Positions 1 through 64,000 of a stretch of 64,000 nucleotides of DNA are shown in pieces. How positions within the stretch are numbered: position 1 is the stretch's first letter; the number at the start of each line of letters is the position of its first letter. The notes below the pieces were generated by a model. That model made no database searches, was not told the DNA's origin, and was given only the letters and a program-made list of their open reading frames with translations. Source of the DNA: an uncultured Candidatus Rokubacteria bacterium (GTDB lineage Bacteria; Methylomirabilota; Methylomirabilia; Rokubacteriales; CSP1-6); contig CAVYTA010000008.1 of NCBI GenBank assembly GCA_963771355.1, positions 64,001-128,000 on the forward strand. Direction: 5' to 3'. The position numbers were made by a program, and so were the translations under genes.

Positions 1-332
1 AACGGCACGTCGTGGAATCCCTCCACCAGCGCGCGCGTGCTCGGCCCCAGCCCCAGAACGTAGCGGCCGCCCGAGATCTGATGCAAGGTGGCCGCGCTCA
101 TGGCCAGCGTACCCGGTGTGCGCCCCCAGACGGACAGGATGCCGGAGACGAGCGTGATGCGCTGGGTGCGCAGCGCGATCTCGGTGAGCACGAGCGTGGA
201 GTCGAACCCCCAGCCCTCGGGAAGCGAGAAGCTTTCGTAGCCCAGCGAGTCGGCCAGCATGGCCGCGCGGACAATGACATCGCGCCGCGTCTCCATGGGC
301 GTGAGCTGCACGCCGCGTCGCCGAGGGGCCAT
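1..332 (-). CDS. LLM-class flavin-dependent oxidoreductase (partial, runs off window)
   Basis: Manual translation from ATG 332: MAPRRRGVQLTPMETRRDVIVRAAMLADSLGYESFSLPEGWGFDS...LHQISGGRYVLGLGPS, a typical luciferase-like N-terminus; not in the ORF track because it is open-ended. Confidence 0.85.
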   Translation of the reverse strand, partial: MAPRRRGVQLTPMETRRDVIVRAAMLADSLGYESFSLPEGWGFDSTLVLTEIALRTQRITLVSGILSVWGRTPGTLAMSAATLHQISGGRYVLGLGPSTRALVEGFHDVP

Positions 333-370
333 GCGCGCAGGGTAGCAGATCTCGCGTGCTATCATCCCGC

Positions 371-1132
371 ATGCCCGACACGCTCGGATTCCGCATGAAG
401 TTCGGTATCACGACGCCCTCCACCAACACCATCGTCCAGCCCGAGTACGACGACCTGCGGCCGCACGGTGTCACCAATCACCTGGGCCGCATGCACATCC
501 CACCCATGGCGATCCGCACCGCGGCGGACTTCGACGAGTCCATCCGGCTCATCGCCGCCGCGCTCGACGAGGCGGTGGACCGCGTCATGACCTGCGACCC
601 CGGCTATCTCATCCTCGGCATCTCGGCGGTGAGCGTGGCCGGCGGCAGCAAGGCCTCCAGCGACGCCATGCGCGAGCGCATGCGGCAGCGCGCCGGCCGG
701 CACATCGGCGTCTCCCACGCGGGCGACGCGCTGCCCGCGGCGCTGAAGGCCTACGGCCTCGGCCCGGGCGCGCGCATCGCGATGTTCGATCCCTACTTCC
801 CCTCCATCGAGGGGCCGCAGCGCTCGTTCTTCAAGGAGCACGGCTACGAGGTGGTGCGGGTCAAGCACCTCCAGGGCGCGAGCCCCGTGCTCTACGCGCA
901 CACCTCGGTGGCGGAGATGATCGACACCGTGCACGAGATCGACGGCAAGGACGTCGACGTGATCATCCAGTTCGGCGCCAACCTGCCGTTCGCGCGGCTG
1001 GCCGGCGAGGCCGAGCGGTGGCTGCGCAAGCCGGTGATCTCGGTGAACTCCGCCACCTACTGGCATGCCTGCCGCCAGACCGGGATCCTGGACCGGCGCT
1101 ACGACTACAGCCGCCTGTGGAGCGAGTTCTAG
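371..1132 (+). CDS. Asp/Glu racemase superfamily protein (maleate isomerase / arylmalonate decarboxylase-like)
   Basis: KFGITTPSTNTIVQPE and KPVISVNSATYWHACR motifs. Confidence 0.8.
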   Translation: MPDTLGFRMKFGITTPSTNTIVQPEYDDLRPHGVTNHLGRMHIPPMAIRTAADFDESIRLIAAALDEAVDRVMTCDPGYLILGISAVSVAGGSKASSDAMRERMRQRAGRHIGVSHAGDALPAALKAYGLGPGARIAMFDPYFPSIEGPQRSFFKEHGYEVVRVKHLQGASPVLYAHTSVAEMIDTVHEIDGKDVDVIIQFGANLPFARLAGEAERWLRKPVISVNSATYWHACRQTGILDRRYDYSRLWSEF

Positions 1133-1143
1133 GCGGCGCCGCG

Positions 1144-1824
1144 ATGAAGCGGCTCGGCATCCTGCTGCCGTCCTCGGGCACCGTCCAGGAGGTGGATTTC
1201 TACCGCCGCGCCCCCGCCGGCGTGAGCGTGCACTCGGCGCGGATGCGGCTCACGTGCGCCACCGTGGACGACGAGGCGCGCATGCTCGACGCCTACACCA
1301 TGCCCGCGGCGGAGGATCTCGCCACCATCCGGCCGGACGTGGTGGTGTTCTCCTGCACCTCGGCGGGGGCGCTCCGCGGGCGGGCCTTCGATGCGAGCCT
1401 CTGCGCCGACATCGGGCGGGTGACGGGGGCGCCGGTGGTGAGCACGCTCACCGCCGTCGGCGACGCCCTCCGCGGGGCGCGCGCCCGCTCGGTGGCGCTG
1501 GTCACGCCGTATCCCGAGCCCATCACCGCGCTCGTGCGCGCCGGCCTGGAGGCGGAGGGCTTCCTCGTCACCACCGCCGCGGGCCTCGGGCTCGCCGACA
1601 GCCTCGACATTGCCGCCGTGGAGCCTGCGGATATCCAGCGCTTCGTCGTCGAGATTTTCAGGCAGGCGCCGGCTGATGCGGTCTGCCTGGCCTGCTGTAC
1701 CTTCCGCGCCTACGACGCGCGCGAGGCCATCCAGCGGGAGCTCGGCGTGCCGGTGGTGACGAGCAATCAGGCCGCGCTGACCGCCGCCCTGCGGCATCTC
1801 CACCTCGCGCCCGCGGCCGTCTAG
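1144..1824 (+). CDS. Maleate cis-trans isomerase family protein
   Basis: LGILLPSS, FSCTSAG, LACCTF and PVVTSNQA motifs with both catalytic Cys positions. Confidence 0.8.
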   Translation: MKRLGILLPSSGTVQEVDFYRRAPAGVSVHSARMRLTCATVDDEARMLDAYTMPAAEDLATIRPDVVVFSCTSAGALRGRAFDASLCADIGRVTGAPVVSTLTAVGDALRGARARSVALVTPYPEPITALVRAGLEAEGFLVTTAAGLGLADSLDIAAVEPADIQRFVVEIFRQAPADAVCLACCTFRAYDAREAIQRELGVPVVTSNQAALTAALRHLHLAPAAV

Positions 1825-1837
1825 CGGCGGGGCGGCC

Positions 1838-3058
1838 ATGGCCCCCGCGCGGTCGTGGCGGCTGATCGCCGCCATCTGGCTCACCCTGGGCGTGGCCTTC
1901 GGCCTCTACTTCTCCTTCCCCGTCTTCTACGTCGCGCTCCTGGAGGAGTTCGGCTGGTCGCGCGGCGCGGCGGCGGGCGCGTTCTCGCTCTCCGCCATCG
2001 TGCAGGGAGTGCTCTCGCCGCTGGTGGGCGCCCTGGTGGACCGTGTGGGCCCGCGCCGCGTGATGCTCGGCGGCGGGGTGCTCCTCGGCGTGTCGTATCT
2101 GCTCGGGAGCTGGATCACCGCCCTCTGGCACCTCTACCTCGTGACGGGCGTGCTCGCCGCCGCCGGCGCGTGCGCGGTCGGCTGGGTGCCGTGCGCGGCA
2201 TTGCTGTCGCGCTGGTTCGCGCGGCGGCAGGGCAGCGTGATGGGGCTGGCGTTTTCGGGGATGGGGGTGGGCATTCTCGTGCTGGGCCCGCTGGCCCAGT
2301 GGCTGATCACCAATCACGGCTGGCGCCAGGCCTATCTGCTGATCGGCGTGGGCACCGTGGTTGCGCTGGTGCCGCTGGCCTGGTTCGGCATCCGCGATGC
2401 GCCCCCCACGCCGCTCGCCCCCGCCGATGCCGCGCGCGCGGCCCCGCCGGGGCGCGAGGGGCGCGGCGTCCGGCTCAGCGGCGCGCTGGCCACGCGCGCC
2501 TTCTGGGCACTCTTCCTGGCCTATTTCTTCACGCCGCTGGCGGTGTTTCCCGTCGTGACCCACCAGGTGGCCTTCGCGGTGGATCAGGGCTTCCCTCGCC
2601 TCTTCGTGGCCGGCATCTTCGGCCTCACCGGCTTCATGTCGGTGGTGGGCCGCATCGTCTTCGGAGTCGCCGCCGACCGCATCGGCCGCGCGCAGTCGGC
2701 CAGCCTCTCCTACGCGTGCACCGCGCTCGGCACGCTCGCCCTCCTCACGCTCGAGCGCTGGCACCACGCGGCGTCGCTGTACGTCTACGCCCTCCTCTTC
2801 GGCGCCGGCTTCGGGGCGCGCGGGCCCATCATCACCGCCATGGCGTCGGAGCTCTTCCCCGGACGCCAGTTCGGCCGCATCTACGGCGCGCTGAGCCTGG
2901 GTAACGGAATCGGTGGCGCGCTGGGCCCCTGGCTGGGCGGCGCCATCTACGACGTCACCGGCAGCTACCGCGTGGCCTTCCTGCTCGCCTCCGGTTTCTG
3001 CGTCATGGGCGCCGCCTGCTTCTGGGTGGCCGCGCGGTCGCCCGCGCGCGGGGAGTAG
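1838..3058 (+). CDS. MFS transporter
   Basis: About 12 hydrophobic segments; GALVDRVGPRR and AADRIGR motif-A-like loops. Confidence 0.9.
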   Translation: MAPARSWRLIAAIWLTLGVAFGLYFSFPVFYVALLEEFGWSRGAAAGAFSLSAIVQGVLSPLVGALVDRVGPRRVMLGGGVLLGVSYLLGSWITALWHLYLVTGVLAAAGACAVGWVPCAALLSRWFARRQGSVMGLAFSGMGVGILVLGPLAQWLITNHGWRQAYLLIGVGTVVALVPLAWFGIRDAPPTPLAPADAARAAPPGREGRGVRLSGALATRAFWALFLAYFFTPLAVFPVVTHQVAFAVDQGFPRLFVAGIFGLTGFMSVVGRIVFGVAADRIGRAQSASLSYACTALGTLALLTLERWHHAASLYVYALLFGAGFGARGPIITAMASELFPGRQFGRIYGALSLGNGIGGALGPWLGGAIYDVTGSYRVAFLLASGFCVMGAACFWVAARSPARGE

Positions 3059-3639
3059 CCGAGCGCTTCCCGGATCACCCCCACCGCGGACATCCCGAAG
3101 AGCGTGGCGATGGCGAGGCCGATGAGGATGTCCGGCCACGCCGAGCCCGAAAGCCCGACGCCGAGCGCGGCCAGCAGGACCCCGCCGTTGGCGACCACGT
3201 CATTGCGCGAGCAGAGCCAGGCCGACCGCATGTTGATGTCGTCGGTCCGATGGCGCCAGAGCAGCGCGAGCACGGCGGCATTCGCGACGAGCGCGGCGAG
3301 GGCCACGCCCACCATGATCCCCACATCCGGCGTCAAGCCTCGGGCGAGCTTGGCCAGGACCTCCACCGCGATCCCGATGGCGAAGGCGGCCATGATGATG
3401 CCCTTGAGCAGCGCCGCGCGCGTCAGCCAGATGGGGGCGCGGGCGATGACATACAGGCTGAACCCGTACACGATGGCATCGCCGAGCATGTCCATGGAAT
3501 CGGCGAGCAGCGCGGTCGAGTGGGCGAGGAGCCCGGCTAGGACCTCGGCGGTGAACATGACGAGGTTGATCCACAGGACGACGCGGAGCACCCGCCGCTG
3601 CTGGGCGTGAACGGGCCGGACCTCGCAACACTCGTCCAT
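2965..3639 (-). CDS. Cation diffusion facilitator (CDF) family cation transporter
   Basis: STALLADSMDMLGDA and NMRSAWLCSRNDVVAN motifs; N-terminal CC. Confidence 0.85.
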   Translation of the reverse strand: MDECCEVRPVHAQQRRVLRVVLWINLVMFTAEVLAGLLAHSTALLADSMDMLGDAIVYGFSLYVIARAPIWLTRAALLKGIIMAAFAIGIAVEVLAKLARGLTPDVGIMVGVALAALVANAAVLALLWRHRTDDINMRSAWLCSRNDVVANGGVLLAALGVGLSGSAWPDILIGLAIATLFGMSAVGVIREALGYSPRAGDRAATQKQAAPMTQKPEASRKATR

Positions 3640-3680
3640 GCCGGTAGTCTAGCCGAGGCGCGATCGCACGGAGCCGCGGC

Positions 3681-3710
3681 TTGACCCAGCTGCCCCCGCG
3701 CTCCTATTCT
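3681..3710 (+). promoter_or_regulatory. sigma70-like promoter for the dioxygenase
   Basis: TTGACC-N18-TATTCT upstream of ATG 3733. Confidence 0.5.
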
Positions 3711-3732
3711 TGGGCACCTGCCGGGGGTCAAC

Positions 3733-4785
3733 ATGGACTCAAACGCGCTCTCGACTCGTGACGAGAATCTCCCCGCCGACTACTCGGCGGGCCTGGAGCG
3801 CCTCTCCCTCGCGCCGCTCTGGGCCGCGCTCCACCAGCTCCTGCCTCAGGAGCGCATCTCCCGCGTGCGGCCGCATCGCTGGCGGTGGGCCGAGCTGCGG
3901 CCGCAGCTCCTCGACGCCGGTCGGCTCGTGCCGATGGAGCAGGCGGAGCGCCGGGTGCTCGTGCTCTGCAATCCCGGGCTGCCGGGAGCGCTGTCGGCCA
4001 CCGCGACCCTGTACGCGGGCCTCCAGATCATCCTGCCCGGGGAGACGGCGCCCAGCCATCACCACACGCCGGCCGCGCTGCGCCTGGTCGTGGAAGGGCG
4101 CGGGGCCTTCACCACGGTGGAGGGTGTGCGCTGCGAGATGGAGCCGGGCGATCTCATCATCACCCCGCCCATGCGCTGGCACGATCACGGCCACGAGGGC
4201 GGGGAGCCCGTGATCTGGCTGGACGGCCTCGACATCCCGCTGGTGCGCGCCTTCGAGGCCTCGTGGGCATCCAAGATGCGTCCGGCGCAGCCCCCGGGGA
4301 CGGTCACCGACTCCTCGCAGGACGAGTTCACCGCGGCCGGGCTGGTGCCGCGGGGCTCGCGCTATCCGGAGACGGGCTATCCCCAGGTGCGATGGCCCTG
4401 GCGCGACGTGCGCGAGGCGCTCGTGCGCCTGGCCGCCACCGCGCCGCACGAGCAGGCGGTGACGCTACGCTACGTGAATCCCCGCACCGGCGCCCCGCCC
4501 CTGGCCACCATGGGCTGCGAGGCGCTGTGGCTGCGTCCCGGCGAGGCCACACGGGCCGAGCGGCGCACGGGCAGCGGGGTCTTTCACGTGATCGAGGGAC
4601 AGGGTGAGACCCGCGTCGGCGACACCGTCCTCACCTGGGAGCCCGGCGACTGCTTCGCCGTCCCGCCCTGGGAGTGGATCGAGCACCGGAACGGATCCGG
4701 GGCCTCGCCCGCCGCGCTCTTCCACCTCAACGACGAGCCCGCGCTCCGCTCCCTGGGGCTGTGGCAGGAAGAGATCCGCGCCTGA
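3733..4785 (+). CDS. gtdA: Gentisate 1,2-dioxygenase-like bicupin
   Basis: AERRVLVLCNPG, LQIILPGETAPSHHH, WHDHG and WLDGLDIP motifs. Confidence 0.8.
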   Translation: MDSNALSTRDENLPADYSAGLERLSLAPLWAALHQLLPQERISRVRPHRWRWAELRPQLLDAGRLVPMEQAERRVLVLCNPGLPGALSATATLYAGLQIILPGETAPSHHHTPAALRLVVEGRGAFTTVEGVRCEMEPGDLIITPPMRWHDHGHEGGEPVIWLDGLDIPLVRAFEASWASKMRPAQPPGTVTDSSQDEFTAAGLVPRGSRYPETGYPQVRWPWRDVREALVRLAATAPHEQAVTLRYVNPRTGAPPLATMGCEALWLRPGEATRAERRTGSGVFHVIEGQGETRVGDTVLTWEPGDCFAVPPWEWIEHRNGSGASPAALFHLNDEPALRSLGLWQEEIRA

Positions 4786-4792
4786 CGCGCGC

Positions 4793-5203
4793 TCAGCCGC
4801 GCCGGGTCACCGCCAGCGCGCCGCCGCCCAGCAGCACCTGCGCGAGCGTCGCCCCCACGAGCAGCAGCACGTACTCGTAGCCGGCCGGCCGGGGCGTGTT
4901 GTCCACCAGCACCGCCTTGATGAAGTAGCCCTGAGGGAGATGGACGAACACGAGGGCCCCCAGCATCACCACCAGGTTGGCGAGGGCGGCCACCCGGGTC
5001 CAGAGGCCGAGGATCAGCATGATGCCGCCGACGCCGTGCGCCAGGATCGTGAACCAGGCGGCGACCTCGGGGAGCGGGATGCCCATCCGGGCATTCAACT
5101 CGACGGCCCCCGCCGGGCCGTAGACCACGAGGGCCAGATAGGCGTGCATCAGGAAGGTCACGCCGAGGAACAGCCGGAGAACGGTGGCGCCGTATTGGCT
5201 CAA
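4793..5203 (-). CDS. DoxX family membrane protein
   Basis: LRLFLG...HA, LILGLWTRVAA and GYEYVLLL motifs; TTG start after GGAGG, overlapping the upstream stop. Confidence 0.85.
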   Translation of the reverse strand: MSQYGATVLRLFLGVTFLMHAYLALVVYGPAGAVELNARMGIPLPEVAAWFTILAHGVGGIMLILGLWTRVAALANLVVMLGALVFVHLPQGYFIKAVLVDNTPRPAGYEYVLLLVGATLAQVLLGGGALAVTRRG

Positions 5204-6153
5204 GGGGGTCCTCCCGTTAGGTCGCGCGCGGCCGGCAGCCCCGGCAGCCCCGTCGCCGCGCGCACACCACGCAATATCGCCTGGGCCACCGCGCGCGCCG
5301 CCCCCGCCCCGACCATGGCAGGGTCCGCGGCGCGGTCGCCGATCGAGAGACAGAAGAGCGTGTCGCCGTCCGTGGCGAGATGCGGCGGCGACAGCGCCCG
5401 CGCGTAGCCGTCCATGGCCAGCGCGGCCACCCGCGAGGCCTCCACCTTGCCGAGGCGGGCATCGGTGATCACGCAGCCGATGGTCGTGTTCACGGGACGG
5501 AAGACCGGCGGCGGCGTGCCCGCGGCCAGCGCCGCCGCCGTGTCCACCAGGCGTCCGCCGGCGGCGGCATCGCGCGCGCCCGCCACCAGCCGCCCGGTCT
5601 CCGCGTCGCGGACGTCGCCCACCGCGTTCACCGCCATGACGGCGGCGGTGAGGAAGCCCGCCCCCTCCACCACCGCGCACCCGAGGCCCCCGCGCATGGC
5701 CCGCGCGAGGGTGTGGAGCTTGCCCACGGTGGCGCCGGTGCCCGCGCCCACATTGCCCTCCTCGCACGCGCCCGGGCGCGCCGCGCGCGCCGCCGCGTAG
5801 CCCATGGCGCGATCGGGCCGCACGCGGTGATCGCCCACGCCGAGATCGAAGAGGATGGCGCCGGCCACGTGCGGCACCACGGTGCGCGTGACGGGGAATC
5901 CCACGCCGCGCTCCTCCAGATACTGCATGACGCCCCAGATGGCCTCGAGCCCATAGGCGCTGCCGCCCGCCAGCACCACTGCGTCCACGTGGGGGACCAG
6001 GTGGCGCGGGTCGAGGAACTCGAGCCCGTGCACGCCTGCCGCCCAGCCGCGGATCTCGACGCCCCCCACCGCGGGCCGGTCGGGCAGGATGACGGTGCAG
6101 CCGGTGAGCGCCCGGGGATCGGTCGCGTGGCCGACGCGCACCCCGGAGATCAT
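5200..6153 (-). CDS. P1/S58 family peptidase (DmpA-like)
   Basis: GVRVGH, LAGGSAYGL, EGNVGAGTGAT, NTTIG and DGDTLF motifs. Confidence 0.9.
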   Translation of the reverse strand: MISGVRVGHATDPRALTGCTVILPDRPAVGGVEIRGWAAGVHGLEFLDPRHLVPHVDAVVLAGGSAYGLEAIWGVMQYLEERGVGFPVTRTVVPHVAGAILFDLGVGDHRVRPDRAMGYAAARAARPGACEEGNVGAGTGATVGKLHTLARAMRGGLGCAVVEGAGFLTAAVMAVNAVGDVRDAETGRLVAGARDAAAGGRLVDTAAALAAGTPPPVFRPVNTTIGCVITDARLGKVEASRVAALAMDGYARALSPPHLATDGDTLFCLSIGDRAADPAMVGAGAARAVAQAILRGVRAATGLPGLPAARDLTGGPP

Positions 6154-7253
6154 GCGCGCCGCCGGGACGCGGGCGCGCGGCTCACGTCCTCCAGGCGGGC
6201 ACGGCCGAGCGTGACCTCGCTCGCCACCTCGAGCCCGCGCATCACCAGCGCGCGCGCGAAGGGAATGGCCTCGGCCCGCCGCTCCCCGTCGGCCAGCGCG
6301 GCGGCGGTGGCGCGGGCGGCTGCCGCCGACTGCTGCTGATCCGTCGCGTCGAAGACCAGCGCCATCTCGCCCAGCCGCCGGGCCCAGCGCCGGCGCGCCT
6401 CCCCCGTGAACACCTTCGCGATGGCGGCGTCCACGATGGCGGCCTCGCGCTCGGCCTTGATCTGCTCCGAGACCACGAGCCGGCTGTCCCGCGCTTCCAG
6501 CAGCGCGACGGCGTCCTCGCGGAGGGCGGCGGGGTCCGCGAACCAGCCGCCCAGCTCCGGCAGCTCCAGCAGCAATCCGCCGTGCTCGAGCGGCGCCGGA
6601 TCGACGGTCGCCGGCGGCGCGGCGTCGGCGAGCAGGGGATCGGGCGCAGGGCGCGGGGGGAACAGGGCGCGCCAGCGCGCGAACTCGGGCGGGGGCGCGG
6701 TGCGAGCGGCCGCGTGCAGCGCCAGCGCCTCCGCCACGAGGGCCTGGGCGCGCTCGGGCGCGGTGGCCAGCCAGGGCAGCTTCTGCGACTCGCGCAGCGT
6801 GCGCTGCTCGGTCTCGAGCCGCTTGCGGGTGACCGGCCCGCCCGCCGCCTCGAGGATGCCGGCCTCATCATTGAGAATGAGGGAGCAGAGCCGGAGGCCC
6901 CCGCCCAGCCCGCCCTCGAAGACGATCCAGCCCGCGCGCGAGCCCGAGCCGTCGATGCCGGAGAGCCAGGCGGCGGTGGCCCGCTCCGGCTCGCGCCGGA
7001 TGAGGGGGCCGGTGCGCGTCCGCGGCTCGGCGGCCACCCCGGCCTGTTGGAGGCGATAGAGCGCGCGCCGGGCGCTCTTGCGCACGCTCTTGTCCGCCGC
7101 GCCGTCGGCCAGCCGCTGGAGCAGCGGAGCCGCGGCGGCGCCGTGCTGACGGGCCAGCTCGCGTAGCTCCGCCTCGAGGACCTCGGTGGAAACCGCGGCC
7201 AGGTCGGGCAGGGGGCCGCCGGCGAGCGCGGCCTCGAGGACGGGTCGCGTCAC
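6150..7253 (-). CDS. Hypothetical helical protein
   Basis: GTG 7253 overlaps the upstream stop and its own stop overlaps the downstream ATG; no family recognised. Confidence 0.7.
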   Translation of the reverse strand: MTRPVLEAALAGGPLPDLAAVSTEVLEAELRELARQHGAAAAPLLQRLADGAADKSVRKSARRALYRLQQAGVAAEPRTRTGPLIRREPERATAAWLSGIDGSGSRAGWIVFEGGLGGGLRLCSLILNDEAGILEAAGGPVTRKRLETEQRTLRESQKLPWLATAPERAQALVAEALALHAAARTAPPPEFARWRALFPPRPAPDPLLADAAPPATVDPAPLEHGGLLLELPELGGWFADPAALREDAVALLEARDSRLVVSEQIKAEREAAIVDAAIAKVFTGEARRRWARRLGEMALVFDATDQQQSAAAARATAAALADGERRAEAIPFARALVMRGLEVASEVTLGRARLEDVSRAPASRRRA

Positions 7254-7774
7254 GGCGTGGCGAGCCCGCGCCACGGCAGCGGCGTGTCGCGGAAGTACAC
7301 TTTTCGAATGTAGGTCAAGGCTCCGGCATAGCGCTCGAATCCGGCGGCGAGGCGGGCGAACAGCGGCGCGTCGGGCTCGGCCTCGGCGCGGCCGAGCTCG
7401 GCGAGGAATCGATACGCGCGCCGGCCCTCCGTCTCGTAGTAGTCCACCACCGCGAGCCGCTCGACGTGCTCGCGAAAGAGCCCGGTCATGAAGAGCGTGT
7501 AGTCGCCGATGTGGCGGCGCACCGCGCGCTCCTTGGCGGGATCGAACCGCGGGCCCTCCCACTCCCAGACCCGCTGGATCTCCAGGAGGGCGTCCACCAC
7601 GGTGGGCAGCCGCCGGCCGGGCAGGACGTCGATGGCGGCCAGCGCCTCGGCGCGGGCGAAGCGCGTGAGAAGGTCGGTGATGTAGTCCTCGGCGCGCGCG
7701 TCGTTCAGCGTCAGATCGCCGAACGCGCTCCGCGTCACGCGCGCGAAGAAGCGGGGGAGCAATCCGGGCTCCAC
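7250..7774 (-). CDS. Conserved-looking hypothetical protein
   Basis: RRHIGDYTLFMTGLF...YYETEGRRAY segment; GTG 7 nt after TAGACT. Confidence 0.7.
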   Translation of the reverse strand: MEPGLLPRFFARVTRSAFGDLTLNDARAEDYITDLLTRFARAEALAAIDVLPGRRLPTVVDALLEIQRVWEWEGPRFDPAKERAVRRHIGDYTLFMTGLFREHVERLAVVDYYETEGRRAYRFLAELGRAEAEPDAPLFARLAAGFERYAGALTYIRKVYFRDTPLPWRGLATP

Positions 7775-7832
7775 GTCTCCGAGTCTAGCAGACCCCTGGC
7801 CGACCGTTCCCGGCAGTGCTAGACTCCGCGCC

Positions 7833-8213
7833 ATGGTTTTGCGGGGCGGTGACCGGATGGACGAGGCGGAGCTGGATCTGCGTGAGCCGGAGCTCATCCG
7901 CCCCCGCCGGCCCTGGGCCCTCATCGTCGCCGCGCTGCTCCTGGTGGTGCTGGTGGCGGTGCTCTGGGCCAAGTGGAGCGAGAGCCGCGGGGACGTGGAG
8001 CGCCTCCGTGCCGAGCTGAAGACGGTCTATGCCGAGACGGAGTCGCTGCGCACCCAGGCGGCCCAGGCGCAGCAGCGCGTCGCCCTCCTCGAGAAGCAGG
8101 TGCAGTCGATCCGGAACGAGCGGGACGAGGCCAATGGCCGGGCCGTGACCAAGCCCGCGGCGAAGGCGCCCGCGAAGCCCACCAGCAAGAGCGGCAAGTC
8201 GACCACCCGATAG
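7833..8213 (+). CDS. Single-TM coiled-coil hypothetical protein
   Basis: One hydrophobic helix, then a heptad-like stretch and a Lys/Pro/Ala tail. Confidence 0.7.
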   Translation: MVLRGGDRMDEAELDLREPELIRPRRPWALIVAALLLVVLVAVLWAKWSESRGDVERLRAELKTVYAETESLRTQAAQAQQRVALLEKQVQSIRNERDEANGRAVTKPAAKAPAKPTSKSGKSTTR

Positions 8214-8270
8214 CGTCGCGGTGTGGGATGCCGGCGGTGTCCCTCGCGCGAGGGGCGGGGACCGGCGCGC

Positions 8271-9545
8271 ATGGCCGGTAGCGGGTGGCGTCGCCGGCCC
8301 GGCGTCATCCTGGGCGCGCTCACCGCGCTCAACGGCCTGAACTACCTCGATCGTTACGTCGCTGCCGCCACCCTCACCCTCATCCTCGCCGACCTCAAGA
8401 TCTCGGACTCGCAGGGCGGTCTGCTCCAGTCCATGTTCATCGTGACGTACGCGCTGGCCTGTCCGGCGGCGGGCTGGCTGGGGGATCGCGGGAGCCGCAT
8501 GCGGCTGGCCGCGGCGGGGATCTTCATCTGGAGCCTCGCCACCGTGGGCTCGGGCCTCGCCACTTCCTACGCACTGCTGCTCCTGGCGCGGGCGGTGACG
8601 GGCATCGGCGAGGCGGGCTATGGTGTGGTGACGCCGGCGCTGCTGTCGGATTGCTATCCCCCGGCAAGACGAGCGGCCGTGCTCGGCATCTTCTACGCCG
8701 CCATCCCGGTGGGCAGCGCGCTGGGCTACATCGTGGGCGGCGTGGTGGGCGAGGCGTACGGCTGGCGGACGGCATTCTTCGTGGCCGGCGCGCCCGGCGT
8801 GGCGCTGGCCTTCCTCCTCCTGCTGCTGGTGGAGCCCGCACGTGGCACCCTCGACGCCGCTCCCGCGGCCGGGCCCGTGCCGGATGCCTCCGTGCGCTCG
8901 CTTCTGCGCCGGAAGAGCTACGTCGTGAACACCGCCGCGCAGATCATCTACACCTTCGCGATGGGCGGGCTCGCCACCTGGGCGCCCGCCTACTTCGTGC
9001 GCGAGCGCGGCATCCCGCTGGCGATGGCCACCACCACCTTCGGCGGCCTTCTCGTGGTGGCGGGCTTCCTGGGCACGCTCATCGGCGGCCGGGTGGCCCA
9101 GCGGCTGGCGCGCCGCTCACCCGGCGCGGACTTCGTGCTGTCGGGCTGGTCGCTCACCGCCTCCATCGTCTTCACCCTGTTCGCCATCCTCTCGCCGGAG
9201 CCGCTGGTATTCTGGCCCGCCATGTTCGTCATGCTCCTCTTGCTCTTCATCAATATCGGGCCGCTCAATGCGGCGATGGCGAACGTGCTGCCCGCCGCGC
9301 TGCGCGCGCGCGGCTTCGCCCTCACCACCATGCTCATGCATCTCCTCGGCGACGCGGTGTCGCCCTGGCTGATCGGGGTGGCCTCGGATTCGGTGGGGCT
9401 CAAGCTCCCGGTGCTGATCACCGGGTGCCTGCTCTCCCTGTCGGGCGTGGTGCTCCTCCTCGGGCGCCACACTTTGGTGCGGGACCTTCAGGACATGGGG
9501 GCCACGCCGGGCGCGGCGCCGCCGCCGATGGGCGGGCATCACTGA
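8271..9545 (+). CDS. MFS transporter, spinster-like
   Basis: LNYLDRY, GWLGDRGSR and GIGEAGY motifs. Confidence 0.88.
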   Translation: MAGSGWRRRPGVILGALTALNGLNYLDRYVAAATLTLILADLKISDSQGGLLQSMFIVTYALACPAAGWLGDRGSRMRLAAAGIFIWSLATVGSGLATSYALLLLARAVTGIGEAGYGVVTPALLSDCYPPARRAAVLGIFYAAIPVGSALGYIVGGVVGEAYGWRTAFFVAGAPGVALAFLLLLLVEPARGTLDAAPAAGPVPDASVRSLLRRKSYVVNTAAQIIYTFAMGGLATWAPAYFVRERGIPLAMATTTFGGLLVVAGFLGTLIGGRVAQRLARRSPGADFVLSGWSLTASIVFTLFAILSPEPLVFWPAMFVMLLLLFINIGPLNAAMANVLPAALRARGFALTTMLMHLLGDAVSPWLIGVASDSVGLKLPVLITGCLLSLSGVVLLLGRHTLVRDLQDMGATPGAAPPPMGGHH

Positions 9546-9589
9546 GGGGGGAGCTCCAGGGGCGCTCGGCGGACGATGGCACGCCGGGC

Positions 9590-10699
9590 TCAGCGCAAGG
9601 GGGTCAGGCCGACAGGGTCCGGTCCCACACCTCGAGGAGCCGTCGCATTGGCGGCCGCGGTGCCGATGGTGATCCGGAGGTGACCCGGGAAGCCCACGCC
9701 CGCGCCGTCCCGCACGAGGATGCCCGTCTTGAGAAGGGCCTGACGGAGGATGGGCGCGCGCGCGTCCACCTTGACGAGGAGGAAGTTCGCCTGCGACGGC
9801 GGCACGATGGAGCCGCGCTTCCGGAGCGCCGCCGCCAGCCGCGGCCGCTCGGTGAGAATGTGGGCGCGGGTGCGGTCGAGGTGGGCGTGGTCTTCCAGCG
9901 CCGCGACCGCCGCCACCTGGGCGAGCCGGTTGACATTGTAGGGCGCACGCACCCGGTTGAGCCGGTCGATGACCTCGGGCTGCGCGATCGCGTACCCGAT
10001 CCGCAGGCCGGCCAGCCCCGCGATCTTCGAGAAGGTGCGGAGCGAGATCACGAACGGGAACTCGCGCGCGAGCGCTACGCCGTCGGGGGTCTCCGGATCG
10101 TCGCAGAAGTCCCGGTAGGCCTCGTCCACCACCACCAGCGGGGCGTCCGCGCCGAGGGACTCGATGAAGCGGCGCAGCGGTCCCTTCGCCACGATGGTCG
10201 ACGCCGGGTTGTGGGGGGTGCAGATGAACACCGCCTTGGTCCGCGCCGTCACCCGCGCGCGCATGTCGTCGAGGTCGGTCTCGTAGTTGCGCAGGGGACT
10301 CGCCACCACGTCCGCGCCGGACAGGAGTGCCTCGGTGCTGTAGGGCTCGAAGGAGGGATGCGGCACCACCACCTCGTCACCGGGGCCGAACGCCGCGCGC
10401 CCCAGGAAGCCGATCAGCTCGTCGGCACCATTGCCCACCACGAGCCAGCCCGGGTCCACCCCGATCCACTCGGCCAGCGCGGCCCGCACCCTCTGCGATG
10501 CGCCGTCCGGGTACAGATGCACGCGCTCCGCCTCGCGGCGAAGGCTCTCCGCCACCTTGGGGGAGGGCCCCAGGGGATTCTCATTGGCCGAGAGTCGGAT
10601 CACGGATGAGAGGCCCAGCTCCTGCTCCACCTGCTCCAGCGATGGGCCGGCCTCATAGGGGGTGACCTTGTCGAGCGTCTCGCGCCAGATCTTTCGCAT
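9590..10699 (-). CDS. hisC: Histidinol-phosphate aminotransferase (likely 1-nt frameshift near 9645; true stop probably 9604)
   Basis: LSANENPLGPS, GNGADE, VVDEAY and RTFSKIAGLAGLRIGY motifs; the expected C-terminal helix RLLEVWDRTLSA lies in another frame. Confidence 0.9.
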   Translation of the reverse strand: MRKIWRETLDKVTPYEAGPSLEQVEQELGLSSVIRLSANENPLGPSPKVAESLRREAERVHLYPDGASQRVRAALAEWIGVDPGWLVVGNGADELIGFLGRAAFGPGDEVVVPHPSFEPYSTEALLSGADVVASPLRNYETDLDDMRARVTARTKAVFICTPHNPASTIVAKGPLRRFIESLGADAPLVVVDEAYRDFCDDPETPDGVALAREFPFVISLRTFSKIAGLAGLRIGYAIAQPEVIDRLNRVRAPYNVNRLAQVAAVAALEDHAHLDRTRAHILTERPRLAAALRKRGSIVPPSQANFLLVKVDARAPILRQALLKTGILVRDGAGVGFPGHLRITIGTAAANATAPRGVGPDPVGLTPLR

Positions 10700-10778
10700 G
10701 GCGGGGGCCATTGTAACGCGCGCGGGCAAGTCCGCGTCAGATTTGACAGGATCGGCTCCCGCCATGTAACGTCTCGTC

Positions 10779-13478
10779 ATGTCAGCCGAGTTGTTCCAGC
10801 AGCTCCGCCGCGTCGAGGCCCAGGCCGAGAAGGGCTTCGAAGGTAAGCCGGCGGAACGCGCGGAGCGCCGGCGCCGGCTCCGCCTCGAGCTGCTCCGCCA
10901 GCACCTCACCTCCAACGTGGACTTTCTCCGCGCTGCCCACCTGGGAGGCGCCTCCGGCCAGCAATCCGTCCAGGCGTATGCCGCCTTCATGGACACCTTC
11001 CTCGCCACCCTCTATCGCCTGGCGGCGGAGGACGCGCGCCGGGAGGGCCTCACCCCCGCCCTCATGGTCCTGGTGGCGCTCGGCGGGTATGGTCGCGGCG
11101 AGCTCCATCCGCTGTCCGACCTGGACCTCATGGTGATCTTCGATGGCGAGATGGGGCCCTATGTCCAGCGGGCGACCCAGGGGCTCCTCTACACGCTGTG
11201 GGACCTGGGGCTCCAGGTGGGCCATGCGGTGCGGAGCCTGCCCGACTGCGTGGCCATGGCGCGGACGGACTTCGCCAGCCGGACCTCCATGCAGCAGGCG
11301 CGGTATCTCATCGGCGACCGGCGGCTCTTCAACCGCTTCCGGAAGGTCCTGGCCGAGAACGTCTACCGGAAGGACTTCGCCCAGTTCCTGGAGACCACGC
11401 TGGCCGAGCGGGACCAGCGCTACCGGAAGTTCGGCGGCTCCCCCTACATGGGCGAGCCCAACGTGAAAGAGTCGGCGGGAGGCCTCCGGGACATCCACAC
11501 CGCCATGTGGCTGGCCTCCACCAAGTTCGGGACGCGCACCCTGCGCGAGCTGGCCGACAAGCGGCTCATCACCGACCGCGAGCGGGCGTCCACGGACGCC
11601 GCGCTGACCTTCCTCTGGCGAGTGCGCAACGAGCTGCACTTCCTGTCCGGCCACAAGAACGACGTGCTCTCGCGCGACATCCAGCCCCAGATCGCGAAGA
11701 ACTTCGGCTACGTGGCCGACGACGTCTCCCTGGCGGTGGAGAAGTTCATGCGGGACTACTATCTCCACGCGCGGGTGATTCACCGCATGTCCCGGCGCCT
11801 CATCGCCCGCTGCCGGGAGACGCTCTCGCGTCCCACCCCGGTGCAGCGCCGTCTCCGCCAGGAGGCGCTCGCCGACGGGCTCTTCGTGCTGGACGGCTCG
11901 CTGCACCTGGTGCACGCGGACGGGCGCGCCTTCCGCGAGGACCCCACGCGGCTCATGAAGGTGTTCTGGCACTCGCACCAGCTGGGCTTCGATCTCGGCA
12001 TCGACGTGGAGCGCGCCATCGAGGAGTCACTCGACCTGGTGGACGAGACCTTCCAGCGCTCGCCCGAGGTGCGCGACCTCTTCCTCGCCATCTGCCGCAA
12101 CTGGGGCCGCACCGCGCAGACCCTGCGGGAGCTGCACGAGCTGGGGGTGCTGGGCCGCTATCTCCCGGAGTGGGGCGCGCTCACCTGCCTCGTGCAGTAC
12201 GACGTCTACCACCGCTTCACCGCCGATCAGCACTCGCTGCTCGCGGTGGAGAACCTGGAGGCGCTGGCCCCCGGCCCGTCGGCGGAGGCGGAGGGGATCG
12301 CGGCGGTGCTCAACGAGGTGGCGCGCCCGGACCTCCTGATGATGGGCATGCTGCTGCACGACATCGGCAAGGGGAAGGGCCATGGCCACGTGGCCAAGGG
12401 CATCCCCCTCATCGAGGAGCTGACCGCGCGCATCGGACTGCCGCCCGAGGACGCAGCGGCGGTGATCCTCCTGGTGGCGCATCACCTCACGCTGTCGCAC
12501 ATCGCCCAGCGGCGCGACATCCACGATCCCAAGACGGTGGACTCTCTCGCCGGGGTGGTGGGTGACCCCGAGCGGCTGCGCATGCTCTATCTCCTCACCT
12601 TCGCCGACATGCGCGCGGTGGGGCCGGGCGTGATGACGGGCTGGATGGCGCGCATCCTGTGGGAGGTGTACACCCGCACGCTGATCTCGCTCACCGGCGG
12701 CAAGCTCGAGCGCCCCAGCCGCGAGACGGTGGCCGAGCGGGTGGCGGAGGAGGCCGGCGGGTCACGCCGCGCCGCCGTCGCTCACCTCGCCATGATGTCC
12801 GAGCGCTATCTCACCACCACCTCCGCCCAGCGCATCGCCGCCCACCTCCGCCTCGTCGAGCGGCTGGAGGAGGACGTGGTGGCGACCGAGCTCTTCCACC
12901 ATCCCGATCTCGGGTCCGCCGAGCTGGTGATCGTGACCAAGGACGTGCCGGGCCTCTTCGCCCTCATCGCCGGCACGCTGGCCGCCGAGGGCATCAATAT
13001 CCTGTCCGCCCAGATCCACACGCGCGCCGACGGCATCGCGCTCGATACCTTCCAGGTCAACGATCCCTTCGGGGAGGCGGTGACCGAGGATGCCCGCTGG
13101 CGGCGGACGCTGGCCGCGCTGCGCCGCGTCCTCCGGAGCGAGCAGACGGTGGAGGAGCTGCTGGCCGCGCGCCGCAGCGGCCGGCCCGCCGCCGAGACGG
13201 TGGCGGGCCCGCCCAAGATCTCGGTGGACAACCAGCTCTCCGACACGCACACCGTGGTGGAGGTGAAGTGTCCCGACCGCGTGGGGCTTCTCTACCTCAT
13301 CACGCGGACCTTCCAGTCGCTCGGCCTCGACATCGGCAGCGCCCGCATCGCCACCGAGATCGAGCAGGCATACGACACCTTCTACGTGACGGACCGGCAG
13401 GGCCGGCGCGTCGAGGATCCTCCCCAGATGGACCGGCTCCGCGATGCCCTCGAAGATGCTCTCCTCAAGCCGCTATAA
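10779..13478 (+). CDS. glnD: [Protein-PII] uridylyltransferase
   Basis: ALGGYGRGELHPLSDLDL nucleotidyltransferase motif, EPNVKESAGGLRD, HD domain (LLHDIGKG) and two ACT domains. Confidence 0.96.
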   Translation: MSAELFQQLRRVEAQAEKGFEGKPAERAERRRRLRLELLRQHLTSNVDFLRAAHLGGASGQQSVQAYAAFMDTFLATLYRLAAEDARREGLTPALMVLVALGGYGRGELHPLSDLDLMVIFDGEMGPYVQRATQGLLYTLWDLGLQVGHAVRSLPDCVAMARTDFASRTSMQQARYLIGDRRLFNRFRKVLAENVYRKDFAQFLETTLAERDQRYRKFGGSPYMGEPNVKESAGGLRDIHTAMWLASTKFGTRTLRELADKRLITDRERASTDAALTFLWRVRNELHFLSGHKNDVLSRDIQPQIAKNFGYVADDVSLAVEKFMRDYYLHARVIHRMSRRLIARCRETLSRPTPVQRRLRQEALADGLFVLDGSLHLVHADGRAFREDPTRLMKVFWHSHQLGFDLGIDVERAIEESLDLVDETFQRSPEVRDLFLAICRNWGRTAQTLRELHELGVLGRYLPEWGALTCLVQYDVYHRFTADQHSLLAVENLEALAPGPSAEAEGIAAVLNEVARPDLLMMGMLLHDIGKGKGHGHVAKGIPLIEELTARIGLPPEDAAAVILLVAHHLTLSHIAQRRDIHDPKTVDSLAGVVGDPERLRMLYLLTFADMRAVGPGVMTGWMARILWEVYTRTLISLTGGKLERPSRETVAERVAEEAGGSRRAAVAHLAMMSERYLTTTSAQRIAAHLRLVERLEEDVVATELFHHPDLGSAELVIVTKDVPGLFALIAGTLAAEGINILSAQIHTRADGIALDTFQVNDPFGEAVTEDARWRRTLAALRRVLRSEQTVEELLAARRSGRPAAETVAGPPKISVDNQLSDTHTVVEVKCPDRVGLLYLITRTFQSLGLDIGSARIATEIEQAYDTFYVTDRQGRRVEDPPQMDRLRDALEDALLKPL

Positions 13479-14061
13479 GGCCCCCGTGCAGCGCGCCGCC
13501 GATCCCATCGCGCGGCTGCTGCTCCGCGCCCGGGTGCGGCCCAATCACCTCACGGTGGCGGGCCTGGGCGTGTCCTGCCTCGCCGCCTGGGCCTTCGCCG
13601 ACGGGCGGCTCCGCACCGGCGCCGCGCTCCTCACCGTGGCCGGGCTCCTCGACCTCTTCGACGGATCCCTGGCACGTCTGTCGGGTCAGGACTCCGATTT
13701 CGGCGCCTTCCTGGACTCGGTGGTGGACCGTTACTCGGACCTCGTGGTCCTGCTGGGGCTCATCGTATATTGCCAACGTATCGGTGAGTGGACGCTCTGC
13801 CTGTTCACCATGGCCACCCTGGTGGGCACGGTGATGGTCTCCTATACCAAGGCCCGCGCCCAGTCCATCGGCATCTCCTGCGAGATCGGGCTCATGGAGC
13901 GGCCGGAGCGTCTCATCGTCCTCATCGCCGGCGCCACCTTCAACCTCATGACCCCCACCATGGCGCTGCTGGCGCTCCTCACCCACCTCACCGCCCTGCA
14001 GCGCATCTTCTACACGCGCCGCGTCGCGCGAGGCATGGAGCGGCCGGGCGCGTTCCGGTAG
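13456..14061 (+). CDS. CDP-alcohol phosphatidyltransferase family protein
   Basis: DLFDGSLAR...GAFLDSVVDRYSD signature. Confidence 0.92.
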   Translation: MLSSSRYKAPVQRAADPIARLLLRARVRPNHLTVAGLGVSCLAAWAFADGRLRTGAALLTVAGLLDLFDGSLARLSGQDSDFGAFLDSVVDRYSDLVVLLGLIVYCQRIGEWTLCLFTMATLVGTVMVSYTKARAQSIGISCEIGLMERPERLIVLIAGATFNLMTPTMALLALLTHLTALQRIFYTRRVARGMERPGAFR

Positions 14062-14070
14062 ACTCAGAGC

Positions 14071-16143
14071 ATGTGGCGTCGCGGGGTCCTGGCGCTCGTC
14101 GTCCTCACGGTGACCTCGGTGGCCCTGGCCTCCCAGGGCGCGGCCCCTCTTCTGCCGGGACTCACGCAGGGTGATGTCATCGCCCTGGCGCTGGTCACCC
14201 AGCGCGGCGGCGATCTGACCACCGCCGCGCGGCTCTACGGCGAAGCCGCCGCCATGGCCGGCCCCATTCCCGAGTACGCGCTGCACCTCCAGGCCGATGC
14301 GCTCGCGCGGCTCCAGGATCCCGCGGCACCCCGCGTGGCGACCCTGGCGGTCGAGCAGGCCGGCTCGGGTCCGCTACTGCCCGCCGCGCTCCTGCTCGCC
14401 GCCCGGGAGTCCGCGCGGGTGGGCGACCAGGTCGGCGCCATCGGCTTCTACCGCCGCTTCCTGGACCGTTATCCCGAGCACGGAGACAGCCCGGCCGCGC
14501 GCTTCGGCCTGGCCGCCGCGCTCGAGTCCACCGGCGAAGGCGAGGAGGCGCTGCGGCTCTTCCGCGGCATCTGGATCACCGCGCCGCTCTCGTCGTTTGC
14601 CCCGGTGGCGCGCGACCGCGAACGCGACCTGACAGACCGCGGGGTGCCGGCGCCGTCCCTCACCCCGCGCGAGCGTGTCGATCGAGTGGAACGGCTCCTG
14701 GCTGGAGGCCAGGCCACCCAGGCCCGGATCGAGGCGGACGTGCTCGTCGCCGAGGGCATCAGCGGTGATCCGCTGCTCCGCGCCCTCCGCGTGGCCGCGG
14801 AGGCCTCGCGCCGGCTCGGCAAGTCCGACGAGGCGCTCCGCGCGGTGGATCGCGCGCTCCTCGTCGTGTCGGGCGAGCGCCGCGCCACCTGGCTTCTCGA
14901 GCGCGCGCGACTGCAGCAGGCCCGGAGCCCCCAGTCGGCCATCGTCACACTGGACCGGCTGGTGCGCGAGCATCCCAAGAGCAGCGAGGCGAGCGACGCC
15001 CTGCTTCTCCGCGCGCAGCTCCTGGAGGCGCAGGCCCAGCCGGTGGAGGCGGAGGCCACCTATGCGCGCCTGGCGGTGGGGTACGGGGACGACGACGACG
15101 CGGGGCGCGCCCTCTGGCGTCTCGGGTGGCTGGCGTGGTTCCGGCGGGACTACGAGGGGGCCAAGGCCAAGTGGACCCAGCTCATGAATCTGCCCGGCGG
15201 CCAGGCCTTTCGCGACAACGCGATCTACTGGATCGGCCGGGCCCACGAGGAGCGCGGCGAGCTGGACCTGGCCACGCGCCAATGGACGGAGAGCGTCGGC
15301 CGAGAGCCGCGCGGGTACTTCGGCATCCTCGCCACCGCCCGGCTCCAGCGGCGCGGCGCCGCGGTGCCCATCGCGCGCGAGCTGAAAACGCCCATCACGC
15401 TGCCCGCGGACGTGCTGGAGCCCCTCCGCCAGGAGCCGCGCTACGCCAAGGCCACCGCGCTGCGCGCGGCCGGGCTCGGCGCCTGGGCGGACGGCGAGCT
15501 GGACGAGGTGGCGCGCCGCTCGGCCGGCGAGATGGCGCGCCTGTACGCGCTGTCCACCCTCTTCGCCCAGGACGCGCGCCACCACCTCTCGCTCCGCATC
15601 CTCCGCCGCGAGTTTCTCCCGCTGGCGCGCGCGGGCTACGCGTGGCTCCCGCGCCCCTTCTGGGACATGTTCTATCCACTGGGCTGGCGCGCGGAGATCG
15701 CGAGCGCCGCGCTGAAGGGCGCGGTGGACCCGCTCCTGGTCTCGGCAGTAGTGCGCGAGGAGTCGTCCTACAACCCGCTCGTGCGCTCCCGTGTGGGCGC
15801 GCGCGGCCTCATGCAGCTCATGCCCGACACCGCGCGGCCGCTGGCCCGCGCGCGGGGCATGGATTTCCGGGACGGCGACCTCCTCGACGATCCCGCCGCC
15901 AACGTGGAGCTGGGCGCGGCCTATCTGGGCTGGCTCGTCCGCGAGTTCGGCGAGGCCCGGCTGGCGGTGGCCGCCTACAATGCCGGGCCTAACCGGGTGA
16001 AGGAGTGGTGGGCGGCGCGCAAGTCCGACGACCTCGAGGTGTGGGTGGAGCAGATCCCCTACAACGAGACGCGCAACTTCGTCCGGCGCGTGTCGGTGGG
16101 CTACGAGGAATACCGCCGCCTCTACGCGAGCCACGAGCAGTGA
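14071..16143 (+). CDS. slt: Soluble lytic transglycosylase with TPR-like repeats
   Basis: Signal peptide; REES, GARGLMQLMP, AAYNAG and ETRNFV motifs. Confidence 0.92.
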   Translation: MWRRGVLALVVLTVTSVALASQGAAPLLPGLTQGDVIALALVTQRGGDLTTAARLYGEAAAMAGPIPEYALHLQADALARLQDPAAPRVATLAVEQAGSGPLLPAALLLAARESARVGDQVGAIGFYRRFLDRYPEHGDSPAARFGLAAALESTGEGEEALRLFRGIWITAPLSSFAPVARDRERDLTDRGVPAPSLTPRERVDRVERLLAGGQATQARIEADVLVAEGISGDPLLRALRVAAEASRRLGKSDEALRAVDRALLVVSGERRATWLLERARLQQARSPQSAIVTLDRLVREHPKSSEASDALLLRAQLLEAQAQPVEAEATYARLAVGYGDDDDAGRALWRLGWLAWFRRDYEGAKAKWTQLMNLPGGQAFRDNAIYWIGRAHEERGELDLATRQWTESVGREPRGYFGILATARLQRRGAAVPIARELKTPITLPADVLEPLRQEPRYAKATALRAAGLGAWADGELDEVARRSAGEMARLYALSTLFAQDARHHLSLRILRREFLPLARAGYAWLPRPFWDMFYPLGWRAEIASAALKGAVDPLLVSAVVREESSYNPLVRSRVGARGLMQLMPDTARPLARARGMDFRDGDLLDDPAANVELGAAYLGWLVREFGEARLAVAAYNAGPNRVKEWWAARKSDDLEVWVEQIPYNETRNFVRRVSVGYEEYRRLYASHEQ

Positions 16144-16577
16144 CCGACCCGCGCGCGGGGCTCTTCCGGTGCCTCGCCGCCGGGCTCCTCGATGGCGCGC
16201 TCGGTGTCGTCCTCTGGAGCCTGGCCGCCATGTGGCTGGTGCTGGGCGTGTGGGCCGTGCGCGGGCTGCCGCGGGAGACGCCCACCCTGTTGCTGCTCTG
16301 CGCGGGCGTGCTCGGTCTCGGCGTGGGTCTCCACCTCATCTACAACGTGGTGGTGCTGGGCGGCTGCGGCCAGACGGTGGGTCGCATGGCGCTGGGGATC
16401 GCGGTGGTGCGCCGCGACGGGGCACCCCCCGGCTATGCCCGCGCTCTGCTCCGTTCCCTGGGCAATCTCGTCACCGTCCTGACCCTGGGGCTGGCCGCCC
16501 TCGTCGCGCTCTTCAATCGTGAAGGACGAGATCTGGCCGACTTGCTCTCCGGGACCCGCGTCGTCCGGCGGCCTTGA
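16140..16577 (+). CDS. RDD family membrane protein
   Basis: GQTVGRMALGIAVV and DLLSGTRVV motifs; GTGA overlap with the slt stop. Confidence 0.85.
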   Translation: MTDPRAGLFRCLAAGLLDGALGVVLWSLAAMWLVLGVWAVRGLPRETPTLLLLCAGVLGLGVGLHLIYNVVVLGGCGQTVGRMALGIAVVRRDGAPPGYARALLRSLGNLVTVLTLGLAALVALFNREGRDLADLLSGTRVVRRP

Positions 16578-16687
16578 CGCGCGGCCGGGCGGCGAGAGTT
16601 GACAACCCGGTGACAGGCCCCCAGGGGTAGGCGCCCTGGTAGACTGGTGCCGTCGGTAGCAGCTCAAGCGACCAGGGAGGCTCGGGA

Positions 16688-17665
<978 letters not shown>

Positions 17666-17671
17666 GCCCAC

Positions 17672-18295
17672 GTGACGCGGCGCGGGCGGATCGCGCTCAA
17701 GGTCGCCGCGTGGGCGGTATGCGTGACGCCGCTCGCCTGGCTGGGCTATTGCGCCGCCACCGGCGATCTCACCGCCAATCCCATCAGCTTCGTCACCAAC
17801 ACGCTCGGCGACTGGACCTTCCGCATCCTGCTCGCGAGCCTGGCCGCCACCCCGCTCCGCATCCTCACCGGGTGGTCCTGGCCGATCACGCTCCGGCGAC
17901 TCCTCGGCCTCTGGGCCTTCGCCTACGCGCTGCTGCACTTCTCGGTGTGGGTGGTGCTGGACCACTTCTTCGACTGGGGGGCGCTCGGCGCGGACATCGT
18001 GAAGCGGCCCTACATCACGGTGGGGATGGCGGCGCTGGTGCTGCTGGTGCCGCTGGCGGTCACGTCGACCACCGGCATGATCAAGCGACTGGGAGGTCGC
18101 GCCTGGCGGCGGCTGCACGCCCTCGTCTACCTGGTCGGGGTGCTGGCCGCGCTCCACTATCTCTGGCTGGCGAAGAAGGTGAACACGGCGCCGCGGTGGT
18201 ACGCGGCCATTCTCATCGTGCTGCTGGGGATACGGCTGGTGGACTGGGCCCGCCGCCGCCTGGCGGGGCAGCGGCGGGCCGTTCCCGCGGGCTAG
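17672..18295 (+). CDS. msrQ: Protein-methionine-sulfoxide reductase heme-binding subunit
   Basis: RRLLGLWAFAYALLH and WRRLHALVY motifs; adjacent to msrP. Confidence 0.94.
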   Translation: MTRRGRIALKVAAWAVCVTPLAWLGYCAATGDLTANPISFVTNTLGDWTFRILLASLAATPLRILTGWSWPITLRRLLGLWAFAYALLHFSVWVVLDHFFDWGALGADIVKRPYITVGMAALVLLVPLAVTSTTGMIKRLGGRAWRRLHALVYLVGVLAALHYLWLAKKVNTAPRWYAAILIVLLGIRLVDWARRRLAGQRRAVPAG

Positions 18296-18924
18296 CTGGG
18301 CTTGGACGTGGGGCTCATCTCCACTTCCTTGACCCGGAGCTTCCAGATGAGGTCCTGGTAGGAGGAGGTGGCGAGGGCCCGGTCGAAGTACTCCCGGTAG
18401 CCCTCCACCAAGCTCCGCCGGTCCACCAGGACGTCGTGGACGCGCCAGCGGTTATTGCCCGAGGGGACCAGGTGATACTCCACCCGCACCTGACCCTGCC
18501 GCTCCAGCGCCAGGGTGGTCCGCACGGTGGCGCGGGCGGCGCTCACCGTCTCCCCCGTGTAGGTGATGCGCTTGCCCGTCTTGAGGGTACGCAGCCAGAC
18601 GCGTGACAGCATGCCGGTGAACAGCCGGACGAATTCGTCGCGCTCCCCCGCGCTCCGGGCCACCCAGTGCCGGCCCAGGCTCTTCTTGGCCATCTCCCGG
18701 AGGTCGAAGAAACCCTGGGCGGTGCGGGCCAGGTCGCCGGCCGACGGCGCGGTGTCCGAACGCCCGCGGCCGGCGCGCTCGCCCAGGATGTCCTCGACCG
18801 CCTTCTGGACCATCTCCATGGGCGAGTTTCGTCGCACCTCCAGGACGACCTTGGCGGGCCGGCTCAGCGTGAAGATGGGCGTGAGGAGAACGGCGCGAGT
18901 CAGAGCGGCGATGCCTCGGCTCAT
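18292..18924 (-). CDS. MlaC/Ttg2D family phospholipid-binding protein
   Basis: FDLREMAKKSLGRHW, EFVRLF and WRVHDVLVD...SLV..YR motifs; GGAGGT RBS. Confidence 0.8.
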   Translation of the reverse strand: MSRGIAALTRAVLLTPIFTLSRPAKVVLEVRRNSPMEMVQKAVEDILGERAGRGRSDTAPSAGDLARTAQGFFDLREMAKKSLGRHWVARSAGERDEFVRLFTGMLSRVWLRTLKTGKRITYTGETVSAARATVRTTLALERQGQVRVEYHLVPSGNNRWRVHDVLVDRRSLVEGYREYFDRALATSSYQDLIWKLRVKEVEMSPTSKPS

Positions 18925-19090
18925 GGCGAAAAGACCTCCCCGATCGAGATGGCTGCTCCTACTGGCGGGCGCCTTGCAGCGCCTCGCGTCATCAATGCCG
19001 GGCTACGGGTTACCCATCGCCGCGGCTGTCGTCGTTTCGGGTCGGTCGGCTGGGTGCTGCGTCAGGTGCTGCTGTGACGCTCAGATGAAA

Positions 19091-19106
19091 AGCAACCCAG
19101 GTGCCA
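19091..19106 (-). promoter_or_regulatory. sigma54 (-24/-12) promoter for the MlaC-like gene
   Basis: Minus strand TGGCAC-CTGGG-TTGCT matches the TGGCAC-N5-TTGC consensus. Confidence 0.7.
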
Positions 19107-19366
19107 GTAGGCTAGAGGGCGAGAGTATCAACAAGATCAATAGGATGGCCCGAGATCTTCCGAGCCCGACCTGACCGCGGCCCTCATTTCGTCAGGACGG
19201 GGACGTCACCCCGCGCATTTTCAACGTGTGACGAGGGTGACGCTGTGTTCGCTGGATTGGCGCCCGTCTAGAGGCTTTCGGCGGGCCAAGTCTTCGAATA
19301 TACTCACCCACCAATCCCCGTTTCCAGATCCTGAACCGCGACGAGAGCGAGAGCGAGGCGGCACTG

Positions 19367-20125
<759 letters not shown>

Positions 20126-20126
20126 C

Positions 20127-20840
20127 GTGGGCGCCATCCTCGAGGTCGAGAAGCTGGAAGCCTTCTACGGGCGCACGCAGGCTCTCCACGGCGTGAGCTT
20201 CGCGATGGAGGAAGGCGGGATCACCACCGTGCTCGGAGCCAACGGCGCGGGCAAGACCACCACCCTGCGCGCGATCTCCGCCATGGTGAAGACCCGGGGC
20301 TCCATCCGCTTCGGCGGCAAGCCCATCGAGGCCAAGGCCACCGAGCAGATCGTGGCCATGGGCATCGCGCACGTGCCGGAGGCACGCGGCACCTTCGTAG
20401 ACCTCACCGTGGAGGAGAATCTCCGCATCGGCATGTACGCGCGGCGTGACAAGCGCCACGCCGCGCGCGACATGGAGCGCGTGCTCGAGCTCTTCCCGAT
20501 CCTCCGCCAGCGGCGACGGCAGCTCGCCGGCACGCTCTCCGGCGGGGAGCAGCAGATGCTCGCGGTGGCGCGGGCGCTGATGCTGGGGCCGCGCCTCTTG
20601 CTGCTCGACGAGCCGTCGCTCGGGCTGGCGCCCCTGGTGGTCCGGGAGATCTTCCGCATCCTCCGCGCCATCAACCAGGAGTCGGGGGTCAGCATCCTGC
20701 TCGTGGAGCAGAACGCCTCGCTCGCCCTCGACCTCGCCGACCACGTGTTCCTGCTCGAGACCGGCCGCGTGGTGCTGTCCGGCACCTCGGACGTCCTCAA
20801 GAAGGACGACGCCATCCGCCGGTCCTATCTCGGATACTGA
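20127..20840 (+). CDS. livF: Branched-chain amino acid ABC transporter ATP-binding protein (LivF-like)
   Basis: GANGAGKTT, LSGGEQQML and DEPSLGLAP motifs. Confidence 0.92.
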   Translation: MGAILEVEKLEAFYGRTQALHGVSFAMEEGGITTVLGANGAGKTTTLRAISAMVKTRGSIRFGGKPIEAKATEQIVAMGIAHVPEARGTFVDLTVEENLRIGMYARRDKRHAARDMERVLELFPILRQRRRQLAGTLSGGEQQMLAVARALMLGPRLLLLDEPSLGLAPLVVREIFRILRAINQESGVSILLVEQNASLALDLADHVFLLETGRVVLSGTSDVLKKDDAIRRSYLGY

Positions 20841-20847
20841 GGAGCGC

Positions 20848-21729
20848 ATGGACATTTTCGTTCAGCAGGTGATGTCCGGACTCGCCACCGGGGGAATCTA
20901 CGCGAGCCTGGCGCTGGCGCTGGTGATGATCTACCAGGCCACCGACGTGGTGAACTTCGCCCAGGGCGAGATGGCCATGTTCGCGACCTATCTCGCGTGG
21001 TCGATGCTCAACGCGGGAATGCCCTACTGGGGCGCCTTCCTGGCCACCCTCGCCATTGCCTTCGTGGGCGGCGTGGTCATCCAGCGCGTGATCATCCGGC
21101 CCGTCGAGAACAAGCCCATCCTCACCATCGTGATCGTGACGCTCGGCCTCCTCGTGATCTGCAACAGTGTGGCCGGCTGGGTCTGGACGTATCTCCAGAA
21201 GCCCTTTCCCAGTCCCTTCCCCCGCGAGCCCGTCCGGATGGGGAACATCGTGTTCGGCGCGCACGACCTAGGTGAGATCGCCGTCACCCTGGTGATGCTG
21301 GGCCTGCTCTTCGCGTTCTTCCGCTTCACGCCGCTCGGGTTGGCCATGCGCGCGGCCGCGCAAAACCCCGTGTCGAGCCGGCTCGCCGGGATCCGCGTGA
21401 GCTGGATGCTCGCGCTGGGCTGGGGGCTGGCCGCCACCTTCGGCGCGGTGGCCGGGCTCATGGTGGCGCCCATCCTCACCCTGGACCCCAACATGATGGG
21501 AGGCATCCAGATCTATGCCTTCGCGGCGGCCACCCTGGGCGGCTTCACGAGCCCGCTGGGCGCGGTGGTGGGCGGCTTCATGGTCGGGATCGTCGAGAAC
21601 CTCGTGGGCACCTACGTGTCCTTCATCGGCACCGAGCTCAAGCTCACGGTGGCCCTGGCCATGATCATCGTCGTGCTGCTGGTCAAGCCGAGCGGGCTCT
21701 TCGGTCGGACCGCGGCGCGCCGAGTCTAG
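20848..21729 (+). CDS. livH: Branched-chain amino acid ABC transporter permease (LivH-like)
   Basis: VNFAQGE and GLAMRAAAQN motifs. Confidence 0.9.
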   Translation: MDIFVQQVMSGLATGGIYASLALALVMIYQATDVVNFAQGEMAMFATYLAWSMLNAGMPYWGAFLATLAIAFVGGVVIQRVIIRPVENKPILTIVIVTLGLLVICNSVAGWVWTYLQKPFPSPFPREPVRMGNIVFGAHDLGEIAVTLVMLGLLFAFFRFTPLGLAMRAAAQNPVSSRLAGIRVSWMLALGWGLAATFGAVAGLMVAPILTLDPNMMGGIQIYAFAAATLGGFTSPLGAVVGGFMVGIVENLVGTYVSFIGTELKLTVALAMIIVVLLVKPSGLFGRTAARRV

Positions 21730-21731
21730 CG

Positions 21732-22730
21732 ATGACTCGCCGCGCGAGCATCGTCCTCGCGGTGGTGGTGATCGGGATCGCCTTCTCGCTGCCGTTCTAC
21801 ATGAGCGGCTTCCGGCTCTTCCAGTTCACCCAGGTCTGTATTTACGCCATCGCGCTGATGGGCCTGAATCTCCTCACCGGCTACAACGGCCAGTTCTCTC
21901 TCGGCCACGGCGCCTTCTACGCCATCGGCGCCTACATCTCCGCCATCATGATGGACCGGTGGGCGATCGGGTACGGCTGGACTATCCCGGTGGCGGGGGT
22001 GCTCTGCCTGGTGGTGGGCTTTCTCTTCGGTCGCCCCGCACTGCGCCTCGAGGGGCTCTACCTCGCGCTGGCCACCTTCTCGCTCGCGCTGGCCGTCCCG
22101 CAGATCCTCAAGTACTTCGAGCACTGGACGGGCGGCTCGCAGGGCATCGTGCTCAGCAAGCCCAAGGCGCCCTGGGGCTTGAAGCTCACCGAGGACCAGT
22201 GGCTGTACCTGGTGACGCTCACCATCACCGTGATCATGTTCGTCCTCGCGGCCAACCTCGTGCGCAGCCGGATCGGCCGCGCTCTGGTGGCGATCCGGGA
22301 CAACCACATCGCCGCCGAGGCCATGGGCGTGGACAACGCCCTCGTCAAGTCGGTGACCTTCGGGGTGAGCGCGGCCTTTACCGGGGTGGCGGGGGCGCTG
22401 TCCGCGGTGGCCATCGCCTATGTCGCGCCCGACTCCTTCAACGTGTTCCTGTCCATCACCTTCCTCATCGGCATTGTTATCGGCGGCCTGGGGTCGATCT
22501 GGGGTAATGTGTTAGGAGCGCTCTTCATCCAGTTCGTCCCCAACTGGGCCCAGGACATCTCCAAGGCCGCCCCCTGGGCCATCTTCGGCATCTTCCTCAT
22601 CGGGTTCATGTACGTCATGCCCTACGGAATCGCGGGGGCGCTGAAGCGCCTCTGGATCCGGGCGGCCCGGCCGCGCGTTTCAGGGCAAGGAGGTGAAGCG
22701 GTCCCGCAGGCGCATTCCCCATCAGGCTGA
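21732..22730 (+). CDS. livM: Branched-chain amino acid ABC transporter permease (LivM-like)
   Basis: GQFSLGHGAFYAIGAY and GRALVAIRDN motifs. Confidence 0.9.
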   Translation: MTRRASIVLAVVVIGIAFSLPFYMSGFRLFQFTQVCIYAIALMGLNLLTGYNGQFSLGHGAFYAIGAYISAIMMDRWAIGYGWTIPVAGVLCLVVGFLFGRPALRLEGLYLALATFSLALAVPQILKYFEHWTGGSQGIVLSKPKAPWGLKLTEDQWLYLVTLTITVIMFVLAANLVRSRIGRALVAIRDNHIAAEAMGVDNALVKSVTFGVSAAFTGVAGALSAVAIAYVAPDSFNVFLSITFLIGIVIGGLGSIWGNVLGALFIQFVPNWAQDISKAAPWAIFGIFLIGFMYVMPYGIAGALKRLWIRAARPRVSGQGGEAVPQAHSPSG

Positions 22731-22751
22731 ACCATAACCAAGGAGGACAAC

Positions 22752-23969
22752 ATGATCGGACGAAAACTCCTCGTATTCGCGCTGGCCGGTGCCCTGATCG
22801 GCGTCGGGCTGGCGTCGGCCGTCAGCGCCCAGACCGTGGTCGGCGTGACGCCCACCGAGATCAAGATCGGCAATACCAACCCGTACAGCGGGCCCGCCTC
22901 GGCGTACGGCACCATCGGCAAGGCCATCGGCGCCTACTTCAAGAAGGTCAACGACGAGGGCGGCGTCAACGGGCGGAAGATCAACTACATCACGCTCGAC
23001 GACGGCTATAGCCCGCCGAAGGCGGTGGAGATGGTCCGCCGGCTCGTCGAGCAGGACCAGGTGGCGCTGCTCTTCCAGACTCTGGGCACGCCCACCAACT
23101 CCGCCATTCACAAGTACATGAACGAGAAGAAGGTGCCGCACCTCTTCGTGGCCACCGGCGCCACCAAGTGGAACGACCCCAAGAACTTCCCCTGGACCAT
23201 GGGCTTCCAGCCCAACTACCAGACGGAGGGGCGAGTCTACGCGTCTTACATCCTGAAGAACTTCCCCGACGCGAAGGTGGGCATCCTGTACCAGAACGAC
23301 GATTACGGCAAGGACTACCTCAAGGGCATGGAGGACGGGCTCGGCGCCGCCGCCTCCAAGCTCATCGTGCTGAAGCAGAGCCACGAGGTGACCGACCCGA
23401 CGATCGACTCGCAGATCATCAATCTGAAGAACGCGGGCGCCAACGTCTTCTTCAACGTCACCATCCCGAAGTTCGCGGTGCAGGCGATCAAGAAGGCGCA
23501 TGACATCGGCTGGAAGCCCACGCACTTCCTCAACAACGTGTCCAGCTCGCTGGCTACCGTGCTGAAGCCCGCCGGCCTCGAGGCCTCCAAGGGGCTCATC
23601 ACCGCGCTGTACATGAAGGAAGTCACCGATCCGCAGTGGAACAAGGACAAGGGCTACCTGGACTGGGTGGCGTTCATGAAGAAGTACTATCCTGAGGGCA
23701 ACCTCGAGGACCAGTCCAACGCCTACGGGTACAACGTGGCGATCCTGATGACCCAGGTCCTGAAGCAGTGCGGGAACGACTTCTCCCGCGAGAACATCAT
23801 GAAGCAGGCGGCCAACATCAAGGACTTCGAGCTTCCGCTGCTGCTGCCCGGCATGAAGATCAATACGAGCCCGACGGACCACGCGCCCATCGAGCAGGAG
23901 CAGCTCGCGAAGTTCGACGGGGAGCGGTGGGTGCTGTTCGGCGAGATCTTCGACGCCTTCCGGAAGTAG
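22752..23969 (+). CDS. ABC transporter substrate-binding protein (Leu/Ile/Val-binding fold)
   Basis: Signal peptide; PYSGPASAYG, GGVNGRKI and YQNDDYG motifs. Confidence 0.92.
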   Translation: MIGRKLLVFALAGALIGVGLASAVSAQTVVGVTPTEIKIGNTNPYSGPASAYGTIGKAIGAYFKKVNDEGGVNGRKINYITLDDGYSPPKAVEMVRRLVEQDQVALLFQTLGTPTNSAIHKYMNEKKVPHLFVATGATKWNDPKNFPWTMGFQPNYQTEGRVYASYILKNFPDAKVGILYQNDDYGKDYLKGMEDGLGAAASKLIVLKQSHEVTDPTIDSQIINLKNAGANVFFNVTIPKFAVQAIKKAHDIGWKPTHFLNNVSSSLATVLKPAGLEASKGLITALYMKEVTDPQWNKDKGYLDWVAFMKKYYPEGNLEDQSNAYGYNVAILMTQVLKQCGNDFSRENIMKQAANIKDFELPLLLPGMKINTSPTDHAPIEQEQLAKFDGERWVLFGEIFDAFRK

Positions 23970-23985
23970 CGGGTAGGGGAAACAC

Positions 23986-24026
23986 GATCGGGCGGGGTCG
24001 GCAGCGTTCGCCGGCCCCGCCCGATC
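23986..24026. terminator. GC-rich hairpin between convergent genes
   Basis: GATCGGGCGGGGTCGGC / GCCGGCCCCGCCCGATC 17-bp stem with one G-T pair; no long U tract. Confidence 0.6.
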
Positions 24027-24042
24027 AACCCGTCGCGGGAGC

Positions 24043-24321
24043 TTACTTGCTGGGCTGGTAGTAGGGGTTGCTGCCCGAGGCGTGGTCGGTGGTGTCGAGG
24101 ACTTCCTCGATCTCCGGGATCTCTTCCTTGATCAGCCGCTCGATGCCGGACTTGAGCGTCACGTCGGCGGCCCCGCAGCCCTGGCAGCCTCCGCCCATGG
24201 TGAGATACACCTTGTTGTCCTTGACGTCGATGAGATCCACGAAGCCTCCGTGGCCCGCCACCGCGGGATTGATCATCGAGTCGATCAGCTCCTGCACCTT
24301 GGTCTTGAGATCCTCGCTCAT
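24043..24321 (-). CDS. NifU/NfuA-type Fe-S cluster carrier
   Basis: INPAVAGHGG, GGGCQGC and DTTDHASGSNPYY motifs; AAGGAGG RBS before ATG 24321. Confidence 0.92.
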   Translation of the reverse strand: MSEDLKTKVQELIDSMINPAVAGHGGFVDLIDVKDNKVYLTMGGGCQGCGAADVTLKSGIERLIKEEIPEIEEVLDTTDHASGSNPYYQPSK

Positions 24322-24344
24322 ACCTGCCTCCTTGCGCAGCGCGT

Positions 24345-25796
24345 CTAGATCACTACTGTACTCGAATATCCGGTAAGGGCCAACTGGCCCTTGGTGGGCT
24401 CCGCTCAGCAGAACCAGGGCTCGGTGAGGCGGGGCGGGCGTCGACGGTCGGGGGCCAGGCGCGGCGCCAGGGGTGCCGGGGCGGGGGTGCCCGCCGCCGT
24501 CGCGGCGAGGGCGCGCACACGGTCGAAGGTGACGGCGGAATCCTCGGCGCGCGGGGCCGATTCGGCGATGAGCGCCGCCACGCCGGCCTGGAGCGTCTCC
24601 ATCCGCGGGTCCGGGTGCCGCCACGCGTAGGAGAAATCCGCCGCCACCAGCGCGCCCAGATACGGCCGCATGCCGGGGTGGTCCACCAGCCGCGAGCCGG
24701 GCGGCACCAGGAGCCGCAGCGAGTACTGCACCGGGTCCACGTGGTCCACGAGGTCGCGCGCCGCGACCCAGTCGAGCACCTCCACGAAGTCGCGGAGCGT
24801 CGTCCACGGCGTGAACGCCACCCAGGTGGGCCGCAGCGCGATGCCGGCCGCGCGAGTGGCGGCCAGCGCGACCTCCACGTCGGCACGCGTGTGCCCCTTG
24901 TCGAGATGCGCGAGCACGGTCTCGCTGAGGGACTCCACCGCAGACACCACGAAGAGGCAGCCGAGCGCGCCCAGCTCGGGCAGGTCGCCCGCGCGCCGGA
25001 GCAGGTGCTCGACTTTGGCGGTGAAGTCGAAGGTGACCCCGGGAAACTCACGGTGCAGGCGCCGGACGACCTCGAGGGCGTGGCCGGGACCGTTGAGGAA
25101 GTCGGGATCGCCGAAGGTGATATGCCCCGCGCCTGCCTCCACCTGTTGCGCCACGTCCTCCAGGACCACATCCGCGGGCACCACGAAGAAGCGGCCCCCA
25201 TAGACGGGCGGGATGGGGCAGTGGCGACAGAGGTGCTTGCAGCCGCGGCTGGCCTCGACGTAGCCCACGGGGATCTGGCGCCCGTCGTGCTCGAGCCGCG
25301 CATAGGTCTTGAGCGCGGGCAGCGCAGCGCGGCTGGGCCGCGGCAGCGTGGGCCGTGCGATGTGGGGGCCCGCGGGCTGGCCCACGCGGCGCACCCCGGG
25401 GAGGGGGCCCGCCCGGCCGGACTCGAGCGCTTCCACGAGTGCGGCCAGCGGCTCCTCCACCTCGCCGCCGATCACGCTGTCGGCGCCATGGGCGAGCAGG
25501 TGCTCGGCGTTGAGCGTGGCGTAGAGCCCGTAGAAGCACACGTGAACGCCGGGATTGAGCCGCCGCACCCGCTCCGCCACGGTGATGCCCACGCGCAGCG
25601 CGGTGTGCATGGGTACGGAGATGGCGACCAGGCGCGCGCGGCGCACCTTCTCGGCGTCGAGGGGTTCGACCGAGATGTCGAGGACGGCGGGGGCGAACCC
25701 GCGCTGCTCGAGCACCGCCGCCGGCCAGGCCACCGCCAGCGGCTGGTGGCCCAGCTCGTAGCAGGCGATCAGCAACACAGCCCCGTGATCTCTCAC
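24345..25796 (-). CDS. CUAEP/CCAEP-tail radical SAM selenoprotein (UGA=Sec at 24405-24407)
   Basis: CKHLCRHC motif; the frame continues PWFC-TGA-AEPTKGQLALTGYSSTVVI-TAG. Confidence 0.85.
24375..24392 (-). promoter_or_regulatory. Candidate bacterial SECIS element
   Basis: AAGGGCC-AGTT-GGCCCTT hairpin starting 12 nt after the in-frame UGA, with GU in the apical loop. Confidence 0.75.
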
Positions 25797-25820
25797 GGAG
25801 CCGAGTCTACACCCTCGCCG

Positions 25821-26114
25821 CTAGGAGTAACTCGGCTCGGCGGGCAGCGGCAGCGGCGCGCGCAGGCGCGGGAGCGCCTCGTTCAGCACACGCCCGAGGC
25901 CATCGGCGAGGACGTCCGCCAGCTGGCCACGCTCGCGCCGCAGGCTGTCGTTCTCGCTCTGCAGGGCGTCGAGCTCGCGCCGGAGCTCGTTGACCTCCTG
26001 GAGGAGCCGGTTCGAGGCGCGCTCGGTGGCCTCGAGCCGGGCGCACAGGCGGTCCTGCTCGGTGAGGAGCCGGGTGATGCGAATCCGGGCGTCGTGGAAG
26101 TCCAGGTCGTCCAT
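25821..26114 (-). CDS. Small coiled-coil hypothetical protein
   Basis: 97 aa, heptad-like; TACACT 7 nt before ATG. Confidence 0.7.
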   Translation of the reverse strand: MDDLDFHDARIRITRLLTEQDRLCARLEATERASNRLLQEVNELRRELDALQSENDSLRRERGQLADVLADGLGRVLNEALPRLRAPLPLPAEPSYS

Positions 26115-26199
26115 GGCCGGCAGTGTAGCACAGGATGGGGTGCAAGCCATGCATCCTACCGTATCTAGGGGGCAGGGCCCTGTGCTAGCCTCGAAGGCC

Positions 26200-27405
26200 A
26201 TGGCCGCCCGCCCCGCCGCGCTCGCCTTCATCTTCGTCACCGTCGTGCTCGACATGCTCGCGCTCGGCGTGATCATTCCGGTGCTGCCGCGGCTGGTGGT
26301 CAGCTTCCTCGGTGGGGACACCGCCCGCGCGGCGGAGATCTACGGCGTCTTCGGCACCGTGTGGGCGCTGATGCAGTTCGTGTCTTCTCCGGTGCTCGGC
26401 GCGCTGTCGGATCGCTGGGGCCGGCGGCCCGTCATCCTGCTCTCCAATCTCGGGCTGGGTCTCGACTACGTGCTGATGGCGCTGGCGCCCACGCTCACCT
26501 GGCTCTTCGTGGGCCGGGTGATTTCCGGCGTCACCGCGGCCAGCGTCAGCATCGCGGGCGCCTATATCGCCGACGTCACCCCGCCCGAGCAGCGCGCGCG
26601 GGGGTTCGGCATGATCGGCGCCGCGTTCGGCGTCGGGTTCATCTTGGGTCCCGCGCTGGGCGGCGTGCTGGGGGTGGTGGATCCGCGGCTGCCCTTCTGG
26701 GTGGCGGCGGGCTTGAGCCTGCTCAACGCGCTCTACGGTTACTTCGTGCTGCCGGAGTCCTTGCCGCGGGAGCGGCGCGCGCCCCTTCGGTGGCGGCGCG
26801 CCAATCCGCTGGGGGCCCTCGGCCTCCTCGGCTCGCACCGGGAGCTCGGCGGCCTCGCCATTGTCCATTTCATCGGCCGGGTGGCGCACGAGGTGCTGCC
26901 GAGCGTCTTCGTCCTCTACGCGGGCTATCGCTACGGATGGGACGAGCGAGCCCTGGGGCTCTTTCTCGCCGCGGTGGGGCTGTCCACCATGATCGTCTCG
27001 GGACGCCTCGTGCACCCGATCGTCAGCCGGCTGGGCGAGCGCTGGGCGCTGCTCCTGGCCCTGGCCTGCGGCGCCGTCGGCTTCGCGATCTACGGGCTCG
27101 CGTCGGTGGGAGTGGTGGCCCTGCTCGCGGTGCCCATCCACGCGCTCTGGGGCCTGGGGAGCCCGGCCGCGCAGGGCCTGATGACCCGCCGCGTGCCGGC
27201 CTCGGAGCAGGGGCAGCTCCAGGGCGCGCTGTCGAGCCTGGGCGGGATCGCCGGGCTCATCGGCCCCGGCCTCTTCACGCTGACCTTCGCGTGGTTCCTC
27301 GGCGCGCGCGGCGGGATCGCCTTGCCCGGCGCGCCGCTCCTCCTCGCCGCGCTCCTGATGCTGGTCTCGCTCGCGGTCGCGTGGCGCGCAACTCGCGCGC
27401 GTTAG
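26200..27405 (+). CDS. TCR/Tet (DHA1) family MFS efflux transporter
   Basis: LDMLALGVIIPVLP, GALSDRWGRRPV and GFILGPALGG motifs. Confidence 0.92.
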   Translation: MAARPAALAFIFVTVVLDMLALGVIIPVLPRLVVSFLGGDTARAAEIYGVFGTVWALMQFVSSPVLGALSDRWGRRPVILLSNLGLGLDYVLMALAPTLTWLFVGRVISGVTAASVSIAGAYIADVTPPEQRARGFGMIGAAFGVGFILGPALGGVLGVVDPRLPFWVAAGLSLLNALYGYFVLPESLPRERRAPLRWRRANPLGALGLLGSHRELGGLAIVHFIGRVAHEVLPSVFVLYAGYRYGWDERALGLFLAAVGLSTMIVSGRLVHPIVSRLGERWALLLALACGAVGFAIYGLASVGVVALLAVPIHALWGLGSPAAQGLMTRRVPASEQGQLQGALSSLGGIAGLIGPGLFTLTFAWFLGARGGIALPGAPLLLAALLMLVSLAVAWRATRAR

Positions 27406-27435
27406 TCGGCCGCGGGGGCTCGTCGGCCGCGCGAG

Positions 27436-28397
<962 letters not shown>

Positions 28398-28401
<4 letters not shown>

Positions 28402-29390
28402 GCCTTCCTCGCGGGCTCGGCGTGCACGGCGAGCCAGCAGCGGCCGAAGTGGGCGGGGGAGACGGTGATGTCGGGCGGCGCCTCCTCGTGGCAGCGGTCC
28501 ATCACCTCGGGACAGCGCGGATGGAAGGCGCAGCCGGTGGGGAGGGCAGCGAGGTCGGGCGGCTGTCCTTCGATGGCGGTGAGCCGCCGGCGCGAATCGC
28601 TCATGCGCGGGATCGACTCCAGGAGGGCCCGGGTATAGGGATGCGCGGGCGCGTCGAAGATCTCCTTCACCGGGCCCACCTCCACCATGCGCCCCGCGTA
28701 CATCACCGCCACCCGGTCGCACATCTTGGCCACGATACCGAGGTTGTGGGTGATGAAGATGAGGGCGAGGCCGTGGGCTCTCTGCAGCTCGCGCAGGAGG
28801 TTCAGGTACTGCGCCTGGATGGTGAGATCGAGGCTGGTGGTCGGCTCGTCGGCGATGAGGAGACGCGGCTCGCAGGAGATGCCGATGGCCCCGACGATGC
28901 GCTGGCGCATGCCCCCCGACATCTGGTGGGGATACTCCTTCACACGGGCCTCGGGGGCGGGGATTTTCACGGAGCGCAGCAGCTCGCGCGCGCGCGCCCA
29001 GGCGCTCTTGCGGGAGGCGTGCTCGTGGACGCGGAGCGGCTCGGCCACCTGGTTCCCGATCGTGAAGAGGGGGTTGAGCGAGGCCAAAGGGTCCTGCAGG
29101 ATCATCGCGATCCGCTGGCCCCGCACCTTGCGCATCTCCTTGTCCGACAGGGCCAGCAGATCGCGGCCCTCGAAACGGACCTCGCCCGAGACGAAGCGCG
29201 CCGCGGTGGGCAGGAGCCGCAGCAGCGAGAGCGCCAGCGTGGTCTTGCCCGACCCCGATTCGCCCACGATGCCCAGCGTCTCGCCCGCGTCGAGCGAGAA
29301 GGACACCTCGTCCACCGCGCGGTTGACGCGGGCGCCCCGCGCGGTGACGTAGTGCACCCCGAGATTCCGGATCTCCAGGAGCGGGCTCAA
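28398..29390 (-). CDS. Peptide/nickel ABC transporter ATP-binding protein (DppD/OppD-like)
   Basis: [16 protein letters not shown] and DEPTT motifs. Confidence 0.92.
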
Positions 29391-29491
29391 TGCGAGATCA
29401 CGAAGGCGAGCGCGAGGATGCCGAGCCCGATGAGCAGATCGAGCACGCCCTTGAAGCGGAAGGACCGGCGCGGGGGATCCGGCTCGCTCAT
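29387..29491 (-). CDS. 34-aa single-TM microprotein
   Basis: [38 protein letters not shown] overlap upstream and TTGA overlap downstream. Confidence 0.65.
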   Translation of the reverse strand: MSEPDPPRRSFRFKGVLDLLIGLGILALAFVISH

Positions 29492-30393
29492 AGCTGGCGA
29501 AGCTGGGGGTCGAGCTTGACCCGCAGCCAGTCTCCGAGGAGGTTGGCGGACAGCACCATCAGCATGATGCAGCACCCCGGCAGCACGGTGAGCCACCAGT
29601 ACCCGGCCATCAGGCCCTTCTTACCGTCGGCCAGCATGAGGCCCCAGGCCGGCAGCGGCGGCGGTACGCCCACCCCGAGGAAGGACAGCGCCGCCTCCGT
29701 CACGATGACCACGCCCAGCATGAGGGTGCCCAGCACGATGGCCGAGTTCAGCACGTTGGGCAGGATGTGCTTGCGCATGATCGTGCGCTTGGAGCAGCCC
29801 GCCACGATGGCCAGGCGCACGAAGTCGCGCTCCTTCAGCGAGAGCACCTCGCCGCGGATGACGCGGGCGTAGCGGGTCCAGTAGATCGCCCCCAGGATGA
29901 TGACGATGTTCATGACCCCGGGACCCCGGATGGCAGCCAGGAAGATGGCGAAGGTCAGGGCGGGCAGGGCGAGCCAGGTGTCGGTCACGCGCATGATCAC
30001 CTGGTCCACCCACCCGCCGAGGTAGCCGGAGAGGATGCCCAGCGAGGTGCCGATCACCCCCGCCACGAGGACGGCGGTGAAGCCCACGATCATGGACACG
30101 CGGGCGCCGAAGATCAGCCGCGCGAGCACGTCCCGCCCGAGGTGGTCCGTGCCGAGGAGATTCTCGGCGCGTCCCCCCGTCTGCCAGGCGGGCGGCTTGA
30201 AGCGATCGCCCAGGCTGCCCACCTCCGGATCGAAGGGGGTGATGACGTTGGCGAAGATCGCCACCAGCATGAGGACGACCAGGATGCCGGTAGCGATGTA
30301 GGGAAAACCGCTCGCGCGAAGCGTGGACATCCGCGAGCCGACGATCAGCTCCCCTCCTCCACTCTCTCGAAGCGCGGCTTCGGTGGTGCTCAT
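29488..30393 (-). CDS. Peptide ABC transporter permease (DppC-like)
   Basis: LLGTDHLGRD, HILPN and EAALSFLG motifs. Confidence 0.92.
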   Translation of the reverse strand: MSTTEAALRESGGGELIVGSRMSTLRASGFPYIATGILVVLMLVAIFANVITPFDPEVGSLGDRFKPPAWQTGGRAENLLGTDHLGRDVLARLIFGARVSMIVGFTAVLVAGVIGTSLGILSGYLGGWVDQVIMRVTDTWLALPALTFAIFLAAIRGPGVMNIVIILGAIYWTRYARVIRGEVLSLKERDFVRLAIVAGCSKRTIMRKHILPNVLNSAIVLGTLMLGVVIVTEAALSFLGVGVPPPLPAWGLMLADGKKGLMAGYWWLTVLPGCCIMLMVLSANLLGDWLRVKLDPQLRQL

Positions 30394-31310
30394 CGGTCGT
30401 ACCGGATGCGGGGGTCGATCACCGCGTAGAGCACGTCCACGAGGAGGTTCACGAAGACGATCATGGCGCCCCCCAGGAGGACGGTGGCCTGCACCACCGG
30501 GAAGTCGCGGAAGGAAATGCCTTCGTACAGCAGCCGTCCGATGCCGGGCCACGCGAAGACGGTCTCCACTACCACCGCCACGTTGACCATGATGACGAGG
30601 TTGATGCCGGCCAGGGTGAGCACGGGGATGAGCGCGTTCTTGAACGCGTGCTTGCCGATGACGAGGGCCTCCGGGAGGCCCTTGATGCGCGCGAGCTTGA
30701 CGTATTCCGAGCCCAGCACCTCCAGCATGGACGAGCGCGTGAGGCGCATGTGGGCGGCGGCGAAGTACCAGCCGAGCGCGAAGGCGGGCATCATCAGGTG
30801 CCACACGGTGCCCGAGCCCGAGGAGGGCAGCCAGCCGAGGTAGACGGAGAAGAAGAGGATCATCACCAGGCCGACCCAGAAGGAGGGGAGCGACAGCCCC
30901 AGCAGGGCGAAGATCTTGCCCGCGCTGTCCCACCACTGGTTCACCCGCACCGCCGCGATGATGCCGGTGGGGATGCCGATGAGGAGCGACAAGGCCATGG
31001 CGGCGCCCGCGAGCAGCAGCGAGTTCGGCAGGCGGGAGAGGTAGAGCTCGAGGACGGGGGTCCGGTAGTAGAAGGACTGGCCGAAGTCGCCCCGGAGGAG
31101 GTTCGACACGAAGGTCCCGTACTGCACCCAGATCGGCCGGTCGAGCCCGAGCTGCGTGCGGATGGCCTCGAGGTCCGCCTTGCTCGCCCCCGGCTCCACC
31201 AGGAGGACGGCGGGATCCCCGGTGAGCCGGACGAACAGGAAGATGGTGAGGGAGAGCAGGGCCAGCGACACCAGCGCGTAGCCCAATCGTTTCAGGATGA
31301 ATCGCTTCAT
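30390..31310 (-). CDS. Peptide ABC transporter permease (DppB-like)
   Basis: GDFGQS, ARIKGL, VETVFAWPGIG and DPRI motifs. Confidence 0.92.
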   Translation of the reverse strand: MKRFILKRLGYALVSLALLSLTIFLFVRLTGDPAVLLVEPGASKADLEAIRTQLGLDRPIWVQYGTFVSNLLRGDFGQSFYYRTPVLELYLSRLPNSLLLAGAAMALSLLIGIPTGIIAAVRVNQWWDSAGKIFALLGLSLPSFWVGLVMILFFSVYLGWLPSSGSGTVWHLMMPAFALGWYFAAAHMRLTRSSMLEVLGSEYVKLARIKGLPEALVIGKHAFKNALIPVLTLAGINLVIMVNVAVVVETVFAWPGIGRLLYEGISFRDFPVVQATVLLGGAMIVFVNLLVDVLYAVIDPRIRYDR

Positions 31311-31314
31311 GTGG

Positions 31315-32917
31315 TCACCGCTTGTTGAGGCGAAGGTCCTCGTAGGGTCCGGAATAGGCGTGGTTGGGAATCATGCCGAGCCCGTGCACCTCCAGCCGCG
31401 GTCCGACCCCGTTGAGAAAGGCGGGCTCGATGACCGGTCCGAACATGACCTGCTCGTGGATCACCTGCTGCATCTTGTGGAGGATCTGCTGGCGGACGCG
31501 CGGGTTCATCTCCTTCGACTGCTCACCGTAGAGCCCGTCCACCTCCGGATAGGTCCCGTAGACGTAGCGGCCCCCCGTCACCGCGTACTGCTCGAGCCGC
31601 GTGGGCGCGTTGCCGGGGGCGCCGCTGCCGCTGAAGATCACGCCCCGGAGCTTCTTGTCACCGTACTCCTGGAAGAAGGCCGCGCGCTCCATGGGCCGCA
31701 GGCGCAGCCGGATGCCTACCTGCTGGAGATAGTTCACCACCGGCTCCCCGATGGCCACCCCGTAGATGGTGTCGCCGGTGAGGTCGCCCGCGTCGAAGCC
31801 ATTGGGGTAGCCGGCCTCGGCCAGGAGCGCCCGGGCGCGCTTGACGTCAAACGGATACGCCGGCGGCGTCCAGAAGTACTCCATGCCCTGCGGGATGAAG
31901 GAGTGCGCGAGCTTGGACAGCCCGAGGTAGACCGCGCCATTGATGCCGGCGCGATCGATGGCGAGGTTGGCGGCGAGCCGCACGCGCCGGTCGTGCCAGG
32001 GCGACTTCGGATCCCACTGCTCGGTGAAGAGGAGCCAGGTGGTGAAGGTGAAGTAGGTGGGCACCAGCCGGAGATTCGCCGTGCGCTTGACCTCCTCCGC
32101 CAGAGGCCCCGTGATGGAGTACGCCACGTCGACCTCGCCGCGCCTGAGCGCGGCCAGGCGGGTGGACTCGTCGGGGATCACGCGGAAGATGAGGGTCTTC
32201 ACCGCGGGCGCCTTGCGCCAGTAGCCGTCGAAGGCCTCCACCGTCAGCTCCACGCCGGGCTTGAACGCCACGAACCGGTACGGGCCCGCGCCCACCGGGG
32301 CCTTCTTGAAGCCGTCCTCGCCCACCTGCTCCACGTACTTCTTCGGCACGATCCAGGCGGCGCCGGTGGCGGGGGTGGCGTAGAAGGTCATGAAGTCGGG
32401 CCAGGGCTGCTTGAGCACGAAGCGCACGCGCTGCGGGATCGAGCACCTCCACCCGCGCCACCTTGCCCTTGAGCAGCGCCGCGCTGGCGCCGCGATAGCG
32501 CTCGAACGAGAACTTCACATCCTCCGCCGTCACCGGCTCGCCGTGGTGGAACTTCGTCCCCTTGCGCAGCCGGAACTCGTAGGAGAGTCCGTCCTTGGAC
32601 GCGCTCCACGACTCGGCCAGGCTCGGCGTCATGGGATTGCCCGGCATGGGCTTGATGAGGGCATCGTGCAGCGCGTAGAGGACCATGAAGGGCGTGATGA
32701 TGCCGGACGTCTCGGCGGGGTCGAACCAAGTCGGCGCCAGCGTGACGTGGACGGCCCAGGTGGCCTGTCCCTCGGCGGCGCCGGCGGGAGGGACGGCCCC
32801 GGGGCCCGTGACGAAGGCGAGCGCCATCACGGCGAGGAGCAACGGGACGAGCATCGGCATCCGGTGGGACCGGCGGGCCGTGGAGGCCGTGGAGCGAAGC
32901 GGATGCCATCGGAGCAT
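31315..32917 (-). CDS. Peptide ABC transporter substrate-binding protein (family 5), frameshift near 32435
   Basis: The N-half (PSLAESW, VTAEDVKFS) and C-half (VGAGPY) join as VLDP-QRVRFVLK if one base is removed from GATCCCG. Confidence 0.88.
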
Positions 32918-33085
32918 GACCCGTCCTCCGCGTCTTTGCGAAGCGTCCCGGAGCGATGCGGGGCCCGGGTAGCGGTCGGTGTGTCCTGGAAAGTTCACGC
33001 GATTATCGTCGATACCGCAACCTTGTCAATCCCCGGGCCGGAGCACTCTCCCTCGGCCGGAGCAGTCAGCCCCCGGGCGAAGCCG

Positions 33086-34768
33086 TCAGCCGCGATGACG
33101 CAGCACGGCACCGGGCCAGGCCCCGGTGTGGGCCCCATCCCGGTAGAGTACCTGCCCGTTGACGAGAGTGGCATGGATACCCCGGGCCTGGGCGACCAGT
33201 CGCTTGCCGCCACCGGGCAGGTCATGGACGTACTCCGGCGCCACGTCGTCCACCGTATCCGGGTCGAAGAGGACCAGGTCGGCCACCCGGCCGGGAGCGA
33301 TCACGCCCCGATCGGGAATGCCGAAGAACGTCGCCACCTCGGAGGTGAGCCGCCGCACCCCCTCCTCGAGCGACAGCGCCTGCCGCTCGCGCACCCACTT
33401 GCCGAGGAGATAGGTGGCGTAGCCCGCGTCGCAGAGCTGATCCACATGGGCCCCGCCGTCGGACAGTCCGATGAGGAAGCGCGGATCGGTGACCAGGGGC
33501 CGCACCCCCTCCGGGTCCTGATTCATCACCGGGAAGTCGAACAGTGTCTCCAGTCCATCAGCGAGCGCAATGTCCAGAATGGTGTCGGCGGGGTCCTGGC
33601 CGCGCGCCTCCGCGATCTCCGCCACGGATTTTCCGGATAGCGCCAGAGCTTCCGCGCCCGCCGCGTCGCGCACGGTGATGCGGCGCCACTGGCCGCGGAA
33701 GATGCGGCGCCGCTCCATCTCCTCCTTCCACTGGGTCCGGAAGCCCTCGCTCGCGTACAGCGCGCGCTGCTCCACCTCCGTGCGGTTGAACGCCTGGCCC
33801 CACGTGGCCATGGTGGCGAAGATGAACGGGTTCTTGAGCGTGAACTGGATGCGGAGCGGCCGGCAGGACACCTGCGGCACCGCGCGCTCGCGGCCCAGCA
33901 GCGGCGCCATGCGCTGCACGACCTCCTCGTGGGCGCCCGGCGGCCGGCCCGGCCGCGCGAAGACGGCGAGATAGGTCACGGGTCGCCGGCTCTCGTCCAC
34001 CAAGAGCTTCAGCGTCGCGTATTCGTCGTCGGTGACGCGGTCGGGCAGCGAGGTGATGGCGGCCTCGATGACGCCGCGCCCCCGCGCGCGCATGGCTCCG
34101 CAGAGCGCCCGCAGCTCGTCGGCGCTCGCCAGCCGGCAGGCGAGCGGGCGGCCCTGGTCGCCGACATGATTCTGGAGAATGGTGGTGGACAGCCCGAAGG
34201 CACCCGCGTCCAGCGCCTCGCCGAAGAGCCGGCCCAGCGTGGCCGTCTCCTCCGCCGTCGCCGCGCGGTCGACGGAGGCCTCGCCGAGCACGTAGTGGCG
34301 CAGCGGCGTGAGCGGCACCAGCGGCGCCACGTTGATGCCCAGCGGCCGGCGGCCCAGCGCGTCCATGTACTCGCCGAAGGACTCCCACTCCCAGCCGATG
34401 CCGCGCCGCATGACGTCCAGCGGGATGGCCTCGACGTTGACGAGGTCGCCCATGAGGACCTCGCGCGCCTGGGGCCGGCAGGGGGCCACGCCCACCCCGC
34501 AATTGCCCATCACCACCGAGGTGATGCCATGCCACGATGAGCAGGTGAGGAGCGGGTCCCAGGCCACCTGCGCGTCGTAGTGGGTGTGCGGGTCGATGAA
34601 GCCGGGGGCCAGGACCAGGCCGCGCGCGTTCAGCCGCTCGCGCGCCGCCTCGCCGGGCCCGATCCCGACCGCGGTGATGCGCCCGCCGGAGACGGCGATG
34701 CCCCCGCGGCGTGCGGGCGCGCCGGTGCCGTCGACGATGCGCGCGTTGTCGATCACGAGATCATGCAT
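33086..34768 (-). CDS. N-acyl-D-amino acid deacylase family amidohydrolase
   Basis: PGFIDPHTHYDAQ, GNCG, SDGGAH and ADLVLFD motifs. Confidence 0.9.
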   Translation of the reverse strand: MHDLVIDNARIVDGTGAPARRGGIAVSGGRITAVGIGPGEAARERLNARGLVLAPGFIDPHTHYDAQVAWDPLLTCSSWHGITSVVMGNCGVGVAPCRPQAREVLMGDLVNVEAIPLDVMRRGIGWEWESFGEYMDALGRRPLGINVAPLVPLTPLRHYVLGEASVDRAATAEETATLGRLFGEALDAGAFGLSTTILQNHVGDQGRPLACRLASADELRALCGAMRARGRGVIEAAITSLPDRVTDDEYATLKLLVDESRRPVTYLAVFARPGRPPGAHEEVVQRMAPLLGRERAVPQVSCRPLRIQFTLKNPFIFATMATWGQAFNRTEVEQRALYASEGFRTQWKEEMERRRIFRGQWRRITVRDAAGAEALALSGKSVAEIAEARGQDPADTILDIALADGLETLFDFPVMNQDPEGVRPLVTDPRFLIGLSDGGAHVDQLCDAGYATYLLGKWVRERQALSLEEGVRRLTSEVATFFGIPDRGVIAPGRVADLVLFDPDTVDDVAPEYVHDLPGGGKRLVAQARGIHATLVNGQVLYRDGAHTGAWPGAVLRHRG

Positions 34769-36343
34769 TCGGCTGGCGCTCCTTGGCGCGGCCCGGGCTG
34801 GCCAGGCCGCGCACGTTCCAGATTCGCACCGGTCGGGCCAGACCCTTCAGGGCGAGCGGGCCGACGTCTTCCGCGTCGATCAGATCCTCCACGACCCCCG
34901 CGACCTTGGCCGAGATGAGGATTTGCCCGGCGCCGGCCTCGCCGCAGAGCCGCGCGGCCAGGTTGGTGACGCTGCCGATGGCGCCGTAGTCCCAGCGCCC
35001 CTCGAAGCCGATGGCGCCGATGGTGGCGTAGCCCTGGGAGACCCCCACGCCGAGCCCGAGGTCCCAGCCGCGCTTGCGCCAGCCCGCGCTGAGGCCGGCC
35101 ACGACGTCGCGCATGGCCACCGCCATGCGGATCGCGCGCTGGGCCGGATCGGGAACCACCACGGGGTCGTTGAAGAAGACCATCATGCCGTCCCCGGTGA
35201 AGCGCTCGAGGGTGCCCTCGTGGGCGAGGACGAGCCGGCCCATCTCCGCGTGGTACTCGCGGAGCAGCTCCATGATCTCCTCGGGCTCGGCCGTCTCCGC
35301 GAACGCGGTGAAGCCCCGGAGGTCCAGGAACACCACCGTGACTTCGCGGCGGTGGGTCTTGAGCGGGTCGTCGGCGCCGCCGGCCACGATGAGCTCGGCG
35401 AGCTGGGGGGAGAAGAAGCGCTTGAGCCGCCCCAGGCGCTCGAGCTGTCCGACCTGCTCGGCCACGCGCTGCTCCAGCGTCTGGTTCATTTCCGCGAGCG
35501 CGCGGCGATGGCGCTGCTCCTCGTCGTGGAGCCGTTTCTTCTCCAGGCATGCGCCTACCCGCGCCTGCAGGAGCACGGGGTCGAAGGGCTTGCCGAGGTA
35601 ATCGTCGGCGCCGAGCTGGATGCATCGCACCACGCTGTCCATCTCGTCCAGCGCGGAGATCATGAGCACGGGGACGTCGCGCCGCGCGGGATCGCCCTTG
35701 ATCCGCTGGAGCACGGCATAGCCGTCCAGGTCCGGCATCATGACGTCGAGGAGGACGAGGTCGACGGGCGTCCGTGCGAGCACGTCGAGACCCGATTGCC
35801 CCCCCGCGGCGGTGAGCACCTCGTGGCCCTGACGGCGGAGGCGCCGGGCCAGCATGTCGCGGTTCTCCTCGCTGTCGTCCACCACCAGGATGACGCTGCG
35901 GCTCGACGGCGGCGCGGGCGCGGCCTCGGCCTCCGCGCTCGCCGTCCGGCCCGCGGGCGCCACGCCGCCGTGGCCGGAGCAGCTCGTGGAGGCGCTCGCC
36001 GGCCGCGCGGATTCGATCGAGGTCGGGCACCAGCGCGTCCGCGCCGGCCTCGGCGGCCTGCCGGAGGAGCGCGGCACGCCTCGGCGCGGACGCGCTCGAG
36101 GGGCGGGATGAGCGACCCGAGCGCGGCCGCGAGGTTGGGCGAGGCCGACGGCCCCTGCGCGAGCACCGTGTTCAGCAGGCCCAGCAGCTCGCGGGCATCC
36201 GCCCGGAGCGTCCCGAGCCCTGCCGCGAGGGTCGGACGGTCGCCCACCTCGAGCTCCTCGAGCAGCATCTCGGCGTAGCCGATGATGTGGTTCAGCGGCG
36301 TGCGCAGATCGTGGCGGAGCTGCGCGGCGGGCTCGATGCTCAC
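34761..36343 (-). CDS. HisKA-like + REC + class III adenylate/guanylate cyclase (two frameshifts near 36076 and 35975)
   Basis: HDLRTPLNHIIGY; VVDD...LLDVMMP...KPF; VFLDLRGFT, FTGDG and NLAARL motifs spread over three frames. Confidence 0.85.
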
Positions 36344-36717
36344 GCGCCGCCCGCCGGCCCGAGCAGGGCCTCGATCTTCTGGAGCAGGCGGGGAAGATCA
36401 ACGGGCTTGGTGTCGAAGTCGTCGCAGCCTGCTGCCAGGGCCTTCTCCCGGTCGCCGGCCATGGCGTGCGCGGTGAGGGCGATCACGGGAATCGTCCGCG
36501 TCTCCGGCATGGCCTTCACCTGGCGGGTGGCTTCCCACCCGTCCATACCCGGCAGGCTCATGTCCATGAGGATGAGCGCCGGCGCCTCCGAGCGCGCCAT
36601 CGCCAGGCCCTGCTCGCCGTCGACGGCGATGGCCACCTCGTAGCCGCGCTTGACGAGGCGACGGGAGAGCATGTCGCGGTTCATCTCGTTGTCCTCGACG
36701 AGCAGGATCTTGGCCAT
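36340..36717 (-). CDS. Single-domain response regulator (DivK-like)
   Basis: ILLVEDN, LMDMSLP, ALTAHAM and TKP motifs; start and stop overlap both neighbours. Confidence 0.93.
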   Translation of the reverse strand: MAKILLVEDNEMNRDMLSRRLVKRGYEVAIAVDGEQGLAMARSEAPALILMDMSLPGMDGWEATRQVKAMPETRTIPVIALTAHAMAGDREKALAAGCDDFDTKPVDLPRLLQKIEALLGPAGGA

Positions 36718-39700
36718 CAGGCTTTCGGCCTTCGGCGCGCCACGCTGGCCGCCACCAGGTCGCGCACTTCGGCCAGCAGCTCGTCGCGGCCGTGGGTGCC
36801 CTTCTGGAGAATCTTCTGCACGTAGCCGTTGAGCCGCTCCCGGTCGTCGTGGGACAGGTCCTTGGCGGTGACGACGATGATGGGGATGGCCCGCCAGAGC
36901 TCGTGGCGGCGGAACTCGGCGACGAACTCGAAGCCGTCCATCTCCGGCATCATGAGGTCGAGGAGGACGACGCTGGGGGAGACATCGCGCAGGCGGTCGA
37001 GCGCCATCCGGCCGTTGGCCGCCTCCACCACCTCGAAGCCCTCGCTCTCGAGCATGCGCCGGAGCAGTGCGCGGGCGCCGGAGTCGTCGTCCACCACCAG
37101 GACGGGCCGGTCGCGCCGGTGCTGCTTCAGCACCGTCACCAGCCGTTCGCGATCGATCGGCTTGGTGAGGTAGTCGGAGGCGCCGAGGGCATAGCCCAGG
37201 TTCCGGTCGTCGACGATGGTCAGCATGACCACCGGGATGCCGGCCACGTCCGCGTCGGCCTTGAGGGCGGAGAGAACGGCCCAGCCGTCCATCCCCGGCA
37301 TCATGACGTCGAGGGTGATGGCGTCGGGCCGCAGCTCGCGGGCGCGGCGGAGCCCTTCCTCGCCGCCGGCGGCGGTGACGACGCGGAAGCCCTCCCGGGT
37401 TAGGAAACGCTGCATCAGGTCCCGCACCGCCGCCTCGTCGTCGATTACGAGCACGGTGCCGATGCCCGATGCCACGGGCTCGGCCGGCGCGGCGGGCGCG
37501 GCGGCTTCCCCGGCCGCCTCGGCGACCCGAGCGGGCAGCCGGATCGTGAAAGTGCTGCCGTGGTCCGCCTCGCTCTCGGCGGTGACGTCGCCACCCATCA
37601 TCCGGCAGAGCCGCCGGCTGAGCGCCAGGCCGAGGCCGGTGCCACCATACCGGCGCGAGGTGGCGGCATCGGCCTGGGTGAATGCCTCGAACAGCCTGGC
37701 GAGCTGCTCGGGCGTCATGCCAATGCCGGTGTCGCTGACCGCGAAGGCGAACCACTCCTGACCGTCCACCAAGTCGCGGCTTACCGCCAGCGTCACCGCC
37801 CCACGCTCGGTGAACTTGCAGGCGTTGCTCAGCAGATTGAACAGGGCCTGGCGCACCTTGGTCAGATCCGCGTGCATCGAGCCGATCGCGTCGGGGCAGC
37901 GCACCTCCAGGCGATTGTCGTTCCTGGCCGCCAGGGGCTGGATCACCGCCGCGATGTCCTGGACCAGGCGCGCCACGTCGAAGCTCTCGAGGTAGAGCTC
38001 CATCTTGCCGGCCTCGATCTTGGAGAGATCGAGCACGGCGTTGATGAGCTCCAGCAGGTGCTTGCCGGCCGCGTTGATCTTCTTGAGGTCGTCGGTGAAC
38101 TGCTCGGCCCCGAGATCGGCGGCGTCCTCCTGGAGCATCTCGCTGTAGCCGATGATGGCATTGAGCGGCGTACGCAGTTCGTGGGACATGTTGGCGAGGA
38201 ACTCGGACTTGTGACGGTCGGCGGCCTCGAGCTGGCGGCTCTTGTCCCCGATCTCCCGGAAGAGGCGCGCGTTCTGGATGGCCACCGCCGACTGGGCGGC
38301 AAATGTCCTGAGCAGATCGATGACCTCCGAGGAGAACTCCCCGGGTGTCTTCTTGGAGACGGTGAGACCTCCGACCAGGTGATCCTCGCGCAACAGCGGA
38401 ATGCCCAGGAGCGCCCGCGTTCCCGTCTGCAACAGGACATCTCGAAGGTGGCCGCTGTACGCCCCCGCCTCGGCAATGTCGGCAACCTGGACCGGCTCGA
38501 GCGTCACGGCCATGCGCCCGGCGACACCCTCGCCCCGTCGGATCGGCGCCCGCCGGGCCACGTCAACCACTTCCTCGGCGAGATTGTGGGTGGCACGGAA
38601 CAGGAGTTCCTCAGCCCGCTCGTCGTACTCGTAGACCGTGCACGAGTCGGTGCCGGCGAGCTGGTTGGCGCGGGAGACGATCGTGCTGAGCACGGTCTCG
38701 AGGTCGAGCGTCGAGCCGAGAGCCTGGCTGACCTCGCCCAGCGCCTTGAGCTCCTGGACCGACCGGGTGAGCTGGGCCGTGCGGGCTTGCAGCGCGTCGA
38801 GCAGCCGCGCGTTCTCGATGGCGATGGCCGCCTGGTCGGCGAAGGTTTCCATCAAGGCGATCTGATTGTCCATGAATGGCCGGACCTCGTGCCTGTGGAT
38901 CACGATGACCCCCAACAGCTCGTCCGCCCTGAGCATGGGGATCACCAGCACGGTCCGGTAAGGAGCAACCTGCTGCCCAGCGTAGGTGTACTCGGGATCG
39001 CTCCGGATATCGTGGATGTGGATGGTGCGCCGCTCAAGGGCCGCACGCCCGACGCCGCTCCCGCGTCCGGGCGCGATGGGATTCCGCTCGGTGAATGCTC
39101 TCAGCTCCGGGGAGACGTTGTGAGTGGCCACGACGCGCAGAACCTGACCGTCGAAGCGGAAGATCAATGCGCGTTCGGCCTCGCACAGCCTGATCGCGTT
39201 CTCGGCCAGCGTCTCGAAGACCGGCTGGAGATCGAAGGTGGACCGGCCGATCACCTTGAGCAGCTCGCTGGTCGCCGTCTGCTGCTCGAGCGCGACCCGC
39301 AGCTCGCCGTTTCGCTCCTCCAGTTCGGTGAACAGGCGGACGTTCTCGACGGCGATGACCGCCTGATCGGCAAAGGTCTGGAGGAGAGCAATCTGATTGT
39401 CGGAGAACGCCCGTGGCGTTTCCCATATGTGGACGTTTATTGTGCCGATGGGGGACCCGTCACGAAGCATCGGCACCGCCAGCACGCTGGCAAGGCCGGC
39501 ACCTGCCACCGCACGCACGCTGTAGTCTCGATCCCCTCGGACGTCTGGAATATGAACCGGTCGGCCTGTCAGGATGGTCCGCCCGGACGCGCTTCCCATG
39601 TGCGGCGCCATCGGGAATACGCTTCGCAGGGCCTCGGCCTGCTCAGGGGCCGTATTGTCGAGAGATTGCAGGTGCATTAATTCGCCGTCATACCTCACGA

Positions 39701-42700
39701 CCTGGGCGCTACCGGCCTCACACAGCCTGCGGGCATTGTGGGCGATCGTGTCGAAGACCGGCTGGACGTTGGTCGGCGAGCTCGAGATCACGCGGAGAAT
39801 CTCGCTCGTCGCCGTCTGCTGCTCGAGCGCCTCGGTGAGGTCTGCGTTCTTGGTCTGCAGCTCGGTGAGCAGCCGCGCATTCTCGATGGCGATGGCGGCC
39901 TGGTCGGCGAAGGTCTCCATCAGGGCGATGTGGCCGTCTGTGAACCGCCGGACCTCGTGCCGGTAGATGACGATCACTCCGAGCAGCTCCTCGGCTCTCA
40001 ACATGGGGATCGCGAGCAACGTTCTGACAGGGTCCGCCACGTGCACCGCGTAGGTGACTTCCGAGTCGGCCAGCACGTCATGGATGTGGACTGTGCGCTT
40101 CTCGAGAGCAGCGCGAGCCGTGCCGCTATGGCGGCCGGGAGCAATAGGATTGCGCTCGATGAATGATTGCAACTCGGGGGAGACATTATAGAAGGCCGCG
40201 GCTCGCAGGAGCTGAGCGTCGAAACGGAAGATGACCGCCCGCTCGGCTTCGCACAGCCGGACCGCGTTCTCGGCCAGCGTCTCGAAGACCGGCTGGAGCT
40301 CGAACGTGGACCGCCCGATCACCTTGAGCAGCTCGCTGGTCGCCGTCTGTTGCTCGAGGGACACGCGGAGCTCGCTGTTGCGCCCCTCCAGCTCGGTGAA
40401 CAGGCGCACGTTCTCGATGGCGATCACCGCCTGGTCGGCGAAGGTCTGCAGCAGCCCGATCTGCTTGTCCGAGAATGGCGCCACGTGATCCCGGGCAACG
40501 AGGATAGTCCCGATGGGCACGTTGTCGCGAAGCATCGGGACTGCGAGAGCGCTTCGATAGCCGGTCGTTGTTGCGATCGGAAGCGTATATTCGGGATCCT
40601 CAAGCACGTCTGGCACCTGGACGACGTTACGGGTCAAGATCGCCCGTCCGCTCACGCTCCCCCGGCTCGGAGGCAGCGGGTATGTCCGCCCCAGCGCATC
40701 CAATCGCTCCGCGCTGAGGTTGTGGTGCGCCACGAGATGCATGAGCCGCCCGTCAAACTGAATGACGAGACCATTGACTGCCCCCGAGAGTTGCGTGGCG
40801 CTCGCGGCGATCGCTTCGAAGGTCGGGCGGACGTCGGTCGGGGAGCTGCTGATGACGCGCAGGATCTCGCTGGTCGCCGTCTGCTGCTCGAGCGCCTCGG
40901 TGAGGTCGGCGTTCTTGGCCTGGAGCTCGGTGAGCAGCCGCGCGTTCTCGATGGCGATGGCCGCCTGGTCGGCGAAGGTCTCCATCAGGGCGATCTGACC
41001 GTCCGTGAAGGGCTGGACCTCGAGTCTGTAGATCGTGATCACGCCCAGGAGCTCATCCGCTCGGAGCATTGGTATCGCAAGCATGGTTCGAGTGGGATCA
41101 ATCGTCTGCGCCCCGTAAGTGTATTCGGGATCGGCCTGGATGTCGTGAACGTGCGTGGTGCGCCGATCGAGTGCAGCGCGACCCGTGGTGCTTCCGCGTC
41201 CGAGGGGAATAGGATTCCTCTCGATGAAGCTCTTGAGATTGGGGGACACGTTGTGGGCGGTCACGACTCGCAAGACCTGACCGTCGAAGCGGAAGACCAA
41301 AGCTCGCTCGGCAGCGCACAACCGGACCGCGTTCTCGGCCAGGGTTTCGAAGACGGGCTGGAGATCGAAGGTGGAGCGGCCGATCACCTTGAGGAGCTCG
41401 CTCGTCGCGGTCTGCTGCTCGAGGGCGACGCGCAGCTCGGAGTTCCGCGCCTCCAGCTCGGTGAACAGGCGGACGTTCTCGATGGCGATGACGGCCTGGT
41501 CGGCGAAGGTCTTCAGCATCTCGATGTGGGCGGTAGCGAACCGTCCGGGTGCGCTGCGCTGGACAACGATGGTGCCGATCGGACTGCTATCCGCCCGGAG
41601 CATCGGCACGGCAAGCAGGCTTCGCCCGGCTGCCAGGTTGACCTGATATTCCGAGTCCTCCATCACGTCCGGGATTTCGGCGATGGCACACGTGAGAATC
41701 GCCCGCCCCGAGGCTTGTGAGTGGCTCGGACGCATCGGGTACGCTCGCCGCAGACCTTCCAGCACGTCTGGCGTCACGTCGTGTGCCACGACGTGAAGCT
41801 GCTCGCCGTCGAACCGATGCAAGACGCCGAAGCTCGCCCCGCACAGCTGCACCGCGTTCCGGACGATGGCATCGAACACCGGCTGGACGTCGGTCGGGGA
41901 ACTGCTGATGACCCGCAGGATCTCGCTCGTCGCTGTCTGCTGCTCCAGGGCCTCGGTGAGGTCGGCGTTCTTGGCCTGCAGCTCGGTGAGCAGCCGCGCG
42001 TTCTCGATGGCGATGGCGGCCTGGTCGGCGAAGGTCTCTAGCAGGGCGATCTGGCTGTCGGTGAACGGTCGGACCTCGTGTCTGTAGATCAAGATCACGC
42101 CCAGCAACTCGTCCGCCCTGAGCATGGGGACCGTGAGTATGGTTCGAAACGGGTCCACCTGCCGCGAGCCGTAGGTGTACTCGGGGTCGGTCTGGACATC
42201 ATGGATGTGGACGGTGCGCCGCTCGAGGGCGGCGCGCGCCGCGGCGCTGCTCCTTCCGGGCGCAATGGGATTCTGCTCGATGAAGGCTCTGATCTCGGCG
42301 GAAGCATTGTGAGTGGCTACAACGCGCAGGAGCTGACCGTCGAAGCGGAAGATGAACGATCGTTCTGAGTCGCACAGTCTCACCGCGTTCTCGGCCAGCG
42401 TCTCGAAGACCGGCTGGAGGTCGAAGGTGGAGCGCCCGATCACCTTGAGCAGCTCGCTGGTGGCCGTCTGCTGTTCGAGAGCGACGCGGAGCTCACTGTT
42501 GCGTGCCCCGAGCTCGGTGAAGAGGCGCACGTTCTCAATGGCGATGACCGCCTGATCGGCAAACGTCTTGAGCAGCTCGATCTGCTTGTCGCTGAAGGGG
42601 CGGACCTCCGTCCTGCGGATCAGAAGGCTGCCGATCGCCACCCCTTCGCGCACCAGAGGCGTCGCGAGTGTCGTGTGATGTCCTGCGGCTCTGGCCAGCG

Positions 42701-44193
42701 CCCGGCCTTCCGCGAACTCGGCTTCATCCGCCTCAGCGAGATTGTGAACATGGATCGGCTGCCGGTCGATGATCGCCCGGCCCATGACCGAGCCGCGGGT
42801 GAGCGGGAACGTCCGGCCCAAGACGCTGGCGATCGGTCCGTAATGGGCTGCGATCCGACCCGTCTGGCCTTCCACGAGCACGAGCACCGCATCGAAAGCC
42901 GCACATACTCGGGCTGCGTTCTCGGCGACGGTATCCAGCACGGGCTGAAGGTCAGTCGGTGAGCCCGCGATCACGCGCAGGATCTCGCTCGTCGCCGTCT
43001 GCTGCTCCAGGGCCTCGGTGAGGTCGGCGTTCTTGGCTTGGAGCTCGGTGAGCAGCCGCGCGTTCTCGATGGCGATGGCCGCCTGGTCGGCGAAGGTCTC
43101 CATGAGAGCGATCTGACCGTCGGTGAACGGCCGCACCACATGCCGGTAGATGAAGATCACTCCGAGCAGCTCATCCGCGCGCATTATGGGGATCCCGAGC
43201 GCGGTGCGAATGGGGATTGTGTCGGCCTGTGCGAGCCTGATAGGTGTGCTCTGGGTCGGCCTGGACATCCGGAATGTGGATCGTGCGTCGCTCGAGGGCG
43301 GCGCGCCCGGTGGCGCTGTTGCGCCCGGGGAAATGGGATTGCCCTCGAGGAACGCCCGGCGTCCGGCGGAGACATTGTGCGTGGCCACGAGACGGAGCAG
43401 CTGACCGTCGAAGCGGAAGATGGCGGCGCGTTCGGCCTCGCACAGCCTGACCGCATTCTCGGCCAGCGTGTCGAAGACCGGCTGGAGGTCGAAGGTGGAC
43501 CGCCCGATCACCTTGAGCAGCTCGCTGGTCGCCGTCTGCTGCTCGAGGGCGACGCGGAGCTCGCGGTTGCGTGCGTCCAGCTCGGTGAACAGGCGCACGT
43601 TCTCGATAGCGATCACGGCCTGGTCGGCGAAGGTCTGGAGCAGCGCAACCTGCCGGTCGGTGAAGGGCAGGGCCTCGGTGCGGCGGAGCTGGATCACGCC
43701 GATGGCAGCGCCATTCTTCAGCAAGGGAACACTCAGCAGCGTCCGGTGGCCGAACCGTTGCGCGTAGCGACTCCCCTCCGGGAACTCACCGATCTCGGCC
43801 TGCACGTCGGCAATGTGGATGGTCCGCGCCTCCAGCACACTCCGACCGGCGATGGTGCCTCGGGCGAGGGCCAGAGTGAACTCGCCGACCGGGTCTACGG
43901 CGATCGGCCCATGATGGGCGACGAGGAGGAGTCGGTCGCCTCGCGAGCCGGAAGATGGTGGAATCCTGGGCCTCGCAGAGGCGGCCCGCGCTGGCCGTCA
44001 CGGCGTCGAGTACCGGCTGGATGTCAATCGGCGAGCTGCTGATGATCCGGAGGATCTCGGCGGTGGCCGTCTGCTGCTCGAGGGCCTCGGCAAGCTTCGC
44101 CGCGAGCCCGTCGCTTCTCGCGCGCTCCTGCTCGAGCGCCTTGCGCAGCGCCTCGACTTCGAGGGCGAGATCAACCTTGGGCGCCGGCGCCAT
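36717..44193 (-). CDS. Giant hybrid sensor histidine kinase: 11 GAF + HisKA + HATPase + 2 REC (frameshift near 43943; compensating pair near 43325 and 43237)
   Basis: Ten FADQA plus one FAAQS GAF-terminal motifs; [27 protein letters not shown] and two receiver domains; N-terminus lies in ORF 43786..44196. Confidence 0.92.
38830..44080 (-). repeat. Five tandem double-GAF units of about 1.06 kb
   Basis: GATCACCTTGAG anchor at 39249, 40317, 41382, 42438 and 43506 (spacings 1068, 1065, 1056, 1068). Confidence 0.9.
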
Positions 44194-44374
44194 CACTTCT
44201 CCTCGGGAGCAGGGTACCGAAAGTGCCCCGAGAGTAGCCCGCCGCGTCAGGGCCGGTCAAGGCGCGGGGGCACGGCCGGCCGCCCCGGGCGCGGCCCGGG
44301 CGTCGCGGGGGCGTCGTTGACAAGGGCCCCCCGATGGCCGACGGTAGGGGCATCCCGGTTCCAGGAGGAACGCG

Positions 44375-45487
44375 ATGAAGTTCGGCCTCTTCTACGAGCT
44401 GTCGGTGCCCCGCCCGTGGACGCGGGAGTCGGAGCGCACCGTCTACAACAACGCGCTGGAGCAGGTGAAGCTGGCCGACGAGCTGGGCTTCGATCAGGTG
44501 TGGGCGGTGGAGCACCACTTCCTCGAGGAGTATTCCCATTGCCCGGCGCCCGAGCTCTTCCTCACCGCCTGCGCCATGGTCACGCAGAAGATCCGGGTGG
44601 GCCACGGCATCGTCGTCTGCGTGCCCGAGTTCAATCACCCCATCAAGATCGCCGAGCGCACCGCGGTGCTGGACATTCTTTCGGGCGGCCGCCTGGAGGT
44701 GGGCACCGGCCGCTCCGCCACCTGGACCGAGCTGGGCGGCTTTCGCTCCGATCCGGACATCACCAAGAAGTCCTGGGACGAGTTCGTCCGCTGCCTGCCG
44801 AAGATGTGGACGCAGGAGACCTATGCCTACGAGGGCGAGTTCTGGTCCATGCCCGAGCGCACCATCATCCCCAAGGTGTACCAGCAGCCGCACCCGCCGC
44901 TCTGGGTGGCGGTGACGAGTCCCGGCACCGAGCTCGACGCCGCGGACCGCGGGCTCGGCTCGCTGGGCCTCACCTTCGGCCAGTTCGCCGAGCAGGAGCG
45001 CCGCATCGCCGAGTATCGCCGGCGCATCCAGCTCTGCGAGCCGGTGGGCGACTTCGTCAACGATCAGGTGAGCACGGTGAACTTCCTCTACTGCCACGAG
45101 GACGACGAGCGCGGGCTCGCCACCGGCAAGCGCATGGCGGACTCGTTCAACTACCTCGCCTCCCAGCTCATCTCCGCCCGCGAGGCCTATCCCTCCCGGT
45201 CCTACCCGTCGCTGGGTCTCCTGCCGCAGCTTCGCCGCCAGGCCACCGGGCCCGACGCCGGCGAGCAGGCGGGCGAAGGCCTGGCGCTGGGGGGCCCCGA
45301 GCGCATCACCCGCGCGCTCAAGAAGTGGGAGGCGGTGGGAGTGGACCGGGTAAACTTTCTCCTGAACACGATGGAGATCATCCCCCAGGCGGACGTGCTC
45401 GCCAGCCTTCAGCTCTTCGCCCGCGAAGTCATGCCGGCCTTCCGCGACGCCAAGGCCGCCAACGGCGCCGCGAACGGGGGCGCGTGA
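44375..45487 (+). CDS. LLM-class flavin-dependent oxidoreductase
   Basis: WAVEHHF, LDILSGGRLEVGTGR and QQPHPPLW motifs. Confidence 0.92.
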   Translation: MKFGLFYELSVPRPWTRESERTVYNNALEQVKLADELGFDQVWAVEHHFLEEYSHCPAPELFLTACAMVTQKIRVGHGIVVCVPEFNHPIKIAERTAVLDILSGGRLEVGTGRSATWTELGGFRSDPDITKKSWDEFVRCLPKMWTQETYAYEGEFWSMPERTIIPKVYQQPHPPLWVAVTSPGTELDAADRGLGSLGLTFGQFAEQERRIAEYRRRIQLCEPVGDFVNDQVSTVNFLYCHEDDERGLATGKRMADSFNYLASQLISAREAYPSRSYPSLGLLPQLRRQATGPDAGEQAGEGLALGGPERITRALKKWEAVGVDRVNFLLNTMEIIPQADVLASLQLFAREVMPAFRDAKAANGAANGGA

Positions 45488-46254
45488 TGCCGCTGTTCGG
45501 CGCGCTCGAGCTCGACCGGGCCGCTCCGCGCCTGGCCACCTTGCGCGACCTCGACACCGAGCCGTGGACCCTGCCCCAGGCGGAGATCCTCCAGCTGGCG
45601 TTCGAGGTGCCGCGCGCCACGCAGGCGTTGCTGCCGCGCGCCATGCACCCCGCCATCCCCCCCTACGTGACCCTTCACGTGACGCGCTACCCGGAGAGCC
45701 CGGCGGGCCCGTTCGCGCTGGCCACCCTCCGCCTGATGGCGCGGGCGGGCGCGCATCCGCGCGGCTTCTTCCTCGGCGCGGTGGCGAGCACGCCCGAGGC
45801 GGCCGCCGCGCTCCGCGAGCGCTGGGGCCTTCCCGCCGCCGCGGGCACGGTGACGCTGCGGCGCCGGCACGACCGCGTGATGGCGTCCGTCACCCGCGAC
45901 GGCGCGCCCATTCTCGAGTGCGCGCTGGTGGATCCTCAGCCCATCTCGGGCGGCGACGTGCAGTACATCCACTCGGTGACCCTGGCGCAAGTCCCGCTCG
46001 ACGGCACCACCGCCCCGTGGCTGGTGCAGGTGGACCCGCGCTACACCTTCCACAAGGCGGAGCGGGGCCGGCCCGAGGTGAGCCGGCTGGACGCGGAGGC
46101 CTGGAACGCGGCCGCGGTGCGGCTGCTCAATCCCATCGCGGCCACCGTCTGCACCGTCGATACCGATCTGCCCCGCATCCGCTTCGTCATGGACCCGGAG
46201 GTGCCGGCCTGGAAGGGCACGCGGAAGATCCGCGACTCGCGGGAGGCCCTGTGA
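45487..46254 (+). CDS. Acetoacetate decarboxylase family protein
   Basis: ALLPRAMHP, ESPAGPF and ERWGLP segments; TGATG coupling; the usual WG.PK Lys is not seen. Confidence 0.65.
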   Translation: MPLFGALELDRAAPRLATLRDLDTEPWTLPQAEILQLAFEVPRATQALLPRAMHPAIPPYVTLHVTRYPESPAGPFALATLRLMARAGAHPRGFFLGAVASTPEAAAALRERWGLPAAAGTVTLRRRHDRVMASVTRDGAPILECALVDPQPISGGDVQYIHSVTLAQVPLDGTTAPWLVQVDPRYTFHKAERGRPEVSRLDAEAWNAAAVRLLNPIAATVCTVDTDLPRIRFVMDPEVPAWKGTRKIRDSREAL

Positions 46255-47135
46255 GCGGGGGTGGCATCGGGGTCGTGCGCGCCCATCTCGCCAAGATTCC
46301 CCCGGCGAACACCGTGGCGGAGCGGCGGGCGCAGTACGACCGGGCCGAACGGGTCTTTCCCTTGCCGACCGATGTCAGCGTCAAGCCGGTGCACGTGCCG
46401 GCCATCCCCGCGGAGTGGATCGAGCCGTCGGCCGCGCGCGAGGGCGCCTTCGTGCTCTATCTCCACGGCGGCGGCTACGTGATCGGCTCGCCGAGGTCGC
46501 ACCGTCACCTGGCCGCCTCCATCGCGGTGGCCGCGCGCGCCTCCGTGCTGCTCCCCGACTACCGGCTCGCGCCCGAGCACCCGTTCCCGGCCGCGCTCGA
46601 GGACGCGGTGGCGGCGTATCGCTGGCTGCTCGATCGCGGCACCGCCCCGCGCCGCATCGTCATCGCGGGCGACTCCGCGGGAGGCGGCCTCACCGTGGCC
46701 ACGCTCGTCGCGCTGCGCGAGCGCGGGGTGCCGCTGCCCGCCGCCGGCGTCTGCATCTCGCCGTGGGTGGACCTCACCGGGAGCGGGGCCTCCTATGCCA
46801 CCAAGGCCGCCTCCGATCCCATCGTGACCCGCGACGGCGTGATGGAGATGGCGCGCGCGTACCTGGGCGCCACCGACGCCCGGACCCCGCTGGCCTCCCC
46901 GCTCTTCGCCGACCTCACCGGGCTCCCGCCGCTCTTCATACAGGTTGGCACCGAGGAAGTCTTGCTGGACGACGCGATGGAGCTGGCCGAGCGCGCCAAG
47001 GCGGCAGGGGTGGAGGCCACGCTGGAGCTGTGGCCGGAGATGGTCCACGTCTGGCAGTGGTTCTTCCCCATGCTCGACGAAGGCCGCACCGCCATCGACG
47101 GCATCGGCGCCTTCGTGCAGGCGAAGACGGCGTGA
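46251..47135 (+). CDS. Alpha/beta hydrolase (HSL-family esterase)
   Basis: HGGG, GDSAG, EVLLDD and HVW motifs. Confidence 0.92.
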   Translation: MSGGGIGVVRAHLAKIPPANTVAERRAQYDRAERVFPLPTDVSVKPVHVPAIPAEWIEPSAAREGAFVLYLHGGGYVIGSPRSHRHLAASIAVAARASVLLPDYRLAPEHPFPAALEDAVAAYRWLLDRGTAPRRIVIAGDSAGGGLTVATLVALRERGVPLPAAGVCISPWVDLTGSGASYATKAASDPIVTRDGVMEMARAYLGATDARTPLASPLFADLTGLPPLFIQVGTEEVLLDDAMELAERAKAAGVEATLELWPEMVHVWQWFFPMLDEGRTAIDGIGAFVQAKTA

Positions 47136-47145
47136 GGGCGACCCC

Positions 47146-48144
47146 ATGACGACCGCCACCCGGAGCGCGCTCCACACCCCGATCTGCGATCTCCTCGGCA
47201 TCCGCTACCCGATCTGCCAGGCGGGCATGGGCTATGTGGCGCGTTCCGCGCTGGCCGCCGCCGTCTCCGAGGCGGGCGGGCTCGGCGTCATCGCCGCCGC
47301 CAACCTGACCCCACGCGAGCTGAGGGAGGAGATCCGGAAGGTCCGCGACCACACCGATCGGCCGTTCGGCGTGGACATCCTCTTTGCGAGCGTGCGCGTG
47401 TCGGGGAGCGAGGCGGACCAGTTCACCGACACGGTGCGCGCCTGGGCCGACGTGACGCTCGAGCTCCAGGTGCCGGTGCTGGTGGCCGGGCTCGGCAATC
47501 CGGGGCCGGTGACCGCGGCGGCCCATCGCCAGGGCATGAAGGTGATGGCCCTCTGCGGCAACGTGAAGCAGGCGCTCGATCACGCCGCCAACGGCGTGGA
47601 CGTGGTGATCGCCCAGGGCCACGAGGCCGGCGGCCACACCGGCCGCATCGCCGGCATGGTGCTCATCCCCGCGGTGGTGGACGCGGTGGCACCGCGCCTG
47701 GTGATGGCGGCGGGCGGCATGGCCGACGGTCGCGGCATCGTGGCCGCGCTGGCGCTGGGGGCCCAGGGCGTGTGGATGGGCACGCGCTTCATCGCCACGC
47801 CCGAGGCGTACTGCCACGACAACTACAAGCAGCGCGTGGTGGAGCTCGAGGAGGACGGCACCGTGGTGACGCGCGCGGCCAGCGGCAAGCCGTGCCGCCT
47901 CATCCGCAACGCCTTCACGCGCGAGTGGGAAAAGCGCGAGGCGGAGATCCAGCCCTTCCCCATCCAGGGCGCGCGGGTGGGACGCGAGGCCGGCATCCGC
48001 GCGCGCGAGCAGGGGGATATCGAGAATGGCAATGCCCCGTGCGGCCAGTCGGCGGCGTTGATCCGCGGGATCGTCCCCGCCGGCGAGGTGGTGCGCCGCC
48101 TCGTGGCGGAGGCCGAGGACGTGCTCGCGCGGCTCGCCCGTTGA
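47146..48144 (+). CDS. Nitronate monooxygenase / FabK-like flavoprotein
   Basis: AQGHEAGGHTG, AAGGMADGRG and MGTRF motifs. Confidence 0.9.
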   Translation: MTTATRSALHTPICDLLGIRYPICQAGMGYVARSALAAAVSEAGGLGVIAAANLTPRELREEIRKVRDHTDRPFGVDILFASVRVSGSEADQFTDTVRAWADVTLELQVPVLVAGLGNPGPVTAAAHRQGMKVMALCGNVKQALDHAANGVDVVIAQGHEAGGHTGRIAGMVLIPAVVDAVAPRLVMAAGGMADGRGIVAALALGAQGVWMGTRFIATPEAYCHDNYKQRVVELEEDGTVVTRAASGKPCRLIRNAFTREWEKREAEIQPFPIQGARVGREAGIRAREQGDIENGNAPCGQSAALIRGIVPAGEVVRRLVAEAEDVLARLAR

Positions 48145-48158
48145 GGCGCGAGACCTTC

Positions 48159-49337
48159 ATGGTCTCGATCCGCCTCATCGCGCTGGTGGCGAGCTTCGCC
48201 GTCCTGCTGGCGGGGGCCCGCCCCGCGCCCGCCCAGCAGACGCTGCGCGTCGGGGCCTCGCTCTCCCTCACCGGCACCTACGCCAAGCCCGGCCTCTACA
48301 GCCGCGAGGGCTATGCGCTCTGCCAGAAGCACCTCAACGAGGGGGCGGGGGTGCTGGGGCGGCCCATCGAGTTCGTGATCTACGACGACCGGTCCGATCC
48401 GCAGACCGGCGTACGCCTCTACGAGAAGCTCATCACCGAGGACCGCGTGGAGGCCGTGCTGGGGCCTTACTCCTCCGCCATCACCGAGGCCGTCGCCAAT
48501 GTCGCCGAGAAGTACAAGAAGCTCCTGCTCGCGCCGCTGGGCTCCGCCGGCAGCATCTGGGAGAAGGGCCGGCGCTACGTGATCATGATGGTGTCACCGG
48601 CGGAGTCGTACATGGAGGGGCTGCTCGACCTCGCCGCGAAGAACGGGCTCAAGACGGTCGCCTTCATCTACGAGGACACGCTCTTTCCCAAGACCTCGGT
48701 GCGGGGGGCGATGGCGAGCGCCCGCAAGCGCGGGCTCGAGGTCGTGTTCCTGGAGGCCTATCCCAAGGCGCAGACCGACTTCGCCGCGCTCCTCACCAAG
48801 ATCAGGGCCGTCCGCCCCGACGTGCTCGCCGCCGCCACCTACTTCGACGACGTGGTGGCCATCACCCGCCAGATGAAGGATCTGGACGTCAACGTGAAGA
48901 TGTTCGGCACCACCGTGGGCGGCGATCTGCCGGAGTTCTACAAGGCGCTGGGCCGCACCGGCGAGTACGTCTACGGCGCGTCCCAGTGGGAGCCGAGCCT
49001 CACGTATCCCGGCGCCCATGAGTTCGCCGCCACCTACGAGGCGGAGTTCAGCCGGCCCCCGTCCTATCACGCGGCCGCCGCCTATGCCGCCTGCTTGCTG
49101 CTGGCCGAGGCCATCAACCGCACCGGCAGCCTCGATCCCGAGCGCCTGCGCGACTACCTCTTCAAGCTCCGGACCACCACTGTCTTCGGCGGCTTCGACG
49201 TGGACGAGCGCGGCTATCAGGTCGGCCATCGCATGGTGACCATCCAGTGGCAGGAGGGCCGTCAGGTGGTGGTATGGCCGGAGGACGTCGCCACCGGCAG
49301 GATTCGCTTCCCCACCCCTCCCTGGAGCCAGCGATGA
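48159..49337 (+). CDS. Orphan amino acid ABC substrate-binding protein
   Basis: Signal peptide; GASLSLTG, YDDRSDP and LGPYSS motifs. Confidence 0.88.
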   Translation: MVSIRLIALVASFAVLLAGARPAPAQQTLRVGASLSLTGTYAKPGLYSREGYALCQKHLNEGAGVLGRPIEFVIYDDRSDPQTGVRLYEKLITEDRVEAVLGPYSSAITEAVANVAEKYKKLLLAPLGSAGSIWEKGRRYVIMMVSPAESYMEGLLDLAAKNGLKTVAFIYEDTLFPKTSVRGAMASARKRGLEVVFLEAYPKAQTDFAALLTKIRAVRPDVLAAATYFDDVVAITRQMKDLDVNVKMFGTTVGGDLPEFYKALGRTGEYVYGASQWEPSLTYPGAHEFAATYEAEFSRPPSYHAAAAYAACLLLAEAINRTGSLDPERLRDYLFKLRTTTVFGGFDVDERGYQVGHRMVTIQWQEGRQVVVWPEDVATGRIRFPTPPWSQR

Positions 49338-51373
49338 TCCAGACCATCCGTACCGCCTGCGCCCACGATTGCCCCGACCAGTGCTCGCTCATCGCCACCG
49401 TCGAGGACGGGCGCCTGCTGAAGCTCCAGGGGGACCCCGATCATCCGATGACGGCCGGCTTCGCCTGCGCCAAGGTGAACCGCGAGCACGAGAGCGTGCA
49501 TTCCCCGGAGCGCGTGCTCACGCCGCTGCGCCGCACGGGGCGGAAGGGCGAGGGCCACTTCGCGCCGGTGACGTGGGAGGAGGCGCTGGCGGAGATCGTC
49601 GAGCGGTGGACGCGCATCGCGGCGGAAGACGGCCCGCTGGGGCTGCTCGGCTATGCCTATAGCGCGCACCAGGGCCAGCTCAACCGCGGGCTCCTGCTGG
49701 GGCTCTTCCACGCGCTCGGGAGCACGCGGCTCATCGCGGGCACCGTGTGCGACTCCTGCGCCGAGGCGGGCTGGGACGCCGCGGTCGGGAGCATCGGCGG
49801 CAGCGATCCCGAGAGCGTGGTGGAGTCGGACCTGATCGTCTCCTGGGGCGCGGACCTGCTCACCACCAATCTCCACCTCTGGCCCCTGGTGGAGCAGGCG
49901 CGTGCCAGGGGCGCGAAGCTCGTCGTCATCGAGCCGCGGCGCAGCGCCACCGCCGCGCGGGCCGACTGGCACCTGCGCGTCAACGTGGGCTCGGACGCCG
50001 CGCTCGCGCTGGGCGTGATGCACGTGCTCGCGCGCGAGGGCCTCTGCGACCGCGACTACCTCGCGCGCGAGACGCTGGGCTTCGAGCGGCTGGAGCGCGA
50101 CGTGCTGCCGCGCTTCACCCCCGCGCGCGTGGCCGAGATCACCGGCGTCTCCGTGGCGGACCTCGAGCGCCTGGCGCGGATGTACGGCGGCGCGCGGGCG
50201 CCCTTCATCCGGCTGGGCGAGGGGATGTCGCGCACGCTGCAGGGCGGCCAGGCCATCCGCGCGGTGGCGCTCTTGCCCGGCGTGGTGGGCGCCTATGCCA
50301 AGCGCGGCGGCGGCGCCCTCCTCATGACGGCGACGGGGTTCGGCGTCGACTCGAGCGCCCTCCGCAAGCCCTCCGGTCCCGCGGCCACGCGCACCGTGAA
50401 CCACTCGCGGCTCGGCGAGGCGCTGCTCACGTTCAAGGACCCGCCCATCCGCGCGCTCTTCGTGGCCGCCAACAATCCCGCGGTGACCTGTCCCGACTCG
50501 GCGGCGGTGCGGCGGGGGCTCGCCCGCGAGGACCTCTTCACCGTGGTCCACGACCCCTTCCTCTCGGACACCGCGCGCTACGCCGATCTGGTGCTGCCCG
50601 CGGCGACCCACTACGAGAGCGAGGACGTCGTGCGCGCCTACGGGACCTACTACCTGCAGTTCGTCGCGCAGGTCGTGCCGCCGCAGGGGGAGGCCTGGTC
50701 GAATTGGCGGCTGGCCCAGGAGCTGGCGCGGCGCCTCGGCGTGAAGGACCCGGTCTTTTCCATGGACACGGACGGGCTCATCCGCGCCCTGTTCCGCAAT
50801 GCCAGGGGGCCGGCGGCCACCCTGGATCCGGCGGCCGTGCGCACGGCGGGGCCCATCCGCGTGACCGATCCGATCGCGGTGGGAGCCGGGCGTCCCTTCG
50901 GCACGCCGTCGGGGAAGCTCGAGTTCTACTCGGAGACGCTCGCCGCCCAGGGGCTGCCCGCCTTGCCGGACTGGCAGCCCGATCCCGACGCGGCCGAGCG
51001 AGGCCGGCGCTGGCCGCTGCGGCTCCTCACCGCGCCCGGGTATTTTCAGGCGCACACGGCCTACGCGGGCGTGGCCTCGCTGCGGAAGAAGGCGGGCCCG
51101 CCCGAGTGCGTGCTCCATCCCGACGACGCGGCGGCGCGGGGCCTCCACGCGGGCCAGCCGGTGGAGCTCTACAATGACCGCGGCGCGGTGACCCTCGTGC
51201 TGCGGGTGAGCGACGAGACCTCGCCCGGCGTGGCCTTCGTGCCCGGCCAGCGGCCGGTGGGCGAGGCCCTGGCCGGCACGATCAATATGCTGTGCTCCAC
51301 GGAGTACAGCGACATGGGCGACGGCGCGACCTACCAGAGCACGCGGCTCGAGGCACGCGCCCCGCGGGCCTGA
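49334..51373 (+). CDS. Molybdopterin-dependent oxidoreductase
   Basis: CAHDCPDQC...C Fe-S motif; TARYADLVLPA and TPSGKLEF motifs. Confidence 0.9.
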   Translation: MIQTIRTACAHDCPDQCSLIATVEDGRLLKLQGDPDHPMTAGFACAKVNREHESVHSPERVLTPLRRTGRKGEGHFAPVTWEEALAEIVERWTRIAAEDGPLGLLGYAYSAHQGQLNRGLLLGLFHALGSTRLIAGTVCDSCAEAGWDAAVGSIGGSDPESVVESDLIVSWGADLLTTNLHLWPLVEQARARGAKLVVIEPRRSATAARADWHLRVNVGSDAALALGVMHVLAREGLCDRDYLARETLGFERLERDVLPRFTPARVAEITGVSVADLERLARMYGGARAPFIRLGEGMSRTLQGGQAIRAVALLPGVVGAYAKRGGGALLMTATGFGVDSSALRKPSGPAATRTVNHSRLGEALLTFKDPPIRALFVAANNPAVTCPDSAAVRRGLAREDLFTVVHDPFLSDTARYADLVLPAATHYESEDVVRAYGTYYLQFVAQVVPPQGEAWSNWRLAQELARRLGVKDPVFSMDTDGLIRALFRNARGPAATLDPAAVRTAGPIRVTDPIAVGAGRPFGTPSGKLEFYSETLAAQGLPALPDWQPDPDAAERGRRWPLRLLTAPGYFQAHTAYAGVASLRKKAGPPECVLHPDDAAARGLHAGQPVELYNDRGAVTLVLRVSDETSPGVAFVPGQRPVGEALAGTINMLCSTEYSDMGDGATYQSTRLEARAPRA

Positions 51374-51398
51374 CCGCCTGGCCTGAGCGTCCCGCCGC

Positions 51399-52193
51399 TC
51401 AGCGCCCCTTGAAGACGGGGCGGCGCTTCTCCGAGAAGGCCTTCACGCCTTCCTGGTAGTCCTCGCTGTTGAAGCAGTCGGCGATGAGCTTGTCCAGCAG
51501 CGCCAGATCGCGCTCGCCCGACGGCCGCAGGAGCTGCTCCACCGTGGTCTTGGCCGAGTGGATGGTGAGCGGCGCGTTGCGGGAGATCCGGAGGGCGTAG
51601 TCGCGGGTGAAGGTCTCCAGCTCCGCCTTGGGCACCACCTGGTTCACGAGGCCCATGCGCAGCGCGTCCTGGGCGCTGAAGTCGGTGCGCGCGGTGAAGA
51701 AGAGCTCCTTGGTGTAGGCGGGCCCGATCAGCTTCATCAGCTTGTCCATGCCGTGATAGTGATAGCCGAGCCCCAGCCGCGCGGCGGGAATCCCGAAGCG
51801 GGCGTCGTCGGCGGCGAGGCGCAGGTCACAGTTGAGCGCCATGCCGACGCCGCCGCCCACGCAGACGCCGTGGATCATGGCCAGCAGCGGCTTCGCCAGC
51901 GTGGCGAGCGCCGCCGCCCCGCGCGCGGAGATCTTCCGGTACTCCGCCTCGTCCGCCATGTTGCGCCGCCGGTCCTTGAACTGGGAGATGTCCGCGCCGG
52001 ACACGAAGGCAGCCTCCCCCGCGCCCCGCAAGATGACCACGCGGATGCCGTCGTCGCCCGCCAGGTCCTCCACGTAGCCGGGCATGAGCTGCCACATCTC
52101 CTGGTTCACGGCGTTTCGCTTCTCGGGCTGGTTGAAGATGATCCAGCCGATGGGCCCGTCCTTCTCCAGCAGCAGCGGCGCGGTCGCGCTCAT
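51399..52193 (-). CDS. Enoyl-CoA hydratase/isomerase family protein
   Basis: KRNA, FVSGADI, GGG and EGVKAF motifs. Confidence 0.92.
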   Translation of the reverse strand: MSATAPLLLEKDGPIGWIIFNQPEKRNAVNQEMWQLMPGYVEDLAGDDGIRVVILRGAGEAAFVSGADISQFKDRRRNMADEAEYRKISARGAAALATLAKPLLAMIHGVCVGGGVGMALNCDLRLAADDARFGIPAARLGLGYHYHGMDKLMKLIGPAYTKELFFTARTDFSAQDALRMGLVNQVVPKAELETFTRDYALRISRNAPLTIHSAKTTVEQLLRPSGERDLALLDKLIADCFNSEDYQEGVKAFSEKRRPVFKGR

Positions 52194-52305
52194 GGGGGCG
52201 TCCTCCTGCGGAGAGCATCGCACACTTTGACTTGGCGGGAGGCGGCGCGTAGCATCGGCGCAACCGGGTCGGTCGTGCCGTGTTGGTGACCGCGGGGGAG
52301 GGGTC

Positions 52306-53589
52306 ATGGCCTTCGACTACAAGCAGTACTTCGGTGACATCGTGGTGGCGCAGAACCTCGTCACCCGGCCGGAGGAGCGCACCTGGCGGCTGGCCGCGCC
52401 CCCGCCCGATGCCGAGCATCACGACATCGTGCTCTATCTGGGCTGCAATGTCCTCCGCACCTCCCACATGATCAAGACCGTCACCGCCATCTTCGACCGG
52501 CTGGGGCTGGACTATGTCGCGGTGGGCGGGCCGACCTACTGCTGCGGCATCGTGCATCACCAGAACGGCGACACCGCCGCCTCCACCGGGATGAACCGGC
52601 GCACGAAGGAGCTCTTCGAGCGCTACACGCCGCGCGAGGTCGTGATGTGGTGCCCGTCCTGCATCTACTTCTACGACGAGGTGCAGAAGCTCGACCTTCC
52701 ATTTCCCACGCGGCATACGGCGGAGTTCCTCGCCGATCGGCTGGGCGAGCTCCCCCTCTCACCGGTGGCGGCGCGCCGGGTAGCGCTGCACGGCCACGGC
52801 GTCGGCGAGGCACGCCGGCGCGAGGGCGAGGCCGGCCGCCGGCTGCTGGCCGCGGTGCCGGGCCTCACCGTGGTGAGCCTCGAGCCCGACGAGCGCTTCG
52901 GCCGGAGCTGCAACCCCGCGCTCATGCAGAACCTCGGCCCCGAGGGCTGGCGCGCCCTGGCCCTGGGCGAGCTCGACCGCGCCCTCGCCGCGGGGGCGGA
53001 CACCTTCGCCGGCATGTATCACGGCTGCCAGCGTCAGCTCTGCGCCTTCGAGGCCGAGCGCCCCATCACCATCGAGCATTACCTGACGACGTTCGCGCGG
53101 GCCCTCGGCATCGAGTTCGAGGACACCTTCAAGAAGTACCGCCTCTGGGCCGACCCCGACCGCATCTTCGAGGACTCCACGCCCTGCCAGCAGGGGAATG
53201 GCGTGGACCCCGCCCGCGCGCGCGACCTCATCGCGCGGACCTTCGTGCCCATCGGCGCGGTGGCGCCCGGCCCGGCCGCGGGGACCTGGGCGCAGGTCAG
53301 TCGGGTACTGGCACGCCCGACGCGCCTGCTTGGTAGCTGTGGAGGCGGCGTGCGCGCGGGGCGGGGGGCGTGTGACATCCTCGCATTACAACATATGGCC
53401 CCGATGCTGAGAACCGTCGGGCTCATCATGTCATTCACATTCGGCCTTCTCGCGGCGCGTTCGCGGAGAAGCGCAGCCGCGGGCGAAGGTCTCTCGGATA
53501 GGGTTTCTCGCGACTTGCCGACGCCCCACGATGAGGCATTGCGGCAAGGCCTCCACGAGGTCAACTACGTGGAGGGCCGGAACATCTAG
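52306..53589 (+). CDS. CCG-domain (Fe-S)-binding protein; true end probably near 53300
   Basis: YLGC, YCCG, WCPSC and YHGC motifs; the last ~65 codons belong to the next degenerate gene. Confidence 0.75.
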   Translation: MAFDYKQYFGDIVVAQNLVTRPEERTWRLAAPPPDAEHHDIVLYLGCNVLRTSHMIKTVTAIFDRLGLDYVAVGGPTYCCGIVHHQNGDTAASTGMNRRTKELFERYTPREVVMWCPSCIYFYDEVQKLDLPFPTRHTAEFLADRLGELPLSPVAARRVALHGHGVGEARRREGEAGRRLLAAVPGLTVVSLEPDERFGRSCNPALMQNLGPEGWRALALGELDRALAAGADTFAGMYHGCQRQLCAFEAERPITIEHYLTTFARALGIEFEDTFKKYRLWADPDRIFEDSTPCQQGNGVDPARARDLIARTFVPIGAVAPGPAAGTWAQVSRVLARPTRLLGSCGGGVRAGRGACDILALQHMAPMLRTVGLIMSFTFGLLAARSRRSAAAGEGLSDRVSRDLPTPHDEALRQGLHEVNYVEGRNI

Positions 53590-54411
53590 ATAGAGCGTCG
53601 ATATTCGGAGGGTAAGCCCGAGCGGCTCCCCGACTTCGCCGACCGAGCGGTTGGCCTCAAGGTTGACGTCATCGTGGTCGACGCCTGCGGCGCATCGCTC
53701 AATGCCGCCAGTCAAGCTATCAGCGCGATCCCCATCGTCGTCGCTGCGTGTAAGATGACCTCGTTGCGGCGGGGCTTATCTCCAGCCTCGCCGACCGGGA
53801 GGTAACATCACCGGGCTGTCAGAGCTCACTCCGGAGCTCGGGGCCAAACGTCTGAGTTGCTGAAAGAGGCCGTCCCAGGATGAAACGCGTGGCCGTTCTA
53901 TGGAATACGACCTATTCGGAGCGGCTCAGTGCGCAACTTCCGCTTCTGGTCATCCGATTGGGTAGCGATGCGAGGCGGCAGTCCCAGGCGTTGGGCATCG
54001 ACGCTGCAATCGGTAGAGATCCGTGGTCCCGACGATTTCGATACCGCGTTCTCAGCCATGACCAAAGAGCGAGCGGACGCGATGATTGCATTCTCGGAGC
54101 CCCATCGATCGTCCTTCATCGGAAAACGCATCGCGGATCTCGCGGCGAAGATCCGCCGGCCGGCAATGTATGCATCCCGAGAGGTGGCGGAGGCGGGAGG
54201 ACTGATGTTCTACGGGCCGAGCAACGCTGACATGTTCCGGCGGGCCGGTGTTTATGTAGGCAAGATCTTGAAAGGGGCCAAGCCCGCAGATCTCCCCGAT
54301 GGAGCAACCCACGAAGTTCGAGCTGGTGATCAACCTCAAGGCCGCGAAGGCGCTCGGCACTCGCGATCCCGCAGTCGATCCTTCGCCGAGCGGACGAGGT
54401 GATCCGAGTGA
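53395..54411 (+). pseudogene. ABC substrate-binding protein (ABC_sub_bind type), multiply disrupted
   Basis: YVEGRNI*IERRY, PGGNITG, EAGGLMFYG, KILKGAKPADLP and EQPTKFELVINLK motifs across several frames. Confidence 0.8.
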
Positions 54412-55266
54412 AGGAGATGTGTCGCGGTGTGGCTGGCGGGCGTCCTGCTTCTCGGCGCGACGGCGCCGGTACTGGCCGAGACGGTTCTGGAGAAGATCCG
54501 ACGGACCGGGGTCCTCACCGCGGGGACGCGCGGCATCTCCATCTCTTTCGCATCCATCAACGAGAAGAACGAGTGGATCGGCTTCGCCATCGATCTCCTG
54601 GAAGCCATCCGGGCCCGCCTGGAGAAGAAGCTCGGCAAGCCCATCAAGCTCGAAAAGAGAGAGGTCACCGCGGAAACTCGCATCGGAGCCTCGTGGTCAA
54701 GGGGACCATCGACGTCGAGTGCGGGGTCCACCACCTACACTCGGAGCCGGGACGCGGCGGTGGACTTCTCCATCATCTTCTTCTTCACTGGTAATCAGCT
54801 CCTGGTGAAGAAGGGGAGCGGGATCAAGGGCCTGGCGGACGTGGCCGGCCGGCGGGTCGGGGTCGCCCGCGAAACGACCGGCGCACGAGCCCTCCGTGTT
54901 TCCCAGCCCAAGGCCAACGAGGTGACCTTCCCGGACCATCCGGCTGGCTTCCTGGCCCTCGAGCAGGGGAGGATCGCCGCCTATGCCGCCGACGGCATCC
55001 TGCTGGCCGGCTTCGCCGCGAAGGCCAGGAACCCCAAGGATTACGAAGTGGTGGGGGACTTCTTCTCGAAGGATCCCTACGCCTGCATGGTCCCGGAGAA
55101 CGACTCCAAGTGGCGCGACTTCGTGAACCATACCTTCATGGAGCTTATTGACAATGGAAAGTACTTCGAGCTCTACGACAAGTGGTTCGGGAAGCGGGCC
55201 GTGTTCCCCTATCCGATGTCGGATCAGGTTCGCAATTACATGATCATGCAGTCCATGCCGGAGTGA
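54408..55266 (+). CDS. Polar amino acid ABC substrate-binding protein (GltI-like), copy 1, with local frameshifts
   Basis: LEKIRRTG, VDFS and DSKWRDFVN motifs; LVVKGTIDVECG is out of frame at about 54690-54725. Confidence 0.8.
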
Positions 55267-55282
55267 CCGTGGAGGGCGTCCG

Positions 55283-56135
55283 ATGAAGAGATGCGTTGCG
55301 GTGTGGCTGGCCGGTGTCCTGCTTCTCGGCGCGGCCGCGCCGGTCCTGGCCGAGACGGTTCTGGAGAAGATCCGACGGACCGGGGTCCTCACCGCGGGGA
55401 CGCGCGGCATTTCCATCCCGTTCGCGTTCATCAACGAGAAGAACGAGTGGATCGGCTTCTCCGTCGATCTCCTGGAGGCCATACGGGCCGGCTGGAGAAG
55501 AAGCTCGGCAAGCCCATCAAGCTCGAAAAGAAGGAGATCGACCTGGTGACCCGGTTCAGCTGGTGGCCAACCGCGCGTGGACGTGGTGTGCGCGGCCGAC
55601 ACCAACACCCGGGGCCGGGACGAGACGGTAGACTTCTCGCTCAACTTCTTTTTTACCGGCGCCCAGCTCCTGGCGAAGAAGGGGAGCGGGATCAAAGGCT
55701 TGGCAGACGTGGTCGGTAAGCGCGTGGGCGCCGCCAAGGGGTCCACCGGCGAGAAAGCCCTGCGCGCCTCCCAGTCCAAGGCTGAACTGGTGACCTTCCC
55801 GGACCACGACGGAGGGTTTCCAGGCGTTGGAGCAAGGGAGGATCGTCGCCTACGCCAACGACGGCATTCTTTTGGTCGGCCTCGCTGCCAAGGCCAGAAA
55901 CCCAACGGACTACGAAGTGGTGGGGCGCTTCTTCTCGAAGGACCCGTACTCCTGCATGGTTCCGGAGAACGACTCCAAGTGGCGCGACTTCGTGAACCAC
56001 ACCTTCATGGAGCTGATCGACAACGGGAAATACTTCGAACTGTACGAGAAGTGGTTCGGGGAGCGCGGGGTAGTTCCCTATCCGATGTCGGATCAGGTTC
56101 GCAATTACATGATCATGCAGTTCATGCTAGAGTGA
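55283..56135 (+). CDS. Polar amino acid ABC substrate-binding protein, copy 2, frameshifted
   Basis: Four partial ORFs (55283, 55291, 55577, 55827) assemble into a paralog of copy 1. Confidence 0.8.
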
Positions 56136-56172
56136 GCTGGAAGCGCTGACTGGAAGCGCCACGGAGGCGACC

Positions 56173-56994
56173 ATGGACGACTACCTCGAGGCGAACCGGC
56201 GGCTATGGGATGCGTGGACGCCCCTCAACGTCGCCTCCGAGTTCTACGACGTCGAGGGCTTCAAGGCGGGTCGCGTGGACCGGCCGTCGATGCTCCACCA
56301 GCTCGAGGCGAATCTGGTCGGCGACGTCACGGGCCGGACGCTCCTCCACCTGCAATGCCACTTCGGCATGGACACCATCCGCTGGGCCCGGCGGGGGGCG
56401 CGGGCGACCGGCATCGACTTCTCCTCCGCGGCCATCGAGGCCGCGCGCCGGCTCGCCGCGGAGATGGGGGTGCCGGCGACCTTCGTCGAGAGCGACGTCT
56501 ACGCGCTCCCCGACCGCCTCGACCACCGCTTCGACGTGGTCTTCACCTCGCATGGGGTCCTCTGCTGGCTGCCCGACCTCGTCCGCTGGGCGGAGGTCAT
56601 CGCCCACTTCCTCGCGCCGGGCGGCGTCTTCTGCATCGTCGAGGCCCATCCCGTCGGGATGATCTTCGATGAGACGCGCGCGGACGGCGAGCTGCGCGTG
56701 CGGTTCCCGTACTTCCAGGGGCCCGAGCCCATCCGCGATGAGCACCCCGGCTCCTATGCCGCGCCGGACGCGCCGCTGCAGAGCGTGGAGCACGTGTGGA
56801 TTCACCCCATCGGGGAGGTCGTCGGCTCGCTCCTGCGCGCGGGGCTCCGCCTCGAGTCCTTCGCGGAGTACCCCTTCATGGGGTGGCGCTTCCTGCCCTG
56901 GATGGAGCAGCGTCCCGACGGTGCCTGGCAGCTCCCCGGCGCCGCCGCCACCCTGCCGCTGATGTTCTCGCTCACCGCGCGCAAGCCCGCCTGA
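56173..56994 (+). CDS. Class I SAM-dependent methyltransferase
   Basis: LLHLQCHFGMDT, GIDFS and FDVVFTS motifs. Confidence 0.92.
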   Translation: MDDYLEANRRLWDAWTPLNVASEFYDVEGFKAGRVDRPSMLHQLEANLVGDVTGRTLLHLQCHFGMDTIRWARRGARATGIDFSSAAIEAARRLAAEMGVPATFVESDVYALPDRLDHRFDVVFTSHGVLCWLPDLVRWAEVIAHFLAPGGVFCIVEAHPVGMIFDETRADGELRVRFPYFQGPEPIRDEHPGSYAAPDAPLQSVEHVWIHPIGEVVGSLLRAGLRLESFAEYPFMGWRFLPWMEQRPDGAWQLPGAAATLPLMFSLTARKPA

Positions 56995-57140
56995 CCCTTC
57001 AGGAGTCCTTCTCTCGCCTCCTTCCTCCAGCGCGAGAGCATGAAGGGGTGGATGTCCATCGTTTCCTCGGCCCGATCGCTCTGCCCATCCGACACCTCCC
57101 AGCGTTAGCCAGAAGTGTCTACTTTATCGAGGGAGATTCA
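56995..57140 (-). mobile_element. IS3-family remnant (left end plus internally deleted orfA)
   Basis: Minus strand TGAATCTCCCTCGATAAAGTAGACAC end, GGAGGT, ATG 57088 (MGRAIGPRK), then DIHPFMLSRWRKEAREG HTH fragment. Confidence 0.7.
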
Positions 57141-57166
57141 ACGGTCGGCTGCATGCGTTGTTAGGC
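57141..57166 (-). other. Half attC site interrupted by the IS remnant
   Basis: Minus strand GCCTAAC-aacgc-ATGCAGCCGAC has the same left arm as the attC at 58968-59027 and is followed directly by the IS end. Confidence 0.75.
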
Positions 57167-57224
57167 GGCATCCTGCGTTGCCGCTCCTCTAGTAGACGCT
57201 AACGTGATTGTGGTTTTTGCCGGC

Positions 57225-58047
57225 CTACGCCCGGCCACTCCCAATCAACATTTCGGCGCTCATCACAAGTCGTCCCTCGGACTAGAATTGCGTAAGGCGT
57301 GCGCGCACCTCTTCTCGAACTGCGCGTCGGCTGGGCTCAGGTAACGCGAGATAGGCCTGTGACATTTGCCCGGCCCCTGCCTCGATCGGCGCCCAGTACT
57401 CGTAGAACGACTCAACAATTCCTTGGTGCGTCTCGCGCGTCACGCGAACATCGCGAAAACCTGCCTCGCAGATAAGGCGTTCGAGCTGAGGTACGTTTCC
57501 GAAAGAAAAAGACAGGTGGAGTGCATTCCTCTGGTCGGGATAGATAGCCACTGAGCGTTTCGGCAAGAACGCCCCACATCGGCGCGCGATCGGGTGACGA
57601 GATGACGCATACGGCAGCTCGGCAGCCGGGCCGCAAAACACGTCGAAATTCTGCGAGGCCACGCGCGGGATCAGGGAAGAACATGAGGCCGAGCTGACAA
57701 ATCACCGCGTCGAAAGTGGCGTCTGGGAACACAAGGCCCTGCCCGTCTGAAACGACCGCAAGAAACCGTGCGTCGGACAACCGCGCGCATGCCTCGTCGA
57801 GCATCGCGGGGGAAATGTCCGAACCGACCACAAGCCCCGAGTCTCCGACGTGCCCCAGTGCCAATTGCGCTGCCTCGCCCGTCCCCGTGGCAACGTCGAG
57901 TACTCGATTCCCATCCCTGATCTCAGCGGCGGCCAACAACGCTGGAACGAACAGTCGCGACCAGCGTCCGATGTATTGCGCATATGCCGATCCATCGACG
58001 CGCCGTCCACGCGGTGCGTGCATCCCTGGTCCCCACGTAACGCTCAT
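57225..58047 (-). CDS. Cassette-borne class I methyltransferase (UbiE-like), frameshift near 57540 and internal TAG at 57282
   Basis: VLDVATGTG, FDAVICQLGLMFF and RVLRPG motifs; the frame continues SEGRLVMSAEMLIGSGRA after the TAG. Confidence 0.8.
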
Positions 58048-58074
58048 CTGCGCTCCCTTAAGGGGTACGCGGAA

Positions 58075-58918
58075 TCACACAACCTTATAGCGCTTCGCGA
58101 GTTGCGAGCCTGCCTCGGCTCCGACCAGTTGCTCAAGCTCCCTTGCGGCTGGCATTGCGTTGCCGAAGGTCACCGTAGCGCCGGTCTCGTGGAGTTCGCG
58201 CACAAAGTCCTTCATCGCTTGGTACGTCACGACGACGCTCTGAATAGGATAGATCGCAAGTTTGATCCCAGACGCGAGGACTGCTTCCTTCGAGGCATCG
58301 AGCACGAAACTGGCCATGGGCTTGCCTACTGTCGTTGCGAAGGAAGGCGTTTCAGCGAGGGGCAGGCCGGTAACAATCAGCATGTCAGCTCCAGCCTCGG
58401 CATACGCTTGGCACCGTTCGGTTGCCTCCTCCAACGAGCGTCCGATATAGAGTGCCTCACAACGCGCGATGAGGAGGGTGTCCGGGTCACGCAGAGCCTC
58501 AAGAGCGGCGCGAATCTTCTCCGTGGCAACGGGTAGTGGATGCAGCGTGCCGCCAGGTCCATAGAGCTTTCCTGGTGCGTGATCCTCAATGTGCATACCC
58601 GCAACGCCCGCAGCTTCGAACCGTCTCACGTGGTGATAAGCGTTCACGGCGTTGCCCGCACCTTCCTCCAGATCGGCGATCACCGGAACGTCTGTTGCTT
58701 CAACCATGAGGCGCGCTTGTTCGAGCAATTCGCTCATGGTTAGGAGAGACTGGTGCGGAAGTCCCCAGCGACTTCGCGGCGCAACCGTAGCTACCGACGT
58801 AGACGGCCCGAAAGCCTTGCCGTGCAACCAGTTTCGTTGTCAGGAGGTCGTGCGCCCCTGGGACGATTACTGGAGCGGTGTCTCGTATGAGTTCCCGTAG
58901 CCGGCTCGCGCCTTTCAT
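58075..58918 (-). CDS. Cassette-borne isocitrate lyase/PEP mutase family protein, frameshift near 58775
   Basis: PGAHDLL, PVIADLEEG, HIED and YAEAGAD motifs. Confidence 0.85.
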
Positions 58919-58967
58919 GAGTCCTACCTTTCAAAGACTGGTTCTGAAAAGTTCGCGTAGTTCAGTC

Positions 58968-59027
58968 GTCCAACGTGCCGTATCAGCCGCGGCGCGCAAC
59001 GCCGTCGGCTGCATGCGGAGGTTAGAG
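58968..59027 (-). other. attC site (60 bp)
   Basis: Minus strand CTCTAAC...ATGCAGCCG...CGGCTGAT...GTTGGAC: inverted arms with an unpaired base, 6 nt after the toxin stop. Confidence 0.9.
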
Positions 59028-59033
59028 GGCTGA

Positions 59034-59331
59034 TCAGAGGCGCGACCGCCAATAGCCGGGGCGACGACGACCGTGGGCCACGGCCACGATCTCGATGTCC
59101 TCACCGCGAAGGAGGTACACCAGGCTGAAGGGTATCGTGGAAATACGTATCGGCGTGCGCGGCTGCCGTACGTGGCCATGTTCGGGGGCTCGCCTCGATC
59201 GCGGCAATGGCCCGCGCCAGTTCCTCTCGAAACGCGTGCCCGGCTTCGAAACTTCTCGCAGCATACCAGTCATACGTGGATTCCGCCTCCTGCGCTGCAG
59301 CAGGATGGAACCGGACCGCCGCTGAGGCCAT
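59034..59331 (-). CDS. RelE/ParE family toxin (two frameshifts)
   Basis: FHPAAAQE...WY, RRYVFPRYP and VAVAHGRRRPGYW motifs in three frames. Confidence 0.85.
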
Positions 59332-59556
59332 TCAGCGCTGGTACAACCGCGCTCTCAGCTCTTCCCAGGGAACCGCCTGGAGCTGGCCAGAATACAGCTC
59401 AGAGATTAGACGCTCTATCTCGGCCTGACAGGCTTCCTCGGCACCTTCCTCAGACTCAGCGTCTAAGCTGTCGACTAGAAGAAGAATGAGTGCGGCTCGC
59501 TCCTTCGGATCTAGCTGCATCGCTTCCTCAAATAGCTCCCGCGCCGATCTCGCCAT
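59332..59556 (-). CDS. Addiction module antitoxin
   Basis: 74 aa acidic protein, ERAAL...SLD...EIER...VPWEE, directly upstream of the toxin. Confidence 0.88.
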   Translation of the reverse strand: MARSARELFEEAMQLDPKERAALILLLVDSLDAESEEGAEEACQAEIERLISELYSGQLQAVPWEELRARLYQR

Positions 59557-59595
59557 GCGTCGATCCTACCATCCCATTACTACGTACGTTTGCCC

Positions 59596-59665
59596 CTGTA
59601 ACGCCACGCTCAGCGGCCGGGGCGAGCAACGTGAGCCTCCGGTACGTTGGAGCGTGATGTAGGGC
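59596..59665 (-). other. Degenerate attC site (70 bp)
   Basis: Minus strand GCCCTAC-at-CACGCTCCAACG...CGCTGAGCGTG-gc-GTTACAG; arms pair but both cores deviate. Confidence 0.7.
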
Positions 59666-59678
59666 AGAGTGTCATTGC

Positions 59679-60200
59679 TCAGTAGATATGGCAGTGAGAC
59701 TCACTGGTGGGCGGTTTTTCACCTTCACGAGTGAGAAGACCGCTGACTGAGAAAGCATGGCCTGCATAGGCGCCTTCGCCGAAAGCGCTCTCGCAGCTGG
59801 TACACCACACTCTGGCTGACTGGTGAGAGTGTGTCGTCTCCAGACAGAGGCTGGGCGACTCTCGAATCGTAATAGCGCTCTCGAAATGTGACGCGCGCAT
59901 AGGAGTAGATGACGTCAAAGAGGTTAGGAGCATAGCAGATATAGCGCACAGGCAGGGCGGCGGCGTAGCGGATGAACAAGACGCTGATTCAGCTCTGCGA
60001 CGAGTCTGGATCTGACGGGAAGGAGGACGTCGCGGGAGAAGCGCAGGATAGTGTAGTAAGCAAGCTCATAGACGCGCGCGACCAGGTACGTAAAGACACT
60101 CTCTCTCCTCTCGCATGAATAGAGGCGCTAGAATGCGTAGCAGGACAATCTCGCAAGTAAAAGCGACAGTTGGGAGGATCGTCATGCGTTCACTTTTCTC
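59679..60200 (-). pseudogene. Degraded paralog of the unknown cassette gene at 60395-60935
   Basis: Fragments TYLVARVYEL, YYDSRVAQPLSGD and FGEGAYAGHAFS; 5' boundary approximate. Confidence 0.7.
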
Positions 60201-60323
60201 TCTCTGAGGAAGATGGGGGACACGGTCACTCTATGATGTGGTCAGCGCGTCGCAGCACCGACGGCAGAATGGTGACGCCGAGCGCTTGTCGGTTTTGAGA
60301 TTGACCCCGCGCTCATCGGTCGG

Positions 60324-60383
60324 CCCGAACGCTCAGGATAACTTGCGGCGCGAAGCGCCGTCAGGTTCATCCTGCTGTTAGCC
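60324..60383 (-). other. attC site (60 bp)
   Basis: Minus strand GGCTAAC-agc-AGGATGAACCTGACGGCGC-ttc-GCGCCGCAAGTTATCCT-gagc-GTTCGGG. Confidence 0.9.
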
Positions 60384-60394
60384 AGCGCTCCCGA

Positions 60395-60935
60395 TCAAGA
60401 GAACGCAGAACTCTGGAAGTAGGTCAGTCGATCTGCCCACGGCCTTCGCCCCGAAGCGGGCCATCGACCGTCGCGAATCAGCTGAGCGCCCATCGAAAAG
60501 GCATGGCCAGCGTACGCACCTTCTCCGAACCCGTTCTCGAAGTGATCCACCACGGTCTGGCCTGTGGGGGTGAGTGCCTCGTCCCCCGTCAACGACTGCA
60601 CGGTCCTGGAGTCATAGTAGTGGCCCGCGGAAGACCGGATGGCCATCGGCGTTGTTGATCTCGATGAGCCCTTGCACATAGCCGCTCATTCGCGCGGGCC
60701 GCCCGCTCGCATCACGGATGACAATCCTCTGATTCAGCTCCCCGCGGAGTCGGGCCTTGATCGGTAGTTGAGCGCCGCCCGTGAAGCGTAACGTCGCCTC
60801 GTAGGCGATCTCATAGCCACGCGCGACCAAGTAGGTAACTCCTTGCTTATCCTCACGGACGAACTCGGGTGCGCGGATACGGCGTAGCTCAACCTCGCAG
60901 GTGAATGGGCCAGTGGGCAAGGGTTCTGATGCCAT
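60395..60935 (-). CDS. Cassette-borne hypothetical protein, frameshift near 60622
   Basis: ORFs 60612..60935 and 60395..60679 join as VFRG-HYYDSR; start uncertain. Confidence 0.7.
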
Positions 60936-61028
60936 TGCGCGCGCCCCCTCTCGGATCGATGTTGTGAGGCCTCATCGACTGTGATCGCCACGGTGAGCCC
61001 GCTGTCACTGGTCCTGCTGCCCTTGTCT

Positions 61029-61050
61029 GGCTAACTAGAATTATCTTGGT
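61029..61050 (-). other. attI-like core / 5' boundary of the first cassette
   Basis: Minus strand AAGATAATTCTA-GTTAGCCAG; the 9-mer complements CTGGCTAAC of that cassette's attC; no attC hairpin upstream. Confidence 0.65.
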
Positions 61051-61248
61051 CTGTGTAGCGTGGGGGACCAAGCGAGGGGGGCTGTGTAGCATCGTTGGGG
61101 TGGCTCCTTGTCCTTCAAGGATATCTCAGGTGGTGCGTAGTTGGTTGGAGTCTGGGGGGTGTGGCGGGACGAGATAGCTGGACCTGTGTAGCGGGGTGGA
61201 GGCTGCGGGCGTGGGGGAGGGGTCGGAACGCATCCGGCACCGTGTAGC
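61051..61248. repeat. Dispersed direct repeats CTGTGTAGC
   Basis: Exact copies at 61051, 61082 and 61184; variants at 61133 (GTGCGTAG) and 61242 (GTGTAGC). Confidence 0.75.
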
Positions 61249-61301
61249 CTTGCCGGCTAGGCCCCGGACTTCAAACCCCGTGATGGGCGACGCTATGCCC
61301 A
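61225..61301 (+). pseudogene. Possible degenerate tRNA-Sec fragment
   Basis: GGAA start, CCGGA-CTTCAAA loop (UCA anticodon) and TGGGCG/TGCCCA variable-arm hairpin; anticodon stem mismatched and T-arm absent. Confidence 0.35.
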
Positions 61302-61358
61302 AGAACCGCGGCCTACTGAATTAAATACGCGTTCGCTCCGCCACGGCGGGCGGCCCGC

Positions 61359-61997
61359 TCACACCATCAAGAGGCCTCGGCGCATCCCGATGGCCACCGC
61401 CTCGGTGCGGCTCCGCGCGCTCAGCTTGTCGAGGATCACCGCGATGTGGAACTTCACGGTGTGGGTCGAGATGCCGAGGCTCTTGCCGATGGCACGGTTG
61501 CCTAGCCCCTCGGCCATCATGCCCAGGATCTCGAGCTCGCGAGGGGTGAGCGGGTCGGTCCGGGACTCCGCCGGGGTGCGGCGAACCACCGTGTCGACGG
61601 AGACGGGGGGCGCCGACGGGTGCAGGACGACGAGACCCGCCGCCAGCGCTTCGATGCCGGCGGCGATCTCGTGAGCGGAGGCGTCCCGGGGCAGGATCGC
61701 GCGCACGCCGGCACGCAGCAGCCGGGCGAAGGCCGCCGGCGCGACGCCGCCGCCCAGCAGCATGATGGGAGGCCGGCGGGCGGTCCCCGACAGCGCGCGC
61801 AGGAAGGCCTCGACGGGCCGCGTCCCCGGGTCGATCAACAACACGTCCGCGGAGACCGCCGACCCTGCCGGGTCGCCCGTCTGGTCGGCCGCCGGGGACG
61901 GCGGCGCGGCCAGCCGCCATCCCGATCGGGCAGCGACCAGCGCTTCCAGCCGCGCCTGCGTTGTCGGGCTCGATGCGAGCACCGCGACGGCGATCAC
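61359..61997 (-). CDS. NarL/LuxR-type regulator with atypical receiver domain
   Basis: LTPRELEIL...GLGNRAI...TVKFHI...RTEAV HTH; GTGA coupling. Confidence 0.9.
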   Translation of the reverse strand: MIAVAVLASSPTTQARLEALVAARSGWRLAAPPSPAADQTGDPAGSAVSADVLLIDPGTRPVEAFLRALSGTARRPPIMLLGGGVAPAAFARLLRAGVRAILPRDASAHEIAAGIEALAAGLVVLHPSAPPVSVDTVVRRTPAESRTDPLTPRELEILGMMAEGLGNRAIGKSLGISTHTVKFHIAVILDKLSARSRTEAVAIGMRRGLLMV

Positions 61998-62593
61998 CGT
62001 GGGGCGCACCGCATCGCGAAGGTCTCGACCACTCGGCTCGGCACGGCCAGGGCCAGCCTGCCCGCGATCATCGCGTTGACGCCGACCACCCGTCCGCCGG
62101 CATCGGCCATGGGCCCGCCGGAGTTGCCGGGGGCGAGGCGGAGATCGGCCTGAATCCACCGGGGCCCCGCGTGGTGGCCCGGTGCCGGCGCCGCGTGCAC
62201 GATCCCCGTGACCACGGCCCCGACCAGTCCGAACGGATGGCCGACCGCCAGGACCAGCTCGCCCGCGCGAAGACGATCCGAGTCGCCCACCCGCGCGGCC
62301 GGAAGATCCCGTGCCTCCACGCGGAGCAGAGCAAGATCCAGGTCTCGGTCCCAGGCGACGAGCGCAGCCGGCAAGCGACGCCCATCCGCCAGGACGACCT
62401 GCGCGCCGGACCGCGCCGACTCGGCCTGGGCCACGACATGAGCGCTCGTCACGATGAGCCCGTCGGAGCGCCAGATGACGCCCGACCCGCTGGTTCGCCC
62501 CCTGGATCGCAATTCCACCGTGTTCTCCCGCAGCCGACCGACGACATCGGCGAGGTCGCTCGTCAGCAGATGCGGCCGCTCCTCCACCTCCAT
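61994..62593 (-). CDS. Trypsin-like (S1C) serine protease without PDZ
   Basis: TSAH, DLALL and GNSGG catalytic triad motifs. Confidence 0.9.
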   Translation of the reverse strand: MEVEERPHLLTSDLADVVGRLRENTVELRSRGRTSGSGVIWRSDGLIVTSAHVVAQAESARSGAQVVLADGRRLPAALVAWDRDLDLALLRVEARDLPAARVGDSDRLRAGELVLAVGHPFGLVGAVVTGIVHAAPAPGHHAGPRWIQADLRLAPGNSGGPMADAGGRVVGVNAMIAGRLALAVPSRVVETFAMRCAPR

Positions 62594-62594
62594 C

Positions 62595-63494
62595 CTATCG
62601 CCCCCGGGGCGGGCGCTCGGCAAGGGTGACCGCCACGTCGAGCGGTGCGCCGGCGCGGATCAGCGAGACCGTGACCGCGGTGCCCACTCTCCGTCCGGCG
62701 ACGGCGGTCTGCACGTCATCGAGATCGTGCAGGGGCGTGCCTTCGAGGGCCACCAGCACGTCTCCGAGCATCAGGCCGGCGCGCGCGGCGGGGCCATCCG
62801 CCACCACGCCCACGACGATGAGGCCGCGGGCGTCCGCGCCTGGCGCCAGTGGTCTCAGCGCCTCCGGGAGAGCCACCGGCTGCAGTCCGACCCCCAGATA
62901 GCCGCGGCTGACGCGTCCGGTCGCCAGCAGCTCGTCCACGACGCGGTTCACCGTCGAGGTCGGCACCGCGAGCTCGAGCTGTCGCGACAGGCCGGAGGTT
63001 ACCAGCCCGGCCACCTTGCCGGACGCGTCCACGAGCGGTCCGCCCGAGAAGCCGGGATAGAGCACCAGGTCCACGCGAAGAAGGCGGTCCACCTCGCCCC
63101 CTCGCCCCGTGCGCCACGCGCCGCCGACGGCGCTCACCACGCCCCAGCTGGCGCGCGGTCCATATCCGACAGCGAGGACCAGATGGCCCACCTTGAGCTC
63201 GGCGCTGTCGCCGATCTCGGCAGCGGGCCGATCACTCTCGCCGATCCGGAGGACGGCGAGGTCGGTGCCCGGGTCGCGCCCCACGAGGGTCGCCGGCGCC
63301 GCCCGCCCGTCTGACCAGGCGACGCGGATCTCCTCGTCCACCCGGACGGTGTGCTCTGCCGTCACGACGATTCCCGGGCGCCAGAGCACCCCGGTCGACG
63401 GCAGTCGCGGGCGCGCGTGCACGGTGACGACGGCTCGAGCGGCGCGCTCGACCGCCGCCGCGAGGTCATTCGAGAGCGAAAGCAGAGTCTGCAT
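62595..63494 (-). CDS. Trypsin-like (S1C) serine protease with PDZ
   Basis: TAEH, DLAVL and GFSGG motifs; GYLGV...GPAARAGL..GD PDZ. Confidence 0.9.
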   Translation of the reverse strand: MQTLLSLSNDLAAAVERAARAVVTVHARPRLPSTGVLWRPGIVVTAEHTVRVDEEIRVAWSDGRAAPATLVGRDPGTDLAVLRIGESDRPAAEIGDSAELKVGHLVLAVGYGPRASWGVVSAVGGAWRTGRGGEVDRLLRVDLVLYPGFSGGPLVDASGKVAGLVTSGLSRQLELAVPTSTVNRVVDELLATGRVSRGYLGVGLQPVALPEALRPLAPGADARGLIVVGVVADGPAARAGLMLGDVLVALEGTPLHDLDDVQTAVAGRRVGTAVTVSLIRAGAPLDVAVTLAERPPRGR

Positions 63495-63663
63495 TGGGAT
63501 CCTCCCTTCGGAAGCCGTCGGGGCTCCCGGTCTCGAGCCCACGATGCAACGGGCCCGACCCGCTGGGAATCGCCCGATTGGCTAGGGGGGTGCCGAGAGC
63601 GGTCTTGAACGAGGGCCTGTGCTAGCCTCCTGGCACCGAATTCCCGACAGGAGGTCAAGGCCC

Positions 63664-64000
63664 ATGGACTACGCGGACTACCAGCACCTCGTCTTCGAGC
63701 GCCGGCCCAACGGCGTGGTGCTCATCACCATCAACCGGCCGGAGGTGCTCAATGCGACCAATGACCGCCTGCACTGGGAGCTGACCCAGGTCTGGCTCAC
63801 CCTGGATGCCGACGCGACGGCACGCGTCGCGGTGGTGACGGGCGCCGGCCGCGCCTTCTCGGCGGGGGGCGACCTGGACATGGTGGACGCCAACAGCCGG
63901 GACCCGAAGCGCCTGGCCCGGACCCTGCGCGAGGCCTCGGACATCGTCTACAACATGATCAACCTCGACAAGCCCGTCATCTCCGCCATCAACGGGGTCG
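63664..64000 (+). CDS. Enoyl-CoA hydratase/isomerase family protein (partial)
   Basis: Manual translation MDYADYQHLVFERRPNGVVLITINRPEVLNA...FSAGGDL...KPVISAING; GGAGG RBS. Confidence 0.9.
   Translation, partial: MDYADYQHLVFERRPNGVVLITINRPEVLNATNDRLHWELTQVWLTLDADATARVAVVTGAGRAFSAGGDLDMVDANSRDPKRLARTLREASDIVYNMINLDKPVISAINGV

Follow-up and report, generated by a model that had tools for sequence, protein, structure and literature searches.

CALINs and reverse integrons are both already known. Of CALINs, 95% carry no recognisable intI pseudogene, and half lie in genomes without intI (PMC4889954). The array described here lies in a 64-kb stretch of the genome of an uncultured Rokubacteriales bacterium (the window; genome G000, contig C8). 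It resembles CALINs in having at least two attC sites with no intI nearby, a short array, an adjoining IS-like stub and a genome without intI; it differs in keeping an attI site and its leader, although the survey could search for attI of classes 1–3 only (PMC4889954). The genome differs further in that all four of its arrays are headed by attI, two of them with intI stubs of 55–73 bp, and the intI-less loci of relatives change at the attI crossover, which points to likely capture of cassettes rather than donation alone.

Reverse (inverted-integrase) integrons such as that of Treponema denticola (PMC7691350; PMC4889954) share with the Rokubacteriales loci a co-oriented intI, an attI downstream of intI and direct repeats before the crossover. 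The likeness is one of layout. The Rokubacteriales differ in following it as an order-wide rule at many loci (in 26 of 36 intI loci, 9/11 plus 17/25, intI is followed on its own strand by the attC sites, and the arrangement is divergent in none), and the window copy is without intI. The inverted-integrase group has been called paraphyletic (PMC4889954). In the sedentary integrons of Xanthomonas, intI has likewise been lost or inactivated and CALINs occur at several conserved loci; there, ilvD remains the single intI locus, and no attI is reported at the extra CALINs in the available part of that preprint (bioRxiv 2025.06.18.660453), whereas in the genome described here every extra array is headed by an attI platform of its own. 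SALIN/attG insertions also place cassettes away from the integrase gene, but the insertion point here is a true attI and not a chance chromosomal site (bioRxiv 2022.09.11.507474); three attC sites and an attI are present, where that class has a single attC and no attI at the insertion point. The attI1 of class 1 has the same G|TT crossover, and a 17-mer of the window leader matches its DR1 region; the window attI differs in spacing (−65 versus −40) and core, and intI1 is divergent. In the literature searched, attI-retaining platforms at multiple loci were not found.

The cassette array in the window

Block 56998..61333 of the window is an integron gene-cassette array with four cassettes and an attI site, and no integrase gene is nearby. 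The attC sites were scored with a covariance model (R1) built from 26 attC sites, all from other loci outside the window. A scan of the 64-kb window returned 38 hits at E ≤ 5; the best one outside the three attC sites reached 16 bits (E 0.094). The features are as follows.

56173–56994, plus strand: flanking methyltransferase gene
56998..61333, minus strand: whole strain-variable block, 4336 bp, in the gap between the convergent methyltransferase and LuxR-family genes
56998..57143, minus strand: left-end stub of an IS-like element, cut off by the block boundary, right end missing
57141..57166, minus strand: attC 4, interrupted left half (R''/L'' only), R1 10.3 bits
57141..58973, minus strand: cassette 4, frameshifted gene of the isocitrate-lyase/PEP-mutase family (58075–58918) and a class I methyltransferase gene (58047 to ~57225)
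58968..59027, minus strand: attC 3, 60 bp, R1 57.1 bits, E 3.9e-12, canonical attC hairpin on the bottom strand
58974..59601, minus strand: cassette 3, antitoxin (59332–59556) and frameshifted ParE/RelE-type toxin (~59034–59331)
59596..59665, minus strand: attC 2, 70 bp, degenerate as assembled, R1 28.0 bits, E 8.7e-5
59602..60329, minus strand: cassette 2, gene homologous to that of cassette 1, with which it aligns
60324..60383, minus strand: attC 1, 60 bp, R1 51.3 bits, E 1.1e-10, canonical attC hairpin on the bottom strand
60330..61034, minus strand: cassette 1, 169-aa all-beta protein (ORF 60935 to ~60424)
61035..61227, minus strand: attI platform with ~190-bp leader, ending ...TTCTAG|TT, crossover between 61035 and 61034
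61228..61333, plus strand: end segment, 106 bp, weak tRNA-Sec-like vestige at 61236–61313, no intI remnant
Ending at 61359, minus strand: flanking LuxR-family gene

The three attC sites lie on one strand, clustered within 1.4 kb (by our own attC model, not IntegronFinder's). None of the 11 PF00589 matches of the genome falls on C8, TIGR02249 gives no match there, and no intI DNA remnant was detected. Taken alone, the window array is an ordinary, partly decayed CALIN. This agrees with a preliminary description made from the letters of the window, which had proposed an integron-type, CALIN-like array with no tyrosine recombinase near it. Its attC-type hairpins were borne out at attC 1 and attC 3, where model hits coincide with canonical folds. 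At attC 2 the model match stands; the site is degenerate as assembled, reading TAC instead of AAC and folding poorly, and lies within an error-rich stretch of the assembly. The half site, also recognised earlier, is cut by the IS-like stub, and short-read contigs span this junction in X4, X5 and X6 (X5 record 17 covers 57015–57187 with 0 differences). The complementarity claimed between each cassette boundary and its attC is 9/9 for cassette 1 and 7/10 for cassette 4, and only approximate for cassettes 2 and 3. The lower GC content noted before is real (0.602 versus 0.713 and 0.738 in the flanking genes), yet it is also low outside the block (0.623 at 53500–56150). The earlier limits, 57141..61035, enclosed the cassettes; they left out the attI leader, which reaches 61227, and fell short of the real ends of the block.

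The cassette 1 protein is 96% identical to P0001 over its first 104 aa and has 75 homologues. No Pfam or NCBIfam family matched it, and its predicted structure (pLDDT 93.6) gave Foldseek matches of TM ≤ 0.36 at best, beta-barrel cyclases among them, from which no assignment was made. Homologues occur in 3 of 182 other genomes, with an attC just upstream at two of the three loci. The antitoxin of cassette 3 belongs to an addiction module family (PF09720, E 1.5e-9; TIGR02574), and the toxin match to PF05016 (E 0.0057) is below cut-off. Cassette 4 carries domains PF13714 and PF08241 and has one 68% partial match elsewhere, without attC. No resistance gene was found among the families matched in the array, an Rfam scan of 54000–64000 gave no relevant match, and no sigma-70 consensus promoter (candidate Pc) was seen in 60900–61450, leader included.

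Many consensus errors lie within the block. The two frameshifts of cassette 1 are assembly errors: the indels at 60467 and 60622 are absent in X5, and X2 has 2 gaps. The same holds for the cassette 3 indel at 59170 (a second shift is left uncorrected in X5 or X6) and, in the cassette 4 methyltransferase, for the indel near 57540 (4 of 4 runs) and the stop change at 57284 (3 of 4 runs). The PEP-mutase shift shows no gap in X1, X2, X3 and X5 and one gap in X6. Cassette 2 differs from short-read contigs at 10 of 154 letters and at 15 of 222, and its core is uncovered; the sequence is unreliable, probably through a poor consensus. A hypermutated or old paralogue seems less likely in view of weak third-position bias (substitutions by codon position 31/27/47), directional loss of G (G>T and G>C commonest) and the contig disagreement. 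Such errors could suggest that the whole array is an assembly artefact. We regard this as barely credible, since short-read contigs bridge the distal, the proximal and the attI–cassette 1 junctions (X4 record 9, 56900–57603; X2 record 14, 61236–61365, 32 letters past the junction), which refutes it for the block ends. A candidate excision of cassette 3 (joint 58970→59602 in X5) was rejected, as it relies on one contig with a 26-letter side and 3 intervening letters mismatch the expected product.

The attI platform and intI in relatives

No intI adjoins the array, so it is not a complete integron, and yet attI heads it: by comparison among copies, the leader is conserved up to G|TT while the first cassettes differ, and the same site lies behind intI in G002. 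The leader has GCTACAC repeats at 61192, 61090 and 61059, and the 17-mer 61081–61097 matches the DR1 region of attI1 (L045) at 15 of 17 letters (0 of 300 shuffles above 13). Four copies occur in G000, each heading an attC array (3, 10, 8 and 4 attC sites by model score). In relatives from the same order of Ca. Rokubacteria, for example G002, the leader sits behind the intI stop codon. It is the spacer between the intI stop and attI of a reverse integron, whose conservation ends at G|TT. L058 and L067 were dropped from the leader set, because the attI pattern is present there with unrelated upstream DNA. Across the order, intI loci are many, with 30 intI flanks in 25 neighbourhoods. A co-oriented intI with attI downstream is seen in the intact copies of relatives and in the G000 stubs, and the window copy is the leader alone. 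Judged by gene order, the Rokubacteriales intI–leader–attI unit is a 'reverse' integron. The preliminary description had assumed that intI sits right beside attI; in this lineage it is co-oriented, not divergent, and ends ~190 bp before attI.

No intact intI was found in G000 (99.8% complete), and TIGR02249 has no match over cut-off. The two best tyrosine-recombinase matches were rejected as IntI owing to alignment gaps across the IntI-specific insertion; we take them to be XerC/XerD-like. A third candidate, C6:985.9k, is a frameshifted non-integron integrase. Remnants are short: 73 bp at C4 and 55 bp at C6:1214k, both of which escaped the TIGR02249 and PF00589 scans; the window array, unlike these two sisters, keeps none. 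At the window locus, six of seven intI queries did not score above shuffles (p 0.025 for one), so loss of intI in place is not demonstrated there. Erosion is visible at locus A (panE–DUF2277): G002 has a frameshifted intI of full length and L061 one that is 5'-truncated, while the gene is down to 167 bp in L070, to 73 bp in G000 C4 and to four scraps in G003. The G002 gene, the only near-full copy in seven congeners, carries three frameshifts; hence no working donor integrase is seen in the genus.

Origin of the block

The block is variable between strains. An empty allele, joining 56997 to 61334 with three other letters, was present in X1, X2, X3, X5, X6 and X9 and not in X4, that is, in 6 of 7 runs from 3 studies; runs X10–X20, whose word shares were small, do not enter this count. 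The preliminary description had raised the question of whether the genes persist in relatives without attC sites; in 3 of 3 congeners with a LuxR orthologue they do not, the whole block being absent behind it. The empty allele lacks the leader as well as the cassettes, which argues that the platform arrived together with its cassettes.

We favour, at a probability of about 0.7, the reading that the block is the attI/leader and four cassettes of a reverse chromosomal integron without intI, likely imported from a related locus, likely dormant and likely reactivatable by an external integrase. In this lineage, the array would be the product of IntI recombining attI with attC at G|TT, and the intI–leader–attI platform would have settled at many chromosomal sites; deletions may then strip intI locus by locus, with attI remaining usable in trans. 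The window leader groups with those of locus A (support 92/88, below the tool's 95/80 star). The least certain part is the route of the block into the LuxR–methyltransferase gap.

An unlikely alternative is plain decay in place, in which a complete integron lost intI and its distal end and has been inert since, the empty allele being the last deletion. The stepwise intI erosion at loci A and C fits such decay, as do the genuine degradation of cassettes 3 and 4, a window leader 14% diverged from the G000 C4 copy (86% identity) and block ends that both cut through elements (the IS-like stub and the end segment). A deletion could also produce the empty allele, which counts against import. However, at the empty site the two genes converge on a compact gap that begins 3 bp past a stop codon, the flanks hardly differ between the empty and filled alleles (no difference over 250 bp, 11 over 589 bp), three congeners are without the block, and the window locus has no trace of intI.

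That IntI, acting in trans, placed the cassettes directly into a secondary GTT site with no platform (the attG route to a SALIN or CALIN) is highly improbable. The route has been shown experimentally (bioRxiv 2022.09.11.507474), and the window array is short. Nevertheless, the first crossover is preceded by 190 bp of conserved attI leader, which in relatives follows intI, and this homology largely refutes it; a platform that came with the cassettes also stands against it. Insertion of the whole block by IntI was rejected: GTT is missing from the empty site, even though each skipped end is TT.

The end segment, found in 0 of 150 family genomes, scores 18.5 bits against RF01852 (E 0.23), far under the gathering score of 47, and ARAGORN reported no tRNA gene in L019; a 28-bp stretch matches the anticodon arm of the G000 selC (E 0.042). 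The stub matches HTH_Tnp_1 (PF01527) at E 0.022, below cut-off, is a single copy in G000 and has no named IS or plasmid match; we assume, as a weak label, the IS3 family. By eye, a likeness to the 3' end of the G000 selC is seen in the flank beyond the junction. Had an island that targets tRNA-Sec, or a segment borne by an IS, delivered an intI-less array, its remnant could have such ends and such a flank, and 38% of CALINs adjoin an IS (Cury 2016, PMC4889954). We consider it improbable, given the low tRNA-Sec score, the lack of an island integrase on C8 and of visible terminal repeats or target duplication; it would account for delivery alone and is compatible with the favoured import of a leader-headed array.

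Probable integrase action in trans

At the intI-less loci B, F and G, copies share the last 450 bp up to the crossover at 89–96% identity and, from G|TT onward, have different first cassettes. L051 and L068 are unlike over their first ~500 bp and then have 1457 bp in common at 95.6%. At locus H (L062, intI-less), the first cassette, from its first base, corresponds to the second cassette of G000 locus A (96%). A common leader whose first cassette switches exactly at G|TT implies integrase work in trans, and these comparisons suggest that sister platforms in relatives turned over cassettes after losing intI. The scattered docking sites thus likely kept swapping genes via an integrase encoded elsewhere. 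At the window locus, the only runs spanning the attI junction (X1, X4 and X5) have the same first cassette, so trans activity there rests on the sister loci. The preliminary description had offered 'orphaned or serviced in trans'; both apply, at different times, the array being orphaned now and its sisters in relatives serviced in trans.

With these findings, the reverse integrons extend to one more order, of soil bacteria that are abundant and uncultured. Within the lineage, a series can be read from full intI through stubs to none, with attI kept throughout, and the exact attI and attC sites are now named for a trans-recombination assay. More tentatively, Rokubacteriales may hold a distributed integron, in which the platform seeds sites and sheds intI, a single integrase, either the last one left or one passing through, restocks the resulting attI network, and integrase-free platforms spread between strains. 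If this is true, many CALINs would be live capture sites, not graveyards.

The attC array and its attI leader

A preliminary description had reported a lower-GC block of co-oriented genes carrying attC-type hairpins. All genes at 57.1–61.0 kb were indeed on the minus strand, with 60% GC against 71–74% in flanking genes, and the bottom strands of two proposed sites folded as attC hairpins. The features considered are listed below.

54427–56135, plus strand: two tandem near-duplicate substrate-binding-protein-like genes (labelled by eye), both frameshifted; 62% GC, no attC matches
58968–59027, bottom strand: attC hairpin
60324–60383, bottom strand: attC hairpin
61035–61227, minus strand: attI leader, spanning the 190 bp that precede the first GTT
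61236–61313, plus strand, block end: weak tRNA-Sec-like cloverleaf with a TCA anticodon loop; the adjoining flank resembles the selC 3' end
61994–63542, minus strand: apparent operon of a trypsin-PDZ protease, a trypsin-like protease, and a LuxR-family regulator

Our own attC covariance model was trained on 26 sites, all outside the window, selected from hairpin scans and by visual inspection (two rows of the alignment were shifted out of register). Scores for the three full sites described earlier were 57, 51, and 28 bits; the best of the remaining matches (38 in all) reached 16 bits. The fourth site was a left half only, interrupted by an IS-like stub. The claimed lack of a tyrosine recombinase held, as none of the 11 PF00589 matches of the source genome (G000) was on the window contig, C8. 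The array is a real CALIN by the definition in PMC4889954, which lists four origins for such elements.

The array limit drawn earlier overlooked the attI leader. Further leader copies were found at C4:240633, C6:1214145, and C6:2498449; all four were identical in their last 14 bases and diverged from the crossover G|TT on. Each headed an attC array, with 3, 10, 4, and 8 model-scored sites (many of the C4 and C6 sites belonged to the training set). When 150 of 21148 genome-wide candidates were scored, 18 of 21 matches were array sites; the remainder were one opposite-strand echo, one weak lone match, and one weak further C4 site. A 17-mer within the leader matched the DR1 region of class 1 integron attI1 at 15 of 17 positions (>13 in 0 of 300 shuffles), and the GCTACAC repeats of the leader are putative integrase-binding sites. 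According to PMC4889954, attI is unknown for most integrons. No attI-retaining CALIN appeared in the titles and abstract openings of the open-access papers listed by literature searches, although supplements may list such elements, and no open-access paper was found on integrons in Rokubacteria or Methylomirabilota.

Integrase genes of the order and their loss

G000 (5.53 Mb, 8 contigs, 99.77% complete) had no TIGR02249 match above the cut-off, and the sole tblastn match to relatives' integrases was a C-terminal stub of 18 residues at C4. A frameshifted non-integron tyrosine integrase (C6:985865–986379) ended just before a tRNA-like sequence (by eye). At the locus of G002 (same genus) orthologous to that on C4, intI was full-length with three frameshifts, the leader started at its stop codon, and cassettes followed on the same strand. 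This arrangement matches the reverse integron as defined in PMC7691350; PMC8352920 mentions an inverted clade, and bioRxiv 2022.02.06.479319 places archaeal attI downstream of intI. Downstream attC sites on the intI strand were observed at 9 of 11 loci in one set and 17 of 25 in another, divergent sites at none (the loci being best-scoring intI matches, not a random sample, with three from unpublished genomes excluded); the other 10 had no attC within 1.5-kb flanks. The reverse arrangement is the rule across the order. IntI matches occurred in 73 of 183 genomes of the order (three unpublished genomes counted) and only one of seven congeners. Since 25 neighbourhoods were distinguished among the 5' flanking regions of 30 intI genes, the platform is not bound to a single locus. 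Gemmatirosa (L046) carried a reverse integron with the closest IntI of the plasmid set (64%), and in a Gemmatimonadota MAG (L052) a decayed intI preceded the same attI core.

At locus A (panE-DUF2277), intI was whole in G002, 5'-truncated in L061, and reduced to 167 bp in L070 and 73 bp in G000. In the congener G003 (L020, C51), four short scraps remained in order, the attI core was replaced, and attC sites still followed. At C6:1214k of G000, 55 bp of intI were left; no remnant was kept at the window locus or C6:2498k. An attI pattern search of metagenomes matched 18 loci, 16 with the leader; among the 12 leader-bearing loci with sufficient upstream DNA, intI was full in none, partial in three, and missing from nine. 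The leader profile also matched G001, G004, and G007 (twice), with no intI seen directly upstream. Arrays of G006 (L037, L038) had neither leader-profile nor intI matches and shared cassettes with those of G000. The platform of locus G (L054, L069) adjoined a tRNA-Ser pair, and the same site was empty in G000. In the leader tree, sequences from one locus fell together (about ten loci in all); the window leader clustered with those of locus A (support 92/88, unstarred; 86% identity to the C4 copy). Decay of intI and multi-locus CALINs are described for Xanthomonas in bioRxiv 2025.06.18.660453. A closer description of the window array is a reverse-integron relic that retains attI and forms one node in a multi-locus set.

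Cassette change at loci lacking intI

Pairs at loci B, F, and G, which lack intI, shared 89–96% identity over the last 450 bp ahead of the crossover and diverged from G|TT on. L051 and L068 differed in first cassettes upstream of a common 1457 bp. The record L051 is titled Ca. Nitrosocosmicus, but its contig is that of G003, placed in the bacterial genus of G000, and its flanks are 89% identical to G000; it is likely a mislabelled deposit. The first cassette of intI-less locus H was the second of locus A in G000 (96%), and that of locus G was found within the locus-A array of G003 (93%). Because precise change at attI requires IntI (PMC4889954 and established integron biology), the change after intI loss was most likely made by an integrase encoded elsewhere. 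Recombination within the leader between homologous alleles, one of them carrying intI, is the alternative to such trans action; no intI-bearing allele was seen at these loci. CALINs are stated to be mobilisable in trans in bioRxiv 2025.06.18.660453, their role as cassette donors is speculation in PMC4889954, and capture from transformed DNA is demonstrated in PMC12614218.

Cassette 1 came first at the window locus in runs X1, X4, and X5 alike, and the locus was therefore read as dormant. Of the earlier proposal "orphaned or serviced in trans", the former describes the window array now (no intI, constant cassette 1), and the latter is suggested by the sister loci in relatives.

Strain variation, origin and gene content of the block

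Contig joints omitting 56998–61333 were found in six of seven runs examined (X1, X2, X3, X5, X6, and X9; three studies) and were absent from X4; a long side (250 letters) was present in X5 only, the others having 30–35 letters. Filled-allele pieces were present in the same runs, and contigs bridged both block junctions; the best-matching runs may include the source sample. The locus comparison in relatives agreed with the preliminary description: three congeners carried different genes behind the LuxR orthologue, and the block without attC was not conserved there. Both block ends cut through other elements (the IS-like stub at one end, a 106-bp segment of weak tRNA-Sec likeness at the other), and no target duplication was seen at them. 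Because the flanks are near-identical in filled and empty alleles, the empty site is compact, and the congeners are empty, we favour the view that a segment already lacking intI was recently imported from an integron resembling that of locus A; decay in place, with a final deletion giving the empty allele, is less likely. Insertion at attG is the subject of bioRxiv 2022.09.11.507474.

The indels at ~57540, 59170, 60467, and 60622 and the stop at 57284 were missing from short-read contigs, and hence cassette 1 and the methyltransferase gene are probably intact. The PEP-mutase-family frameshift persisted (no gap in four runs, one gap in X6), as did the second frameshift of the ParE-type toxin. 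Cassette 2, a homologue of cassette 1, is unreliable in sequence; therefore, the degeneracy of its attC and some of the block's low GC may be artefacts.

Six of the 40 PF04392 ABC substrate-binding genes of G000 (C4:241021, C4:245542, C6:2496323, C6:2497450, C6:1219859, and C6:1216165) lay inside attC arrays, which make up ~0.5% of the genome. Arrays in G002 and G003 (L021, L020) likewise start with similar genes (by eye). Integrons may feed the expansion of the PF04392 family.
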